DNA of 64,000 bases from Octopus sinensis (GCF_006345805.1 NC_043017.1:31124001-31188000), one strand, 5' to 3'. Positions 1 to 64,000 are shown, counted from the first letter of the stretch. Notes: generated by a model not told the origin, from the sequence alone. Numbers and translations are program-made.

Positions 1-115
1 TGCATACATGAATGTTGATTTGTATAGTCGCATTGCTTAAATGCATTGAGTAAAATTTTGCTGCAGTTTCATGCGATTCTGCGTACTATATATATATATG
101 TATATATATATATAT

Positions 116-170
<55 letters not shown>

Positions 171-173
171 ATA

Positions 174-462
174 TCACCGTGATCACTGTGGCCGACCAGG
201 CTATCAGATGTTGCTACACATCGCTGATCACAATGTGCTTCGCATTGTTTTCGCCTTCAAATGACGCCACCCCGCTGGCCAAGCGAGCAGGTCAACAGAA
301 GAAAGCATGAGAGAAAGTTGTGGCGAAAGAGTACAGCAGGGATCCCCACCACCTCCTGCCGGATCATTGTGAAGTTTTAGGTGTTTTTGGTCAATAAACA
401 CTCACAACGCCCGGTCTCGGAATCGAAACCGCGGTCCTACGACTGTGAGTCCGCTGCCCTAA
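174..462 (-). mobile_element. tRNA-derived SINE, family C (head slightly 5'-truncated)
   Basis: The reverse complement begins GTTAGGGCAGCGGACTCACAGTCGTAGGACCGCGGTTTCGATTCCGAGACCGGGCG, a tRNA-like head with a B-box. The central block is shared with copies at 15.9, 39.8 and 42.1 kb. The 3' part recurs at 58376-58493. Confidence 0.8.
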
Positions 463-892
463 CAATATATATATATATATACATATACACATATGTATAT
501 ATATAGTTCTTCCTATGTATATTTGAGCAACGGCTTTTCGAAACATTACCTTTTCCTAATGTCCTGAAGAAAGGTTCAAAACCCGGAGATGTAGAAATAA
601 AAAATAAAACTGCAACATTGCTTTGTTTTTCTTTTGTTCTTTACTTTTGTAACGTGTCTCATTATAGAACAAATCTCGCCATACACACACACACACACGC
701 ACACACTCACACACACACACTTGTCATCTTCGCACACCTTCTTTACCATTCCGTCTTTGATATAGCTCTCCTGTTTTTTAAAAACATTTTCTTCTACTCT
801 GACCACTTCCGCCTTTTAGTATGTGACCTCGTCTGTATCACTAGCGATTTTTTTCCTCTGTCTTCCCTCCTCGGGACCTTTCCTTCTCCTAT

Positions 893-927
893 GTTTCCGA
901 CGAAGAGCTCCGCTCGAAACGTCAAAC
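893..927 (+). ncRNA. Minimal type I hammerhead-like motif (PLE terminal-repeat type), CCGACGA core variant
   Basis: GTTT-CCGACGA-A-GAGC(TCC)GCTC-GAAA-C-GTC-AAAC. Stem I is GTTT/AAAC, stem II is GAGC/GCTC, stem III is the palindrome ACGT and the cleavage triplet is GUC. Confidence 0.6.
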
Positions 928-1559
928 CCTCCTTCTTCCCTTCTTTCCTGAGCGTCCAATAATACTTTATTTGTTCCACGTCCTTGCGTTGTTGCCTTTT
1001 TGTTTTCTTGTTTGGATCATATATATATAATGTAAATATGTGTATGTATGCGTGTGTGTGAGTTATATGTAAAGCTAAGATCCAAGTGTTCAGGTGTAGG
1101 AAGTTAGTGTGCTCGGAGTTGTGCGTAGAAGGTGAAAAGAAAACTTTCGGGTACAATGATAGTTTATTGATGTAAGAGTCAGTAAATGTTTCCCGTATCG
1201 CAGTTCGATAAGCTGAATGAAACAAGTTACTTTATAGTTTACGGTTAGCAACTGTGGTGCTGTGTATGCCAATAAAAATCCAAATTTAGGGAATTTTTTT
1301 TTTTTAACTGAGGTATCTTTAGCCTGATGAATAGCTAGCGGCGTACCACTCGTTCAGTAATTACTACTTCCGAGGTTCTGCTTGCTAGGAAACATATGAA
1401 GCCTAGATTTTACCTGCTCCATTTATTAAATTTGGATACACACACACGTGCATTCGTCGCGTCGCAATGGCTGCGATATACGGCCGCTTTCGATCGGTCG
1501 TTAAACATTTTTTAAAAAATACTATACGAGAGGAACCAACTTGAGTCTTAAATAAAAGT

Positions 1560-2596
1560 GGTTACCTTGTATCAAACTCACAGAACCGCTAAATCAAAAT
1601 AAAACCAGATAAAAAAAGACCAATAACAAACATCCTTAATTAAAATTTTTAAACACACATTTATTCCTATGAACACAGAAAAAAACCCTTTCAGGTACCT
1701 TTTCGGTTTGAACGGCAGTTTTTTCTGGCGGTGTCATATGAAATTGCCACCCATAATTATGATCCTAGAATCGAACTATTGCATTTCAATCTATTTTAGA
1801 TTTAGGGTTAGTTAGGTTTAGTTAGGGTTAGGGCTAGGGTTAAGGTTAGGGGTGGGGGAAGGGTATCTTTTTTTTCTTCACAAATGTAAATAAACCCAAT
1901 CTGTTTCTTAAACGAGGGACATATTCATACGGCACAGAATGCTTTTTAACTCAATAGACGTCACTGATTGGTTGAAATTGCAGAAATTGAAGAAAAAACA
2001 ACAAATATCTTACAAACTATAGAATTTTCTCAATAAAGCCAAGAGAAAAAGATGTTCTATAAACACATTCTCCCAGTATACGGAGTTTTAAATTTTTTAG
2101 TTACCTGGAAATTATGTTAAAAACTGCCGTTCAAACCGAAAAGATCCCCTTTCAGATTTAGAAAATATAAATTTCTAGAAAATATAATCAAAAACAATAC
2201 CTCGGAACAAAAGAGCAGAACCTATTACCAATCCTATAAACCGGAGCCGACTCTAAAATGCTCCATTCAATAAAGTACGATTTATTATTATCTTCAAGAT
2301 TCCAGATAAGATTAATAAGACGACTAGAAGCCATATATCTGTTCCAAAAGGACTGATAATGATTCGAAACCCTGCTCTTAATATAATTAGCAGAAGAACC
2401 AATATAAAAGTAATCATTAACTTCAGAAATAGCTTTCGCTTGATAGACGACTTCTCTACGTTTACAAAATTACGAAATAAACAATTTTCTTTGTTTCTAC
2501 AATCACAAAGGGAATTATCACCCCTACTCGCACCTTCAACAATTGAATTATCATTAAGTGAAAAGCTATTACCTCCTCCATTATTGAAACTTATTT
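1560..2596 (-). pseudogene. Penelope-like element GIY-YIG endonuclease remnant, interrupted by a MITE
   Basis: Manual minus-strand translation across a frameshift gives CDCRNKENC...REVVYQAKAISEVNDYFYIGSSANYIKSRVSNHYQSF...LIWNLED...IEWSILESAPVYRIGNRFCSFCSE. It resumes beyond the MITE as CVHRNKCVFKNFN*. The VVY..YIG..K.R..H and CxxC layout is typical of PLE endonucleases. Confidence 0.75.
1694..2148. mobile_element. MITE with ~25-30 bp TIRs and an internal TTAGGG-like tract
   Basis: TIRs are CTTTTCGGTTTGAACGGCAGTTTTT (1699) and AAAAACTGCCGTTCAAACCGAAAAG (ending 2143). The direct repeat CCCTTTCAG lies at 1686-1694 and 2147-2155, so the TSD is 6-9 bp depending on the boundary chosen. Confidence 0.85.
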
Positions 2597-3116
2597 GGCG
2601 GTGAGCTGGCAGAAACGTTAGTGCGCCGGGCGAAATTCGTGCAGAACTAACCGTTTGGAAGCGCACGGTTACAAAACGCCGAGACCGAAAAGTCAGCTGA
2701 GAGGTCATAGACGGAATGTCAGATATGTTATTGACAACGAGCTACGAAGATGGAGCAACCATTGTATATATGTATTGATGTATGTATTTATGTATATATA
2801 ACTATATGTATGTATCTGTCTGTCTGTCTTCATGTCTTTCTGTATGTGTCTCTCCGTCCGTCTGTCTGTCTGCCTGTTGCCTGTATGTATGTATGCACGT
2901 AAGTCTATATATGTGTGTATGTACGTATTGATAGCCAGACAAACACAGATAGATAAAATACACACAAACACAAACATACACACACTCTCACATATAGGCG
3001 CATATGCAAAATATATTCCATTTCTAGTTAGGTGATACTCGACAATACTTCAACTGTTTATGTGTGTGTATATGTATGTGAGTGTGTGTGTGTACATATA
3101 TATAGGGATATGTGTA

Positions 3117-3148
<32 letters not shown>

Positions 3149-3151
<3 letters not shown>

Positions 3152-4242
3152 GAATGCACACGCACATATATCTATTCAATATAGTCTAGGTTACAAGCTC
3201 ATGAGGTGCATTCGAAAGCTCTTATAATGTTATCGGCTACCAGATGTCATATCACTTTTCCGGGATATGATAAACGTGTGGAACACCGCTATTGTATAAC
3301 AAATTACAGCTGTTCTCAGGCGCAGAAACAAATGAAATTTGCAGTAAAAGCTTCTTTTTTCCCATATTACTGTTATAAATAATATATGTGTGTGTGTGTG
3401 GAGGCGCATGGCCACACTCAAATTACTGAAACAAGTAAAATAGTAAAAGTGATGTACAAGTGGCGGGGCAGAAAAAATGCATTATATTAGTTATTCACCT
3501 TGGTATATTATACCGTGATGAGTCAAAAGGATTTTCAAATAAAAAATTTCATTTCTTTCTTCCTCCCGTAAAATTCTGATTGTTAAAATGTTTATATGTG
3601 AACAAATTTATTTGTGAAGAAACCTAATGAAATCTGGCTGTAGTCATATGAATATAGAAAGGAATTAAGCTCATTCCAAGCTACGAAACAAAGCATAGAA
3701 TGCATTTAAGTAAATTAGTAAAGAACGACTATATAGATATATTCTGGACTTGTATATGAGCCAGGAAGAAGCTGGTTTTGGAAAATCATAATAAGTAGCT
3801 CCAGATGGTATGAAAATGTTAAGAGAAAAATGGATTAGGAAGTAAAAATTAACATTACATAAATATATGGAAATTTTACAAGCATCTTGAAATAAACAGC
3901 AACAAGATAAGTTGGGCTTCAGAAGAAAATTAATTAAAGTATTAAAATAATAGAGAAAGCAACCATGTTATGCGGAAGAACACAAACCTAAGGCCTGCCA
4001 TCGTTTTGTGTAGAATGTTACTAAAGTTTTGCATGATGAGCTGTGTGAAAACCTACATTAAATTCACAAGATTAACAATATGAATTGATTTCGCAAGAAT
4101 ATATATAAAAAGAAAAAGACACACAAATACACATATACATGTATAATACGTATCAATGTAAATAAGCACATATAGATATACAAATATACATATACGTATA
4201 AATGCATATTCATGTATGTACACACACACACACAGACACACA

Positions 4243-4297
<55 letters not shown>

Positions 4298-5390
4298 CAT
4301 GAATGCACACGCACATATATCTATTCAATATAGTCTAGGTTACAAGCTCATGAGGTGCATTCGAAAGCTCTTATAATGTTATCGGCTACCAGATGTCATA
4401 TCACTTTTCCGGGATATGATAAACGTGTGGAACACCGCTATTGTATATACAAATTACAGCTGTTCTCAGGCGCAGAAACAAATGAAATTTGCAGTAAAAG
4501 CTTCTTTTTTCCCATATTACTGTTATAAATAATATATGTGTGTGTGTGTGGAGGCGCATGGCCACACTCAAATTACTGAAACAAGTAAAATAGTAAAAGT
4601 GATGTACAAGTGGCGGGGCAGAAAAAATGCATTATATTAGTTATTCACCTTGGTATATTATACCGTGATGAGTCAAAAGGATTTTCAAATAAAAAATTTC
4701 ATTTCTTCTTCCTCCCGTAAAATTCTGATTGTTAAAATGTTTATATGTGAACAAATTTATTTGTGAAGAAACCTAATGAAATCTGGCTGTAGTCATATGA
4801 ATATAGAAAGGAATTAAGCTCATTCCAAGCTACGAAACAAAGCATAGAATGCATTTAAGTAATTAGTAAAGAACGACTATATAGATATATTCTGGACTTG
4901 TATATGAGCCAGGAAGAAGCTGGTTTTGGAAAATCATAATAAGTAGCTCCAGATGGTATGAAAATGTTAAGAGAAAAATGGATTAGGAAGTAAAAATTAA
5001 CATTACATAAATATATGGAAATTTTACAAGCATCTTGAAATAAACAGCAACAAGATAAGTTGGGCTTCAGAAGAAAATTAATTAAAGTATTAAAATAATA
5101 GAGAAAGCAACCATGTTATGCGGAAGAACACAAACCTAAGGCCTGCCATCGTTTTGTGTAGAATGTTACTAAAGTTTTGCATGATGAGCTGTGTGAAAAC
5201 CTACATTAAATTCACAAGATTAACAATATGAATTGATTTCGCAAGAATATATATAAAAAGAAAAAGACACACAAATACACATATACATGTATAATACGTA
5301 TCAATGTAAATAAGCACATATAGATATACAAATATACATATACGTATAAATGCATATTCATGTATGTACACACACACACACAGACACACA

Positions 5391-5422
<32 letters not shown>

Positions 5423-5445
5423 ATATATATATAATATATATAATA
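3149..5445 (+). repeat. Direct tandem duplication of a ~1148-bp unit (two copies)
   Basis: 3149-4297 and 4298-~5445 match apart from a few 1-bp indels. The ORF track shows identical ORFs at 4053-4241 and 5201-5389. The junctions are (TA)n tracts. Confidence 0.95.
3640..4056 (+). pseudogene. Possible highly decayed piggyBac-like transposase C-terminus (duplicated at ~4790-5204)
   Basis: A stop-riddled frame reads ...REKWIRK*KL...DKLGFRRKLIKVL...CHRFV*...LCENLH. This loosely resembles the KW.KK / L.FRR.L and Cys-rich end of piggyBac transposases. Confidence 0.3.
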
Positions 5446-5553
5446 TATATAATATGTATTTGTACATATATATATGTATATATATATGTATGTGTGTGTG
5501 TTTTGTCAGTATATATACATATATATATATTATATATATATATTTATATATAT

Positions 5554-5613
<60 letters not shown>

Positions 5614-6242
5614 TATTATATGTATATATGTTAATGCATATATGCATATTTATAAATTCACACGCACACACGCAATCATGCGCAATCACATGTGTGGTGT
5701 ATGTATGTATATATGTATGTATGTATATATATATACACACATATAAATATGTACATTTCTCTTAGAGTTAAAAGAAAAAATATAGAAGAGATACCGTTTG
5801 AAGCAAACATGAAATGCTATTATCGATCTGCTCCAACATTTAGTCGACAAACAATTATCAGAAAACTTTTGCTCTCCACATCATCGCCACCCTCAAACAA
5901 AATATTGCAATAAAAAAATATCAGTATTAAATAAATAATTCCTAATAACACATCATATATACCAAATAATAGTATTTTCTCTATCTTTTTGAATGGAGAT
6001 TCTATTGTAAATAGGTGAAAGAGCAAACCTAGTTTGCTCTGTAGGAAATTTGAAATTTGTTAAGGCAGGGATGCTGCATTAGATGTTGTTATCTCAATTG
6101 ATGTTGATCTCCATCATTTCAATTCAGATTTCAATAACTATGTCCCAGATAGGGTGATACTTATTTCATTGAAATCGATTTTTCTCTTAATATGATTATG
6201 TGAGTTAGTGTGTGGAAATATGTATGTGTGTATCCATGTCTG

Positions 6243-6280
<38 letters not shown>

Positions 6281-6427
6281 GTATGCACATATGTAAATTC
6301 ATATGTATATTTATGTAAGTGTGTATATATGCATATATATATATATATATATACATACATACATACAAACATACATACATACATATATATTCATCTTTCA
6401 CAATAGGATATAAATACATATAAATAC

Positions 6428-6474
<47 letters not shown>

Positions 6475-8018
6475 ATATACATAGCCAACGCAAGGAAAAT
6501 TCTTTGAATTCAAAATATGAAGTTGATAAATATAATAAAAGGAATTACACTGTGCTTAACACAAAGTTTCATGTTAATGCTTTTCGATACGATTCATAGA
6601 TTTATTAAGAATTAAAGTATGAAAAGTGTTTTATAGAAATGTTAAATACTGAACACTTATAATGTAATATTTATCATTTAAAATATTTAATGTTTCAGAA
6701 AACTATTAGGTATAATGCTAGGAATGATTTGTATAAATGCATTGTTAAAATTTGTATATTCGTCTCCTGTTTACATACTCCAGAATGAGCAACAGGCAAT
6801 TTGCCGTATGTTAAATCATGAAAGATTTGAAAAATTAATGAATATTGAAACGAGATATTTCTAACTTTGCTGCAAGCCTAAGAAGAATACCAGTAGCACC
6901 ATTGTCATAGTCTTACACAATATTACTGGTGAATCTATAAGATGTAGAAGAATTTCCACCTAAGATGCTTCCATTGGCTGGAATCAGTCTTCTACTGTGA
7001 TGAGTGAAAACGTTAGAAATACAGTGAAAATGTTAGCTGGGATATTTATAATTGTGTAATTTTTTTTATCAAAATATCATGAACTATGCTATCTTAAACT
7101 TCATTTATATTTAATTAGATCGGACTATTTGATATTTTCTTTAGTTTGACTTTCTGATGAATGGGGTTATTTCATGAAAACAATTATCAATGTTTTTATT
7201 TACTCGCAATCCCAAATGAGATTTTGGTTGAAGTTACTTTGATTCGCCCAGCTAATTATATTCTCCAATATATTAAGATAAATTACAAAACAGAGCTACA
7301 GGTTGATATAATCAGGTCGAATGGTCGTAGTCTTTATTTGGTGTTGCTGTATTCTTGTACACAAAAGTCATATATCATGTTTTATCTTGTCTCATGAAAG
7401 CTTTATTTTTAATTTATATTTAGTTTACTATCTGATCGATAGTGTATGTAATTAACTGGTTACCTATCGTTCTATATGTTTACTTGTTTTGTTTTGCCTC
7501 CCACTATTACAATAAAATTGTAAAATGAAATTAGGGTCTATAGTAATTTATGTTTCCATTAGTTTATTTCTGATATCAGACTGGTTTCAGATGCTATTCA
7601 GAAACTATTTCCTTTCATTTACCATCCTTTTTCCACGTCAGTAACAATTTACATGATTTTGTTTTTCAAGTAATTTTGATAAACTTTTGTCTCCATATGC
7701 TTCATTTAATCAAATTTTGAACTAGCGTTAATTGATTTTCTTTCATATTTTCTTCTTTTTTTTTGATGGTCGGAGTTATTTCTCTGTAAAATTGACATTG
7801 TTCATCCTACATTTTATCTAATCTACTTCAATTGTACTTCATTGCATGACTTCCGAATATTTTTTCACATTCTCACAAGAGTGTTTAAATTTTTTCTCTT
7901 TAAAATAGAAGTTACACACACAAACACACACATATATATATGAAACCCTGCCAGAAATGATTAGCGAACAAGAAGCGTCAAGGGCGGCCTACAACGGACA
8001 GCCAAGAGAGATTAGAGT

Positions 8019-8096
<78 letters not shown>

Positions 8097-8564
8097 AGAG
8101 AGAGACCATGATTTGAACTGTAATTGTCCCTAAAGTCAACACGTAAGTCTTTGTCATATTATATGCAATTAAGTTTGACCAGTGGGAAATTAAATAGATT
8201 TACTACCATCACGGGAACTTCAAAAATTCGTATATAAAACTCATTTGGTCGACATTTATCTCTTTTAAGTTAAAACTCGTCTGAATTTTGAAATTTACAT
8301 TTGCCCTACTTTGAATTAAAGCTAGCTAAAATAACATTTCTCTAATTCTTGTATATATATTCTAACTCGCTTATTTCCAACAAAAAGGATTTGTCTTACA
8401 CTATCATATTCATAATGTAAATTATATTACATTCAACCGTTTCCCTTATTTCTATAAATACCAGTTTTGATACAGATCAACCTCTCCTATACAAAGTTTG
8501 GAAACCCTAAAGTAATGGTTTGTTCTACATGAAATGATTATTTTCAGAGGTGTTACTTTTTCAT

Positions 8565-8973
8565 CTTTTACTTATTTCAGCCATTAGACTGCAGTTATGC
8601 CGGGGTCCTGCATTCAAGAATTCATACTCGAATGAATCACCCCCGGTATTTTTTTGTTTGTAAGCCTGGCACTTTAGCTATCTGCCTGTTTTACCGAACG
8701 GTTACGTTACGGAGACGTAAATACTGCAACACCGGTTGTAAGGCGAAGTTGGGACAAACACATGCGCACGCACACACATCCACACGCATCCACACACGCA
8801 CACACACACACACATATAAAGTACATCTTCCGGTTTCCGTCTACCAAATCCACTCACAAGGTTTTGGTTGGTCCGCTGCTGTAGTATAAAACACTTGCCC
8901 AAGTTGCCACGCAGTGAGACTGAACCTGGATCCATGGGGTTGGGAAGCAAACTACTTACCACTCAGCCACACC
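8565..8973 (-). mobile_element. tRNA-derived CORE-type SINE, family B
   Basis: Minus strand has a tRNA-like head, then CTGCGTGGCAACTTGGGCAAGTG (CORE-like), an internal (CA)n and a degenerate A-rich tail. Confidence 0.75.
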
Positions 8974-9357
8974 TTCAAAACTTAATAAATATTCATCTAC
9001 AATGAACGAAGATGAATTTAGTAAGAAATTAAGATAATTTCAATTTGTAATGCAAATATTAGCTACTGTGAAATCAATAAGGCAACAGTTTTCTAAACAA
9101 TACGATTAAACAACTCCACTGTATTTGGGAAACTGTGAAAGTTCAACAAATATATCCAAGATATTGTTTGTGTTTCAATTACAAAGATATTCTCTGCAAG
9201 TCATAGACTTATAGCCAGGAGAATGAGAAGAGATACGGACAAAAGTCTTCTTAGGTATCTATTATTGTGCTTAACATACATCTGTCAGTTTGTCTGCCTG
9301 TCTGTCTGTCTCTACTACTACTACTACTACAAACATAGACACACACACATACATATT

Positions 9358-9571
9358 CTCTTTTACTCTCTTTTACTTGATTCAATCATGTGACTGCGGC
9401 CATGATGGAGCCCCGCCTTTAGTTGATCAAATCGAGCCCAGGACTTATTCTTTGTAAGCCTAGTACTTATTTTATCGGCCTTCTTTTTGCCGAACAGCTA
9501 AGTTACGGAGACGTAAACACACCAGCATCGGTTGTCAAGCAATGTTGGGGGGACAAACACAGACATACAAA

Positions 9572-9621
<50 letters not shown>

Positions 9622-9718
9622 ACATATATACGACGGGCTTCTTTCAGTTGGTCCCACGCAGAGGGACTGAACCCGAAACCATGTGGTTCCCAAGCAAGGT
9701 ACTTACCACACAGCCACT

Positions 9719-9720
<2 letters not shown>
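9358..9720 (-). mobile_element. CORE-type SINE, family B (internal deletion)
   Basis: Same head and tail (AGTAAAAGAG repeats) as the other family B copies. The CORE-containing segment is missing. Confidence 0.8.
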
Positions 9721-9758
<38 letters not shown>

Positions 9759-9799
9759 CAGGTTGTATCGTCTTTGAATTGGTAGAGGGAAACAATTCT

Positions 9800-10905
9800 G
9801 AGGCTTGGATTTTTGTTATTGGCGCAAATGTCGATGGACCTCAAGCGCCATCGCTCTTAAAACCTTTGAGCTTTTAATACCCAGTTATGTAGGAGATGGC
9901 AGAGATTTCATCCGACACATTCCTCCCACTGTTGCAGAAGGTGCTGTACTGGCAAATTTTTATGTCACCTATCTCTATACTAATATACCTCACACTTTAG
10001 GCATATAAGCAATCAGACACTGGATAGAAAAACATAGAGGACGGATAACTGTACGCTTCAAGACTGACTTCATCACCAAGGCCATACTTCTAATACTAGA
10101 AGAACATAGCTTTAGATTCGACAATAAAATATATCGATAGATAAAGGGTACGACTATGGGTACGTGGTTTGCGCCCTCATATGCAAACTTAGTTATGGGA
10201 TACTTGGAAGAAAAAACTTTATGAGGAAGTAGAAAAAACTTTTGATCAGGATTACAAGAACTATATCATTGAAAGGTGGAAACGCTTCCGTGGTGATTGC
10301 TTCTTCTTCTGGGACAAATCAAATAAAGATCTGAATATATTTAACAATATACTAAACACACTTCACCCATCCGTCAAATTCACGACAGAATCCAGTTGCA
10401 ATGAGCTACTATTCCTGGATATCCACATAAAAATACAGAACTCCACAGTTAAAACAGACATATTTTACAAAAAACTGACTCACACCAATATTTAAATTTC
10501 TACTCATGCCATCCATCACCCATCAAACACAACATACTATACAGCATGGCAAGACGCATCTGTGCGTAACTGACCCCAAAATACGATTTCATTCGTTAAC
10601 ACACACATTCCTGGAATAATCAACATCTTTCACCCCATAAAATCGAACTTACCCACACTCCCACAAAGCCCCAAAATGAAAACTCTGATATAAAAGAAAA
10701 CACCTTACGGAATGGCAAATTCCAACCAAAAAATCTTTAAAAACATCTCACACGGACAGAATTCGAAACAGTGAATGAATCAGAATTCTTAGTGAAAGAA
10801 TGTGGGGATAGTAGATGTGGAACATGCAACAATATCAACAACTTCAAATAAATGATGAATCAATAGTCAGAAATAAATCCTACTTTGCCCCTTACAAGGG
10901 AAAGG
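9800..10905 (+). pseudogene. Penelope-like element RT core plus linker (decayed)
   Basis: IPSYVGDGRDF...YLYTNIPH...FRFDNKIYR*IKGTTMGTWFAPSYANLVMGYLEEK...RFRGDC...LHPSVKFTTE...LLFLDI...TDIFYK, followed by the linker VKECGDSRCGTC. These are PLE RT motifs (GTAMG..AP.YAN, LPFLD, TDIFYK). Confidence 0.85.
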
Positions 10906-10914
10906 ACAAACATT

Positions 10915-11285
10915 TAGACGCGTATATAGAGCTTTGGTGTTGGAGAAGACTTTTACGGATTCCATGGACAGCAAGGCTCACCAATGGAGAAGTTCTTAAG
11001 CAGATCAGGCTGAAAATCTCGCTAGAAGCTAGGATCACCAAGTATAGATTGGCATATTTCGGTCATATTATGCGGAGAAAATCCCTGGAGAAGGACATCA
11101 TGCTCGGAATGGTCAGTGGCAAGAGAGGAAGAGGCCGAGCAAGAACTCGCTGGCTTGACTCCATCAAGAGTGATACCGGAATGGACATAGCCAAGGATAG
11201 AACTGACTGGAGGACACTGATCCAACGCGTGACCGAGAGTCGACTTCGACTGAGCGGACAGATAGATAGATAGATAGATAGATAT
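10915..11285 (+). mobile_element. RTE/BovB-type LINE 3' fragment with a (GATA)n tail
   Basis: ORF 10815-11273 contains ELWCWRRLLRIPWTARLTN...LAYFGHIMRRKSLEKDIMLGMVSGKRGRGRARTRWLDSIK, the typical RTE C-terminus. An ATAG repeat tail follows. Confidence 0.9.
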
Positions 11286-11289
11286 AGAC

Positions 11290-11740
11290 ACGATTTCAAA
11301 ATTTCCCCTAAATACCCACAGATGCAAAGAAAACCTACGTAAAAAAGAAAAGGAAGCGTTGCAAACACTGAAGAATTACAACCCAATCATCCTAAAAGAA
11401 GCCGATAAGGGAGGGGCGATAGTTATCATGGACAAGAACTATTATAAAGATAAAATATTGGAAATTCTAACAGACCAAACCTACTACAAGGAAGACCCAA
11501 GAGACTCAGAAAAAGCGATAATGAATAAAATCAGAAGACTAACCAGTGAATTCCAAGATTCCTTCAGAGACACAGCAAAAGATTATCTATGCAACTCTGT
11601 AACCAAAGTGATAAATTTCTTCGGATTACCCACAATCCACAAAAACTCAGAAATACAAAGTGCCATAAATAAGCAGAACTAGTGCGTAAAAAATACTAAG
11701 ACCTGCTAACCTCAAACTAAGACCAATAGATGCTGATTCT
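11290..11740 (+). pseudogene. Penelope-like element N-terminal RT segment
   Basis: NLRKKEKEALQTLKNYNPIILKEADKGGAIVIMDK...FFGLPTIHK...LKLRPI, the ADKG / YGLPKIHK / LRPI motifs of PLE RT. Confidence 0.85.
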
Positions 11741-11957
11741 AAATACAACTCAAAGAGGAGAAAAAGAAAGTAGGAAAAAGTCAGGAAAAGGAAAGAAAAG
11801 AAGGAAGGGAAAAAAGAGGAATAGAAAGATAGCAAAAGAAACTTTCTGTGATGACCAAAGCTCACCTGTTTTTTTAATTCTAATTTTTATTTTTATTTAT
11901 TTGTTTGGGACAGACACGAAAATGTATGTAGCATCATAGAAGTCAACTGTCCTGCTG

Positions 11958-12029
<72 letters not shown>

Positions 12030-12062
12030 TGTATGTATGTATATATATATATAATATATATA

Positions 12063-12125
<63 letters not shown>

Positions 12126-12891
12126 TGTGCGTTGCGCCTAGGTAGGTGTATGCGAGTGTGTTTGTATGTGTGTTCGCGTGCATTTGTGTGTGTGTAATTT
12201 CCAGATGCTGTGTTTCTATCTCTTTAGCCATTGTAACTCACTTAAATCCGATCTATTGTAGAAGCTAAAAAACTGCAGTATTCGTCCTGAGAAAGTTTAT
12301 CGTATCGACCCGAAATGTTAAAAATCTCAGAAGAGCATCAGTAGCAGACGAAAAACCTACGTCAGCGACAATGGAATTATAAAATCCGGATTCATGCGTC
12401 TATGACAGTCATCAGTGGCAAGTATCCACTCTCAACCCCATGCCTTGACAAATTTCTCTTCTACTGATATAGAACAAAAATCAATATATGATCAATCTAA
12501 ACTGAATGATGAACAGTCCATTAGGAAAACAATCGCTCCTCTTTTCCTCACATCGGTTGTATAGAAAACAAATGTAAAAGATATGCTCACATTTTGCTTT
12601 ACCCTCTGTGATTCTACATACTATTTCGATTTGTGTGAGTTCTCATTTCCGGCAGGTTGTACTTTTATATTTCTCACACCGTATGTGTGTGTGTTAATGT
12701 GTGTGTGTGAGTGTGTGCGTGTTTGCGTGTAAAGCCATTTACAGAGAGGAGGAAATCTAATACAAATTTAAATATTGACTGTTTTAAATTCATTCGCCGT
12801 GGGACAGTTAAGAAACTTTCTTGTGATAAGTTATGTACGATATTCTATGATATCATTTAATTGTGTGTATGTATCTATCACTATCTATCTA

Positions 12892-12924
<33 letters not shown>

Positions 12925-13022
12925 GCAATTGTGCGACCCGACCTCGTTTCCGAGATTTTTTAGTAGCAAAAAAAGGATTTTGTGTCAAAATCCTAGTTCA
13001 GTTGGTCGCCTTTGTATATATG

Positions 13023-13070
<48 letters not shown>

Positions 13071-13077
13071 CATACTT

Positions 13078-13141
<64 letters not shown>

Positions 13142-14077
13142 TTGATAAGCTGCTTTCTTTATTATTGTACAGATGTGACTAATTAGGAGAAACATTACTT
13201 TCATTAATCACACATCATCACTCTCGAAATGGAACACTTTGTAATTATGGTTCAAATTGAAAGTGAAGAATCTATAATCACCTCCTAATGAAACTTGGTC
13301 ATTGTAGAGCAGTGCATTTCACATAGCTATAGCTGGTTGTTGAGATAACATAGAAAATATATAAATGGAAATAAAGTTTATTTGATAGCCGAAATATTAC
13401 TGAATCTCTTGATTCCCATACGTCGAAACCGGCACCTCAGTTTTCGAATGCATAAGGAACATACGCGTTCACATTTCATTCCAATGTGACCGTTGGTCAA
13501 ACAAGCATTCGAGAAAAGTAAAATGCCAGAAGAGAAAGGAAAAAATATACAGAAGGAATTTTATGTCTGAAAACTTCCCACTATCATGATCACGGGTATT
13601 TTCTTAAACAGTGAATCAAAATAAAACGCGTCCTGGATATATTCTTTTCTGCCATTAGCATATGTTGTGAAATAATTTATTCTATATGGGAAGGTTTCGC
13701 ACTCTATGGAAAAATATCTAGTTAATAGACAATGTGGTCATATGGTATACTATACGACTTATTAGCTTGTAGCCATCTTTGTGTATACTGATTGATTTAA
13801 CTATGTGTTCTAGTATATAAACAGACATATCTAGATACTTGATAATTAGATTGCTAATAATGCATGTCTACATGCGAACATACATACACCTACACACCCA
13901 CATACATACACACATGCATATATATATGTGTGTGTATGTGTGTGTGCGTGTGGCTACCGAATAATTGTCACATATATTTACAGATGAATTCCTCTACTTA
14001 CATAATATCGAGGTCTCTTTCATTTTTCTGCTGTCTTACCATTTCTATCAATATATATATATATATGTGTGTGTATG

Positions 14078-14145
<68 letters not shown>

Positions 14146-14269
14146 GTATATATATAATATATATATATATATGTATATATGTATATATATATGTATATAT
14201 ATATATAATATATATATATATATATTATATATATATATGTGTGTGTATGTATGTGTATATATATATATA

Positions 14270-14322
<53 letters not shown>

Positions 14323-14908
14323 GTAAATATATATGTTGGCAGAAAGAGAGTGAGAGAGAAGTGAGGTGAGAATGAAAGCTAAAATGACTACGAGAAATTG
14401 CGAGAGAGATATGAGATAGAGTGATAGGTTTATTGACGGACAGAAGAGAAGAATGCTAAGTGGTAAGCGGTTGTGAATGTAATTGTTTTCATCTTACTAC
14501 AACTAACCAACTTCCGTTGATATAAAATGTATTTGTCCTTTATGTTATGTAACATTATTTCTCTGTTGTATAACTATTCCTTCTTATAATACAGTCTATT
14601 GCATCTATGTTGAAGCCAATGAGAATTACTTGACTCATAATCAATGGCGTCGCAGACAGTGTAATTTGACGGTGTCTGACCACGATTGCGTTCAACTCTA
14701 ATTTATATGTTTTGAATCCCCCTTCATGTCAAGGACATTGATTAAGATAGTGAGCTGAAGGAAATGGCGGATTTAGTTGAATCGAATTCAGGTTACGAAG
14801 TTACTTTAAAGGTATCGCTAAATTTCCATCCGAAGTAGCAGGAGGACACGTGTTTCGGGTAGCTGCATGATGCTGTAATGGATGATGTAAGATTCGACAC
14901 GGTATTAA

Positions 14909-15141
14909 GGCGGCGAACTGGCAGAAGCGTTAGCACGCCGGGCGAAATGCTTAGCGGTATTTCGTCTGCCGTTACGTTGTGAGTTCAAATTCCGCCGAGG
15001 TCGACTTTGCCTTTCATCCTTTCGGAGTCGATAAATTAAGTACCAGTTACGCACTGGGGTCGATTTAATCGACTTAATACCTATGTCTGTCCTTGTTTGT
15101 CCCCTCTGTGTTTAGCCCCTTGTGGGCAATAAAAAACTAGG
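14909..15141 (+). mobile_element. tRNA-derived SINE, family A
   Basis: A-box-like TGGCAGAAG and B-box GAGTTCAAATTCC, then the central CTTTGCCTTTCATCCTTTCGG(A/G)GTCGATAAATTAAGTACCAG. Multiple copies occur in the window. Confidence 0.85.
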
Positions 15142-15870
15142 TATTACTCGCTGCCCAGCAATAGAAATTTATGGTCCTCTATTACGAATCGACTGAATCT
15201 ATTCTAAAATGTTTATACTTTGTCAAATGTAATAAAAGCATAGAATAGAACTTGATACAAATGTCTTGCATTGAAGGTATCTGCCGGATCTCTCATAGAA
15301 GGAATATTTGGCAACAAAATCAGTTTGAAACACCTTGCCCGATCCATATGTGGACTTCATAAACGAGGACATGATTTCACGCTTCTAGAGAACTGAGATT
15401 TATGTGTTACGGTTGATTTTCAATTGTATCTTACTTGTCTTCGTACTGGTGTTGGCCTCCCGTTTCTAAATAGCTCCGTTGTTTTGCATAAATGTTTAAT
15501 TTTGCAGTAACACCGATATTTGTGGTGTTTTGAATTTCTATAAGTGATTAAGATATCGTCAGTGTCTTAATACGCCTTTTTCTATAACTTAAAAGTATTA
15601 TTATGTTCAGGATGTGATATTTAAAGTCCTCATTAAGCTTTGTTCTATGAGAATATTTTGAAAAACTAAACAATCCCAGCTTCTATTCTTCAGTATTTTT
15701 CATGTTTCCCTTATTGACGAAATGTCTTCCATGTTATCCACTTTATTAATTCTTCAGCCTTAACCCTGAACGGTTAATGTAAACGTTATTGGATAGTGAT
15801 GAGACGTTTGCAGAACAATCCAGAAACTGCGGTTCCAACTTGTTGCAGGTCTCTCCATAGACAGTAATGG

Positions 15871-16250
15871 AAGCACTCCGTCGGTACGACGATGAGGGTT
15901 CCGGTTGATCCGATCAACGGAACAGCCTGCTCGTGAAATTAACGTGTAAGTGGCTGAGCACTCCACAGACACGTGTACCCTTAACGTAGTTCTCGGGGAT
16001 ATTCAGCGTGACACAGAGAGTGACAAGGCCGGCCTTTTGAAATACAGGTACAACAGAAACAGGAAGTAAGAGAGAGAGAGAAAGTTGTGGTGAAAGAGTA
16101 CAGCAGGGATCACCACCAACCCTGCCGGAGCCTCGTGAAGCTTTAGGTGTTTTCGCTCAATAAACATTCACAACGCCCGGTCTGGGAATCGAAACCGCGA
16201 TCCTACGGCCGCGAGTCCGCTGCCCTAACCACTGGGCCATTGCGCCTCCA
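15871..16250 (-). mobile_element. tRNA-derived SINE, family C (complete head)
   Basis: Minus-strand head GGAGGCGCAATGGCCCAGTGGTTAGGGCAGCGGACTCGCGGCCGTAGGATCGCGGTTTCGATTCCCAGACC. The body is nearly the same as 39830-40213. Confidence 0.85.
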
Positions 16251-16433
16251 CTCCATAGACAGTAATCATGAATGGAATGGCAATATACGAACTGATTCAA
16301 TTTTGTATTTGCAAGCACAAAAACAATACTCAATATTCAGTGTGTATATTTTATTAGAACTAAAAAGTTAGAAAATTATTATTTTTAAATCTCACAACGA
16401 GAAATATTCAGCAACAGCACTTTGGAGTAAAGA

Positions 16434-16614
16434 TTGTTTGCCAACATAACATGGCAGTCCTAGTTTAGGACTAATGTTACTGTAATTTAACCCCAGGGTA
16501 CATCGTCTTCAGCTAGCTATACGACACAATCTGTGTCCTTATATATGTCTCATGGTGCTAAATTACAGGAACATTCGTCCTAAACCAGGACTACCATGTT
16601 ATGTTAACAAACAA
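16434..16614. mobile_element. Small MITE or foldback with ~47-55 bp TIRs
   Basis: AACATAACATGGCAGTCCTAGTTTAGGACTAATGTTACTGTAATTTA (16443) is the near reverse complement of TAAATTACAGGAACATTCGTCCTAAACCAGGACTACCATGTTATGTT (ending 16605). Confidence 0.8.
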
Positions 16615-17394
16615 TCTTTATTCTAGAACCTGAAGATATTGGAACGTATCAGATAGTTTCATATTCCTGATTGATTGTATGTTCGAGAAACAAAACTATT
16701 CGAAAATATATGGAAATACGATTGGTTAACTATATATCGAGATTTCATTGTTTTTCCAAAACAACGGTTGGTAAAAGGTTGATATTTTTACCTTATTATA
16801 TGCAATGATTCAAAATAATAGAGATTCTAATATTAGATGCACAAGTTCACAGTAAAAGTTGTTGTGAACCAAGTGACACAGACACACCGTTCATATTTCT
16901 GACATCGAAAATGCACCGGCTAAGGGATTGGCCAGTTTAAAAAAAACCAGAAAAACATATAATCAACATCCTCATTGTTCAAATATTTTTTACGATACAA
17001 AATAAAATAAAATAAATAAATAGATACACTCCGTTTAACTTCAAAGAATTTAATTATATTTTATTTTTCAAATCAAAACAAGAAAGTTCATACATCTGGG
17101 TTAAATCCAGTTCAATGATTTGTAGCGGAAGATGCAGATATAAGAGAGCAACAACAACAATAACAACAACAAAAACGGCAATGGTGTTGGTGTTGCTGAA
17201 CATAAAAATGGTGGCACAGTAAATTGTAGTGATGGTGGATAGGTTGTCATGGTGAAACTGTTGATAATGATAGTGTGGGGCAGAGAAGGGAAAAGGTAAT
17301 GATTTGAAGACAGTGGGAGAAATGAGGTGAATTCGGTGGAGATTGTAAGAGTTCTTTAAATTTGTACTTGTTAAATGTAATTCGGGAAGTGGTT

Positions 17395-17777
17395 ACGATG
17401 ATGATGATGATGATGATGATAACGACGAAGAGGTGGAGGAGGGGGAGGAGGGGGATGAAGAAAATGACGATGACTATGTTGACGATGACGACGATGATGA
17501 TGATGATGATGTTGATGATGTTGATGATGATGATGTTGATGATGATGTTGATGATGATGATGATGATGATGACGATGACGATGACGATTATGATGATGAT
17601 GATGATGTTGATGATAACAAAGTCGGTGATGATGACGAGGAAAATGACGATGGCGACGAAGACGATGATGATGATGTTGATGATGATGTTGATGATGATG
17701 TTGATGATGATGATGATGATGACGATGATGATGACGATGATGATGATGATGACGATGATGATGACGATGATGATGAC

Positions 17778-17822
<45 letters not shown>

Positions 17823-17889
17823 AACAAAGTCGATGATGATGACGATGATGATGACGATGATGATGATGATAAGGATGATGACGATGATA
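17395..17889 (+). repeat. Compound (GAT/GAC/GTT)n trinucleotide repeat
   Basis: About 500 bp of GAT with GAC and GTT variants. It produces the poly-D, poly-M and poly-S ORFs in the track. Confidence 0.95.
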
Positions 17890-18407
17890 TAAATGGTTAT
17901 TTACACAAGTAAGAAAGAAGTTTTAGTAAAAAAAAGAAAGAAGGGGATGAAGAAATGAAGCAACGAGCCAAAGAAAATATTGGAAGACAAACGAGATGTA
18001 AAAATGGGTGCGGTAGAGAAAAGCGCGGTAAAGTCGAAGGTGAAGGTTAGTGGGGGAGATGTTGTCCGAAAGAATACCGAATGAATAATAACCGAAATAA
18101 TCAAAACAAAATATCATCTTCCTGAAATCTATATTAAATAAACGATGGTGAGGGTGGCGAAGAACAAAAATATTTCAGACACAGGCACTAAATATCTAAA
18201 ACTGCTTTAAAAAATATATATATTTCTAAAACAAAAAAAATATACCCTGATAAGGTATGGACACAAACTGAACTTCTTTACACATAAAAAATACAGACAG
18301 TTACACCGACACACACACACACACACATGTACACACAATCACGCACGCACGCAAACACACACATATATATATATACAAGTTTATATGTGTATATCTATGT
18401 GTGAATG

Positions 18408-18449
<42 letters not shown>

Positions 18450-18515
18450 AACATATACATATATATAAATATATAAATGTATTTGCGTGTATATGAGAGT
18501 GTATGTAGGTATGTA

Positions 18516-18557
<42 letters not shown>

Positions 18558-19086
18558 TATACATATATACATAAATATATATACATACATATATATGTAT
18601 ATATATACATATATGCATATATATATATATAGATAGAGAGAGAGAGAGAGAGAGATTTATATAAATACATATATGCATATACATATCCATATATATATAT
18701 ATGTATGTATGTATATATACATACATCCATACATACATGCGAGAACATATTTTTTGTATATATTGAAGGTATTTGTATACATATTTGTTTCATTATTGTT
18801 ATATATTAATGCTATTAAGCAGAAATCTACTAAATCAATACGTGTGTCTACTTGTATGAGGTCGTTAAACTTGGTAAGATACTTATATGTAGGCATGTGT
18901 ACCTAGCCATACATACAAATCTATATATGTACCTATATACCGGTGCATATACACACACGCATAAACAAACAAACACAGACATATATATATATATATATAT
19001 ACATATATACATATGATCGTATTTAACTGAAGACATAGGTATAAACTCATCTGTATATAGACGAGTTCATTTATATATATATATAT

Positions 19087-19132
<46 letters not shown>

Positions 19133-20058
19133 TGTGTCTATAGGCATTACAAAAACAAAAACAGAACAAGAACTACCCAACCACCAGACCATAAGAAATA
19201 TATACTTCAAAACAATTCCCATAAATATTTCTTATTTTCTGTTTCTTAGAAAGACGTTTTCAGTAAAGGTTAAATTTTTGAAATGCACTTTTTAAGTAGA
19301 GCTTACACATACGTTTACAAACACTCACTCACACACACACACACACACACACATGCATTTATATATATATATATATATATATACATCCAGATATAAACAC
19401 ACACAAAAACAGTCACACATACACATATACATACATGCATATATACATACATATACATAGATATATATAGATATATTTTTATATATATACATATATATAC
19501 ATATGTATACGCATGCATATATATATGTATATATATATATATACACATGCATATGTATATGTATGTGTGTATGTGTGTGTGTGTGCGTGTACTGAGGTAT
19601 ATAGAAATAACAAGAGAGAAGGAGGTGGTGTTTGAATTATTTGTAAAGTAGTCGTCTGTTTATCATCGTGGTTTCGCATCCGCTTCAAGAATCCTTATAC
19701 AAAAAGTCTTCATGAATTCAAGATACTGAGACGTGTGAACTGAACAGTGGTGTTCTCCATAGGGCATCTGTATGTGAATATGCAGGCGCATCGTATGTCT
19801 CTACGTATATATGTATATGCAAGCATGTACAATATATGGATATGTACAACGTGTAAGGTATGGGAATGCACAGCGAGCATAAGCTTCGAAATTGATACTG
19901 CATGCGAAAATTTATGAAACAGCTGTAAGCATATGAAAATAAAAACTCTTTTACTTCTTGCAATTCCCGATCCTGAGCTTAATTGTGCACGTTTGTGTTT
20001 ATGTTTTTGTGCATTTAGTGTTTATACATATACATACATAAGCACATATATACACAAA

Positions 20059-20098
<40 letters not shown>

Positions 20099-20186
20099 AC
20101 GCTCACACATACACACATACACACATACACATATGGCGATTTTCCTTTTTTTCTGGACGGTTTACCTTTCTCATTTCTCATTTGAA

Positions 20187-20419
20187 GGCGGCGAGCTGAC
20201 AGAAACATTAGCTCACCGGGCGAAATGTTTAGCGGTATTTCGTCTGCCGCTACGTTCTGAGTACAAATTCCGCCGAGGTCGCCTTTGCCTTTCATCCATT
20301 CGGGGTCGATAAATTAAGTACCAGTTATGCACTGGGGTCGATGTAATCGACTTAATCCATTTGTCTGTCCTTGTTTGTCCCCTCTGTGTTTAGCCCCTTG
20401 CGGGTAGTAAAGAAATAGG
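20187..20419 (+). mobile_element. tRNA-derived SINE, family A
   Basis: Full-length match to the 14909 copy. Confidence 0.85.
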
Positions 20420-20891
20420 TTTACGTTTCTCATTTCCGACGAGGAGTCATGCACGAAAAGTTAAAAACTCTCTCCTTTCACTGGGCACCAAACTAATATA
20501 ATTATTGTGTACGACCCCGCGTTCATGTTTTTCTCTTTTATTCTTTTGGCGTACCTCTCCGTTTTTTATTCGTTTATTTTTTAATTGTTAGTCCGTTCAA
20601 TTCACTATGCAAACATATAAATTCATGTGTGTGTGTGCGTGTATGCATCAATGTATATATATGTAGGTGCATAATTAGGTTATCTTGAGGAAGTTATCGA
20701 AGTAACAATATAAATAAAAGAAACTCAGTCACGCTGGAGGGAATTTTATGTAGAAAATTTAGAGTTTACAATTCCTTTCGTTGTACTCAGTATAACCTAA
20801 AGGTAAGCAAATTGCATCGATGAATCAAAGGGCAGCACTTGACATAGACTATATATATATATATATATATACATCAATAATTACACCATGG

Positions 20892-20930
<39 letters not shown>

Positions 20931-20931
<1 letters not shown>

Positions 20932-21336
20932 TCTTTTACTCTCTTTTACTTGCTTCAGTCATTTGACTGCGGCCATGCTGGAGCACCGCCTTTAGTCGAG
21001 CAAATCGACCCCGGGACTTATTCTTTGTAAGCCCAGTACTTATTCTATCGGCCTCTTTTGGCGAACCGCTAAGTGACGGGGACGTAAACATACCAGCATC
21101 GGTTGTCAAGCAATGCTAAGGGGACAAACACAAACACACAAACATATACACGCACATACACATATATATACATATATACGACAGGTTTCTTTCATTTTCA
21201 TTGTACCAAATCCACTCACAAGGCATTGGTCGGTCCGAGGCTATAGTAGAAGACACTTGCCCAAGATGCCACGCAGTGGGATTGAACCCGGAACCATGTG
21301 GTTTGTAAGCAAGCTACTTACCACACAGCCACTCCT
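20931..21336 (-). mobile_element. CORE-type SINE, family B
   Basis: Full-length copy with tRNA head, CORE-like block and a (CTCTTTTA)n tail on the plus strand. Confidence 0.85.
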
Positions 21337-21607
21337 AGGCCTATACATATATTTATATATAAATAATAACAAATGGTAAAATTAATTAATTAATTAATAA
21401 TTAATAATTCCACCAAATAGTAATCAGCATGTTAAAAGGACCCTTTTCGGTCAGCTTAAACAATATTTTATAATTATGAGTATAATTATAATTAGGGTTC
21501 TTCAGTAGAAGAAATAGCTAAGTTCTTTGGCTGCTATTTCTAAAGTTCGGTATGTGGTGGAGGAATGTTTTGCTGAAACCTAATTATAATTATACTCATA
21601 ATTGTAA

Positions 21608-21681
<74 letters not shown>

Positions 21682-22252
21682 TGTACGTTGTGGATTCACA
21701 AGTGAATGTATTTGTAACATCGTGAGTGTATGAATCGTTTCCAGATCTAGAAAGAGTCTCCAGAAAGATGCTGTTGAAAGAAACATTCTAAGTGTATAGT
21801 TTATGTTATCAATGTGATCTTGTTAGCTCGGAAATCGTAGAACGAATTTATACAAATAAAATTTGAACAAATAACAGCGAAGAGAAATTATTTGAAGAGG
21901 GAAGTAGCATGAACTTGAATAAGGTCGACAAATCCAAGAACATCAACCTTAATACAACATAAAATTTTGATTTATTAAAGCTATCTCTGCTTCTACAGCA
22001 ATTAACAAATGAGAATTGTACCAGCTCAACACTATAGAGGGAGGTAATTTCCCGAATCAAGTATTCTTTTGAATTCAAATATCTTATTTCTGGGCGGTTT
22101 GTCTAGATATAAGATGGCAATTCAGGATTGTTTCTATCTTCAGCACGGCAATTGTGCCACCGTATCTCACGATGTGTTTTTGTTTATACAAAAAATTACA
22201 TTTGTATAAACACAAATGTATCTGTATATCTATCTATCTATATAATTATATA

Positions 22253-22845
22253 TATATTTAACGTAAGATAAATTTTTTTCAAAAAGGTTTTATCAATGGC
22301 CAGCATATTAAAAAATACCTTTAAAGGTTAAATTTATAAACAACTTATAAATAAGGGCAAACGAAAAAATGTCTAATGCCAAATATGCCGAAATTAGATA
22401 CCTTGTCTATAACCATATAATTTTTCAAAATACGCATGCTACTCAAAAAAGGTCGACAGAAATTTCTTTAAAAAATCCATTATTACCATATCGGACCAAT
22501 TTCAGGGTTAGTTCATAAGAACCCTCCCTTCGTCAGTGATAAATGTGGCAAAGAAATAAATGAGATACTTACTCATACCAATGGAAAAAGCAAACACTAA
22601 GTCATGAGCACAATTAAGTACCCCAAATACATCCAAATTAGAAGTTCTCCAGCCCATCTGAGACACGTGCTATTTGAACTGAGGGCTCTCACAGAGTGAG
22701 AGAGTCCGGAAGGGAACACTATTAAATTTTTATTAAATTTGCCCTTATTTATAAGTTGTTTATAAATTTAACCTTTAAAGGTATTTTTTAATATTCTGGC
22801 CATTGATAACATTTTTTCGAAACATTTTATCCTACATAAGATATA
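22253..22845. mobile_element. MITE with ~110-bp TIRs
   Basis: Left arm 22253-22361 and right arm 22738-22845 are reverse complements. The inner ~60 bp (ATATTAAAAAATACCTTTAAAGGTTAAATTTATAAACAACTTATAAATAAGGGCAAA) is essentially perfect. The ends are TA-rich. Confidence 0.85.
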
Positions 22846-23874
22846 AATTTAATAGCGTCCGATTAATGTTTGCAAGGGGAGATCATCGTTCCCATCTCTA
22901 GCCTTACGTGATCCACACAGATCCGGGTTTCTTGGTAGCAACCCATCATCGTTGTGTGATAATCACGAGCTTGTGATAAAACTCATTCCACATGCAAAAT
23001 ACTATATACTTTTTCCAGTGACCAACTCTCACTGATCTCGAAAAAGGAGAAATAAGCAATATTATAACACTGAGCGAGAATTGAGCAATACGGAATCGTA
23101 AAATATATGTGCTAACTAGATGTGGCGGTCCCATAGAGGACGTTGCTACTGTTGTTTTTAGCTCCAGGTGGACATGTCCTCCAGCTGGGACCGCTAGGAC
23201 CAACACACTTAGAAGGCAATTATATTTTACGAGTCTCTACTGCTACTGTGTACTTCTCGCTCAAAGATTTAATATCGATTATTTCTCCTTTTAAACATGA
23301 TTCTTAAAGTAAAACTTCCTTCATGGTCTACCATCCACACTAACTACGCTCGCATCTTCTGACCAATCTCTCCTATCTCTTCCCAACTTTATCAAACGGT
23401 CAAATGCCCCCTCTGGTGCCCTTTGTTGCTTGAAAACCGGAGGACAAATCTCAAACAAACTAAAACCATTTTTTAATGTTTCCTCCTTTCAGTTTGAGTA
23501 AAGTGATTTCATCCACGATTTTCTTATCGTTTTTTACAACGTAATACGTTAAAGCCTGTTGAATAGATTTTACCTAATATAATGAATTTGATAATTGCTA
23601 TTTAATCTTTTTAGGCTTGTTTGAAACAGCTGTAAAGGACTGTCTGATTTTTGAAGATAATAATTTTTCATTAAATGCCACATCTCCATTTCCTTACTTC
23701 CTTGTGAATGATTAAATACCATCGTTTATATATAAATTTACTGTTTTATGTATATTATTATTCACAACAAATAGTAGTAACAATATTATTAGTAACAATG
23801 AACCAGTAGTTCATTGGAAAATACCATCCCTTAATGAAGCTAATTTAATCTCAAATCTAATTTATACATGTGTA

Positions 23875-23907
<33 letters not shown>

Positions 23908-25043
23908 CTATGTGTAGAGCAATTATACGGATAAACAAGTTAGGTATGTGAAATACAATGGTTTTGGTTATTGATGAATATCTAGGTATATATATACAGA
24001 TATTTATATTGATCGATCCATCTTTTACAGATTACAAAGGACAGAGGAAGAAATGTGTTTATATGTCCAACAGCTGTATCTTGAGCTTGGCGATCCATGG
24101 TAATGTTGGTAGATGTAGTTTATCTCAACAGACAGTGACTCGCCTTATCCTATGTTGATTGCGTCCATTACGGCCGAATATTGCAATTAACTATATTTAC
24201 CAACATTACCATGGGTCTCCGAGCTCCAGAAACAGCTGTGGGACTTATAAAACCTTTCTTCCACCCCTTGAATTCCCTCCTTCGTTTGTACACGGTGTTA
24301 GTTGGATCTATCAATATAAATATCAATAAATTTCTATTTAAATATTCATCGTCTGAATGCCTCCATCTTTTGCTTTCTTTCGTTGTTCAACTAAAATTCT
24401 TCGAGACAGTTCTTCAGCAGTGAGGCAAGAATGGGCCCTATTTTGGATATGGACAATAACAGGACAACCAATAGTGTCGTATGGAAGGGCTATCCACAAG
24501 TATTCAAGCTAACTGCTCGGGAATGTCGACACCAGTTCCGTATGGTTGTATCAGCTTAAAACATTCCAAGCGCATTTGTATTTGGTTGCCTTAGAGTATA
24601 GGTTTGACTGGTATTCCAATAATAATATCGAATGATTTAATTTGGGATTAGAAAAGTGTAATTCTGCATTTCCGGAACATGGAGGTCGATATTGCATAAT
24701 TGCATTTCGGGTAAGTGACATTTATCTTGGTATTAAATTATACCATCTAGAAAATTACACATAATAAAAATATTAAAATTAAAATAACAATAGCATACCG
24801 ATAAATAAGTAAATTGCAAAAAAATAATAAAAACGTATATAATTGGTAGAATAATCCTTTGGACTATTATATGTGGAGTGTTGAAGTCAATGAACGCGTT
24901 CATAGAATCAAAGATTCTTAGAAAGCTCCCATAGTCAGAGTAATGTCCGAAAAGGACCAGGACCACTTGATTAAAGCATGTAGATGATTTAGGTCTCATA
25001 TAGAAACACACACACACCACACACACCTATATTATATATATAT

Positions 25044-25065
<22 letters not shown>

Positions 25066-25075
<10 letters not shown>

Positions 25076-28000
25076 GAGGGCATTATACATACATGCCAGG
25101 AGGCATTCTACATACACGCCATACGCTAAGAGGGACAATCAGTCATTTCTACCAAAAATATTACTAATCCTACCGAATGCATTTTTCAAAGAAAGACATT
25201 TAAAAATATATAGACCTGTATCACAGTGATTTCATACTTACGTAATCATCAGCAGGCCTGAATATACTATAAATAAACAACGACCCTGCTTCGCTTAAGC
25301 CGATCAGCTAACTGGTCAACATCAACGAAGCACATGTGAATTTATATATACTATCCGGATGAATGGCAAACTTTTACGAATTGCATTTCGGGAGAGGAAA
25401 AGTTTTTTCGGAATAAAAATTTAGCAATTAAGGACAACTACTTAATAAGGAAAACTTAACAAGAAATTGTCAGGTAGATAGCGTAAAAACCTCATAAGAG
25501 AAAAAATTTCGAAAATAATTATTTCTTATTGAACATATTAATTTATATATAGAGGGCATTATACATACATGCCAGGAGGCATTCTACATACACGCCATAC
25601 GCTAAGAGGGACAATCAGTCATTTCTACCAAAAATATTACTAATCCTACCGAATGCAATTTTTCAAAGAAAGACATTTAAAAATATATAGACCTGTATCA
25701 CAGTGATTTCATACTTACGTAATCATCAGCAGGCCTGAATATACTATAAATAAACCAACGACCCTGCTTCGCTTAAGCCGATCAGCTAACTGGTCAACAT
25801 CAACGAAGCACATGGGTGAATTTATATATACTATATCCGGATGAATGGCAAACTTTTACGAATTGCATTCGGGAGAGGAAAAGTTTTTTCGGAATAAAAA
25901 TTTAGCAATTAAGGACAACTACTTAATAAGGAAAACTTAACAGAAATTGTCAGGTAGATAGCGTAAAAACCTCATAAGAGAAAAAATTTCGAAAATAATT
26001 ATTTCTTATTGAACATATTAATTTATATATAGAGGGCATTATACATACATGCCAGGAGGCATTCTACATACACGCCATACGCTAAGAGGGACAATCAGTC
26101 ATTTCTACCAAAAATATTACTAATCCTACCGAATGCAATTTTTCAAAGAAAGACATTTAAAAATATATAGACCTGTATCACAGTGATTTCATACTTACGT
26201 AATCATCAGCAGGCCTGAATATACTATAAATAAACAACGACCCTGCTTCGCTTAAGCCGATCAGCTAACTGGTCAACATCAACGAAGCACATGGGTGAAT
26301 TATATATACTATATCCTGATGAATGGCAAACTTTTACGAATTGCATTTCGGGAGAGGAAAAGTTTTTTCGGAATAAAAATTTAGCAATTAAGGACAACTA
26401 CTTAATAAGGAAAACTTAACAAGAAATTGTCAGGTAGATAGCGTAAAAACCTCATAAGAGAAGAAATTTCGAAAATAATTATTTCTTATTGAACATATTA
26501 ATTTATATATAGAGGGCATTATACATACATCCAGGAGGCATTCTACATACACGCATACGCTAAGAGGGACAATCAGTCATTTCTACCAAAAATTATTACT
26601 AATCCTACCGAATGCAATTTTTCAAAGAAAGACATTTAAAATATATAGACCTGTATCACAGTGATTTCATACTTACGTAATCATCAGCAGGCCTGAATAT
26701 ACTATAAATAAACAACGACCCTGCTTCGCTTAAGCCGATCAGCTAACTGGTCAACATCAACGAAGCACATGGGTGAATTTATATATACTATATCCGGATG
26801 AATGGCAAACTTTTACGAATTGCATTTCGGGAGAGGAAAAGTTTTTTTCGGATAAAAATTAGCAATTAAGGACAACTACTTAATAAGGAAAACTTAACAA
26901 GAAATTGTCAGGTAGATAGCGTAAAAACCTCATAAGAGAAAAAATTTCGAAAATAATTATTTCTTATTGAACATATTAATTTATATATAGAGGGCATTAT
27001 ACATACATGCCAGGAGGCATTCTACATACACGCCATACGCTAAGAGGGACAATCAGTCATTTCTACCAAAAATATTACTAATCCTACCGAATGCAATTTT
27101 TCAAAGAAAGACATTTAAAAATATATAGACCTGTATCACAGTGATTTCATACTTACGTAATCATCAGCAGGCTGAAATATATAAATAAAAACGACCCTGC
27201 TTCGCTTAAGCCGATCAGCTAACTGGTCAACATCAACGAAGCACATGGGTGAATTTATATATACTATATCCGGATGAATGGCAAACTTTTACGAATTGCA
27301 TTTCGGGAGAGAAAAGCTTTTTCGGAATAAAAATTAGCAATTAAGGACAACTACTTAATAGGAAAACTTAACAAGAAATTGTCAGGTAGATAGCGTAAAA
27401 ACCTCATAAGAGAAAAAATTTCGAAAATAATTATTTCTTATTGAACATATTAATTTTATATAGAGGGCATTATACATACATGCCAGGAGGCATTCTACAT
27501 ACACGCCATACGCTAAGAGGGACAATCAGTCATTTCTACCAAAAATATTACTAATCCTACCGAATGCAATTTTTCAAAGAAAGACATTAAAAATATATAG
27601 ACCTGTATCACAGTGATTTCATACTTACGTAATCATCAGCAGGCCTGAATATACTATAAATAAACAACGACCCTGCTTCGCTTAAGCCGATCAGCTAACT
27701 GGTCAACATCAACGAAGCACATGGGTGAATTTATATATACTATATCCGGATGAATGGCAAACTTTTACGAATTGCATTTCGGGAGAGGAAAAGTTTTTTC
27801 GGAATAAAAATTTAGCAATTAAGGAAACTACTTAATAAGGAAAACTTAACAAGAAATTGTCAGGTAGATAGCGTAAAAACCTCATAAGAGAAAAAATTTC
27901 GAAAATAATTATTTCTTATTGAACATATTAATTTATATATAGAGGGCATTATACATACATGCCAGGAGGCATTCTACATACACGCCATACGCTAAGAGGG

Positions 28001-28871
28001 ACAATCAGTCATTTCTACCAAAAATATTACTAATCCTACCGAATGCAATTTTTCAAAGAAAGACATTTAAAAATATATAGACCTGTATCACAGTGATTTC
28101 ATACTTACGTAATCATCAGCAGGCCTGAATATACTATAAATAAACAACGACCTGCTTCGCTTAAGCCGATCAGCTAACTGGTCAACATCAACGAAGCACA
28201 TGGGTGAATTTATATATACTATATCCGGATGAATGGCAAACTTTTACGAATTGCATTTCGGGAGAGGAAAAGCTTTTTCGGAATAAAAATTTAGCAATTA
28301 AGGACAACTACTTAATAAGGAAAACTTAACAAGAAATTGTCAGGTAGATAGCGTAAAAACCTCATAAGAGAAAAAATTCGAAAATAATTATTTCTTATTG
28401 AACATATTAATTTATATATAGAGGGCATTATACATACATGCCAGGAGGCATTCTACATACACGCCATACGCTAAGAGGGACAATCAGTCATTTCTACCAA
28501 AAATATTACTAATCCTACCGAATGCAATTTTTCAAAGAAGACATTTAAAATATATAGACCTGTATCACAGTGATTTCATACTTACGTAATCATCAGCAGG
28601 CCTGAATATACTATAAATAAACAACGACCCTGCTTCGCTTAAGCCGATCAGCTAACTGGTCAACATCAACGAAGCACATGGGTGAATTTATAATACTATA
28701 TCCGGATGAATGGCAAACTTTTACGAATTGCATTTCGGGAGAGGAAAAGTTTTTTCGAATAAAAATTTAGCAATTAAGGACAACTACTTAATAAGAAAAC
28801 TTAACAAGAAATTGTCAGGTAGATAGCGTAAAAACCTCATAAGAGAAAAAATTCGAAAATAATTATTCTTA
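25066..28871 (-). repeat. Tandem array of a ~481-bp HHR-bearing unit, left arm (about 8 units; ribozyme on the minus strand)
   Basis: The unit starting TATATAGAGGGCATTATACATACATGCCAGGAGG recurs every ~480 bp (25070, 25550, 26030, 26510, 26990, 27460, 27940, 28420). Copies differ almost only by 1-2 bp indels. Confidence 0.97.
25213..25258 (-). ncRNA. Type I hammerhead ribozyme (representative of 8 minus-strand copies)
   Basis: Plus strand reads GACCTGTATCACAGTGATTTCATACTTACGTAATCATCAGCAGGCC. Copies start at 25213, 25690, 26170, 26648, 27128, 27600, 28080 and 28557. The minus strand carries an intact CUGAUGA...GAAA...AUA core with stems I-III. Confidence 0.8.
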
Positions 28872-28880
28872 TTGAACATA

Positions 28881-31858
28881 TAAGAAATAATTATTTTCGA
28901 AATTTTTTCTTATGAGGTTTTTACGCTATCTACCTGACAATTTCTTGTTAAGTTTTCCTTATTAAGTAGTTGTCCTTAATTGCTAAATTTTTATTCCGAA
29001 AAAATTTTCCTCTCCCGAAATGCAATTCGTAAAAGTTTGCCATTCATCCGGATATAGTATATATAAATTCACCCATGTGCTTCGTTGATGTGGACCAGTT
29101 AGCTGATCGGCTTAAGCGAAGCAGGGTCGTTGTTTATTTATAGTATATTCAGGCCTGCTGATGATTACGTAAGTATGAAATCACTGTGATACAGGTCTAT
29201 AGTTTTAAAGTCTTTCTTTGAAAAATTGCATTCGGTAGGATTAGTAATATTTTTGGTAGAAGTGACTGATTGTCCCTCTTAGCGTATGGCGTGTATGTAG
29301 AATGCCTCTGGCATGGCATGTATGTATAATGCCCTCTATATATAAATTAATATGTTCAATAAGAAATAATTATTTTCGAAATTTTTTCTCTTATGAGGTT
29401 TTTACGCTATCTACCTGACAATTTCTTGTTAAGTTTTCCTTATTAAGTAGTTGTCCTTAATTGCTAAATTTTTATTCCGAAAAAACTTTTCCTCTCCCGA
29501 AATGCAATTCGTAAAAGTTGCCATTCATCCGGATATAGTATATAAATTCACCCATGTGCTTCGTTGATGTTGACCAGTTAGCTGATCGGCTTAAGCGAAG
29601 CAGGGTCGTTGTTTATTTATAGTATATCAGGCCTGCTGATGATTACGTAAGTATGAAATCACTGTGATACAGGTCTATATATTTTTAAATGTCTTTCTTT
29701 GAAAAATTGCATTCGGTAGGATTAGTAATATTTTTGGTAGAAATGACTGATTGTCCCTCTTAGCGTATGGCGGTGTATGTAGAATGCCTCCTGGCATGTA
29801 TGTATAATGCCCTCTATATAAATTAATATGTTCAATAAGAAATATTATTTTCGAAATTTTTTCTCTTATGAGGTTTTTACGCTATCTACCTGACAATTCT
29901 TGTTAAGTTTTCCTTATTAAGTAGTTGTCCTTAATTGCTAAAATTTTTATTCCGAAAAAACTTTTCCTCTCCCGAAATGCAATTCGTAAAAGTTTGCCAT
30001 TCATCCGGATATAGTATATATATTCACCCATGTGCTTCGTTGATGTTGACCAGTTAGCTGATCGGCTTAAGCGAAGCAGGGTCGTTGTTTATTTATAGTA
30101 TATTCAGGCCTGCTGATGATTACGTAAGTATGAAATCACAGTGATACAGGTCTATATTTTTTAAATGTCTTTCTTTGAAAAATTGCATTCGGTAGGATTA
30201 GTAATATTTTTGGTAGAAATGACTGATTGTCCCTCTTAGCGTATGGCGTGTATGTAGAATGCCTCCTGGCATGTATGTATAATGCCCTCTATAATAAATA
30301 ATATGTTCAATAAGAAATAATTATTTTCGAAATTTTTTCTCTTATGAGGTTTTTACGCTATCTACCTGACAATTTCTTGTAAGTTTTCCTTATTAAGTAG
30401 TTGTCCTTAATTGCTAAATTTATTCCGAAAAAACTTTTCCTCTCCCGAAATGCAATTCGTAAAAGTTTGCCATTCATCCGGATATAGTATATATAAATTC
30501 ACCCATGTGCTTCGTTGATGTTGACCAGTTAGCTGATCGGCTTAGAGCGAAGCAGGGTCGTTGTTTATTTATAGTATATTCAGGCCTGCTGATGATTACG
30601 TAAGTATGAAATCACTGTGATACAGGTCTATATATTTTTAAATGTCTTTCTTTGAAAAATTGCATTCGGTAGGATTAGTAATATTTTTGGTAGAAATGAC
30701 TGATTGTCCCTCTTAGCGTATGGCGTGTATGTAGAATGCCTCCTGGCATGTATGTATAATGCCCTCTATATATAAATTAATATGTTCAATAAGAAATAAT
30801 TATTTTCGAAATTTTTTCTCTTATGAGGTTTTTACGCTATCTACCTGACAATTTCTTGTTAAGTTTTCCTTATTAAGTAGTTGTCCTTAATTGCTAAATT
30901 TTTATTCCGAAAAAACTTTTCCTCTCCCGAAATGCAATTCGTAAAAGTTTGCCATTCATCCGGATATAGTATATATAAATTCACCCATGTGCTTCGTTGA
31001 TGTTGACCAGTTAGCTGATCGGCTTAAGCGAAGCAGGGTCGTTGTTTATTTATAGTATATTCAGGCCTGCTGATGATTACGTAAGTATGAAATCACTGTG
31101 ATACAGGTCTATATATTTTTAAATGTCTTTCTTTGAAAAATGCATTCGGTAGGATTAGTAATATTTTTGGTAGAAATGACTGATTGTCCCTCTTAGCGTA
31201 TGGCGTGTATGTAGAATGCCTCCTGGCATGTATGTATAATGCCCTCTATATATAAATTAATATTTCAATAAGAAATAATTATTTTCGAAATTTTTTCTCT
31301 TATGAGGTTTTTACGCTATCTACCTGACAATTTCTTGTTAAGTTTTCCTTATTAAGTAGTTGTCCTTAATTGCTAAATTTTTATTCCGAAAAAACTTTTC
31401 CTCTCCCGAAATGCAATTCGTAAAAGTTTGCCATTCATCCGGATATAGTATATATAAATTCACCCATGTGCTTCGTTGATGTTGACCAGTTAGCTGATCG
31501 GCTTAAGCGAAGCAGGGTCGTTGTTTATTTATAGTATATTCAGGCCTGCTGATGATTACGTAAGTATGAAATCACTGTGATACAGGTCTATATATTTTTA
31601 AATGTCTTTCTTTGAAAAATTGCATTCGGTAGGATTAGTAATATTTTTGGTAGAAATGACTGATTGTCCCTCTTAGCGTATGGCGTGTATGTAGAATGCC
31701 TCCTGGCATGTATGTATAATGCCCTCTATATATAAATTAATATGTTCAATAAGAAATAATTATTTTCGAAATTTTTTCTCTTATGAGGTTTTTACGCTAT
31801 CTACCTGACAATTTCTTGTTAAGTTTTCCTTATTAAGTAGTTGTCCTTAATTGCTAAA
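28881..31858 (+). repeat. Tandem array of the same ~481-bp unit in inverted orientation, right arm (about 6.2 units; ribozyme on the plus strand)
   Basis: Reverse complement of the left-arm unit. An error-free period measures 481 bp (31320 to 31801). It ends at TTGCTAAAT in a (TA)n tract. Confidence 0.97.
31054..31117 (+). ncRNA. Type I hammerhead ribozyme with extended stem I (representative of 6 plus-strand copies)
   Basis: Stem I is GGCCTG (31064-69) / CAGGTC (31104-09). CTGATGA is at 31070-76. Stem II is TAC-GTAA-GTA with a flanking U.U. GAAA is at 31089-92. Stem III is ATCAC-T-GTGAT. Predicted cleavage is after AUA (31103). Stem I of the plus copies starts at 29152, 29630, 30107, 30583, 31064 and 31543. 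Confidence 0.8.
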
Positions 31859-32986
31859 TATATATATATATATATATATAGCGAGAGAGAGAGAGGGGGA
31901 GAGTAAACAGGTGAGATCCAGAGTAAAGGTCATATGATTTGAACTGACACTGAATTTTTACCGAGGACTGAGTCCGCGGTTTAAGGGTTGGCTATAAGAG
32001 AAATCCAATCAAGCTTTAATGGATAGAGTCATGCAGATTAACACGATTGAGCTTGATAAACAAAATATACATACATAAAGACATGTAAATATACAGGGAT
32101 GTATATATAAAGAGAAGCAAAAACTTAAAATATTCAGATGAACATTCGTGTTTAAGCATGTAGATATTTATATATTTACCGGAAAAATTTACAATGAGTG
32201 TAAAAAGAAAGTGAAAATATGAGCAGAGGTAGGGTATTTGAAGTCCGACAGTTGTTTCTGGGAGTTCATAATTACGTTAGAGTTGTAATGTACATAATTA
32301 GTAGATGTAGTGTGCAAAAGCAGATGATGCATATAAACAGGTCTCCACCATCGACAACTAGCCGGTATGTATGTATGTATGTATGTATGTATGTATGTAT
32401 GTATGTATGTATGTATGTACGTCTGGATGAATATACGTATACACACATATAATATAACCAGCACATATATCTCTTAGAGATGTCATAAATATTTAGTATT
32501 TAGAAACTTAGAGGAAAAAATTAAAATAGTTTCCTTATGCAGTAAAAACAATGCTGTAAAGTATTTCGATGCAGCAAAAACAATAAATAATGGCCTTCAA
32601 CATTTTATATCGAAATATTTTTAACCCACTATTTAGACGACGTTATTTATAACTTTATCTGTTTCGAAGTATACCTTTGCAAAAGTGAACAACTTCATAT
32701 ACATACATACATATATATACATTCATATATATATATATATATACATGCACACATGCATATATATATATGTCTATGTGTGCGTGATGGTGTGTCTTTTCTG
32801 TGTGTGTATGTGTACAAATAAAAGAAAATATCATTTAGAAATATAATGAAGTTATATATTGAAGTTATATATTTTGTAACAACTCCGGATACGATTGTAT
32901 TTCTTGTAATCAGACGTTACTAGAGATAACACCTGATAACTTCTCATATATATATGAATTTGCGTGTGTGTGTGTGTACGTATATA

Positions 32987-33034
<48 letters not shown>

Positions 33035-33058
33035 TACAAACACTCATATAAATGATAT

Positions 33059-33107
<49 letters not shown>

Positions 33108-33949
33108 TTGCCTTAAATAATGACGTCAAATATGCTTATCTTAATTAAATGTCTTCAGGATGATTGTAAAATAAAGTGAAAATATATGTGATTCGTTAAT
33201 GTTCATGCCAAAAGTCGGAAAACAGGAAATTGACGTCTGTTTAAATTAAAGGGAAGATTGATATCATTGGGTGTTAAAATTGTTCCTGGGAAAATTACCT
33301 ATCGTCTGCTATTACAGCCAGATATTTTTGTCTGTTTAGTCAAGGTTACTCTACATACTTACATGATGGCTGACATTCGTTTCCATATATGAACATCGCT
33401 AGCTAATAAAACAATCATGTTTTACATTGTTAATGTAGGCCTGTTAATCTCTTGCATGTCATTTGTCAGACTTTATAAACAAAGCTGCTTATGTGAACAC
33501 AGGCAAGCACATATATTCCTTGATGCGTGTAGCATCGTTGTTTTTAAGCCATCAATATATTTGCGACAGTTCCAACTCGTAATAAATGTTGACTATATTT
33601 TTTTCATTACTGAATAAAAACTTTGCATAATTATTGGCTTCAAATTTTTCGCTCAAGGCTAGCGATTTAAGGAGAAGGGGGGGGGTAGACGATTACATCG
33701 ACCCCCAGAGATCAGCTGGTACTTATTTTATGGACCCCAGAAGAATGAAAGGAAAATCTGACAACTGCGGGATTTGAACTGAGAAAGAGAGTAAGAGAGT
33801 TCCGGAAGAAAAACCGCTGAGGAATTTTATCCAACTCTCTACCGCTTCTACTTTTAGTTTTATATAAACGTGCGAGCAAATATTTGATGGACTAAACACA
33901 CACCATAAACTTAACAAATTGGGACGCTTTCTTGTAGTTTGTGTAATGC

Positions 33950-34520
33950 AAAACGTTTTGAAAATTATCCGTGCTATTCTTTAACAGATATCTTTATTGG
34001 CACTCACCAAAAGCATTTCATTCCCAGTTGACCTACCTTATTTTAGATGCTTTTAAGAAGGACTTTATAGAATCAGTAAAACGGTGGTGCTTTTGTTTTT
34101 GTTGAAGGTTCCCTCTCTATATACATTCCTATTGTCACACTCTGAACATTAAAAGTTTTTAATGAAAATATTTTAGATGTTCTCCCCAAACGGCTATCCA
34201 GATGCTTACTTGATGGAATATTTCTTAAAATCGCGGCTTCCCTACGTGTTGTCAGCATCGACGCATACATTCCCTAATGGATATCCTCTTTCCTTAATAA
34301 CTTTAATTTAGCAAATCTTGTATTCAGTGTGATGTATAAGAGCTACTGGATTTTACTGAAAATGCTTTGAAATCTTATGTGAAGCTTCATGTACACACAT
34401 TCAAAGTAATCTTGAAGTGACTTTGTAGTGCATGTTTCCGATCTAGAAAGAAAATTATATTTAATAATTTTTTTAAATTACCAAGCTTGTTAATTATAAC
34501 AATATAGATTGCCAGACGTT
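33950..34520 (-). pseudogene. Highly decayed RTE LINE 3' region
   Basis: Stop-rich minus frame reads ...RGNLQQKQKHHRFTDSIKSFLKASKIR*VNWE*NA..., resembling the RTE G.R..G.P..RF.D.IK..LK...WE motif. Confidence 0.45.
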
Positions 34521-35322
34521 TCGAAATTGTTACAAACATTCCAGACTTGCTTTTGCGTAACAAGTACTCTTTACTGCATCCTCAAAGACAAAATCAACAG
34601 CTGTTCCTTTACTCCACAAATGAAGTATCACTGAAGGAATGAATGATGGTCATGTGTTCAGTTATGGATGCATTGCGAAAAAGGCCGAGATTGCTGCGGT
34701 ATTCGCAAAAGAGTATTGTCAACGAATCCTAACCAAATAGTTGACGAAATTTAAGCATAAATTCTGGATTACGGAAGAAAAAAAAACCGCTAGGTAATAC
34801 TGCAATTTTATAGAGAATTCCACAAATAATAAGACTAGTTGCAGGGATTGCTGTGTAGTTTAGAGGTTCGCTTTGCAACCGCATTGCTTTGGGTTCAGTC
34901 ACATCGCATCGTCGTTGGACAAGTTCCATCAACTATATCCCGTGATATAGTTACCGGCATAATTGCCATAAAGAGATACAGGGTGTGTGCACGTTCTTAT
35001 CACTTCTCTTTGATGGTGATGTCTATGTTTTTGAGGAGGTCAGAACTTTGCCAAATGTATAATGTAACCCGATCACAAAGTAAAATACCCCGGGTGTCAT
35101 GGAAGGGAACACTTTGATTTAGACGAATTATAAATGGTACAGTCACATTTACATGTATATACTAACATACATAAAAACATGCAGTACACAAGCATATGTT
35201 TATTGGAAAGATGTAACAGTCTTCATTCAAGCATTTCAAAACCAACGACTATATCCAAGCTTGATGGTTTCATTAAGGAAATTTCTTATAACCATTTTAG
35301 TTACATTACATTATGAAAGCCA

Positions 35323-35547
35323 CGCTGGCAGAATCGTTAGCACGCCGGGCGAAATGCTTAGCCGTATTTCGTCTGCCGTTACGTTCTGAGTTCAAATTCC
35401 GCCGAGGTCGACTTTGCCTTTCATTCTTTCGGGGTCGATTAAATAAGTACCAGTAACGGACTGGGGTCGATATAATCGACTTAATCCATTTGTCTGTCCT
35501 TGTTTGTCCCCTCTGTGTTTAGCTCCTAGTGGGTAGTAAAGAAATAG
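35323..35547 (+). mobile_element. tRNA-derived SINE, family A, with TSD
   Basis: Flanked by TTAC(A/G)TTATGAAAGCCA at 35306-35322 and 35548-35564, a 17-bp TSD with 1 mismatch. Confidence 0.9.
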
Positions 35548-35660
35548 TTACGTTATGAAAGCCATTTTTCTGATAAACTCGTAGACGCCATATTTAAAAT
35601 AAGTTAAGGGTAATTCCTCAAGATATGATAACAGTTAATGTTATTGATAAGTCGGATATA

Positions 35661-36059
35661 CTCTTTTAATCTTTTACTTGTTTCAGTCCTTTGACTGTGG
35701 CCATGCTGGAGCACCGCCTTTAGTCGAGCAAATCGACACCAGGACTTATTCTTTGTAAGCCTAGTACTTATTCTATCGGTCTCTTTGCCGAACCGCTAAG
35801 TTACGGGGACGTAAACACACCAGCATCGGTTGCCAAGCGATGTTGGTGGGTACAAACACAGACACACAAACACACACACATATATATATATATACATATA
35901 TACGACGGGCTTCTTTCAGTTTCCGTCTACCAAATCCACTCACAAGGCATTGGTCGGCCTGAGGCTATAGGAGAAGACCCTAGCCCAAAGTGCCACGCAG
36001 TGGGATTGAACCCGGAACCATGTGGCTGGTAAGCAAGCTACTTACCACACAGCCACTTC
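35661..36059 (-). mobile_element. CORE-type SINE, family B
   Basis: Full-length match to the 20931 copy. Confidence 0.85.
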
Positions 36060-36362
36060 TATGTATCTTTAATTTATATTTGTATTTTATTATAAGCTCA
36101 GTGTCCATAAATATTGATTTCAGATTTTGGCCCGAGGCCAGCAATACCGGGTGATGATAACATGATTATAACGACCCCATTGCTCAACTGGTAATGATTT
36201 TATCGATCTCGAAGGACCGAAAAGCAAAGTCGGTGACGATATGCCACTAAGCGTGTCTGTTTGTGTGTTTGTATGTGTATGTGTGAGTGTAATGATTTTA
36301 TATTCGGGTATTGACATTTTGGTATGCTGCTTAACATGAGTTTTTCGTGTAGACGTGCAGAG

Positions 36363-36363
<1 letters not shown>

Positions 36364-36400
<37 letters not shown>

Positions 36401-36401
36401 T

Positions 36402-36445
<44 letters not shown>

Positions 36446-36510
36446 ATACTACTAATACTACTAATACTACTATTACTACTATTACTACTACTGCTACTAC
36501 TACTATCACC
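36364..36510 (+). repeat. (TAC)n / (TAA)n trinucleotide repeat
   Basis: Direct reading of the sequence. It is the source of the poly-T, poly-V and poly-S ORFs. Confidence 0.95.
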
Positions 36511-36779
36511 AAAATGTATTGCAATGGAAATAAGTGAAATAGAGGTTAAAGTGACCGGAGGAGATGCATCTGAACCTGCGATGCACCACAACTGCTTGTA
36601 CAGCATCTCACCAGCGAGGCAACCGATGCACGATGGGCCGAAACGATCGTAGTGAATACTAATCTCGTGGATTCCATTTTCTGTCTTTCATATTTGTTTT
36701 TATGTGTGTATATGTGTGTATAGATATATAAGTATTTAAATACATGTACACATACAAACTTGCATACATCGTTCGCTCG

Positions 36780-36824
<45 letters not shown>

Positions 36825-37301
36825 CGAGCAAGATATAATTATGTGAAATTCTCATATGGCAATAGTCACACATTCACTAATAATCACATTTGTGTACAGG
36901 CAGACAATCACACGAGACAATATTGCATATTACAAAATTTCACAAGCCACTGGTTACAAGATATATGACTGAATTCTCGACGGGTTTGACATACTTGTTT
37001 TCAAAAATTGTTGATGTAAACATTGTTTTAATTTACAGTTATATCCGACGTTTATTATTATTATTATTATTAGTAGTAGTAGTAGTAGTAGTAGTAATAA
37101 TAGTAGTAGTAGTAGTAGCAGTAGTATTGTCGTTGTCGTTGTTGTTGTTATTATTGTTGTTATATATGTGTACGTACGGTGTACACACACAAATACACAT
37201 ACACACACACGTTTGCTTTATATTCACATACATCGATACATACCTAAAAACTGCTATCTAGTTTGTCAATCGTTTTATGTATGTATATATATGTATGTAT
37301 G

Positions 37302-37355
<54 letters not shown>

Positions 37356-37748
37356 ATATATATATATAATATATATATATATATATAACAAATTAATAAA
37401 TAAATCATATGCATGTATACATAACCATATGTACGTACCTACATCTAAAAAAACCTGAACACAATGAGAAACGAAAACATAAACACAAAAGGAAATGGAC
37501 ATTTTTCTTAAACAACGAAAAAATAGAGTACAGGATATACAACACAAGGAAAATTCCCCTTCTTCAGTCGCCTCTGTTTCATCTACTCCGCGTTCCGAAG
37601 GTATAGGCGAGACACGACTTCATTGAAATATTCCTTCCCGCAAAAGACAAATTAAATAAAATTTGAGATTTTTTGGAGGAGGGGTAAAAATGGTAACAAA
37701 AACAGGACAGTAAAGACAGTACGATATATATAAATATATTTTCAAACC

Positions 37749-37799
37749 GTCTCCGATGAAGGGATATAATAAATATCCTGGAAAGATCTGCTGTAAGAC
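37749..37799 (+). ncRNA. Degenerate type I hammerhead-like motif, CCGATGA core variant
   Basis: GTCT-CCGATGA-AGGGATAT(AATAA)ATATCCTG-GAAA-GATCTGCT-GTA-AGAC. Stems I and II pair, but stem III is disrupted. Confidence 0.45.
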
Positions 37800-37854
37800 C
37801 TTCTATTTATAAATGTTCTAAATCTTCTCAGCCTTGGTTTTTTTATCGCCAACA

Positions 37855-38348
37855 ACTCTGTGCTTGAAAGATCAGGTCTCCTTAGCATCGAAGCCTTGAT
37901 CATTGAACATCGTCTCCGATGGCCATGGCACGTGTGTGCGGTGAATGAACATCGCCTTCCCAAGATCTGTATCTGCAGTGAACTGTCTGAAGGAAAAAGG
38001 CCTCGTGGAGCCACCTTGGGCCAGTACAAGTACCAACTCAATTCAAACATGAAAAGCACCCATATCTACCCCGCACGCTGGGAAGATATCTTGGCAAACA
38101 GACCACTCTGGAGAGACACCATCAAAACGGGTCCTGTGGACTTCGAGAAAGCCTGAGTCGCAAGAGCTGAACTCAAGAGACGGGAGAGAAAGCAGCGCCT
38201 TCTCCTTCCCAAACAAGCCCCTTCTATCCCTTGTCCCCAATGTCCCCGTATGTTTCATTCAACCCTTGCATTGCGGAACCATCTGCGGTTCAAACACCCA
38301 GGAAAATGAAATAGATTGCCTGCTCGGAAACACGAGACGCAGCCAACA
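37855..38348 (+). mobile_element. RTE LINE 3' fragment with a C-terminal C2H2 finger
   Basis: SIEALIIEHRLRWPWHVCAVNEHRLPKI..SELSEGKRPRG...WRDTIKTG, then IPCPQCPRMFHSTLALRNHLRFKH. Confidence 0.8.
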
Positions 38349-38642
38349 ATATAAAATTACGATTCAGTTGAATTAGGTACTTAAGTTGAAGTACCAAGTC
38401 AGTCCGCTTTTATCCGCACAGCTCGAATAAAATCAAAATAAAAAAGAGGATATTAAGTTGTTATGAAGCACGACCGTTTCAAGCGACTCCATTTAATTGA
38501 ACATTGCATCAATTTAAATGCAGTGCTATCTTCAGCTGTACAAATAAATAAATGGAATTTTAGCAAGTAGGACACATTAATAATATTTTTCCTAATTATT
38601 TTAACAGAGTAAGAAGATGGAAGAAATTCATGCTGTCGCTAT

Positions 38643-38696
38643 TGTAACTAAGGATAGACTACAACAGAGAAGCTGTAGTCTATTCTTAGCTACATT
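38643..38696. ncRNA. Candidate pre-miRNA-like hairpin
   Basis: Arms TGTAACTAAGGATAGACTACA and TGTAGTCTATTCTTAGCTACA form a 21-bp stem (19 WC, 1 G.U, 1 A/C mismatch on the plus strand) with a 10-nt loop. Confidence 0.35.
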
Positions 38697-39076
38697 CTGC
38701 TATATATGCAAGCATATAAAATAATACAATTTCTCTCTAATGACTGTACATCTTCCTAGTTTGCACCTGCGCCCCACTAATTTGCACAGAATTTATAGAA
38801 TCAGCTGAGAAAATAATGATCATAATAATCAAACGGTCACGAAAGTTAGGTTAAAAGTAAATACGTTATTTAAAGAGCCATATTCTTTCATTGATATCAC
38901 GCATTTAGCTGGGATATAAATAATAGTTTTGAAATCTTGTCAGGAGCATATGACACCAATTTGCAAATTTCTGTAACTTAAGCGCAGGATTGGCTCTGTC
39001 GTAAGATATTGCTTCCCAATTACATGGTTTTATGTTTAGTCCCACCACCTTGCACCTTGTACCTATCTATCTATCC

Positions 39077-39147
<71 letters not shown>

Positions 39148-39829
39148 GATTTACCTATTTATCTATCTATCTGTCTGTCTGTCCATATATATTATATATA
39201 TATATATTTACAAATAGAATAGTTATTAATCATATAAGAAGGCAGGCAAAATGTCCTAATGAGATTTCAACTGTCAACCAAGAACGAATTTTGATAATGC
39301 TTCTAAGTGGAACTTGTTTGTATAAGAATACTCACAATATTAGTGCACACCTAATAAATTATTAGTACTAAAAATAATTATTACAATTTCTTAACCAAGT
39401 CTAAAACTAAAATATATTGATGTTTATAGAATCAATAAGGGATAAATTTCGGTGTTTAGAAATCCTAACTTTCTATTAGTATTTTGTAAGTGTTTATATT
39501 ACTTTATGGTTTCATAGGTTCTGTATCAGCAAAGAGATTATTTCAGAATGTTTATTCTATAGTCTTTGTCTGGAGATTAAAATCTCATATAACTCAGCAA
39601 TGCAAACTTAGATATTTTTATTGTTGTTTTGGTGAAGTTGCCCTATGAGACAAATCGCCAATAGATATGGTCGCTTTGAAGCCGTTAATTTTGATACAAA
39701 TTTAGATAATGATGTCATGTCTGTTTTGTTTTTTTAATTTTGGCTGTCCCAGTGAATCTATCAACTTGTTATAACAAATTTTGAATAGGTTTTCATTTCA
39801 GTTAATCAGATATGTGTAAAGGAAAATGT

Positions 39830-40213
39830 GAAGCACACTCCGTCGGTTACGACAACGAGGGTTCCGGTTGATTCGATCAACGGAACAGCCTGCTCGTGAA
39901 ATTAACGTGTAAGTGGCTGAGCACTCCACAGACACGTGTACCCTTAACGTAGTTCTCGGGGATATTCGGCGTGACACAGTGAGTGACAAGGCCGGCCCTT
40001 TGAAATACAGGTACAACAGAAACGGGAAGTAAGAGTGAGAGAAAGTTGTGGTGAAAGAGTACAGTAGGGATCACCACCATCCCCTGCCGGAGCGTCGTGG
40101 AGCTTTAGGTATTTCTGCTCAATAAACACTCACAACGCCCGGTCTGGGAATCGAAACCGCGATCCTATGACCGTGAGTCCGCTGCCCTAACCACTGGGCC
40201 ATTGCGCCTCCAC
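39830..40213 (-). mobile_element. tRNA-derived SINE, family C
   Basis: Near-identical to 15871-16250. Confidence 0.85.
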
Positions 40214-40967
40214 AAAGGAAAATGTAAGACGTTGGCGAACGAGGGTTAGACGTAAAATAAAGTGTAACTGAAAGTAGGGAGTTGAAGTGAAAGATTAATA
40301 AGATTAATGTGAAAGAAGGAATTTAAATTATTTCTACGGTAAAACATTTCCCTGGGTGAGTGCATGCCTTGTTTATTATTGCAATTTCAATTATTCTATT
40401 ATCACCAAGTTATATTCGATTCAGTTTTTCTAGGCTGAAATTGTTTATCATTTATCAGAAGTTCTGTCTGCTAGAAATTGGTTAATTCTATGTTTATTTC
40501 ATAGAGTATTTCGTAATATATCTTATTAGGGGAAAAATAATTTTATAAGTTATAATAAAGTTGAAAAAATAGTCTTCATATAAAAACGTTAAATCTGTTG
40601 ACTGTATTGTAGATTCTACCATATTTGGTTCCTTTTATATTTGTAGTTTTTCTTCTTCTGAGATTTAGTGTTTTATGTTTCGCGATTTGCTTCGTTGTTG
40701 TAGCTGGTTTATTATGTGACCAGTTTTAAAGCTTCATTGTAAAGAATTGCATATTCTTCGCAGATAATTTGTCTAAAATTATGAAGAAACTTTTAGAGAT
40801 TAGCCGTGATTTTCGTTGAGGTGGGGGGATATTTAAATAATTTATGAATATGTTACATTTTAATGTTGTTTTTCTGTGAGTGTTGCGTTTCAATGTGACA
40901 ACAAAGAAATTACTTTTTTTCAGTAGCATTCAACAGTGATATTAAGACATAAATATTTAAATAAGTT

Positions 40968-41508
40968 CAGAAAAGCATTTTTCGGAATTCGTCTAATTTG
41001 TATATTAACATTTAAAAAAATTATAATGTGTCTGTTGTCTATATAAAATACTCTAGAAATATTTGAGGTGTTTTGCCTTTAAAATTTTAGACTCACCTGT
41101 CCGCTATTCTCAGCAGAGAAGGTTTCTATACTAACATTAGCAAACACCTTTTTCCATAGAATGTGTTAAAAAAATAAAGGAGATTCTTGATTTTTGCGAG
41201 TTTATATCGTTTTAGTACACCCGATTTCCTTCAGTTCAGAAAAGCAGAAAAGCATTTTTCGGAATTCGTCTAATTTGTATATTAACATTTAAAAAAAATA
41301 TAATGTATCTACTCGTCTATATAAAATACTCCAGAAATATTTGAGGTGTTTGCTTTAAACATTTTAAACTTACCTGTCCGCTATTCTGAGCAGAGAACGC
41401 TTCCATACTAACATTAGTAAATACCTTTTTCCATAGTGTGTTAAAAAAACAAAAGAGATTCTTGATATTTGCGAGTTCCTATCATTTTAATACAACCGAT
41501 TTCCTTCA
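40968..41508. repeat. Diverged tandem duplication, ~277-bp period
   Basis: CAGAAAAGCATTTTTCGGAATTCGTCTAATTTGTATATTAACATTTAAAAAAA occurs at 40968 and 41245, followed by alignable but diverged sequence to ...CCGATTTCCTTCA. Confidence 0.9.
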
Positions 41509-42135
41509 TCAGTATTATCTTATTATTATTATTATTTCCTTCATCAGTATTATAATACTGATAGACGAAATCAGAATTACTAAAACACATAGTCTTACCT
41601 GTAAAGTGTTTCCCAGGTGTGTTGTTTTTCCCTGTCATTAACTGTTAATCTTGCTAGGATGCTTATATAGACTAATTTTATGGCCTTTTTTTTTAAAGGT
41701 TCAATTCAGAGCTGCGGTCATGCTGATGCACCGCCGTTAATATATAAACGCTTTCGTTTTCTCTGTTTCTCTCTCATTGTTTTGGATTCTGTCACTTTCT
41801 AACTATCTCCATTCCTATGCGTAATTTTATTTATTTACGTTATATATATATATATATACATATACATATACATATACATGTATATATGGGGAGTTTAAAA
41901 GTCTTTCCGCAGTGAATTTTTTCCTCTAAGTTGTATTTCAAAACATATGTAGACGAATCAACTTATGTATCGAAAATGAATGACGACCCTTTCAACACCT
42001 CTCATAAATTTTTTTAAGTCTTGTAAAGTCTAATATGTTCTTTTGTAGTCTTATTCCATTTATTTTACTGTAAAATACTTATTGCGGAGAGACATTTTGA
42101 GCACCCCGTGTATATATATATATATATATATTGTT

Positions 42136-42413
42136 GCTTGTTCTTTCTCGAGCCATGCCTGGCTCATAAGGGCCGGTTTCCCGGTTTCTTGACGGGACGC
42201 CGGTCCATCGCAGGTGAGCTGCAAGATGCAGGAGGAAAGAGTGAGAGAAATTTGTGGCGAAGGAGTCAGCAGAGGTTTCGCCATTACTTTCTGCCGGAGC
42301 CGCATGGAGCTTAGGTATTTCGCTCATAAATACACACATTCCGATCAGAGATTCGAACCCATGATCCCTAGTTCGCGAGTCCACTGCTCTAACCACTAGG
42401 CCATGTGCCTCCA
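42136..42413 (-). mobile_element. tRNA-derived SINE, family C head with a different 3' tail
   Basis: The minus-strand head GGAGGCACATGGCCTAGTGGTTAGAGCAGTGGACTC and the central block match family C. The 3' part matches 61391-61480. Confidence 0.75.
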
Positions 42414-42505
42414 TATATATATATATATATATTATATACATATATATATATATACATATATATATTATATATATATATATATGTATGTATGTATATATAT
42501 ATATA

Positions 42506-42552
<47 letters not shown>

Positions 42553-42665
42553 TATATATATATTGGTAAACATGGTAAATAACAAAAGAAAGAAAGAGAC
42601 CTCAATATTATGTAAATAGAGGAAATTTATCTATAAGATAATATGTTACATTACTCAATAGTCAA

Positions 42666-42726
42666 GATAAAACTCTGAGTTTCAGATGCCGAAGTGGAAA
42701 TCCACAACACCATCTCTTCGGTTATC
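42666..42726 (-). ncRNA. Type I hammerhead-like motif, CCGAAGA core variant
   Basis: Minus strand reads GATAA-CCGAAGA-GATG...CATC-T-GAAA-CTCAGAG-TT-TTATC. Stem I is GATAA/TTATC, stem II is GATG/CATC, stem III is the near-palindrome ACTC-A-GAGT and the triplet is GUU. Confidence 0.55.
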
Positions 42727-43628
42727 TGGCTATCTGAAAAACGCTCTGAAAAAATACCGTTATATAAAGGGAAATTACTGTATTATAATTCTGCTCGCGA
42801 CCCACGTGCGTACTTATACGTCACTATGAAAACGTACACATATATATGTAAAACGCTTATGCACATATGCACTGGAATTGCTTCTTATATGTATTGATCA
42901 TGCATTTGCTAGTATATAATTCTCATATATAGACATACGAATACAAAGGAGGAGAGAGATATTTAAAATGACTCGTAAGGTACTAAAGTGATGTACCGTT
43001 TTAAATGCAAATGCCAAGCCGGCGACTAAAAGTAATGCGGAAATCAAGAATCACCACATCATTAAGCACGGAAGTCTACGGAGAAGAACAGACGAAAGGT
43101 ATTGATTTACAGATAGATACATACAAGCCTATGTATTTAAGTAAGCTTCTGCACTTAAACAAATATTACAAGGACACATAGATGTGTTTATATACATTAA
43201 GAAAGACAGATATGGGCACGGTTACACATTTACATAGAGACATACAGAGATGTGTAAATGAAAGGTATCATGTCAAACGATAGTGCGTATATATAAATGC
43301 ATTATAATATTCTGTTATACTATTGTAATGGTAAAGACAATGCAATCCAAGAGTTGTATATACATAAATCTCTATACATGTTTATATACACATAGCTTCG
43401 CAAACACATATATCCACAAGTAATCCGACTACTACTATTTCTATCTATCTCTATCTATATATCTATCTATATACACATGTATGTATATATGTAAGCATGT
43501 ATTTATGTATGCATGCATGTATGCATGAATACATACATACACACACACATATATATATATATGTATGTATATATATATATATACATATATGCATATATAT
43601 ATATATATTATATATATATATATATATA

Positions 43629-43700
<72 letters not shown>

Positions 43701-43703
<3 letters not shown>

Positions 43704-43931
43704 TTCTTTACTACCCACAAGCGGCTAAACACAGAGGGGACAAACAAGGACAGACAAAGGGATTAAGTCGATTCCATCGACCCCAGTGCGTAACTGGTGC
43801 TTAATTTATCGATCCCGAAAGGATGAAAGGCAAAATCAACCTCGGCGGAATTTGAACTCAGAACGTAACGACAGACGAAATACGACTACGCATTTCGCCC
43901 GGCGTGCTAACGTTTCTGCCAGCTCGCCGCC
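43701..43931 (-). mobile_element. tRNA-derived SINE, family A
   Basis: Reverse complement of the family A sequence. Confidence 0.85.
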
Positions 43932-44310
43932 TTTATATATATATATATTAGAGGGAAACCACTATGTGGACACCCTTATGCTAGAAAAAGATCCGCTATG
44001 GTCTTACCACTAAGAAATGTTCTCAAGAAAAATTTAGCAAAACAACCGAAACGTAATCGAGCAAGACAAACTTACGTTTTGGTTGCAGTGCTTAGTTTTT
44101 GTTTTATCTTATTTTGATTTGTTGTTGTTTAAAACTTTTAGATATCTAAGAGCAATTATATTTAAAAGTAAATGCTTATTCAAAAATTCCTGTCAGAGAG
44201 GGTGGGTTCACAAAATGAAATACATTAACACCTTGTAGTTGAAAAGTCATGAAGTCACTTCGCTCTGTGTGATATTGTTTTAAATACAATGTCCCATTTT
44301 AGTTTATAGT

Positions 44311-44526
44311 CTTTACTCTTTTACTTCTTTCAGTCATTTGACTGTGGCCATGCTTGAGCACCACCTTTAGTCGAGCAAATCGACCCCAGGACTTATTCTT
44401 TCTAAGCCTAGTGCTTATTCTATCGGTCTCTTTTATCGAACCGCTACTTTACGGGGAGACGTAAATACACCAGCATCGGTTGTCAAGCTATGTTGGGAGA
44501 CAAACGCAGAAACAAATACACACACA

Positions 44527-44564
<38 letters not shown>

Positions 44565-44728
44565 TACGACTGGCTTCTTTCAGTTTCCGCCTACCAAATC
44601 CACTCACAAGGCATTGGTTGGCCCGAGGATATAAAAGAAGACACTTGCCCAAGGTGTCACGCAGTGGGACTGAACCCGGAACCATGTGGTAGGTAAGCGA
44701 GCTACTTACCACAAAGCCATTCCTGCAC
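44311..44728 (-). mobile_element. CORE-type SINE, family B
   Basis: Full-length family B copy. Confidence 0.85.
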
Positions 44729-45442
44729 CTACTATTTATATTTATATTTTTTTTTTGTTTTCTATGTTAGATCTTAAATACGAGATATATGTCGAAAATA
44801 AAATTGAGCTACATACTGCGCAAATTTTCGAAACAATTATTGTACGGGGTGAAAATAAATAAAATTATTAGAGATCAGACCAATAAAAGAGACAGGGCAA
44901 GATTTTAAACTCGATGCTGTTGTCGAATATCTTTCGGTACAGAATTAATTAAGAAATGAAAGGAGTTAGAGCTATTCTATTTTCGACCATGGAAGCGTTA
45001 TTTAGTGGTTGACAAGTTAGGATATATTTGACGAGAAATTGAGTAAAGTACAAGTTGAACGTGCAGCTATAATTGTAACATAATTAAATATTTTCTTGTA
45101 TTTAAGATGGAATTTAAAGGAACATTTTATAACGATGCGACTGATTAAAACTAGATTAAAGGCAGGATTATACCAATTACTGTTCATTTTCTGTTGCTAT
45201 CTGACTGTGTACACGACGTGGCTTCAATTTGCTTAACTTTATCTGTGACAGTTAATGCAACCAACCTCATTATTGTAAGTTTCATTGAAACTTTTTTATA
45301 ATCAGTCTATATAATACACATAAAAATAACATATATAGACATATAAATGTATGTATATTTATATATACATATATATGTATATTAAATGTATATATATATA
45401 TAATATATATATGGATATGCATATATATATATATATATATAT

Positions 45443-45481
<39 letters not shown>

Positions 45482-45522
45482 ATACACATATATATATATA
45501 TATATATATAATTATATATATA

Positions 45523-45561
<39 letters not shown>

Positions 45562-45696
45562 TATATACATATAATGTATGTATATATATTACGTTTATAT
45601 ATTTGTTGTGCAAGATTTTCTATGTGAAGTCGTGTGTTGAAACAGACGTTGTTGTATTTCGGAATGAAAATGACCATTCCGAAATACAACAATATG

Positions 45697-45729
<33 letters not shown>

Positions 45730-45787
45730 AAAAATATAGATATATATATATATATATATACATATACACTCACTTTTATATACCTAT

Positions 45788-45826
<39 letters not shown>

Positions 45827-45912
45827 ATTAAATCTCAGAGCGAGATATAATCAGTAGGTGTATGGAATCTTAACGTATATTTGCCAACTAAATATGGAGT
45901 TCTATACAGCCC

Positions 45913-46532
45913 AGTGCTAATGTTGTTTATAGTTCCAGGAAAACATCTCCTCCAGCTGGCTAACGACACACAGTCTGTGTCTGTCAGTATATACGAGGGT
46001 AGGTCATCGCTCTCATCTCTAGCCTTACGTGAAACACATGGACTCGAGTTTCTGGGTGGTTACCCATCCTCAGCATATGTTAATCACTAGCGAGTAACTG
46101 AAGCTAATTCCATTCACAAAATACAATACATTTTTCTAGCGACTTACTGTCATTCATCTCGTAAAAGAGAGTAGCGCTGTCCTGTATAGGGCGCCACACT
46201 TTGTTGGCAAATGTATGTTACAATTCCGCACCGCTAGTGTTTATATTATGCTCAGAGATTTAATATAGATTTAATTAGATTTTTACTAGATCAGCGACAG
46301 TGAGTCGCTAGAAAAATGTATTGTATTTTGTGAATAGAATGAGCTCCATCACTAGCTAGGGATTAACATACGCTGAGGACGGGTAACCAACTGGAAATTC
46401 GAGTCCGTGTGTGTCCCGAACGTCTAGAGATGGGAGCGGTGACCTCCCCTCGCAAATACTAACCGGACACAGACTGTGTCGTTAGCCAGCCGGGGGAGAT
46501 GTTTTCCTGGGTCTATAAACAACAGTAGCACT
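45913..46532. mobile_element. Foldback or MITE element with ~245-bp imperfect arms
   Basis: Left arm AGTGCTAATGTTGTTTATAGTTCCAGGAAAACATCTCC...CTAGCGACTTACTGTC pairs with right arm GACAGTGAGTCGCTAG...GGAGATGTTTTCCTGGGTCTATAAACAACAGTAGCACT. A decayed relative lies at ~22875-23275. Confidence 0.8.
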
Positions 46533-46605
46533 CTCACTATATTTAACGTGAGATGGTTTCCCTTATGCAGTGCAGATGGACCCTATATACGGTTAATCCC
46601 ATTAA

Positions 46606-47076
46606 GTCGGCGAGCTGGCAGAACCGTTAGCACGCCGGGCGAAATGCGCAGCCGTATTTCATCTGCCGTTACGTTCTAGGTTCAAATTCCGCCGAGGTCG
46701 ACTTTGCCTTTCATCCTTTCGGGATCGATAGATAAAGTACCAGTTTCGCACTGGTGTCAATGTAATCGACTTAATTCCTTTGTCTGTCCTTGTTTGTCCC
46801 CTCTATGTTTAGCCCCTTGTGGGTAATAATGAAACAATTATGTAGGGCGGCGAGCTGGCAGAAACGTTTGCACGCCGGGCGAAATGCGTAGCCGTATTTC
46901 GTCTGCCGCTACGTTCTGGGTTCAAATTGCGCCGAGGTCGACTTTGCCTTTCATTCTTTCGGGGTCGATAAATTAAGTACCAATTACGCACCGGGGTCGA
47001 TGTAATCGACTTAATCCGTTTGTCTGCCCTTGTTTGTCGCTTCTATTTTTAGCCCCTTATGGGCAGTAAAGAAATA
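46606..47076 (+). mobile_element. Two family A SINEs in direct tandem (46606-46835 and 46846-47076)
   Basis: Two complete, mutually diverged copies separated by about 10 nt. Confidence 0.85.
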
Positions 47077-47605
47077 TATATACGGTTTATCCACTTGCTA
47101 CAGAAAATAATATCAGTCTACCTCTCACCAATGGAAAAAATGAATTCAAAAAATAGATTGGATGATCATGGATCTATCGACTTTCACGACAGGACTGCTT
47201 CTTCAGTGGCAAATATAATTATTCAATTACTTCTGTATGAGAAAGAAAAATGGAAAAAGAGGTGTCGAAAGAAATTAGTATTGAATTGTGACAGCAAGAA
47301 TGATTGATTAATGTCAGGAAAATAGCAGAAACGTAGAATGATGGTTGGAGACAAATGTATTGACTTTTTTTTTACCAGCAAATTATTTCGTCAGACACAA
47401 AATATTTAATGATTAGCAATGATCATATATATGAGTGCGTCTGGATATGTGTATATACATATAAATATATGTTTATGCTTACTGATATGTATGTGCGAGT
47501 GTATGTGTGTGTAGAGAGAGAAAGAGATACATACATTCTTTCATACGTACACATTTGCACACAGACACAGACATATATATATATATATATATGTATATTA
47601 TTCTA

Positions 47606-47687
47606 TTCATTTTACTTGTTTCAGTCATTCCACTGCGGCCATGCTGAAGCACTGCCTTGAAGGATTTTACTCGACCCCCAGTTGTTA

Positions 47688-47740
<53 letters not shown>

Positions 47741-48247
47741 GTTGTTGTTGTTGTTATTACTTATTCTATCAGTGTCTTTTGCCGAAACGCTACGTTACCG
47801 GGAGGTAAAAACATAATTATATATATATATATATTACGGAGATGTACTTGCATAGCAAGTGTTTTGATCTGAGATCGAAACCAATGACAGCGTGGAAGGT
47901 GTTTATAAGCCATTTAAGAAACACAAAAAAGCCGTTCGATTCAATTCAACATTTAAGTTTAATTTGTCAAAATAGTTTCGTCGCTATAAGACCGCGACCT
48001 GTTCACTGACAAAAATCCGTGCTGCATCTCTGTTATATATGTCTCGTCTTATATATATATATATATAATTATATATATATAATGCAAAGGGCTCACTTCA
48101 GCCTCCGTCAACCAGGTCCATCCACAAGGATATTGTTGGCCTGAGGCTATAATAGAAGTAACTTGCCTAAGTTACCATGCAGTGAGACTGAACCCGGAAC
48201 CATGTGGTTGGAAAGCATGCTTCTTACCACATGGCCACACCTGCGCT
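47606..48247 (-). mobile_element. Family B SINE split into two pieces (47606-47800 and 48088-48247)
   Basis: The tail part and the head/CORE part are separated by (TA)n and by a different repeat (47870-48030) that also occurs inverted at 50730-50860. Confidence 0.65.
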
Positions 48248-49389
48248 TCTCATTCGAAATACACATGTTGATATATTCTTGTTGCTTGTATTTGTAATTA
48301 TGTACCTTGTTCTCCATTTTCTGTCTTTTTTTGTCGAACACATTCGCTCGCTTTCTAACAAAGGGGTCTAATGCTCTTAGATTAGACATTTTGGAGGCAA
48401 CTAGATCGAACAGCCTCAAATGTAACTGCCCGAAACTGTAAGGACATCTGATAACTTGACTGACGAAAGAAGGCCAAGAATAACTCGTCCTTTTTATCCT
48501 CTCCCTCTAATTGTTGTTTTTCTTGTCCTCCTTTATATCGTCTATCTGTCCGGTTGTTTAATTGTCCTCAATTGCCTTTTTATTCCATTGATATATACAT
48601 ACATATATATATATATAAGCAAAATAAGCAACAAGGATATCCAAGTGTAGTACAATCGTTTCTTGCTACTTCATTTTATTAAACAATGTAAGTATTACAT
48701 CAGTTTTAAAATGTAAAGCAATCTTCAACCACATATAGAATTTTTTTAATTAAATGGACTATGTATAATTTTATACTTATTTCCTTTAATTAAAATAATT
48801 CGATATGTGGCTGAAGATTATGTTTGTGTTATCAGAATATTTATCTCTTCACAACATTTACACTTCTTATATTAATTGCAAAATGCTACAAGTAAGCAGA
48901 GTTATGCATCTTGTCCACTAAATGCAGAGTGAAAGATAGTCCGAGACACAAAGAGGGAGAGAAAATATGAAAGAGACAGAGAGATAGGGGCAGGGGACGA
49001 AATAAGAAGTCGGAGAGAACCAAGGAGAGAATAAATAATTTTTAATCTGTATCGTATCTCTTCCATTAGGAGTAAAAAGAAAAAAAAGAAGATAATTATA
49101 CAAAATAAAAAAAGGAAAAGAAAAGATGGCAAAACTAAAATAAAACAAGAGTTGCTACTGACTGAGTTTACAGATGTTCATCACAAACATTGTTTGTTAA
49201 TATACAATGCTGTATCGAGTAGCATTCATCAATTTATTTTGAAAGAATTCTTCCAAGTCTGCTAATGTTTACCAATCAATGAAATTTCAAAATCAATGCG
49301 AAAATTAATAGATTTCTTGAAACTTTACAGAGAAAAATATGAATATGCAAATCTTGTTGATTAGTAAATTCTTATTATTCCTAACTTGT

Positions 49390-49397
49390 TGTTGTTA

Positions 49398-49483
<86 letters not shown>

Positions 49484-49721
49484 CATTATCATCATCATCA
49501 TCATCATCATCATCTTCATCCCATCATTATTGTTATCAACATTATTTTTATTATGTTGTCGTTGTTGTTCTTGTTGTTATTATCATTAGTATTATTACTA
49601 TCATCATCATCATTATTTTTGTATTATTATCTATTTGGAAAGGAGATATCAATTTGAATTGAAATAACGTTCATAATAATAATGGTAACAACAGCGGCAA
49701 TAATAATAAAATAAGTATGAT

Positions 49722-49752
<31 letters not shown>

Positions 49753-49960
49753 ATGATGATGGTGATGATAATGATGACGATGATGATGATGATGACGATA
49801 ACGAAGATATTGATAACGATTACGGTGATGATGATGATGATGATGATGATTATGATGGTGATGATGATGACGATGATGATGATGATGATGGTGATGATAG
49901 TAACTATAACAGCAACAATAATAATGATGAGATAAGAATAATAACAACAACAGAAACAGC
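49390..49960. repeat. (TAT)n/(CAT)n and (GAT)n trinucleotide repeat cluster
   Basis: Direct reading of the sequence. It is the source of the poly-I, poly-L, poly-H and poly-M ORFs. Confidence 0.95.
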
Positions 49961-50238
49961 AACAACAACAATAATAATACTAATAAGGTGGGAAGGAATT
50001 TGTTAAACATGGAGTTGCTTTGTTGAAATATTGGATAACAAAAGGAAATACACGTAAGTATTGAAAACCTTCGGCATTTTCACATACATTCATACATTTA
50101 TATATATGTATCTGTTTCGTATATATATATATGTGTGTGTGTGTGTGGTGTGTGTGTGTGTATAAACACATATATGTATGTATATGTTATATATACATAT
50201 ATATATTATTATGTATATATATGTATGTATGTATATAT

Positions 50239-50306
<68 letters not shown>

Positions 50307-50436
50307 TAGAAACATCACCTTTTATCAATTCAAAATGAAAATTAAATTACACCATCTAGAAAATTACATATAATAGAAATATTAAATATAGGATAAAAAT
50401 ATACCGATGATTAAGTAGGTTCCCTCAACTTATCAT

Positions 50437-50481
<45 letters not shown>

Positions 50482-50895
50482 ATTTATATAGCATGCATGT
50501 ATATATAAATACTTGTAGTGATTGTAATAAAGCCTTTTCATTCCAGCTCCTATTAAAATTCTTTTGTATAAACTCTACGTATACTTGCTGATTTCCACAT
50601 TTATATCCAATCGAAAGAAAAGTCTTATTGTATAATAATATCTGGTAACCGATATGCGGAGAGGAGCTTTGGGAAGCACGCTATACCGTTTTAACGTTAT
50701 TACACAGATAATATTATACATGCAACAATGAATTTTGTCAGTGAACAGGCGGCAGTTTCAAAGCGACGCAAAAAATTATGACGAATTAAATTTAAAAGTT
50801 TAAGCGAATCTAAAGGTTTTGTGTGTTTTTAAATTGCTTATAGACACCTTTTCACGCTACAATTGTTGCGTATATATATATATATATATATATAC

Positions 50896-53800
50896 TAGAG
50901 CCCATGCCTTCCACACCCTCAGGGTTGGCACCCTCAACGTTGGCACTCTGAAAGGTAGGTCTGGTGAGATAGTCGAGATGCTTGAACGGAGATGTGTGGA
51001 TATATGTTGCATGCAAGAAATAAGGTGGAGAGGAGGATCAGCTAGGTTCCTCACAGGCAAGGAACGCAGGTACAAGATTTTCTGGGCAGGGAACACTGAC
51101 GGGGTTGGTGGCGTGGGTATACTTATCGCTGAGAAATGGGTAGATAAAGTAACTGAGGTAATCAGAGTAAGTGACAGAATACTTAAGATTAGATTAGTGC
51201 TTCATCATAGTTTAGCAACCATTATATCAGCCTATGCTCCTCAGTCGGGGCTACCCGATGGACAGAAAGACCGATTCTATGACACTCTACTGCAGACTAC
51301 CTCATTGACGAACGACAGAGACCTTATCTTTGTGGCTGGTGACTTCAATGGTCACGTTGGACGACATGCTGGGGGCTTCCATGGCGTACATGGAGGCTAT
51401 GGCTATGGCTCCCGCAACGAGGAGGGAAACAGGCTGCTGGAGTTCTGCGATGCAAATAATCTTATGATTTGCAACACTAACTTCAGGAAACCTACCAGCC
51501 ACCTAGTCACTTACCAATCGGGCCAACATACCAGCAAATTGACTACATCCTTACAAGGCAAAGGGAGAGATGGCTGCTTATAAATGCCAAAACCTTCCCA
51601 GGTGAAGAATGTACCCCACAACATAGACTGGTAGTTAGTGACTTTAGGATCAGGACTAGGAGGACAACCAGAAGACGACAAATATGGAGAAGAAGGATCT
51701 GGAAGCTTAAAGATCCTGCAAATGGACAGAGATTTAGGGACATATTACTTGAAGCCTCTGACGAAGTAGAAGGGGATAGAGCATCACAGGGGGTAGAAGA
51801 CAGCTGGACGTTTCTAAGGGACAACCTGCTGAGAGCCACTGACCAGATCTGTGGCTGGTGCAAAGTCCCCTCTCGACCTAGAATAACGTGGTGGTGGAAC
51901 AATATTGTAGACAGGGCTATTAGAGAAAAGAGACAGGCTTGGAAGGTCTGGAAAAATGGGGGTAGCAGGGAATTGTATCAGACTGCCAAAAGAGAAGCTA
52001 GGAGACAGGTTTATTTAGCAGAGGGGAAGCAGATAAGAAAAAATTTGCCAATGTTCTGCGCCGTGAGACCAAAGACTGGAGGTGTTTCGTGTTGCAAGAC
52101 AGTGTGTGAGAGAGAATCGTGATGTGGTAGGAGAGAAGTGTGTTCGCATGGATGATGGTTCACTTGCGCTAAATGAGGATGCAAAGAGAGAGGTTGGAGA
52201 TGCCACTATGAAAGGTTGCTGAATGAAGAAAATGAATGGGATAAAGAGAGTCTGCCGAATGTTGACCCAACAGAGGGACCAGCTATCCGAGTTGATAGTT
52301 CTGTGGTAGCTAAGGCAATTAGAAGCATGAAGACAGGGAAAGCCCCAGGCCCATCAGGAATCACTGCAGAGATGCTCAAAATGTCTGGTAGTGTCGGCTA
52401 TAGCCTAGTCACCCATATAGTTAATCAGGTGATACACAAAGGGGTCATACCCAATGACTGGTGTAGCAGTATAATAGTCAACTGCTACAAAGGTAAAGGT
52501 GATGCCCTAGATACAAATAACTACAGAGGTATCAAGCTGTTGGACCAGGTGATGAAGGTTACGGAGAGGGTCATAGCCGAACTAATTAGAGAGAGAGTTA
52601 GTTTAGATGAGATGCAGTTTGGGTTTGTGCCAGGGAAAAGTACTACTGATGCTATATTCCTGGTAAGGCAGCTGCAGGAGAAATAACTAGCCAAAGATAA
52701 GCCCCTGTACCTGGCTTTTGTTGACATGGAGAAAGCCTTCGACAGGGTCCCCCGATCCCTTATCTGGTGGGCAATGAGAAAACTAGGGATAGATGAATGG
52801 TTAGTGAGAGCTGTGCGGGCCATGTATAGGGACGCCGCTAGTAAGGTGAGGGTTGGAAATGAGTACAGTGAAGAATTCCGGGTAGAGGTAGGGGTCCACC
52901 AAGGCTTACTCAGCCCCCTCCTATTTATCTTAGTCCTCCAGGCAATAACGGAGGAATTCAAGACAGGATGCCCTTGGGAGCTCCTCTATGCTGATGACCT
53001 TGCTCTAATTGCTGAGTCGCTATCAGAACTGGAGGAGAAGTTTCAGGTGTGGAAACAAGGATTAGAATCGAAGGGCCTCAGAGTCAATCTAGCTAAAACC
53101 AAAGTCGTAATCAGTAGGAAGGTAGACAAATCACAAACACCTTCAGGTAGATGGCCCTGCTCGATCTGTAGAAAAGGTGTAGGTAGAAACTCTATAAGAT
53201 GCACCAAGTGTAAGCTATGGACACATAGAGATGCAGCAATGTCAAAGGAAGGCTAACTAGGAAGATGGTTTTTGTATGTGGCAGATGCTCAGGAACAATA
53301 AACACTGAAAATGCTCTGAGACCAACTTCCGTCACTTTCCAGGGAGAAAAACTAGAAATAGTTGATAGTTTCCGTTACCTAGGTGACCAAGTCAGCAGCG
53401 GGGGCGGGTGTGCTGAAAGTGTAACTGCTAGAGTAAGAATAGCTTGGGCAAAGTTCAGAGAGCTCTTACCTCTGCTGGTGACAAAAGGCCTCTCGCACAG
53501 AGTGAAAGGCAGACTGTATGATGCGTGTGTACGAACAGCCATGCTACATGGCAGTGAAACATGGGCCGTGACTGCTGAGGATATGCGTAAGCTCGCTAGA
53601 AAAATGAAGCCAGTATGCTCCGATGGATGTGTAATGCCGGTACTCACACTCGGCAGAGTGTAAGTACCTTGAGAGAAAAGCTGGACCTAAGAAGCATCAG
53701 TTGTGGTGTGCAAGAGAGACGTTTGCGCTGGTATGGTCATGTGGCGAGAATGGATGAAGATAGTTGTGTGAAAAACTGCCACACCCTAGCGGTTGAGGGA

Positions 53801-54555
53801 ACCTGTGGAAGAGGCAGACCCAGGAAAACCTGGGACGAGGTGTGAAGCACGACCTTCGAACTTTAGGTCTCACTGAGGAAATGACTAGAGACCGAGACCT
53901 CTGGAAGTGTGCTCTGCGCGAGAAGACCCGGCAGGACAAGTGAGTCCACAACCCGTGGCCTTCTACATGGGATGGAGCCAGCCTACGTATGCATACCTTC
54001 CCTTCTTGGGACACAAAACTCTACTTGTGAAGACGTGTTGAGGCAAGTGAGGATCAGAATCGAAATCGATCAATGGAAATTGCGGATGTGCTACCAGTGC
54101 CGGTGGCATGTCGAAACTCTGCTTGTGAAGACCCATTGAGGCAAGTGAGGATCAGAATCGAAATCGATCAATGGAAATCGATCAATGGAAATTGCAGATG
54201 TGTTACCAGTGCCGGTGGCATGTAAGAGAACTTTCCGTTTCGCGACCGTTGCCAGCACCGCCCCGTTTCGTGTCCGTTGCCAGCCTCGCCTGGCCCTCGT
54301 GCCGGTGGCACATAAAAAGCACCATCCGTTCGTGGCCGTTTGCCAGCTCTGTCTGGCACCAGTGCGGGTGGCACGTAAAAAGCACCCACTACACTCACGG
54401 AGTGGTTGGCGTTTGGAAGGGCATCCAGCCGTAGAAACACTGCCAGATTTGACTGGGCCTGATGAAGCCTTCTGGCTTCACAGACCCCAGTAGAACCGTC
54501 CAACCCATGCTAGCATGGAAAACGGACGCTAAATGATGATGATGATGATGATGAT
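50896..54555 (+). mobile_element. Near-full-length RTE-clade LINE (APE endonuclease + RT + PHD-type finger), frameshifted, with a (GAT)n tail
   Basis: APE: TLRVGTLNVGTL...DICCMQEIRW...AYAPQ...AGDFNGH...TNF. RT: QFGFVPGKSTTDAIF, AFVDMEKAFDRV, GVHQG.LSPLLF, LLYADDL, FRYLGD, AMLHGSETW, RLRWYGHV, GRPRKTW. It has several single-base frameshifts and a stop at 52684, ends in AAATGATGATGAT and sits in (TA)n. Confidence 0.95.
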
Positions 54556-54679
54556 ATATATATATATATAAATTTAAAATGAGGGTGAAAAATTGGATAT
54601 TAATTTGATTAACATCAATTTAAAACAAGTGGTCTAGCATATCGAAATCTGTAGGTCCAGAAAATTTTATTTCATACTT

Positions 54680-54784
54680 ATGAGAGGGATGACCACTACG
54701 TGGACAACCATTATGCTAGAAGTAAATCTGCTATGGATCTACTTCTAGCATAAGGGTTGTCCACATACTGGTCATCCCTCTCAT
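54680..54784. repeat. ~105-bp near-perfect hairpin (mini-MITE-like)
   Basis: ATGAGAGGGATGACCA..GTGGACAACC..TATGCTAGAAGTA pairs with TACTTCTAGCATA..GGTTGTCCAC..TGGTCATCCCTCTCAT. A one-armed relative lies at 43951-44010. Confidence 0.8.
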
Positions 54785-55634
54785 ATGTATATATATATAC
54801 ACATATATATACATACATATATACACACATATATATATGTATATATATATGTACATATATATATATATATACATATATATATGTATATACTTATATTGAT
54901 ACACATATATACAAACACACACACACACACATATATATATATACATATATGGCCAACGTTATGTGAGATGGTCAAGAATCCTAACAATCTGTATATTTAT
55001 GCCCCACAAGGAAAGACCAAAATATTTATTATTTTACTGTAATATTTGTAAATGTTGTAATTGTATTGATAATCTACATGTTATTTTATTTTAAAATCTA
55101 TATGTAAATACATTTGTATGCCTACTGTACAACTAAATATCAGCCTGTTTTAACATTCAGTGTAAATGTGTTTCAACACTAGCGCCCCTGAGGGTAATAT
55201 TCTCTGGGAACGTACAAAAGCCATTTCCAGAGTTATTTATTTTAAATTGTTATTATCTCGTATCTGATTTGTCTGTTATTACGTAACATGCATCACGATT
55301 TTGGTATACATACCTTATTGGTATTTCCTCCTAATTTCTATATACTCTGGGACCGCATTAAAACCCTTTTCGGCACTACTTTGAAGTCTTACGATCGGGT
55401 AACTAAATTCATGTTATTACGTAACTGACTTCACGATTTGGGTATTCATAACTTATTGGGATTTCCTAAAAACAAGATCCTGTGTAAGACAGTTTGATAT
55501 TCTCTGTAAATGCACAAAAACCGTTTTAAGGGTTACGCACTGTACATTGTTGTTATTGGATCAGCGAAGCAATTATGTGAACGGAACCAAGGGATAAGCT
55601 CCGCTTTTCCAGGAATTGTCGGCTACAGCAGCTA

Positions 55635-55675
<41 letters not shown>

Positions 55676-56525
55676 TATATATATATATATATATAGGGAG
55701 AGTTTACGAAAAGGACTAAATACGTAGACAGGTGGTGTACAAAACAAACAGATATATTAATATAACGCTCAGGAATAGAAAAAGTATATAACGTTTCGAG
55801 CCTACGCTCTTCTACAGAAACGGACACAGTAAAAAACAAGGAGAGAAAAAAGGAGAAAAATTGTGTAGTGGCTAACGATCTTTATATGCATATAAGTTTA
55901 AATGGATATATAATCCTGCGGATTACCGTGTCTCCTCGCAAATCGGTTTCATATGCTGGCTAACCACAACGAACCTTTAATGATACTCGAGTTTACAATA
56001 AGTTGCTAGATTCTGGTAATTATTCTCGATTGATAAATCTGAGTGTCCTATTCCGGACTGCGTAGTTTCTGTAGAATAATAGCATAAATAGTGATGAAAC
56101 TGTACCCACAAGGATGCATATTTAACAGTCTGCATTCAAAGCAATTGAAAAGAGCGTTGGTCCAGGAAAGCATACTGCAAATAAGTGTTTAATAAAATTA
56201 TTGATGTGGAAAATTTCCGTTTTCCTTATAATTACTAATACTCAGTGTGTGTGTTTGTGCGCGCGCGCATGTAAGTGTGGGTGTTTTATATATATATACA
56301 CACGCACACATATATACATATACACACACATATGCAAATATAAAAATTGTAATTACTTATGGTTTGTTTACAATCAATATAATCAATCAATCATATATTT
56401 AGTATAAACACGCAACAAATTTTCATTTAGACGCCAACTTAGCCTGTGTTACTAAGAAATGGTACCAGTTATTCAAACAACATTTTAAACTATTATAATT
56501 TAATCCAATTAACGTTACCCCATAT

Positions 56526-56579
<54 letters not shown>

Positions 56580-56932
56580 TCCAGGTAGGACAATATACTG
56601 GGAAGTCATTCGTAACATGTGGAGAAAATTTACTCGGTATCTATCGAAAGTTTTTATAAGGATTTTATAAGGTTTATCACGTCAAGAGAATCGCCATTCA
56701 ACGTAGCGATCAACAAGTACGACAAGTTTCATATGGCTTGGCTTATCTAATAATGCTCCAAGAAATTTAGTAATCAGCGTGAAGATTGTTCAGTTACCAG
56801 ATTTTTACTGCCAGCGAAGTTGATTTAGTCTTCTCTACCATCTTGGAAATGCGTAACTGTTTAAATGTATGTATGTATGTATGTATGTATGTATGTATGT
56901 ATGTATGTATGTATGTATGTATGTATGTGTGT

Positions 56933-56969
<37 letters not shown>

Positions 56970-57245
56970 GAGATACATATATATGAATATGTATATGTAT
57001 ATACACAGGCACACGCCACACACACATATTTGCATATGTTTAGTGAGAGATGGAAGGTAGAAAATACGAGAGTTTTTATTGATAACTACAATTGTTCTGA
57101 GTCATCTAGTACACTCATAGACATATACAATAGTATACAGATGGATGGATGGATGGATGGATGGGTGGGTTGGTGGATGGGTGGGCGGGTGGATCGATGG
57201 ATGGATGGATGATGGATGGATGGATGGATAGATGGATGGATAGAC

Positions 57246-57276
<31 letters not shown>

Positions 57277-57873
57277 AAAACAGATATGCAAGAATATGCA
57301 TGTATGTGCACAAGCGCGTCTGTATACTTGTGTAATCCAGACAAATATTTATGCATATAAATACATATATATATATATATGAATGTGCATATATGTGTAT
57401 ATATATATGTATGTAAGGCCTTTGTGAATTCCTACAGCTGGTTTGCAATTTAAATTTAGCGTTAATGTTGTAACTGAATCTATGTTATGAAACAGCTGGA
57501 AACATACGGAATAATTGTTTATTACAGCACACTTCTATTGGACTACAATTACTTAACATAGACATCACAAAAAGGACTTCTGGGTTTTCACTCGCATAGT
57601 AGTGATAAGTATGTATCGTAAAAGTTACTGCGTTACTTGTTAACCAAAATCCCTGCTGAATGCTTATTGGGAATTCGATGTGTTTCGTTCACTGGATTCT
57701 GATTTTTATATATTATTGTTGAAAGTGTTTGATTTAAGAAGTTTTAAAGACTTGACCGATTTCACAGATTTCTTTGATTTCCAAAGTTGCGATAGGAAAA
57801 CATGGATCTCTGCTGTAACTCTCTCTCTCTCTTTCCCTTTCTCTCTATCTCTCTCTATATATATATATATATT

Positions 57874-58262
57874 ACTCATGTACTCTTGTACTTGTTTCAG
57901 TCATGTGACTGCGGCCATGCTGGAGCACCGCCTTTAGTCGAGCAAAACGGCCCCAGGACTTATTCTTTGTAAACCTAGTACTTATTCTATAGGTCTCTTT
58001 TGCTGAACCACTAAGTTACGGGGACGTAAACGCAGCAGCATCGGTTGTCAAGCGATGTTGGGGGGACAAACACACACACATATATATATATACATATATA
58101 CGACGGGCTTCTTTCAGTTTCCGTCTACCAAATCCCCTCACAAGTCTTTGGTCGGCCCGAGGTTATAGCAGAAGACACTTGCCCAAGTTGCCACGCAGTG
58201 GGACTGAACCCGGAACCATGTGGCTGGTACGCAACCTACTTACAACACAGCCACTGCTGCGC
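57874..58262 (-). mobile_element. CORE-type SINE, family B
   Basis: Full-length family B copy. Confidence 0.85.
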
Positions 58263-58375
58263 CTATATATATATATACACACATATATATATATATTATA
58301 TATATATATTATATATATATATATATATATGCATATGTGTGTTGTGGACGTATGTATATATATAAATATATATAT

Positions 58376-58493
58376 CACCATGATCACCATGACCAACCAG
58401 GCTATCAGATGTTGCTACACGTCGCTGGTCACAATGCGCTTCGCATTGTTTTAGCCTTCAAATGACGCCACCCCGCTGGCCAAGCGAGCAGGC
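58376..58493 (-). mobile_element. 3' fragment of the family C SINE seen at 174-300
   Basis: ACCAGGCTATCAGATGTTGCTACAC...CTTCAAATGACGCCACCCCGCTGGCCAAGCGAGCAGG is shared with 195-291. Confidence 0.8.
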
Positions 58494-58498
58494 CATAA

Positions 58499-58540
<42 letters not shown>

Positions 58541-59021
58541 TGAGAGGGGACTGAGACTTGAAGACATATTTACATACGTACAAAGACTCACACAGGCACA
58601 GTTAAATGCTTAGATTATATACACGCAGACACACGTAGCAATTTCTATATCACTGTATGTTCGATGTAAATGCGTGCATGAATCAGTTTGTGTGTGTGTC
58701 TCTGTGTCTGTGTGTGTGCGCGCGCTCGTTCATATATGCGTGCATGAGTGCGTGCATACGTGCGTGGCTGTATGCACATGATATAACTGTGTTTGCGCGC
58801 GTGTGTTGTCTGCTGGCTGTCGAAAGTATATCAGATGTTTGCGAAAGTGAAATAACAAATGTTCCAACGCACAAAATGGCAAATTAGAATATAGGAAATC
58901 TATCTGATAACGAAAATTAAAGTTTAGACGTCCAGTCAGAATGACGTAAATGCGAGTGGCTTCATGCGTACGTTACACAAGCATACACATACATCAAATA
59001 CATTACACATGTATACACAAG

Positions 59022-59074
<53 letters not shown>

Positions 59075-59258
59075 GCACATACACACACAAACGCATGCGC
59101 ACACACACACATATGTAAACAGAAAACATACAGAGATATACAAATAGCCATATATGTGTGTGGCTTCGTGTGTGTTTGTGTGTGTGCAGGAGTTTTTATA
59201 AGTATGTAGATATGTATACATGCTTTTGCATATATATACGTGTATATATATACATACA

Positions 59259-59340
<82 letters not shown>

Positions 59341-59350
59341 CATACATACA

Positions 59351-59388
<38 letters not shown>

Positions 59389-59450
59389 CAATAAATGGTG
59401 GAGTTGTGTTGACCGTATATATATATATTATATATATATATATTATATAT

Positions 59451-59492
<42 letters not shown>

Positions 59493-60203
59493 TATAAACA
59501 TATACAAATATATAAATATATACATACGTATATATACATGCAGAAATGTATACAAAGATGAGCGCGTGTATGTGTGTGTGTGAGAGAGAGTGACATAGTG
59601 TGTGCGTGTGTGTGTGTGTGTGGTGTGTGTGTGTGTGTGTGTGTGTGCGTGTGTGTGTCTTTGTGTGTGTGAATTTGTATGTATTGTGTTGTATTCTTTT
59701 CAGGTTTATCGAATAGACCAATAGTCTGTCACTAATTAAGAGACAATAATCTATTGTTGTTCTTTAGACACTACTGACATTACTATTAATGACATTGCAT
59801 ATTTTAACGTGCTATTATTAGATTGAAATGATTGATTTCCAACGATCTGATCGTCATTTGTTTTTTTATATATACTCTCTGCTTTTTGTCTTCTCATTTT
59901 TTTCTTGTTTTTTGTTTTTCTAAGTATGTGGCTGGTTTTTGTTGCTAGTTCGAAATCTCCTTTTGAGCGACATTGTTGTTCTTTTTGTTGGTTATCCACT
60001 TGTCAGTCCTGGTTGAATCGATCTGGGACCGAAAGCTTCTTTCAATTACGTGCGTTTCGTCTATTAAAGAAACATTTTATCTCCCTCCACATTATCTTTT
60101 GAACCCTAAATGTATTGTTAGGGTGTAGGTTGCTATTTTGTTTTAGATTTTGTTGCTAATTCTTACGGTTCACCTGAAAGTGTCTCTAACGGTTGTTCAG
60201 TTA

Positions 60204-60606
60204 TCTATATAAATAAAGCTGAAGTTGTCTGTGTGTGTGTGTGTGGCAGGTTTGGTAGCCTTCAACTTACACTATCTCCTGCGAGACCCTGTGGCGCAAG
60301 TTGACCAAAATTGAAAGTATGATAGAAGAAGGAGTGCTCTTCCTTCCATAGAAGAAAAAATTCAAATCAGACCATGTTAACAGCAAAAATTATTTACATC
60401 AAAAAGGTACTATTTTCTATGAAAATCCTTACTTTTTACGATTTTTTTACTGCGCTGTCGCCATTTTTCGGTGTATTTCAACCAGACAAATGTTCGCTTA
60501 AAGAGAATTACAAGCTACATAATGCAAATTTTTTACTTTCCAAAAATTCCAATTCTAAAGGGTCGAAAAGAAAACAAACCCGAGCAACGCCGGGCTATAC
60601 TGCTAG
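60204..60606 (+). mobile_element. Non-autonomous Helitron
   Basis: Starts A|TCTATATAAATAAAG. It has the subterminal hairpin CCCG-AGCAACG-CCGGG and ends CTAG|T, i.e. an A-T target with no TSD. Confidence 0.8.
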
Positions 60607-61390
60607 TGAAGATATATTTCAGTCCTGACTCACGTTTTATTATATAAAATGAACTCACATTTTCTATAATAATTAACTATAATATCCAGTGTGTCCTCTG
60701 CTTCTGTAAAACTGGAATAGCTGACTTGTGGAAGATCTGTTACATATTTTTAGTTGACTGCGTACTTGTAAAGAAGATTTGTCACTGGCTGCTCAAACAG
60801 AAACGTGCAGTACCTCTCTGGAAGACTTATATGATTGCATACTCATTGTGGTAAGTCTACAACATTGGGACGCACAGATTGTCTTCTACGTTAGTACTGA
60901 GACTCTCCGTCTAAAGTTTAGAAATTGGATCATTTGATTGTAATATTGATTTCAAGTTTTGGCACAAGACCAGCGATTTTGGGGGGAGGGGTAAGTCGAT
61001 TACAACGACCCCAGGTTTCAACTGGTACATATTTTATCGACATTTTTTCCGGGTTGCTAACGATTATACCATTCCGCTTATATTACAGGCACGCCAAGTA
61101 AAATGCCTAGTGACATTTCGCCCATCTTAGCGCTCTGGGTCCAAATTCACCGAGATCGACTTTGTCTTTCATCCTTTCGGGGGTCGATGAAGTAATTACC
61201 AGTCGAGCACTGGCATCGATGCTGTCCATTTAGCCCCTTCCCCGAACTTGCTGGGATCAATATTAGAATGTCTACTTCTTACAATCTATGCCTTCTTTAA
61301 AGGCAGAAAATTAAGAGCTCATCATTAATTTCTTCCATTGTATTGCCATTCATATCTAGGATACTTTATATAAAATAAAGTAAATGCGCC

Positions 61391-61620
61391 CTTTTAAAAC
61401 CAAGCCAGGCTCATGGGCCCGGTTTCCCGGTTGGAATGGCGTATGTTTTCCCCAGGCTGGACGAACGCGAGTCCATCGCAGCGTTACTCATTTTTGCCAG
61501 CTGGACTGGAGCAACGTTAAATGTAGTGTTTTGCTCAAGAACACAACGCATCGTCCGGTCCACGAATCGAAACTACAATCTTACGATCATGATGCTGACA
61601 CCCTAACCACTAAGCCACCT
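61391..61620 (-). mobile_element. tRNA-derived SINE, family D
   Basis: Minus-strand head GGTGGCTTAGTGGTTAGGGTGTCAGCATCATGATCGTAAGATTGTAGTTTCGATTC, then a CORE-like TTGTGTTCTTGAGCAAAACAC. The 3' part is shared with 42136-42215. Confidence 0.7.
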
Positions 61621-61902
61621 CTTCCCCCCACAGGATACTTTATAAGAATATTAAATCGAATCTAGGATTTGACAGGAAATATACATTATCAATCCAAGTA
61701 TGATGAACGGTAAATTTAACCTAAGAGAGTCTTGAATTCAGAGCGTAAATGCTTCTGCTTATATAACGCAAATATATTGTACTGTGATGTATCACTGTTG
61801 TAACATGAGTGAATGAGAAAGTAGCAACATGGTCTCTAATGTTGCAAAAGCAACAGCCAAACCTAACTCACGCTTATCACCTGCTATCCCTCTACGGATT
61901 TA

Positions 61903-62268
61903 GGCGCAGGAGTGGCTGTGTGGTAAGTGGCTCGTTTCCGGGTTCAGTCCCACTGCGTGGCACCTTGGGCAAGTGTCTTCTACTAAGGTCTCGGGCCGTC
62001 TAAAGCCTTGTGAGTGGATTTGGTAGAGGAAAACGGAAAGAAGCCCGTCGTATATATGTATATATATATATGTATGTGTGTGTGTTTGTGTGTCTGTGTT
62101 TGTCCCCCATCCTCGCTTGACAACCAATGGTGGTGTGTTTACGTCCCCGTAACTTAGCGGTTCGGCGAAAGACCGATAGAATAAGTACTAGGCTTACAAA
62201 GAATAAGTCCTGGGCTGGATTTGCTCGACTAAAGGCGGTGCTCCAGCAAGGTCACAGTCACATCACTG
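61903..62268 (+). mobile_element. CORE-type SINE, family B
   Basis: GGCGCAGGAGTGGCTGTGTGGTAAG...CCGGGTTCAGTCCCACTGCGTGGCACCTTGGGCAAGTGTC; this is the only clear plus-strand family B copy. Confidence 0.85.
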
Positions 62269-62524
62269 ATACCGAACAATATCAACAACAGATGCATAAT
62301 TAGAGAAGATGAAATGATGACGAAGCCTCTAGGGTTCTAATCATCCTGCTAAAAATAGCAGCCGAATTTCCATCAGATCATATTTACTATCTCACAAATA
62401 ATAAATTGTTTTCTTTATTTCATTCTAGTATAATATCATTTTATTTAGGTATCTTACCATTTAAACATAGGCAGAATGATCAGCACTGCATTACTTTCGT
62501 TTCTATATATATACATACATACAT

Positions 62525-62632
<108 letters not shown>

Positions 62633-62699
62633 CATATATGTATATACATATATATATACATATATATATGTATATACATATATATATATATGTATATAC

Positions 62700-62731
<32 letters not shown>

Positions 62732-63085
62732 GTATATATGTATATATATATATCTATATATGTCCCTGATTGAGGCTGAATGAGAACAATAAAACACAAC
62801 AAATATTCAGAACAAATATTCAGAACGTGATAAACGTATGATTTTAAACAAGTTCTTGGTTATTGTCAAATTGCTGACTCATTGACAGGAGGAGAGAAAT
62901 GACTGTTTCCTTGTCTTTATTGACTTACGTAATTGTATTTTCTCTCGAGAATAATATTGTTTTTGTTGCTAGTATTCCATTTTCAGCCAATATCGAATCA
63001 GATCAAGCAAACTAATAACAAAAGATTCGCAACTCTGATTATTTATATAATGCTTGTGTGCATCTCTATAATACATACTTGCATA

Positions 63086-63525
63086 CATAATAATGGCTGC
63101 TTCCTCGTTATCGAATATGGCCATTGCACGAAGCTTAACTGTTACTGGTGCTGTGTTAGAACGTGACTTTTTAGCCCAGCTAAAGATCTACAATGTCTTG
63201 TACAAAATTAGCAACTAAAACCTTTACTGGTAATAGCCGGCTGTAGTTGTAACTGGGCTTCATGTACCTTTGCATGTCGTTTAAGTCCTCCTGCCGAATT
63301 ACACTCTCTTCTACATGCCCGACAGATATGATTAGTATGTTATGTTACACCACCACCAGTGGCCAGGTTGTCACTCATCTGTCTCGTTTTATGACTACGA
63401 AGATGACTCTTGAGTCCAGCTTTACTGAGGCAGGGTCTTGCACAGACATTGCATGTCAGCTTCAAAGGAAGACCCTTCTGGAAATTGAGAAAGTAAGGAG
63501 GGATGTCAGGAAGGGCATCGCTGTT
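63086..63525 (-). mobile_element. RTE-like LINE 3' end with three C2H2 zinc fingers
   Basis: Minus translation gives CNVCARPCLSKAGLKSHLRSH, CRACRRECNSAGGLKRHAKVH and C*FCTRHCRSLAGLKSHVLTQH. It ends GAGGAAGCAGCCATTATTATG, like an RTE tail. Confidence 0.65.
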
Positions 63526-63651
63526 ACATGCATACATACATACATGAATACATACATACATACATACATGCACTCGCGCACGCACGCACACACGCACGCA
63601 CGCATACATTCATGCATACATACATACGCATATGTATGCATACATACATAC

Positions 63652-63870
63652 AGCAGACCTGATGTAATGATTTGGAATAGAGACGAGAAACTATGTAGAG
63701 AAGGAAATCAGCTGCCCAGAGGATGTTAGCATAATACTGAAGATCAGCGAAAAAGAGAATACCTACTCTGAACTCTTGAGAATTCTGCAATTATTCTGTC
63801 CAGATTACAAGTTCAGGTTTATACCTGTAATTATGGGATATGTAACTCAATATTTAGTAACCATTAGTTT
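63652..63870 (+). pseudogene. Restriction-like endonuclease (RLE) domain fragment of an R4/Dong-type non-LTR element
   Basis: RPDVMIWNRDEKLC-(frameshift)-EISCPEDVSIILKISEKENTYSELLRILQLFCPDYKFRFIPVIMG matches the RPD...E.S.P.D...K..EK..KY...IPV.G RLE layout. Confidence 0.6.
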
Positions 63871-64000
63871 TCATTTTGGCTTCACCTTGCCGTACAGGAT
63901 CTCAAATCTATTGGCAGATTTAAAAAAGATATAGAAGTTAGCTTCTCAAATTAGTTGAAACGACCGTACGCACGAGATTCAATCTTACTGGAAAGATACA

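What the first reader, a model, noticed from the sequence alone, without database searches (positions are those of the whole stretch)
25066..31858. Retrozyme-like locus: a 481-bp tandem unit with a hammerhead ribozyme in each of 14 copies
Seen: a ~481-bp unit repeated about 14 times. Each copy has an intact type I hammerhead core (CUGAUGA, GAAA, NUH = AUA) with closing stems I, II and III, and no meaningful ORF. Both array ends sit in (TA)n. Established: HHR-bearing tandem repeats (newt satellite 2, Schistosoma Sm-alpha, cave-cricket pDo500, metazoan non-LTR retrozymes) are transcribed as multimers and self-cleave to monomers that can circularise; PLE machinery has been proposed to mobilise them. 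Inference: this is a cephalopod-type retrozyme or ribozyme satellite making ~481-nt linear or circular RNAs. That is longer than the roughly 170-400 nt I recall for most animal non-LTR retrozymes. PLE remnants occur elsewhere in the window. I cannot tell whether this family is already catalogued.
Basis: partly seen in the sequence, partly recalled or inferred. Interest (0 to 1): 0.92.

Follow-up and report, generated by a model that had tools for sequence, protein, structure and literature searches.

The report
Octopus hammerhead-ribozyme repeat in two inverted arrays
A 481-bp non-coding repeat carrying a hammerhead self-cleaving RNA motif occurs 14 times in an octopus-like genome, as two back-to-back inverted arrays set in a (TA)n microsatellite; it looks like a new member of the known animal "retrozyme" class, not a new kind of element.

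Summary
The repeat is real: 14.2 near-identical units (472-481 bp, 97-100% alike), each with a complete type I hammerhead-like motif.

**Correction to the finding.** It is not one head-to-tail array.
- There are two inverted blocks: 8.0 units with the ribozyme on the minus strand (25059-28881) and 6.2 units with it on the plus strand (28880-31865).
- Their RNA-sense 5' ends meet at 28880/28881. Their 3' ends point outward, each into a 23-bp (TA)n run.

**What fits a metazoan non-LTR retrozyme.**
- The unit has no ORF over 54 aa and 33% GC.
- It folds far better than shuffled sequence (z = -5.5).
- A motif this good is expected about once per 415 Mb of shuffled sequence.

**Weak points.**
- Helix II has a U.U mismatch at its base. 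The axolotl HHR_Amex2 ribozyme has the same mismatch and still cleaves.
- No Rfam hammerhead model reports the motif. Rfam also misses two textbook hammerheads elsewhere in the window, so this negative carries little weight.
- I found no cleavage, expression or comparative data.

**Other points.** The 481-nt length is inside the published range of 51-972 bp. The architecture suggests one reverse-transcription insertion of Penelope-like-element type. Verdict: a new member of a known kind, of moderate interest.

The parts
25028..25075 (.). Left flanking (TA)n microsatellite, preceded by (CA)n. The perfect 23-bp run is 25044-25066. It merges with the unit's own TATATATAAAT segment at unit position ~157.
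   Evidence: TRF; sequence
25059..28881 (-). Left arm: 8.0 units with the HHR sense on the minus strand. The RNA-sense 5' end is at 28881 (unit position 158) and the 3' end at 25059 (unit position ~157-161). It holds 7 complete HHR-to-HHR monomers.
   Evidence: blastn of the consensus; monomer extraction
28871..28890 (.). Head-to-head inversion junction (...TTATTGAACATAT|AAGAAATAATT...). The arms overlap by 2 nt and are offset by 9 nt (unit position 158 versus 167). The junction lies next to the unit's own 12-nt palindrome AAATAATTATTT.
   Evidence: sequence; blastn coordinates. The Rfam miRNA-like 'hits' here are just the hairpin.
28880..31865 (+). Right arm: 6.2 units with the HHR sense on the plus strand. 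The 5' end is at 28880 (unit position 167) and the 3' end at 31865 (unit position 283). It holds 5 complete monomers.
31858..31897 (.). Right flanking (TA)n, a perfect 23-bp run at 31858-31880, followed by (GA)n.
31063..31110 (+). Representative HHR.
- Helix I 5' strand: 31063-31069.
- CUGAUGA: 31070-31076.
- Helix II with GUAA loop: 31077-31088.
- GAA: 31089-31091.
- Helix III (4 bp, CUG loop): 31092-31102.
- A17: 31103, with the predicted cut between 31103 and 31104.
- Helix I 3' strand: 31104-31110.
- Helix I extends past a 2-nt bulge, pairing 31055-31060 with 31111-31116.
   Evidence: sequence; descriptor; fold
29151..29198 (+). HHR copy; predicted cut after 29191
29629..29676 (+). HHR copy; predicted cut after 29669
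30106..30153 (+). HHR copy; predicted cut after 30146; loop III is CAG instead of CUG
30582..30629 (+). HHR copy; predicted cut after 30622
31542..31589 (+). HHR copy; predicted cut after 31582 (last copy of the right arm)
28556..28603 (-). HHR copy; predicted cut between 28563 and 28562
28079..28126 (-). HHR copy; predicted cut after 28086 (reading the minus strand)
27599..27646 (-). HHR copy; predicted cut after 27606
27127..27174 (-). HHR copy; predicted cut after 27134; helix I reduced to 5 bp by changes in its 5' strand
26647..26694 (-). HHR copy; predicted cut after 26654
26169..26216 (-). HHR copy; predicted cut after 26176
25689..25736 (-). HHR copy; predicted cut after 25696
25212..25259 (-). 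HHR copy; predicted cut after 25219 (last copy of the left arm)

Best explanation
This is a non-autonomous, non-coding hammerhead-ribozyme repeat of the metazoan non-LTR retrozyme type, in an octopus-like genome.

**Proposed working (all inferred).**
1. Each arm is transcribed as a multimer on its HHR strand: leftward from the centre for the left arm and rightward for the right arm.
2. In each unit the 48-nt type I hammerhead folds. Helix I forms between AGGCCUG at the end of one unit and CAGGUCU at the start of the next.
3. The ribozyme cuts after A17 of AUA and releases ~481-nt monomers that begin with CAGGUC.
4. The monomer is highly self-paired, and helix I holds its 5'-OH and 2',3'-cyclic-phosphate ends together. 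It can therefore be ligated into a circle, as shown for the coral, mussel and axolotl retrozymes.

**Proposed origin (inferred).** The locus came from a single reverse-transcription insertion into a (CA)n(TA)n(GA)n compound microsatellite. The template was a multimeric or circular RNA. Either both target strands primed cDNA (twin priming), or the enzyme folded back at the unit's AT-rich palindrome. This would be done by Penelope-like-element (PLE) machinery. It would explain why the 14 units are near-identical, why both RNA-sense 3' ends point outward into (TA)n, and why the 5' ends meet head to head.

**Shown:** the motif, the copy structure, the orientation, the flanks and the predicted fold.
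**Inferred:** transcription, cleavage, circularisation, and the insertion mechanism and its enzyme.
For: - **Motif.** All 14 units carry C3-A9, G12-A14, the A15.1-U16.1 pair and H17=A. Helix I has 7 bp, then a 2-nt bulge and 5-6 more bp. Helix III has 4 bp. Helix II has 3 bp with a GUAA loop.
- **Chance rate.** There was 1 hit of this quality in 415 Mb of dinucleotide shuffles and 31 at minimal thresholds. That is about 2e-6 to 7e-5 for one 481-bp unit.
- **Retrozyme traits.** The longest ORF is 54 aa. GC is 32.8%. The monomer MFE on the HHR strand is -125.2 kcal/mol against -93.5 +/- 5.8 for shuffles, z = -5.5. The antisense strand gives -97.5, z = -4.2. 63% of bases are paired, and helix I closes the molecule.
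- **Active fold.** The active HHR fold is within about 4 kcal/mol of the local MFE.
- **Precedent for the U.U mismatch.** Axolotl HHR_Amex2 has a U.U mismatch at the base of helix II and self-cleaves: 22% per hour as a monomer, more as a dimer (PMC7229834).
- **Architecture.** The arms share one consensus with no arm-specific differences. Both 3' ends lie at 23-bp (TA)n runs, and a random point lies within 3 bp of a run edge with probability 0.018. The flanks are otherwise unrelated.
- **PLE signatures in the literature.** PLE insertions typically form partial tandems with an adjacent inverted 5'-truncated copy and favour microsatellites such as (TA)n (PMC8557442). Retrozymes are related to PLE pLTRs (10.64898/2026.07.22.740005).
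- **Genomic context.** Other HHR-bearing repeats lie in the same window. Octopus vulgaris carries 30 Penelope families among its active elements (PMC13282606).
Against: - No Rfam hammerhead family is reported, even at E<=10 on a 91-nt slice. The same search also misses canonical HHRs at 46.0-46.4 kb, which weakens this point.
- Position 10.1/11.1 is U.U instead of the usual G-C. Helix II is only 3 bp and A/U-rich, and the cleavage triplet is AUA rather than GUC. Activity may therefore be low or absent.
- There is no covariation evidence. The copies differ only by scattered singletons, mostly 1-nt indels. The HHR region is no more conserved than the rest of the unit.
- Only one locus is visible, and no related sequence was found by any route. 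Mobility and copy number are therefore unknown.
- No PLE RT lies in the window. The only GIY-YIG signal is below Pfam's cutoff.
- The inversion could in principle be an assembly error.
Confidence: 0.7

Rival explanations
1. It is an ordinary satellite or minisatellite whose unit carries a hammerhead look-alike, either by chance or as a decayed relic. The motif would be catalytically dead, and the array would have grown by unequal crossing-over or replication slippage.
For: No Rfam HHR hit. There is a U.U mismatch at 10.1/11.1 and helix II is weak. At minimal thresholds a 2.8-Gb genome would hold hundreds of chance descriptor hits, extrapolating from 31 per 415 Mb. The HHR region is no more conserved than the rest of the unit.
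Against: A motif with helices this good is about 30 times rarer, at 1 per 415 Mb. It sits in exactly the genomic context where real type I HHRs occur. Three further HHR motifs from two other repeat families lie in the same 64 kb, against 0.01-0.025 expected. Unequal crossing-over does not make two inverted arrays with 3' ends outward in (TA)n. The U.U variant is active in axolotl.
Confidence: 0.15
2. The head-to-head inversion is an assembly or long-read chimera artefact, and the true locus is a single-orientation array. This would change the architecture and the insertion inference, but not the retrozyme reading.
For: Differences between units are dominated by 1-nt indels, 55 indel columns against 25 substitutions. 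This is typical of poorly polished long-read sequence. Units near the centre carry more differences than the outer ones.
Against: The arms differ in length (8.0 versus 6.2 units). The flanks are unique and unrelated on the two sides. A single fold-back read would give mirror-image flanks. The junction is offset by 9 nt with a 2-nt overlap rather than being a perfect mirror.
Confidence: 0.15
3. The unit is the terminal repeat (pLTR) of an autonomous Penelope-like element, not an independent element.
For: PLE pLTRs carry HHRs and form tandem and inverted structures in microsatellites. Retrozyme consensuses often match PLE termini.
Against: There is no RT or GIY-YIG ORF in or beside the array. 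The unit occurs nowhere else in the window. The only RT in the window is an APE-type RTE LINE 19 kb away, and the only GIY-YIG-like fragment is 22.6 kb away and sub-threshold. Fourteen units without any ORF is amplification independent of a coding body.
Confidence: 0.05
4. The locus works mainly as an inverted-repeat (hairpin RNA) source. Read-through transcription across the centre would give a roughly 3-kb near-perfect double-stranded RNA, to be processed into small RNAs or edited by ADAR. The ribozyme would be incidental. This reading does not exclude the best explanation.
For: Two arms of about 3 kb are more than 97% complementary, with only a 9-nt offset at the centre.
Against: There is no expression data. 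The structure is a by-product expected of PLE-type integration. If the HHRs are active, they would cut the sense arm of such a transcript.
Confidence: 0.1

Closest known systems
Metazoan non-LTR retrozymes (Cervera & de la Pena 2020, PMC7229834), especially the Mytilus galloprovincialis repeats of 350-390 bp
   Same: Tandem units of a few hundred bp, one type I HHR per unit, low GC, no ORF/LTR/PBS/PPT, a highly self-paired monomer, and a mollusc host. Like the mussel HHRs, it lacks an obvious canonical loop 1-loop 2 pattern.
   Different: The unit is 481 bp, above the 170-400 nt quoted in 2020 but inside the 51-972 bp range of the 2026 preprint. Helix III has 4 bp with a non-palindromic triloop, so it looks like a monomer-acting form. 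The cleavage triplet is AUA. The arrays are inverted. No expression or cleavage data exist here.
Axolotl HHR_Amex2 / Rtz_353 retrozyme (PMC7229834)
   Same: A U.U mismatch at the base of helix II and a more stable helix III than classic amphibian HHRs, within a repeat of about 350 bp. It is experimentally self-cleaving.
   Different: No sequence similarity was tested or expected, and the phylum differs. Its helix III is 2 bp plus a tetraloop, against 4 bp plus a triloop here.
Penelope-like element pLTR hammerheads and PLE insertion architecture (PMC4209133; PMC8557442)
   Same: [quoted passage not shown]
   Different: There is no RT/GIY-YIG ORF. PLE min-HHRs have a long helix II (7-8 bp), a short helix I (4-5 bp) and almost no helix III, which is the opposite of this motif.
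Classic ribozyme satellites: newt satellite 2, Schistosoma Sm-alpha, cave-cricket pDo500 (from my own knowledge and the introductions of the papers cited)
   Same: Tandem satellite units, each with a type I HHR, transcribed as multimers and cut to monomers.
   Different: Those HHRs have GUC triplets, G-C at 10.1/11.1 and 1-2-bp palindromic helices III that act as dimers. That canonical form is present in this window, but in a different repeat (46033-46081, 46365-46413).
L1 twin priming (Ostertag & Kazazian 2001; from my own knowledge)
   Same: Two cDNA segments with their 3' ends at the two sides of the target and their 5' ends joined head to head by microhomology.
   Different: The enzyme and template differ. 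Here both segments are multimers of one short unit, and the two 5' ends fall within 9 nt of the same unit position. That fits a fold-back template switch at least as well.

Membership tests
Metazoan non-LTR retrozyme | Short tandem repeats (about 150-1000 bp unit, dimers to large multimers) | tested here: met
   Period 479; 8.0 + 6.2 copies; 97-98% matches
Metazoan non-LTR retrozyme | A type I hammerhead with the conserved core in each unit | tested here: met
   14 of 14 units pass my relaxed type I descriptor, with all core positions present. They fail the strict version because of the U.U mismatch at 10.1/11.1.
Metazoan non-LTR retrozyme | Low GC (<45-50%) and no ORF, LTR, PBS or PPT | tested here: met
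   GC 32.8%. The longest ORF is 54 aa stop-to-stop. No terminal repeats other than the units themselves.
Metazoan non-LTR retrozyme | Monomer RNA highly self-paired | tested here: met
   MFE -125.2 kcal/mol, z = -5.5 against 100 shuffles. 63% of bases are paired as a circle.
Metazoan non-LTR retrozyme | HHR self-cleaves; monomers accumulate as linear and circular RNA | not testable with these tools
   No RNA data or wet-lab assay was available.
Metazoan non-LTR retrozyme | Dispersed at many loci (mobile); co-occurs with autonomous PLEs | tested here: inconclusive
   One locus in the window. No related sequence could be retrieved. PLEs are reported in Octopus vulgaris (PMC13282606). In the window there is only a sub-threshold GIY-YIG fragment.
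Rfam hammerhead families | Score at or above the family gathering threshold | tested here: not met
   No hammerhead hit at gathering score or at E<=10. The same search also misses canonical HHR motifs at 46033-46081 and 46365-46413, so the test is insensitive here.
Autonomous Penelope-like element (unit = pLTR) | Repeat flanks an RT + GIY-YIG ORF | tested here: not met
   A Pfam scan of 144 stop-to-stop ORFs found RVT_1 only in the RTE LINE at 52.2-53.3 kb, and one 21-bit GIY-YIG fragment at 2191-2469. There is no ORF in or next to the array.
Canonical metazoan type I HHR (helix I 6 bp, helix II 4 bp with G10.1-C11.1, helix III 1-2 bp with palindromic loop, GUC) | G-C at 10.1/11.1, a short palindromic helix III and a GUC triplet | tested here: not met
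   U.U at 10.1/11.1, a 4-bp helix III with a CUG loop, and an AUA triplet. The helix I and II lengths (7 and 4 positions) do fit.

The most novel reading that the evidence does not exclude
The locus is the fossil of a single event. A circular or multimeric retrozyme RNA was copied round and round by a PLE reverse transcriptase, primed in a nicked (TA)n tract. It was resolved either by twin priming or by a fold-back at the unit's AT-rich palindrome. That would leave 14 identical units in two mirror arrays with 3' ends outward.

If so, loci of this shape are direct genomic evidence for the proposed but never demonstrated rolling-circle mobilisation route of animal retrozymes. Their frequency and junctions could be counted genome-wide. 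As a side effect, read-through would make a ~3-kb perfect hairpin RNA in an animal known for heavy ADAR editing.
Probability: 0.3. Interest if true: 0.6.

Novelty: new member of a known kind. Interest (0 to 1): 0.4.

Why it matters
Animal retrozymes have been described in cnidarians, a mussel, amphibians and other vertebrates. How they are copied back into DNA is still only a hypothesis. I found no paper in the searchable library that links hammerhead ribozymes to octopus repeats, so this would extend the class to cephalopods.

The more useful point is the architecture. Near-identical units lie in two inverted arrays, both RNA-sense 3' ends sit in (TA)n, and the junction is clean with a 2-nt overlap. 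This is what reverse transcription of a multimer or circle at a PLE-type target would leave. Counting such loci genome-wide is a cheap way to test the PLE-mobilisation model.

The ribozyme itself combines a U.U mismatch at 10.1/11.1, an AUA triplet and a 4-bp helix III. It is a natural variant worth a kinetic assay. The ribozyme class and the element class are both already known.

Tried and rejected
- **Rfam cmscan.** I ran the whole window at gathering score, the array at E<=10 and a 91-nt slice. There was no hammerhead hit. I do not treat this as evidence against the motif, because the search also fails on textbook motifs at 46.0-46.4 kb and on the 22.5-kb motif. The miRNA-like hits at 28817-28935 and 46105-46343 are just the centres of inverted repeats.
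- **Related copies through unit-encoded peptides.** Two exact look-ups and one homology search with the 54-aa ORF found nothing.
- **Exact 23-mer of the HHR in public collections.** No matches in JGI metagenome contigs or IMG/VR. These collections are not expected to hold cephalopod DNA.
- **Orthologous or empty site through flanking ORFs.** Three look-ups found nothing.
- **GIY-YIG fragment as a PLE marker.** The homology search found nothing.
- **Covariance model from the other HHR families in the window, to score the array's HHR independently.** MAFFT misaligned the 3' halves because the helix II and III lengths differ. I dropped this.
- **tRNA-derived SINE origin.** ARAGORN finds no tRNA in the window.
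- **Mirror-symmetric variants between the arms.** These would show duplication of an older array, but none were significant.
- **Conservation of the HHR relative to the rest of the unit.** This is uninformative at 97-100% identity.
- **Similarity of the unit to the other HHR elements.** None beyond short AT-rich words.

Full report

Tandem Repeats Finder reports two adjoining arrays of period 479: 25065-28881 (8.0 copies, 98% matches) and 28880-31859 (6.2 copies, 97%). Reading the sequence across 28880 shows that the second array is the reverse complement of the first. AT skew flips from +0.165 to -0.150 across it.

A blastn search with the consensus unit gives:
- minus-strand hits from 28881 down to 25059;
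- plus-strand hits from 28880 to 31865;
- nothing anywhere else in the 64 kb.

The core string CTGATGA with its surroundings occurs 8 times on the minus strand (25252 to 28596) and 6 times on the plus strand (29158 to 31549). The count of 14 ribozyme-bearing copies is therefore right. The picture of one head-to-tail array is wrong: there are two blocks joined head to head.

Cutting at the predicted cleavage sites gives 12 complete monomers of 472-481 nt, 7 on the left and 5 on the right, with a 481-nt consensus.

**2. The motif**

In one representative copy the parts are:

| Element | Coordinates | Sequence or note |
|---|---|---|
| Helix I, 5' strand | 31063-31069 | AGGCCUG |
| Core 1 | 31070-31076 | CUGAUGA |
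| Helix II and loop 2 | 31077-31088 | UUAC-GUAA-GUAU: three pairs, a GNRA-type loop, U.U at 10.1/11.1 |
| Core 2 | 31089-31091 | GAA |
| Helix III | 31092-31102 | A15.1-U16.1 plus three more pairs, CUG loop |
| H17 | 31103 | A; predicted cut after it |
| Helix I, 3' strand | 31104-31110 | CAGGUCU |

- Helix I has 7 pairs, one of them G.U. After a 2-nt bulge it continues for 5-6 more pairs.
- Every invariant core position is present, and the open helix is helix I, so the motif is type I.
- The hammerhead fold scores -11.4 kcal/mol against -15.7 for the local MFE, and the two share helix I.
- Two copies deviate. One has a loop-III base change (30113). One has helix I shortened to 5 bp (27167).

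**3. Chance**

I wrote a type I descriptor requiring:
- CUGANGA;
- a helix II hairpin with at least 3 of its first 4 positions paired;
- GAA and the A15.1-U16.1 pair;
- helix III of at least 3 bp;
- H17 not G;
- helix I of at least 5 bp.

In 3,597 dinucleotide-preserving shuffles of the window, with the array collapsed to one unit (415 Mb of strand sequence), it hit 31 times. Only one hit had helices as long as those observed, with helix I of 7 bp or more and helix III of 4 bp or more (a smaller run is). For a single 481-bp unit this is a probability of about 2e-6 to 7e-5.

A whole 2.8-Gb genome would still hold some chance hits, by extrapolation. Such hits would very rarely fall in the unit of a tandem repeat.

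**4.

cmscan reports no hammerhead family:
- at gathering score on the whole window;
- at E<=10 on the array;
- at E<=10 on a 91-nt slice.

Taken alone, this would count against the motif. However, a second descriptor found textbook type I hammerheads at 46033-46081 (minus strand) and 46365-46413 (plus strand). The first reads AACAUAUG-CUGAGGA-UGGGU AACC ACCCA-GAA-ACUCGAGU-C|CAUGUGUU, with a GUC triplet and the palindromic helix III typical of animal HHRs. cmscan at E<=10 does not report these either, nor the strict-descriptor motif at 22.5 kb. I conclude that this negative is uninformative in the present set-up.

The real reasons for caution are the U.U mismatch at 10.1/11.1, the short A/U-rich helix II and the AUA triplet. 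The literature gives a direct precedent. [quoted passage not shown] It still self-cleaves at 22% in one hour as a monomer, and much better as a dimer (PMC7229834).

**5. Properties of the unit**

- The longest ORF is 54 aa stop-to-stop and 41 aa with a start codon. It has no homologues.
- GC is 32.8%.
- ARAGORN finds no tRNA in the window.
- On the HHR strand the monomer folds to -125.2 kcal/mol, against -93.5 +/- 5.8 for shuffles (z = -5.5). The complementary strand gives -97.5 (z = -4.2).
- As a circle, 63% of bases are paired.
- In the MFE the 5' CAGGUCU pairs with the 3'-proximal AGGCCUG. Helix I therefore brings the two cleavage-generated ends together.

These are the features listed for metazoan non-LTR retrozymes: short tandem repeats, a type I HHR, low GC, no LTR/PBS/PPT, and highly self-paired circRNAs (PMC7229834).

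The 481-nt length exceeds the 170-400 nt quoted there. It lies within the 51-972 bp range of consensus lengths in a 2026 preprint (10.64898/2026.07.22.740005), so it is not remarkable.

**6. Architecture and what it suggests**

*Orientation of the arms.*
- The left arm runs, in RNA sense, from unit position 158 at the centre (28881) to about unit position 157-161 at 25059.
- The right arm runs from unit position 167 (28880) to unit position 283 at 31865.
- Both RNA-sense 3' ends therefore point outward. The 5' ends meet with a 2-nt overlap and a 9-nt offset, beside the unit's own 12-nt palindrome AAATAATTATTT.

*Flanks.*
- Each outer end abuts a perfect 23-bp (TA)n run. (CA)n lies further left and (GA)n further right.
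- (TA)n runs of 8 or more repeats cover 3.4% of this window.
- The chance that a random point lies within 3 bp of a run edge is 0.018, or about 3e-4 for both ends.
- Beyond the microsatellites the flanks are unrelated. This argues against a simple fold-back read artefact.

*Variation between units.*
- The two arms share one consensus, with no arm-specific differences.
- The variants are scattered singletons: 55 indel columns and 25 substitutions.
- This fits very recent origin from one template, with sequencing noise on top.

*Interpretation (inferred).* PLE insertions are described as partial tandems with an adjacent inverted 5'-truncated copy and a bias for microsatellites, (TA)n among them (PMC8557442). 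Retrozymes have been tied phylogenetically to PLE terminal repeats. I therefore infer a single target-primed reverse-transcription event on a multimeric or circular template. It would have been resolved by twin priming or by a fold-back template switch. The near-coincidence of the two 5' ends (158 versus 167) favours the fold-back version slightly. None of this is shown directly.

**7. Context**

*Host.* The window is octopus-like. An RTE-type LINE (APE endonuclease plus RT, 50804-53660) has its best protein matches in Octopus bimaculoides (79% identity), O. sinensis and O. vulgaris.

*'PLE remnants elsewhere'.* This claim is weakly supported.
- A Pfam scan of 144 stop-to-stop ORFs found RVT_1 only in that LINE.
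- It found one GIY-YIG fragment at 2191-2469, at 21 bits (below the 22.6-bit cutoff), with no RT beside it and no homologues.

*Other hammerhead-bearing repeats in the window.*
- A canonical-HHR inverted-repeat element lies at 45824-46550, next to (TA)n(GA)n. An older copy lies at 22857-23290.
- A ~610-bp element lies at 22245-22853, bounded by 117-bp inverted repeats. It carries a well-formed HHR at 22484-22543 on the minus strand. That HHR shares the AUA triplet and the 4-bp, triloop helix III with the array's ribozyme.
- That makes three further HHR motifs, from two other repeat families, where 0.01-0.025 are expected. HHR elements are evidently common in this genome, which raises the prior that the array's motif is genuine.

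*Literature.* Octopus vulgaris is reported to hold 30 Penelope families among its active elements (PMC13282606). I found no paper in the library that connects hammerhead ribozymes with octopus repeats.

**8. Verdict**

The best reading is a cephalopod member of the metazoan non-LTR retrozyme class (confidence about 0.7). It has an unusual but precedented ribozyme variant. Its locus architecture carries the signature of PLE-type integration.

The rivals are:
- a dead look-alike in an ordinary satellite (0.15);
- an assembly artefact for the inversion only (0.15);
- a PLE terminal repeat (0.05);
- a hairpin-RNA locus (0.1), which does not exclude the best reading.

Cleavage, expression, circularisation, copy number and mobility are untested. 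No comparative sequence could be obtained with the tools available.

This is a new member of a known kind, with interest of about 0.4. The main value lies in the architecture, which offers a testable clue to how retrozymes are mobilised.

Noticed in passing
window 22245-22853 (HHR at 22484-22543, minus strand): A ~610-bp element bounded by 117-bp inverted repeats (22245-22361 and 22738-22853, 88-94% complementary). It carries a well-formed type I hammerhead: UUAUCA-CUGACGA-[4 bp, 2x2 internal loop, 5 bp, UUAU loop]-GAA-AUUG GUC CGAU-A|UGGUAA. This passes my strict descriptor (0.0025 expected per window). It shares the AUA triplet and the 4-bp, triloop helix III with the array's ribozyme. There is no Rfam hit, and it is single-copy in the window.
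   Followed up: partly
window 45824-46550 (HHRs at 46033-46081 minus strand and 46365-46413 plus strand); older copy at 22857-23290: A head-to-head inverted-repeat element with a canonical animal type I hammerhead in each arm: GUC triplet, palindromic CUCGAG helix III, 5-bp helix II. Helix I shows one compensatory U-A to C-G change between the two copies. Its left flank is (TA)n(GA)n. A 70-74% identical copy lies 2 kb from the array. It looks like PLE-pLTR or retrozyme debris.
   Followed up: partly
window 45950-46500, 22440-22580 and 31040-31130: Rfam 15 cmscan at E<=10 reports no hammerhead family for any of the four HHR motif types in this window, including textbook ones. Hammerhead negatives from this tool should therefore not be trusted without a positive control.
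   Followed up: partly
window 2191-2469, minus strand: A GIY-YIG-like fragment (...VVYQAK...YFYIGSS...). It matches Pfam PF01541 at 21 bits (cutoff 22.6), E = 4e-4. No RT ORF lies beside it, and the protein search found no homologue. It may be a very decayed PLE or Naiad endonuclease.
   Followed up: partly
window 50804-53660, plus strand: A decayed RTE-type LINE: Exo_endo_phos endonuclease, then RVT_1 split over several frames. Its closest proteins are annotated 'craniofacial development protein 2-like' in Octopus bimaculoides (79%), O. sinensis and O. vulgaris. This indicates an octopus-like source genome.
   Followed up: yes
window 46603-47081: Two direct copies of a 239-bp unit, 87% identical. 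They contain a B-box-like GGTTCAAATTCCGCCGAGGTCGAC and look like a tRNA-derived SINE in tandem. ARAGORN calls no tRNA.
   Followed up: no
whole window: Microsatellite density is extreme. There are 84 runs of (TA) with 8 or more repeats, covering 3.4% of the window, plus many (CA)n, (GA)n and GTAT repeats. Several HHR elements sit at (TA)n(GA)n compound repeats.
   Followed up: partly
window 25059-31865: Differences between the 12 complete monomers are mostly 1-nt indels (55 indel columns against 25 substitutions). They are more frequent in units near the inversion centre than in the outer units. This suggests long-read consensus noise rather than biological divergence.
   Followed up: partly
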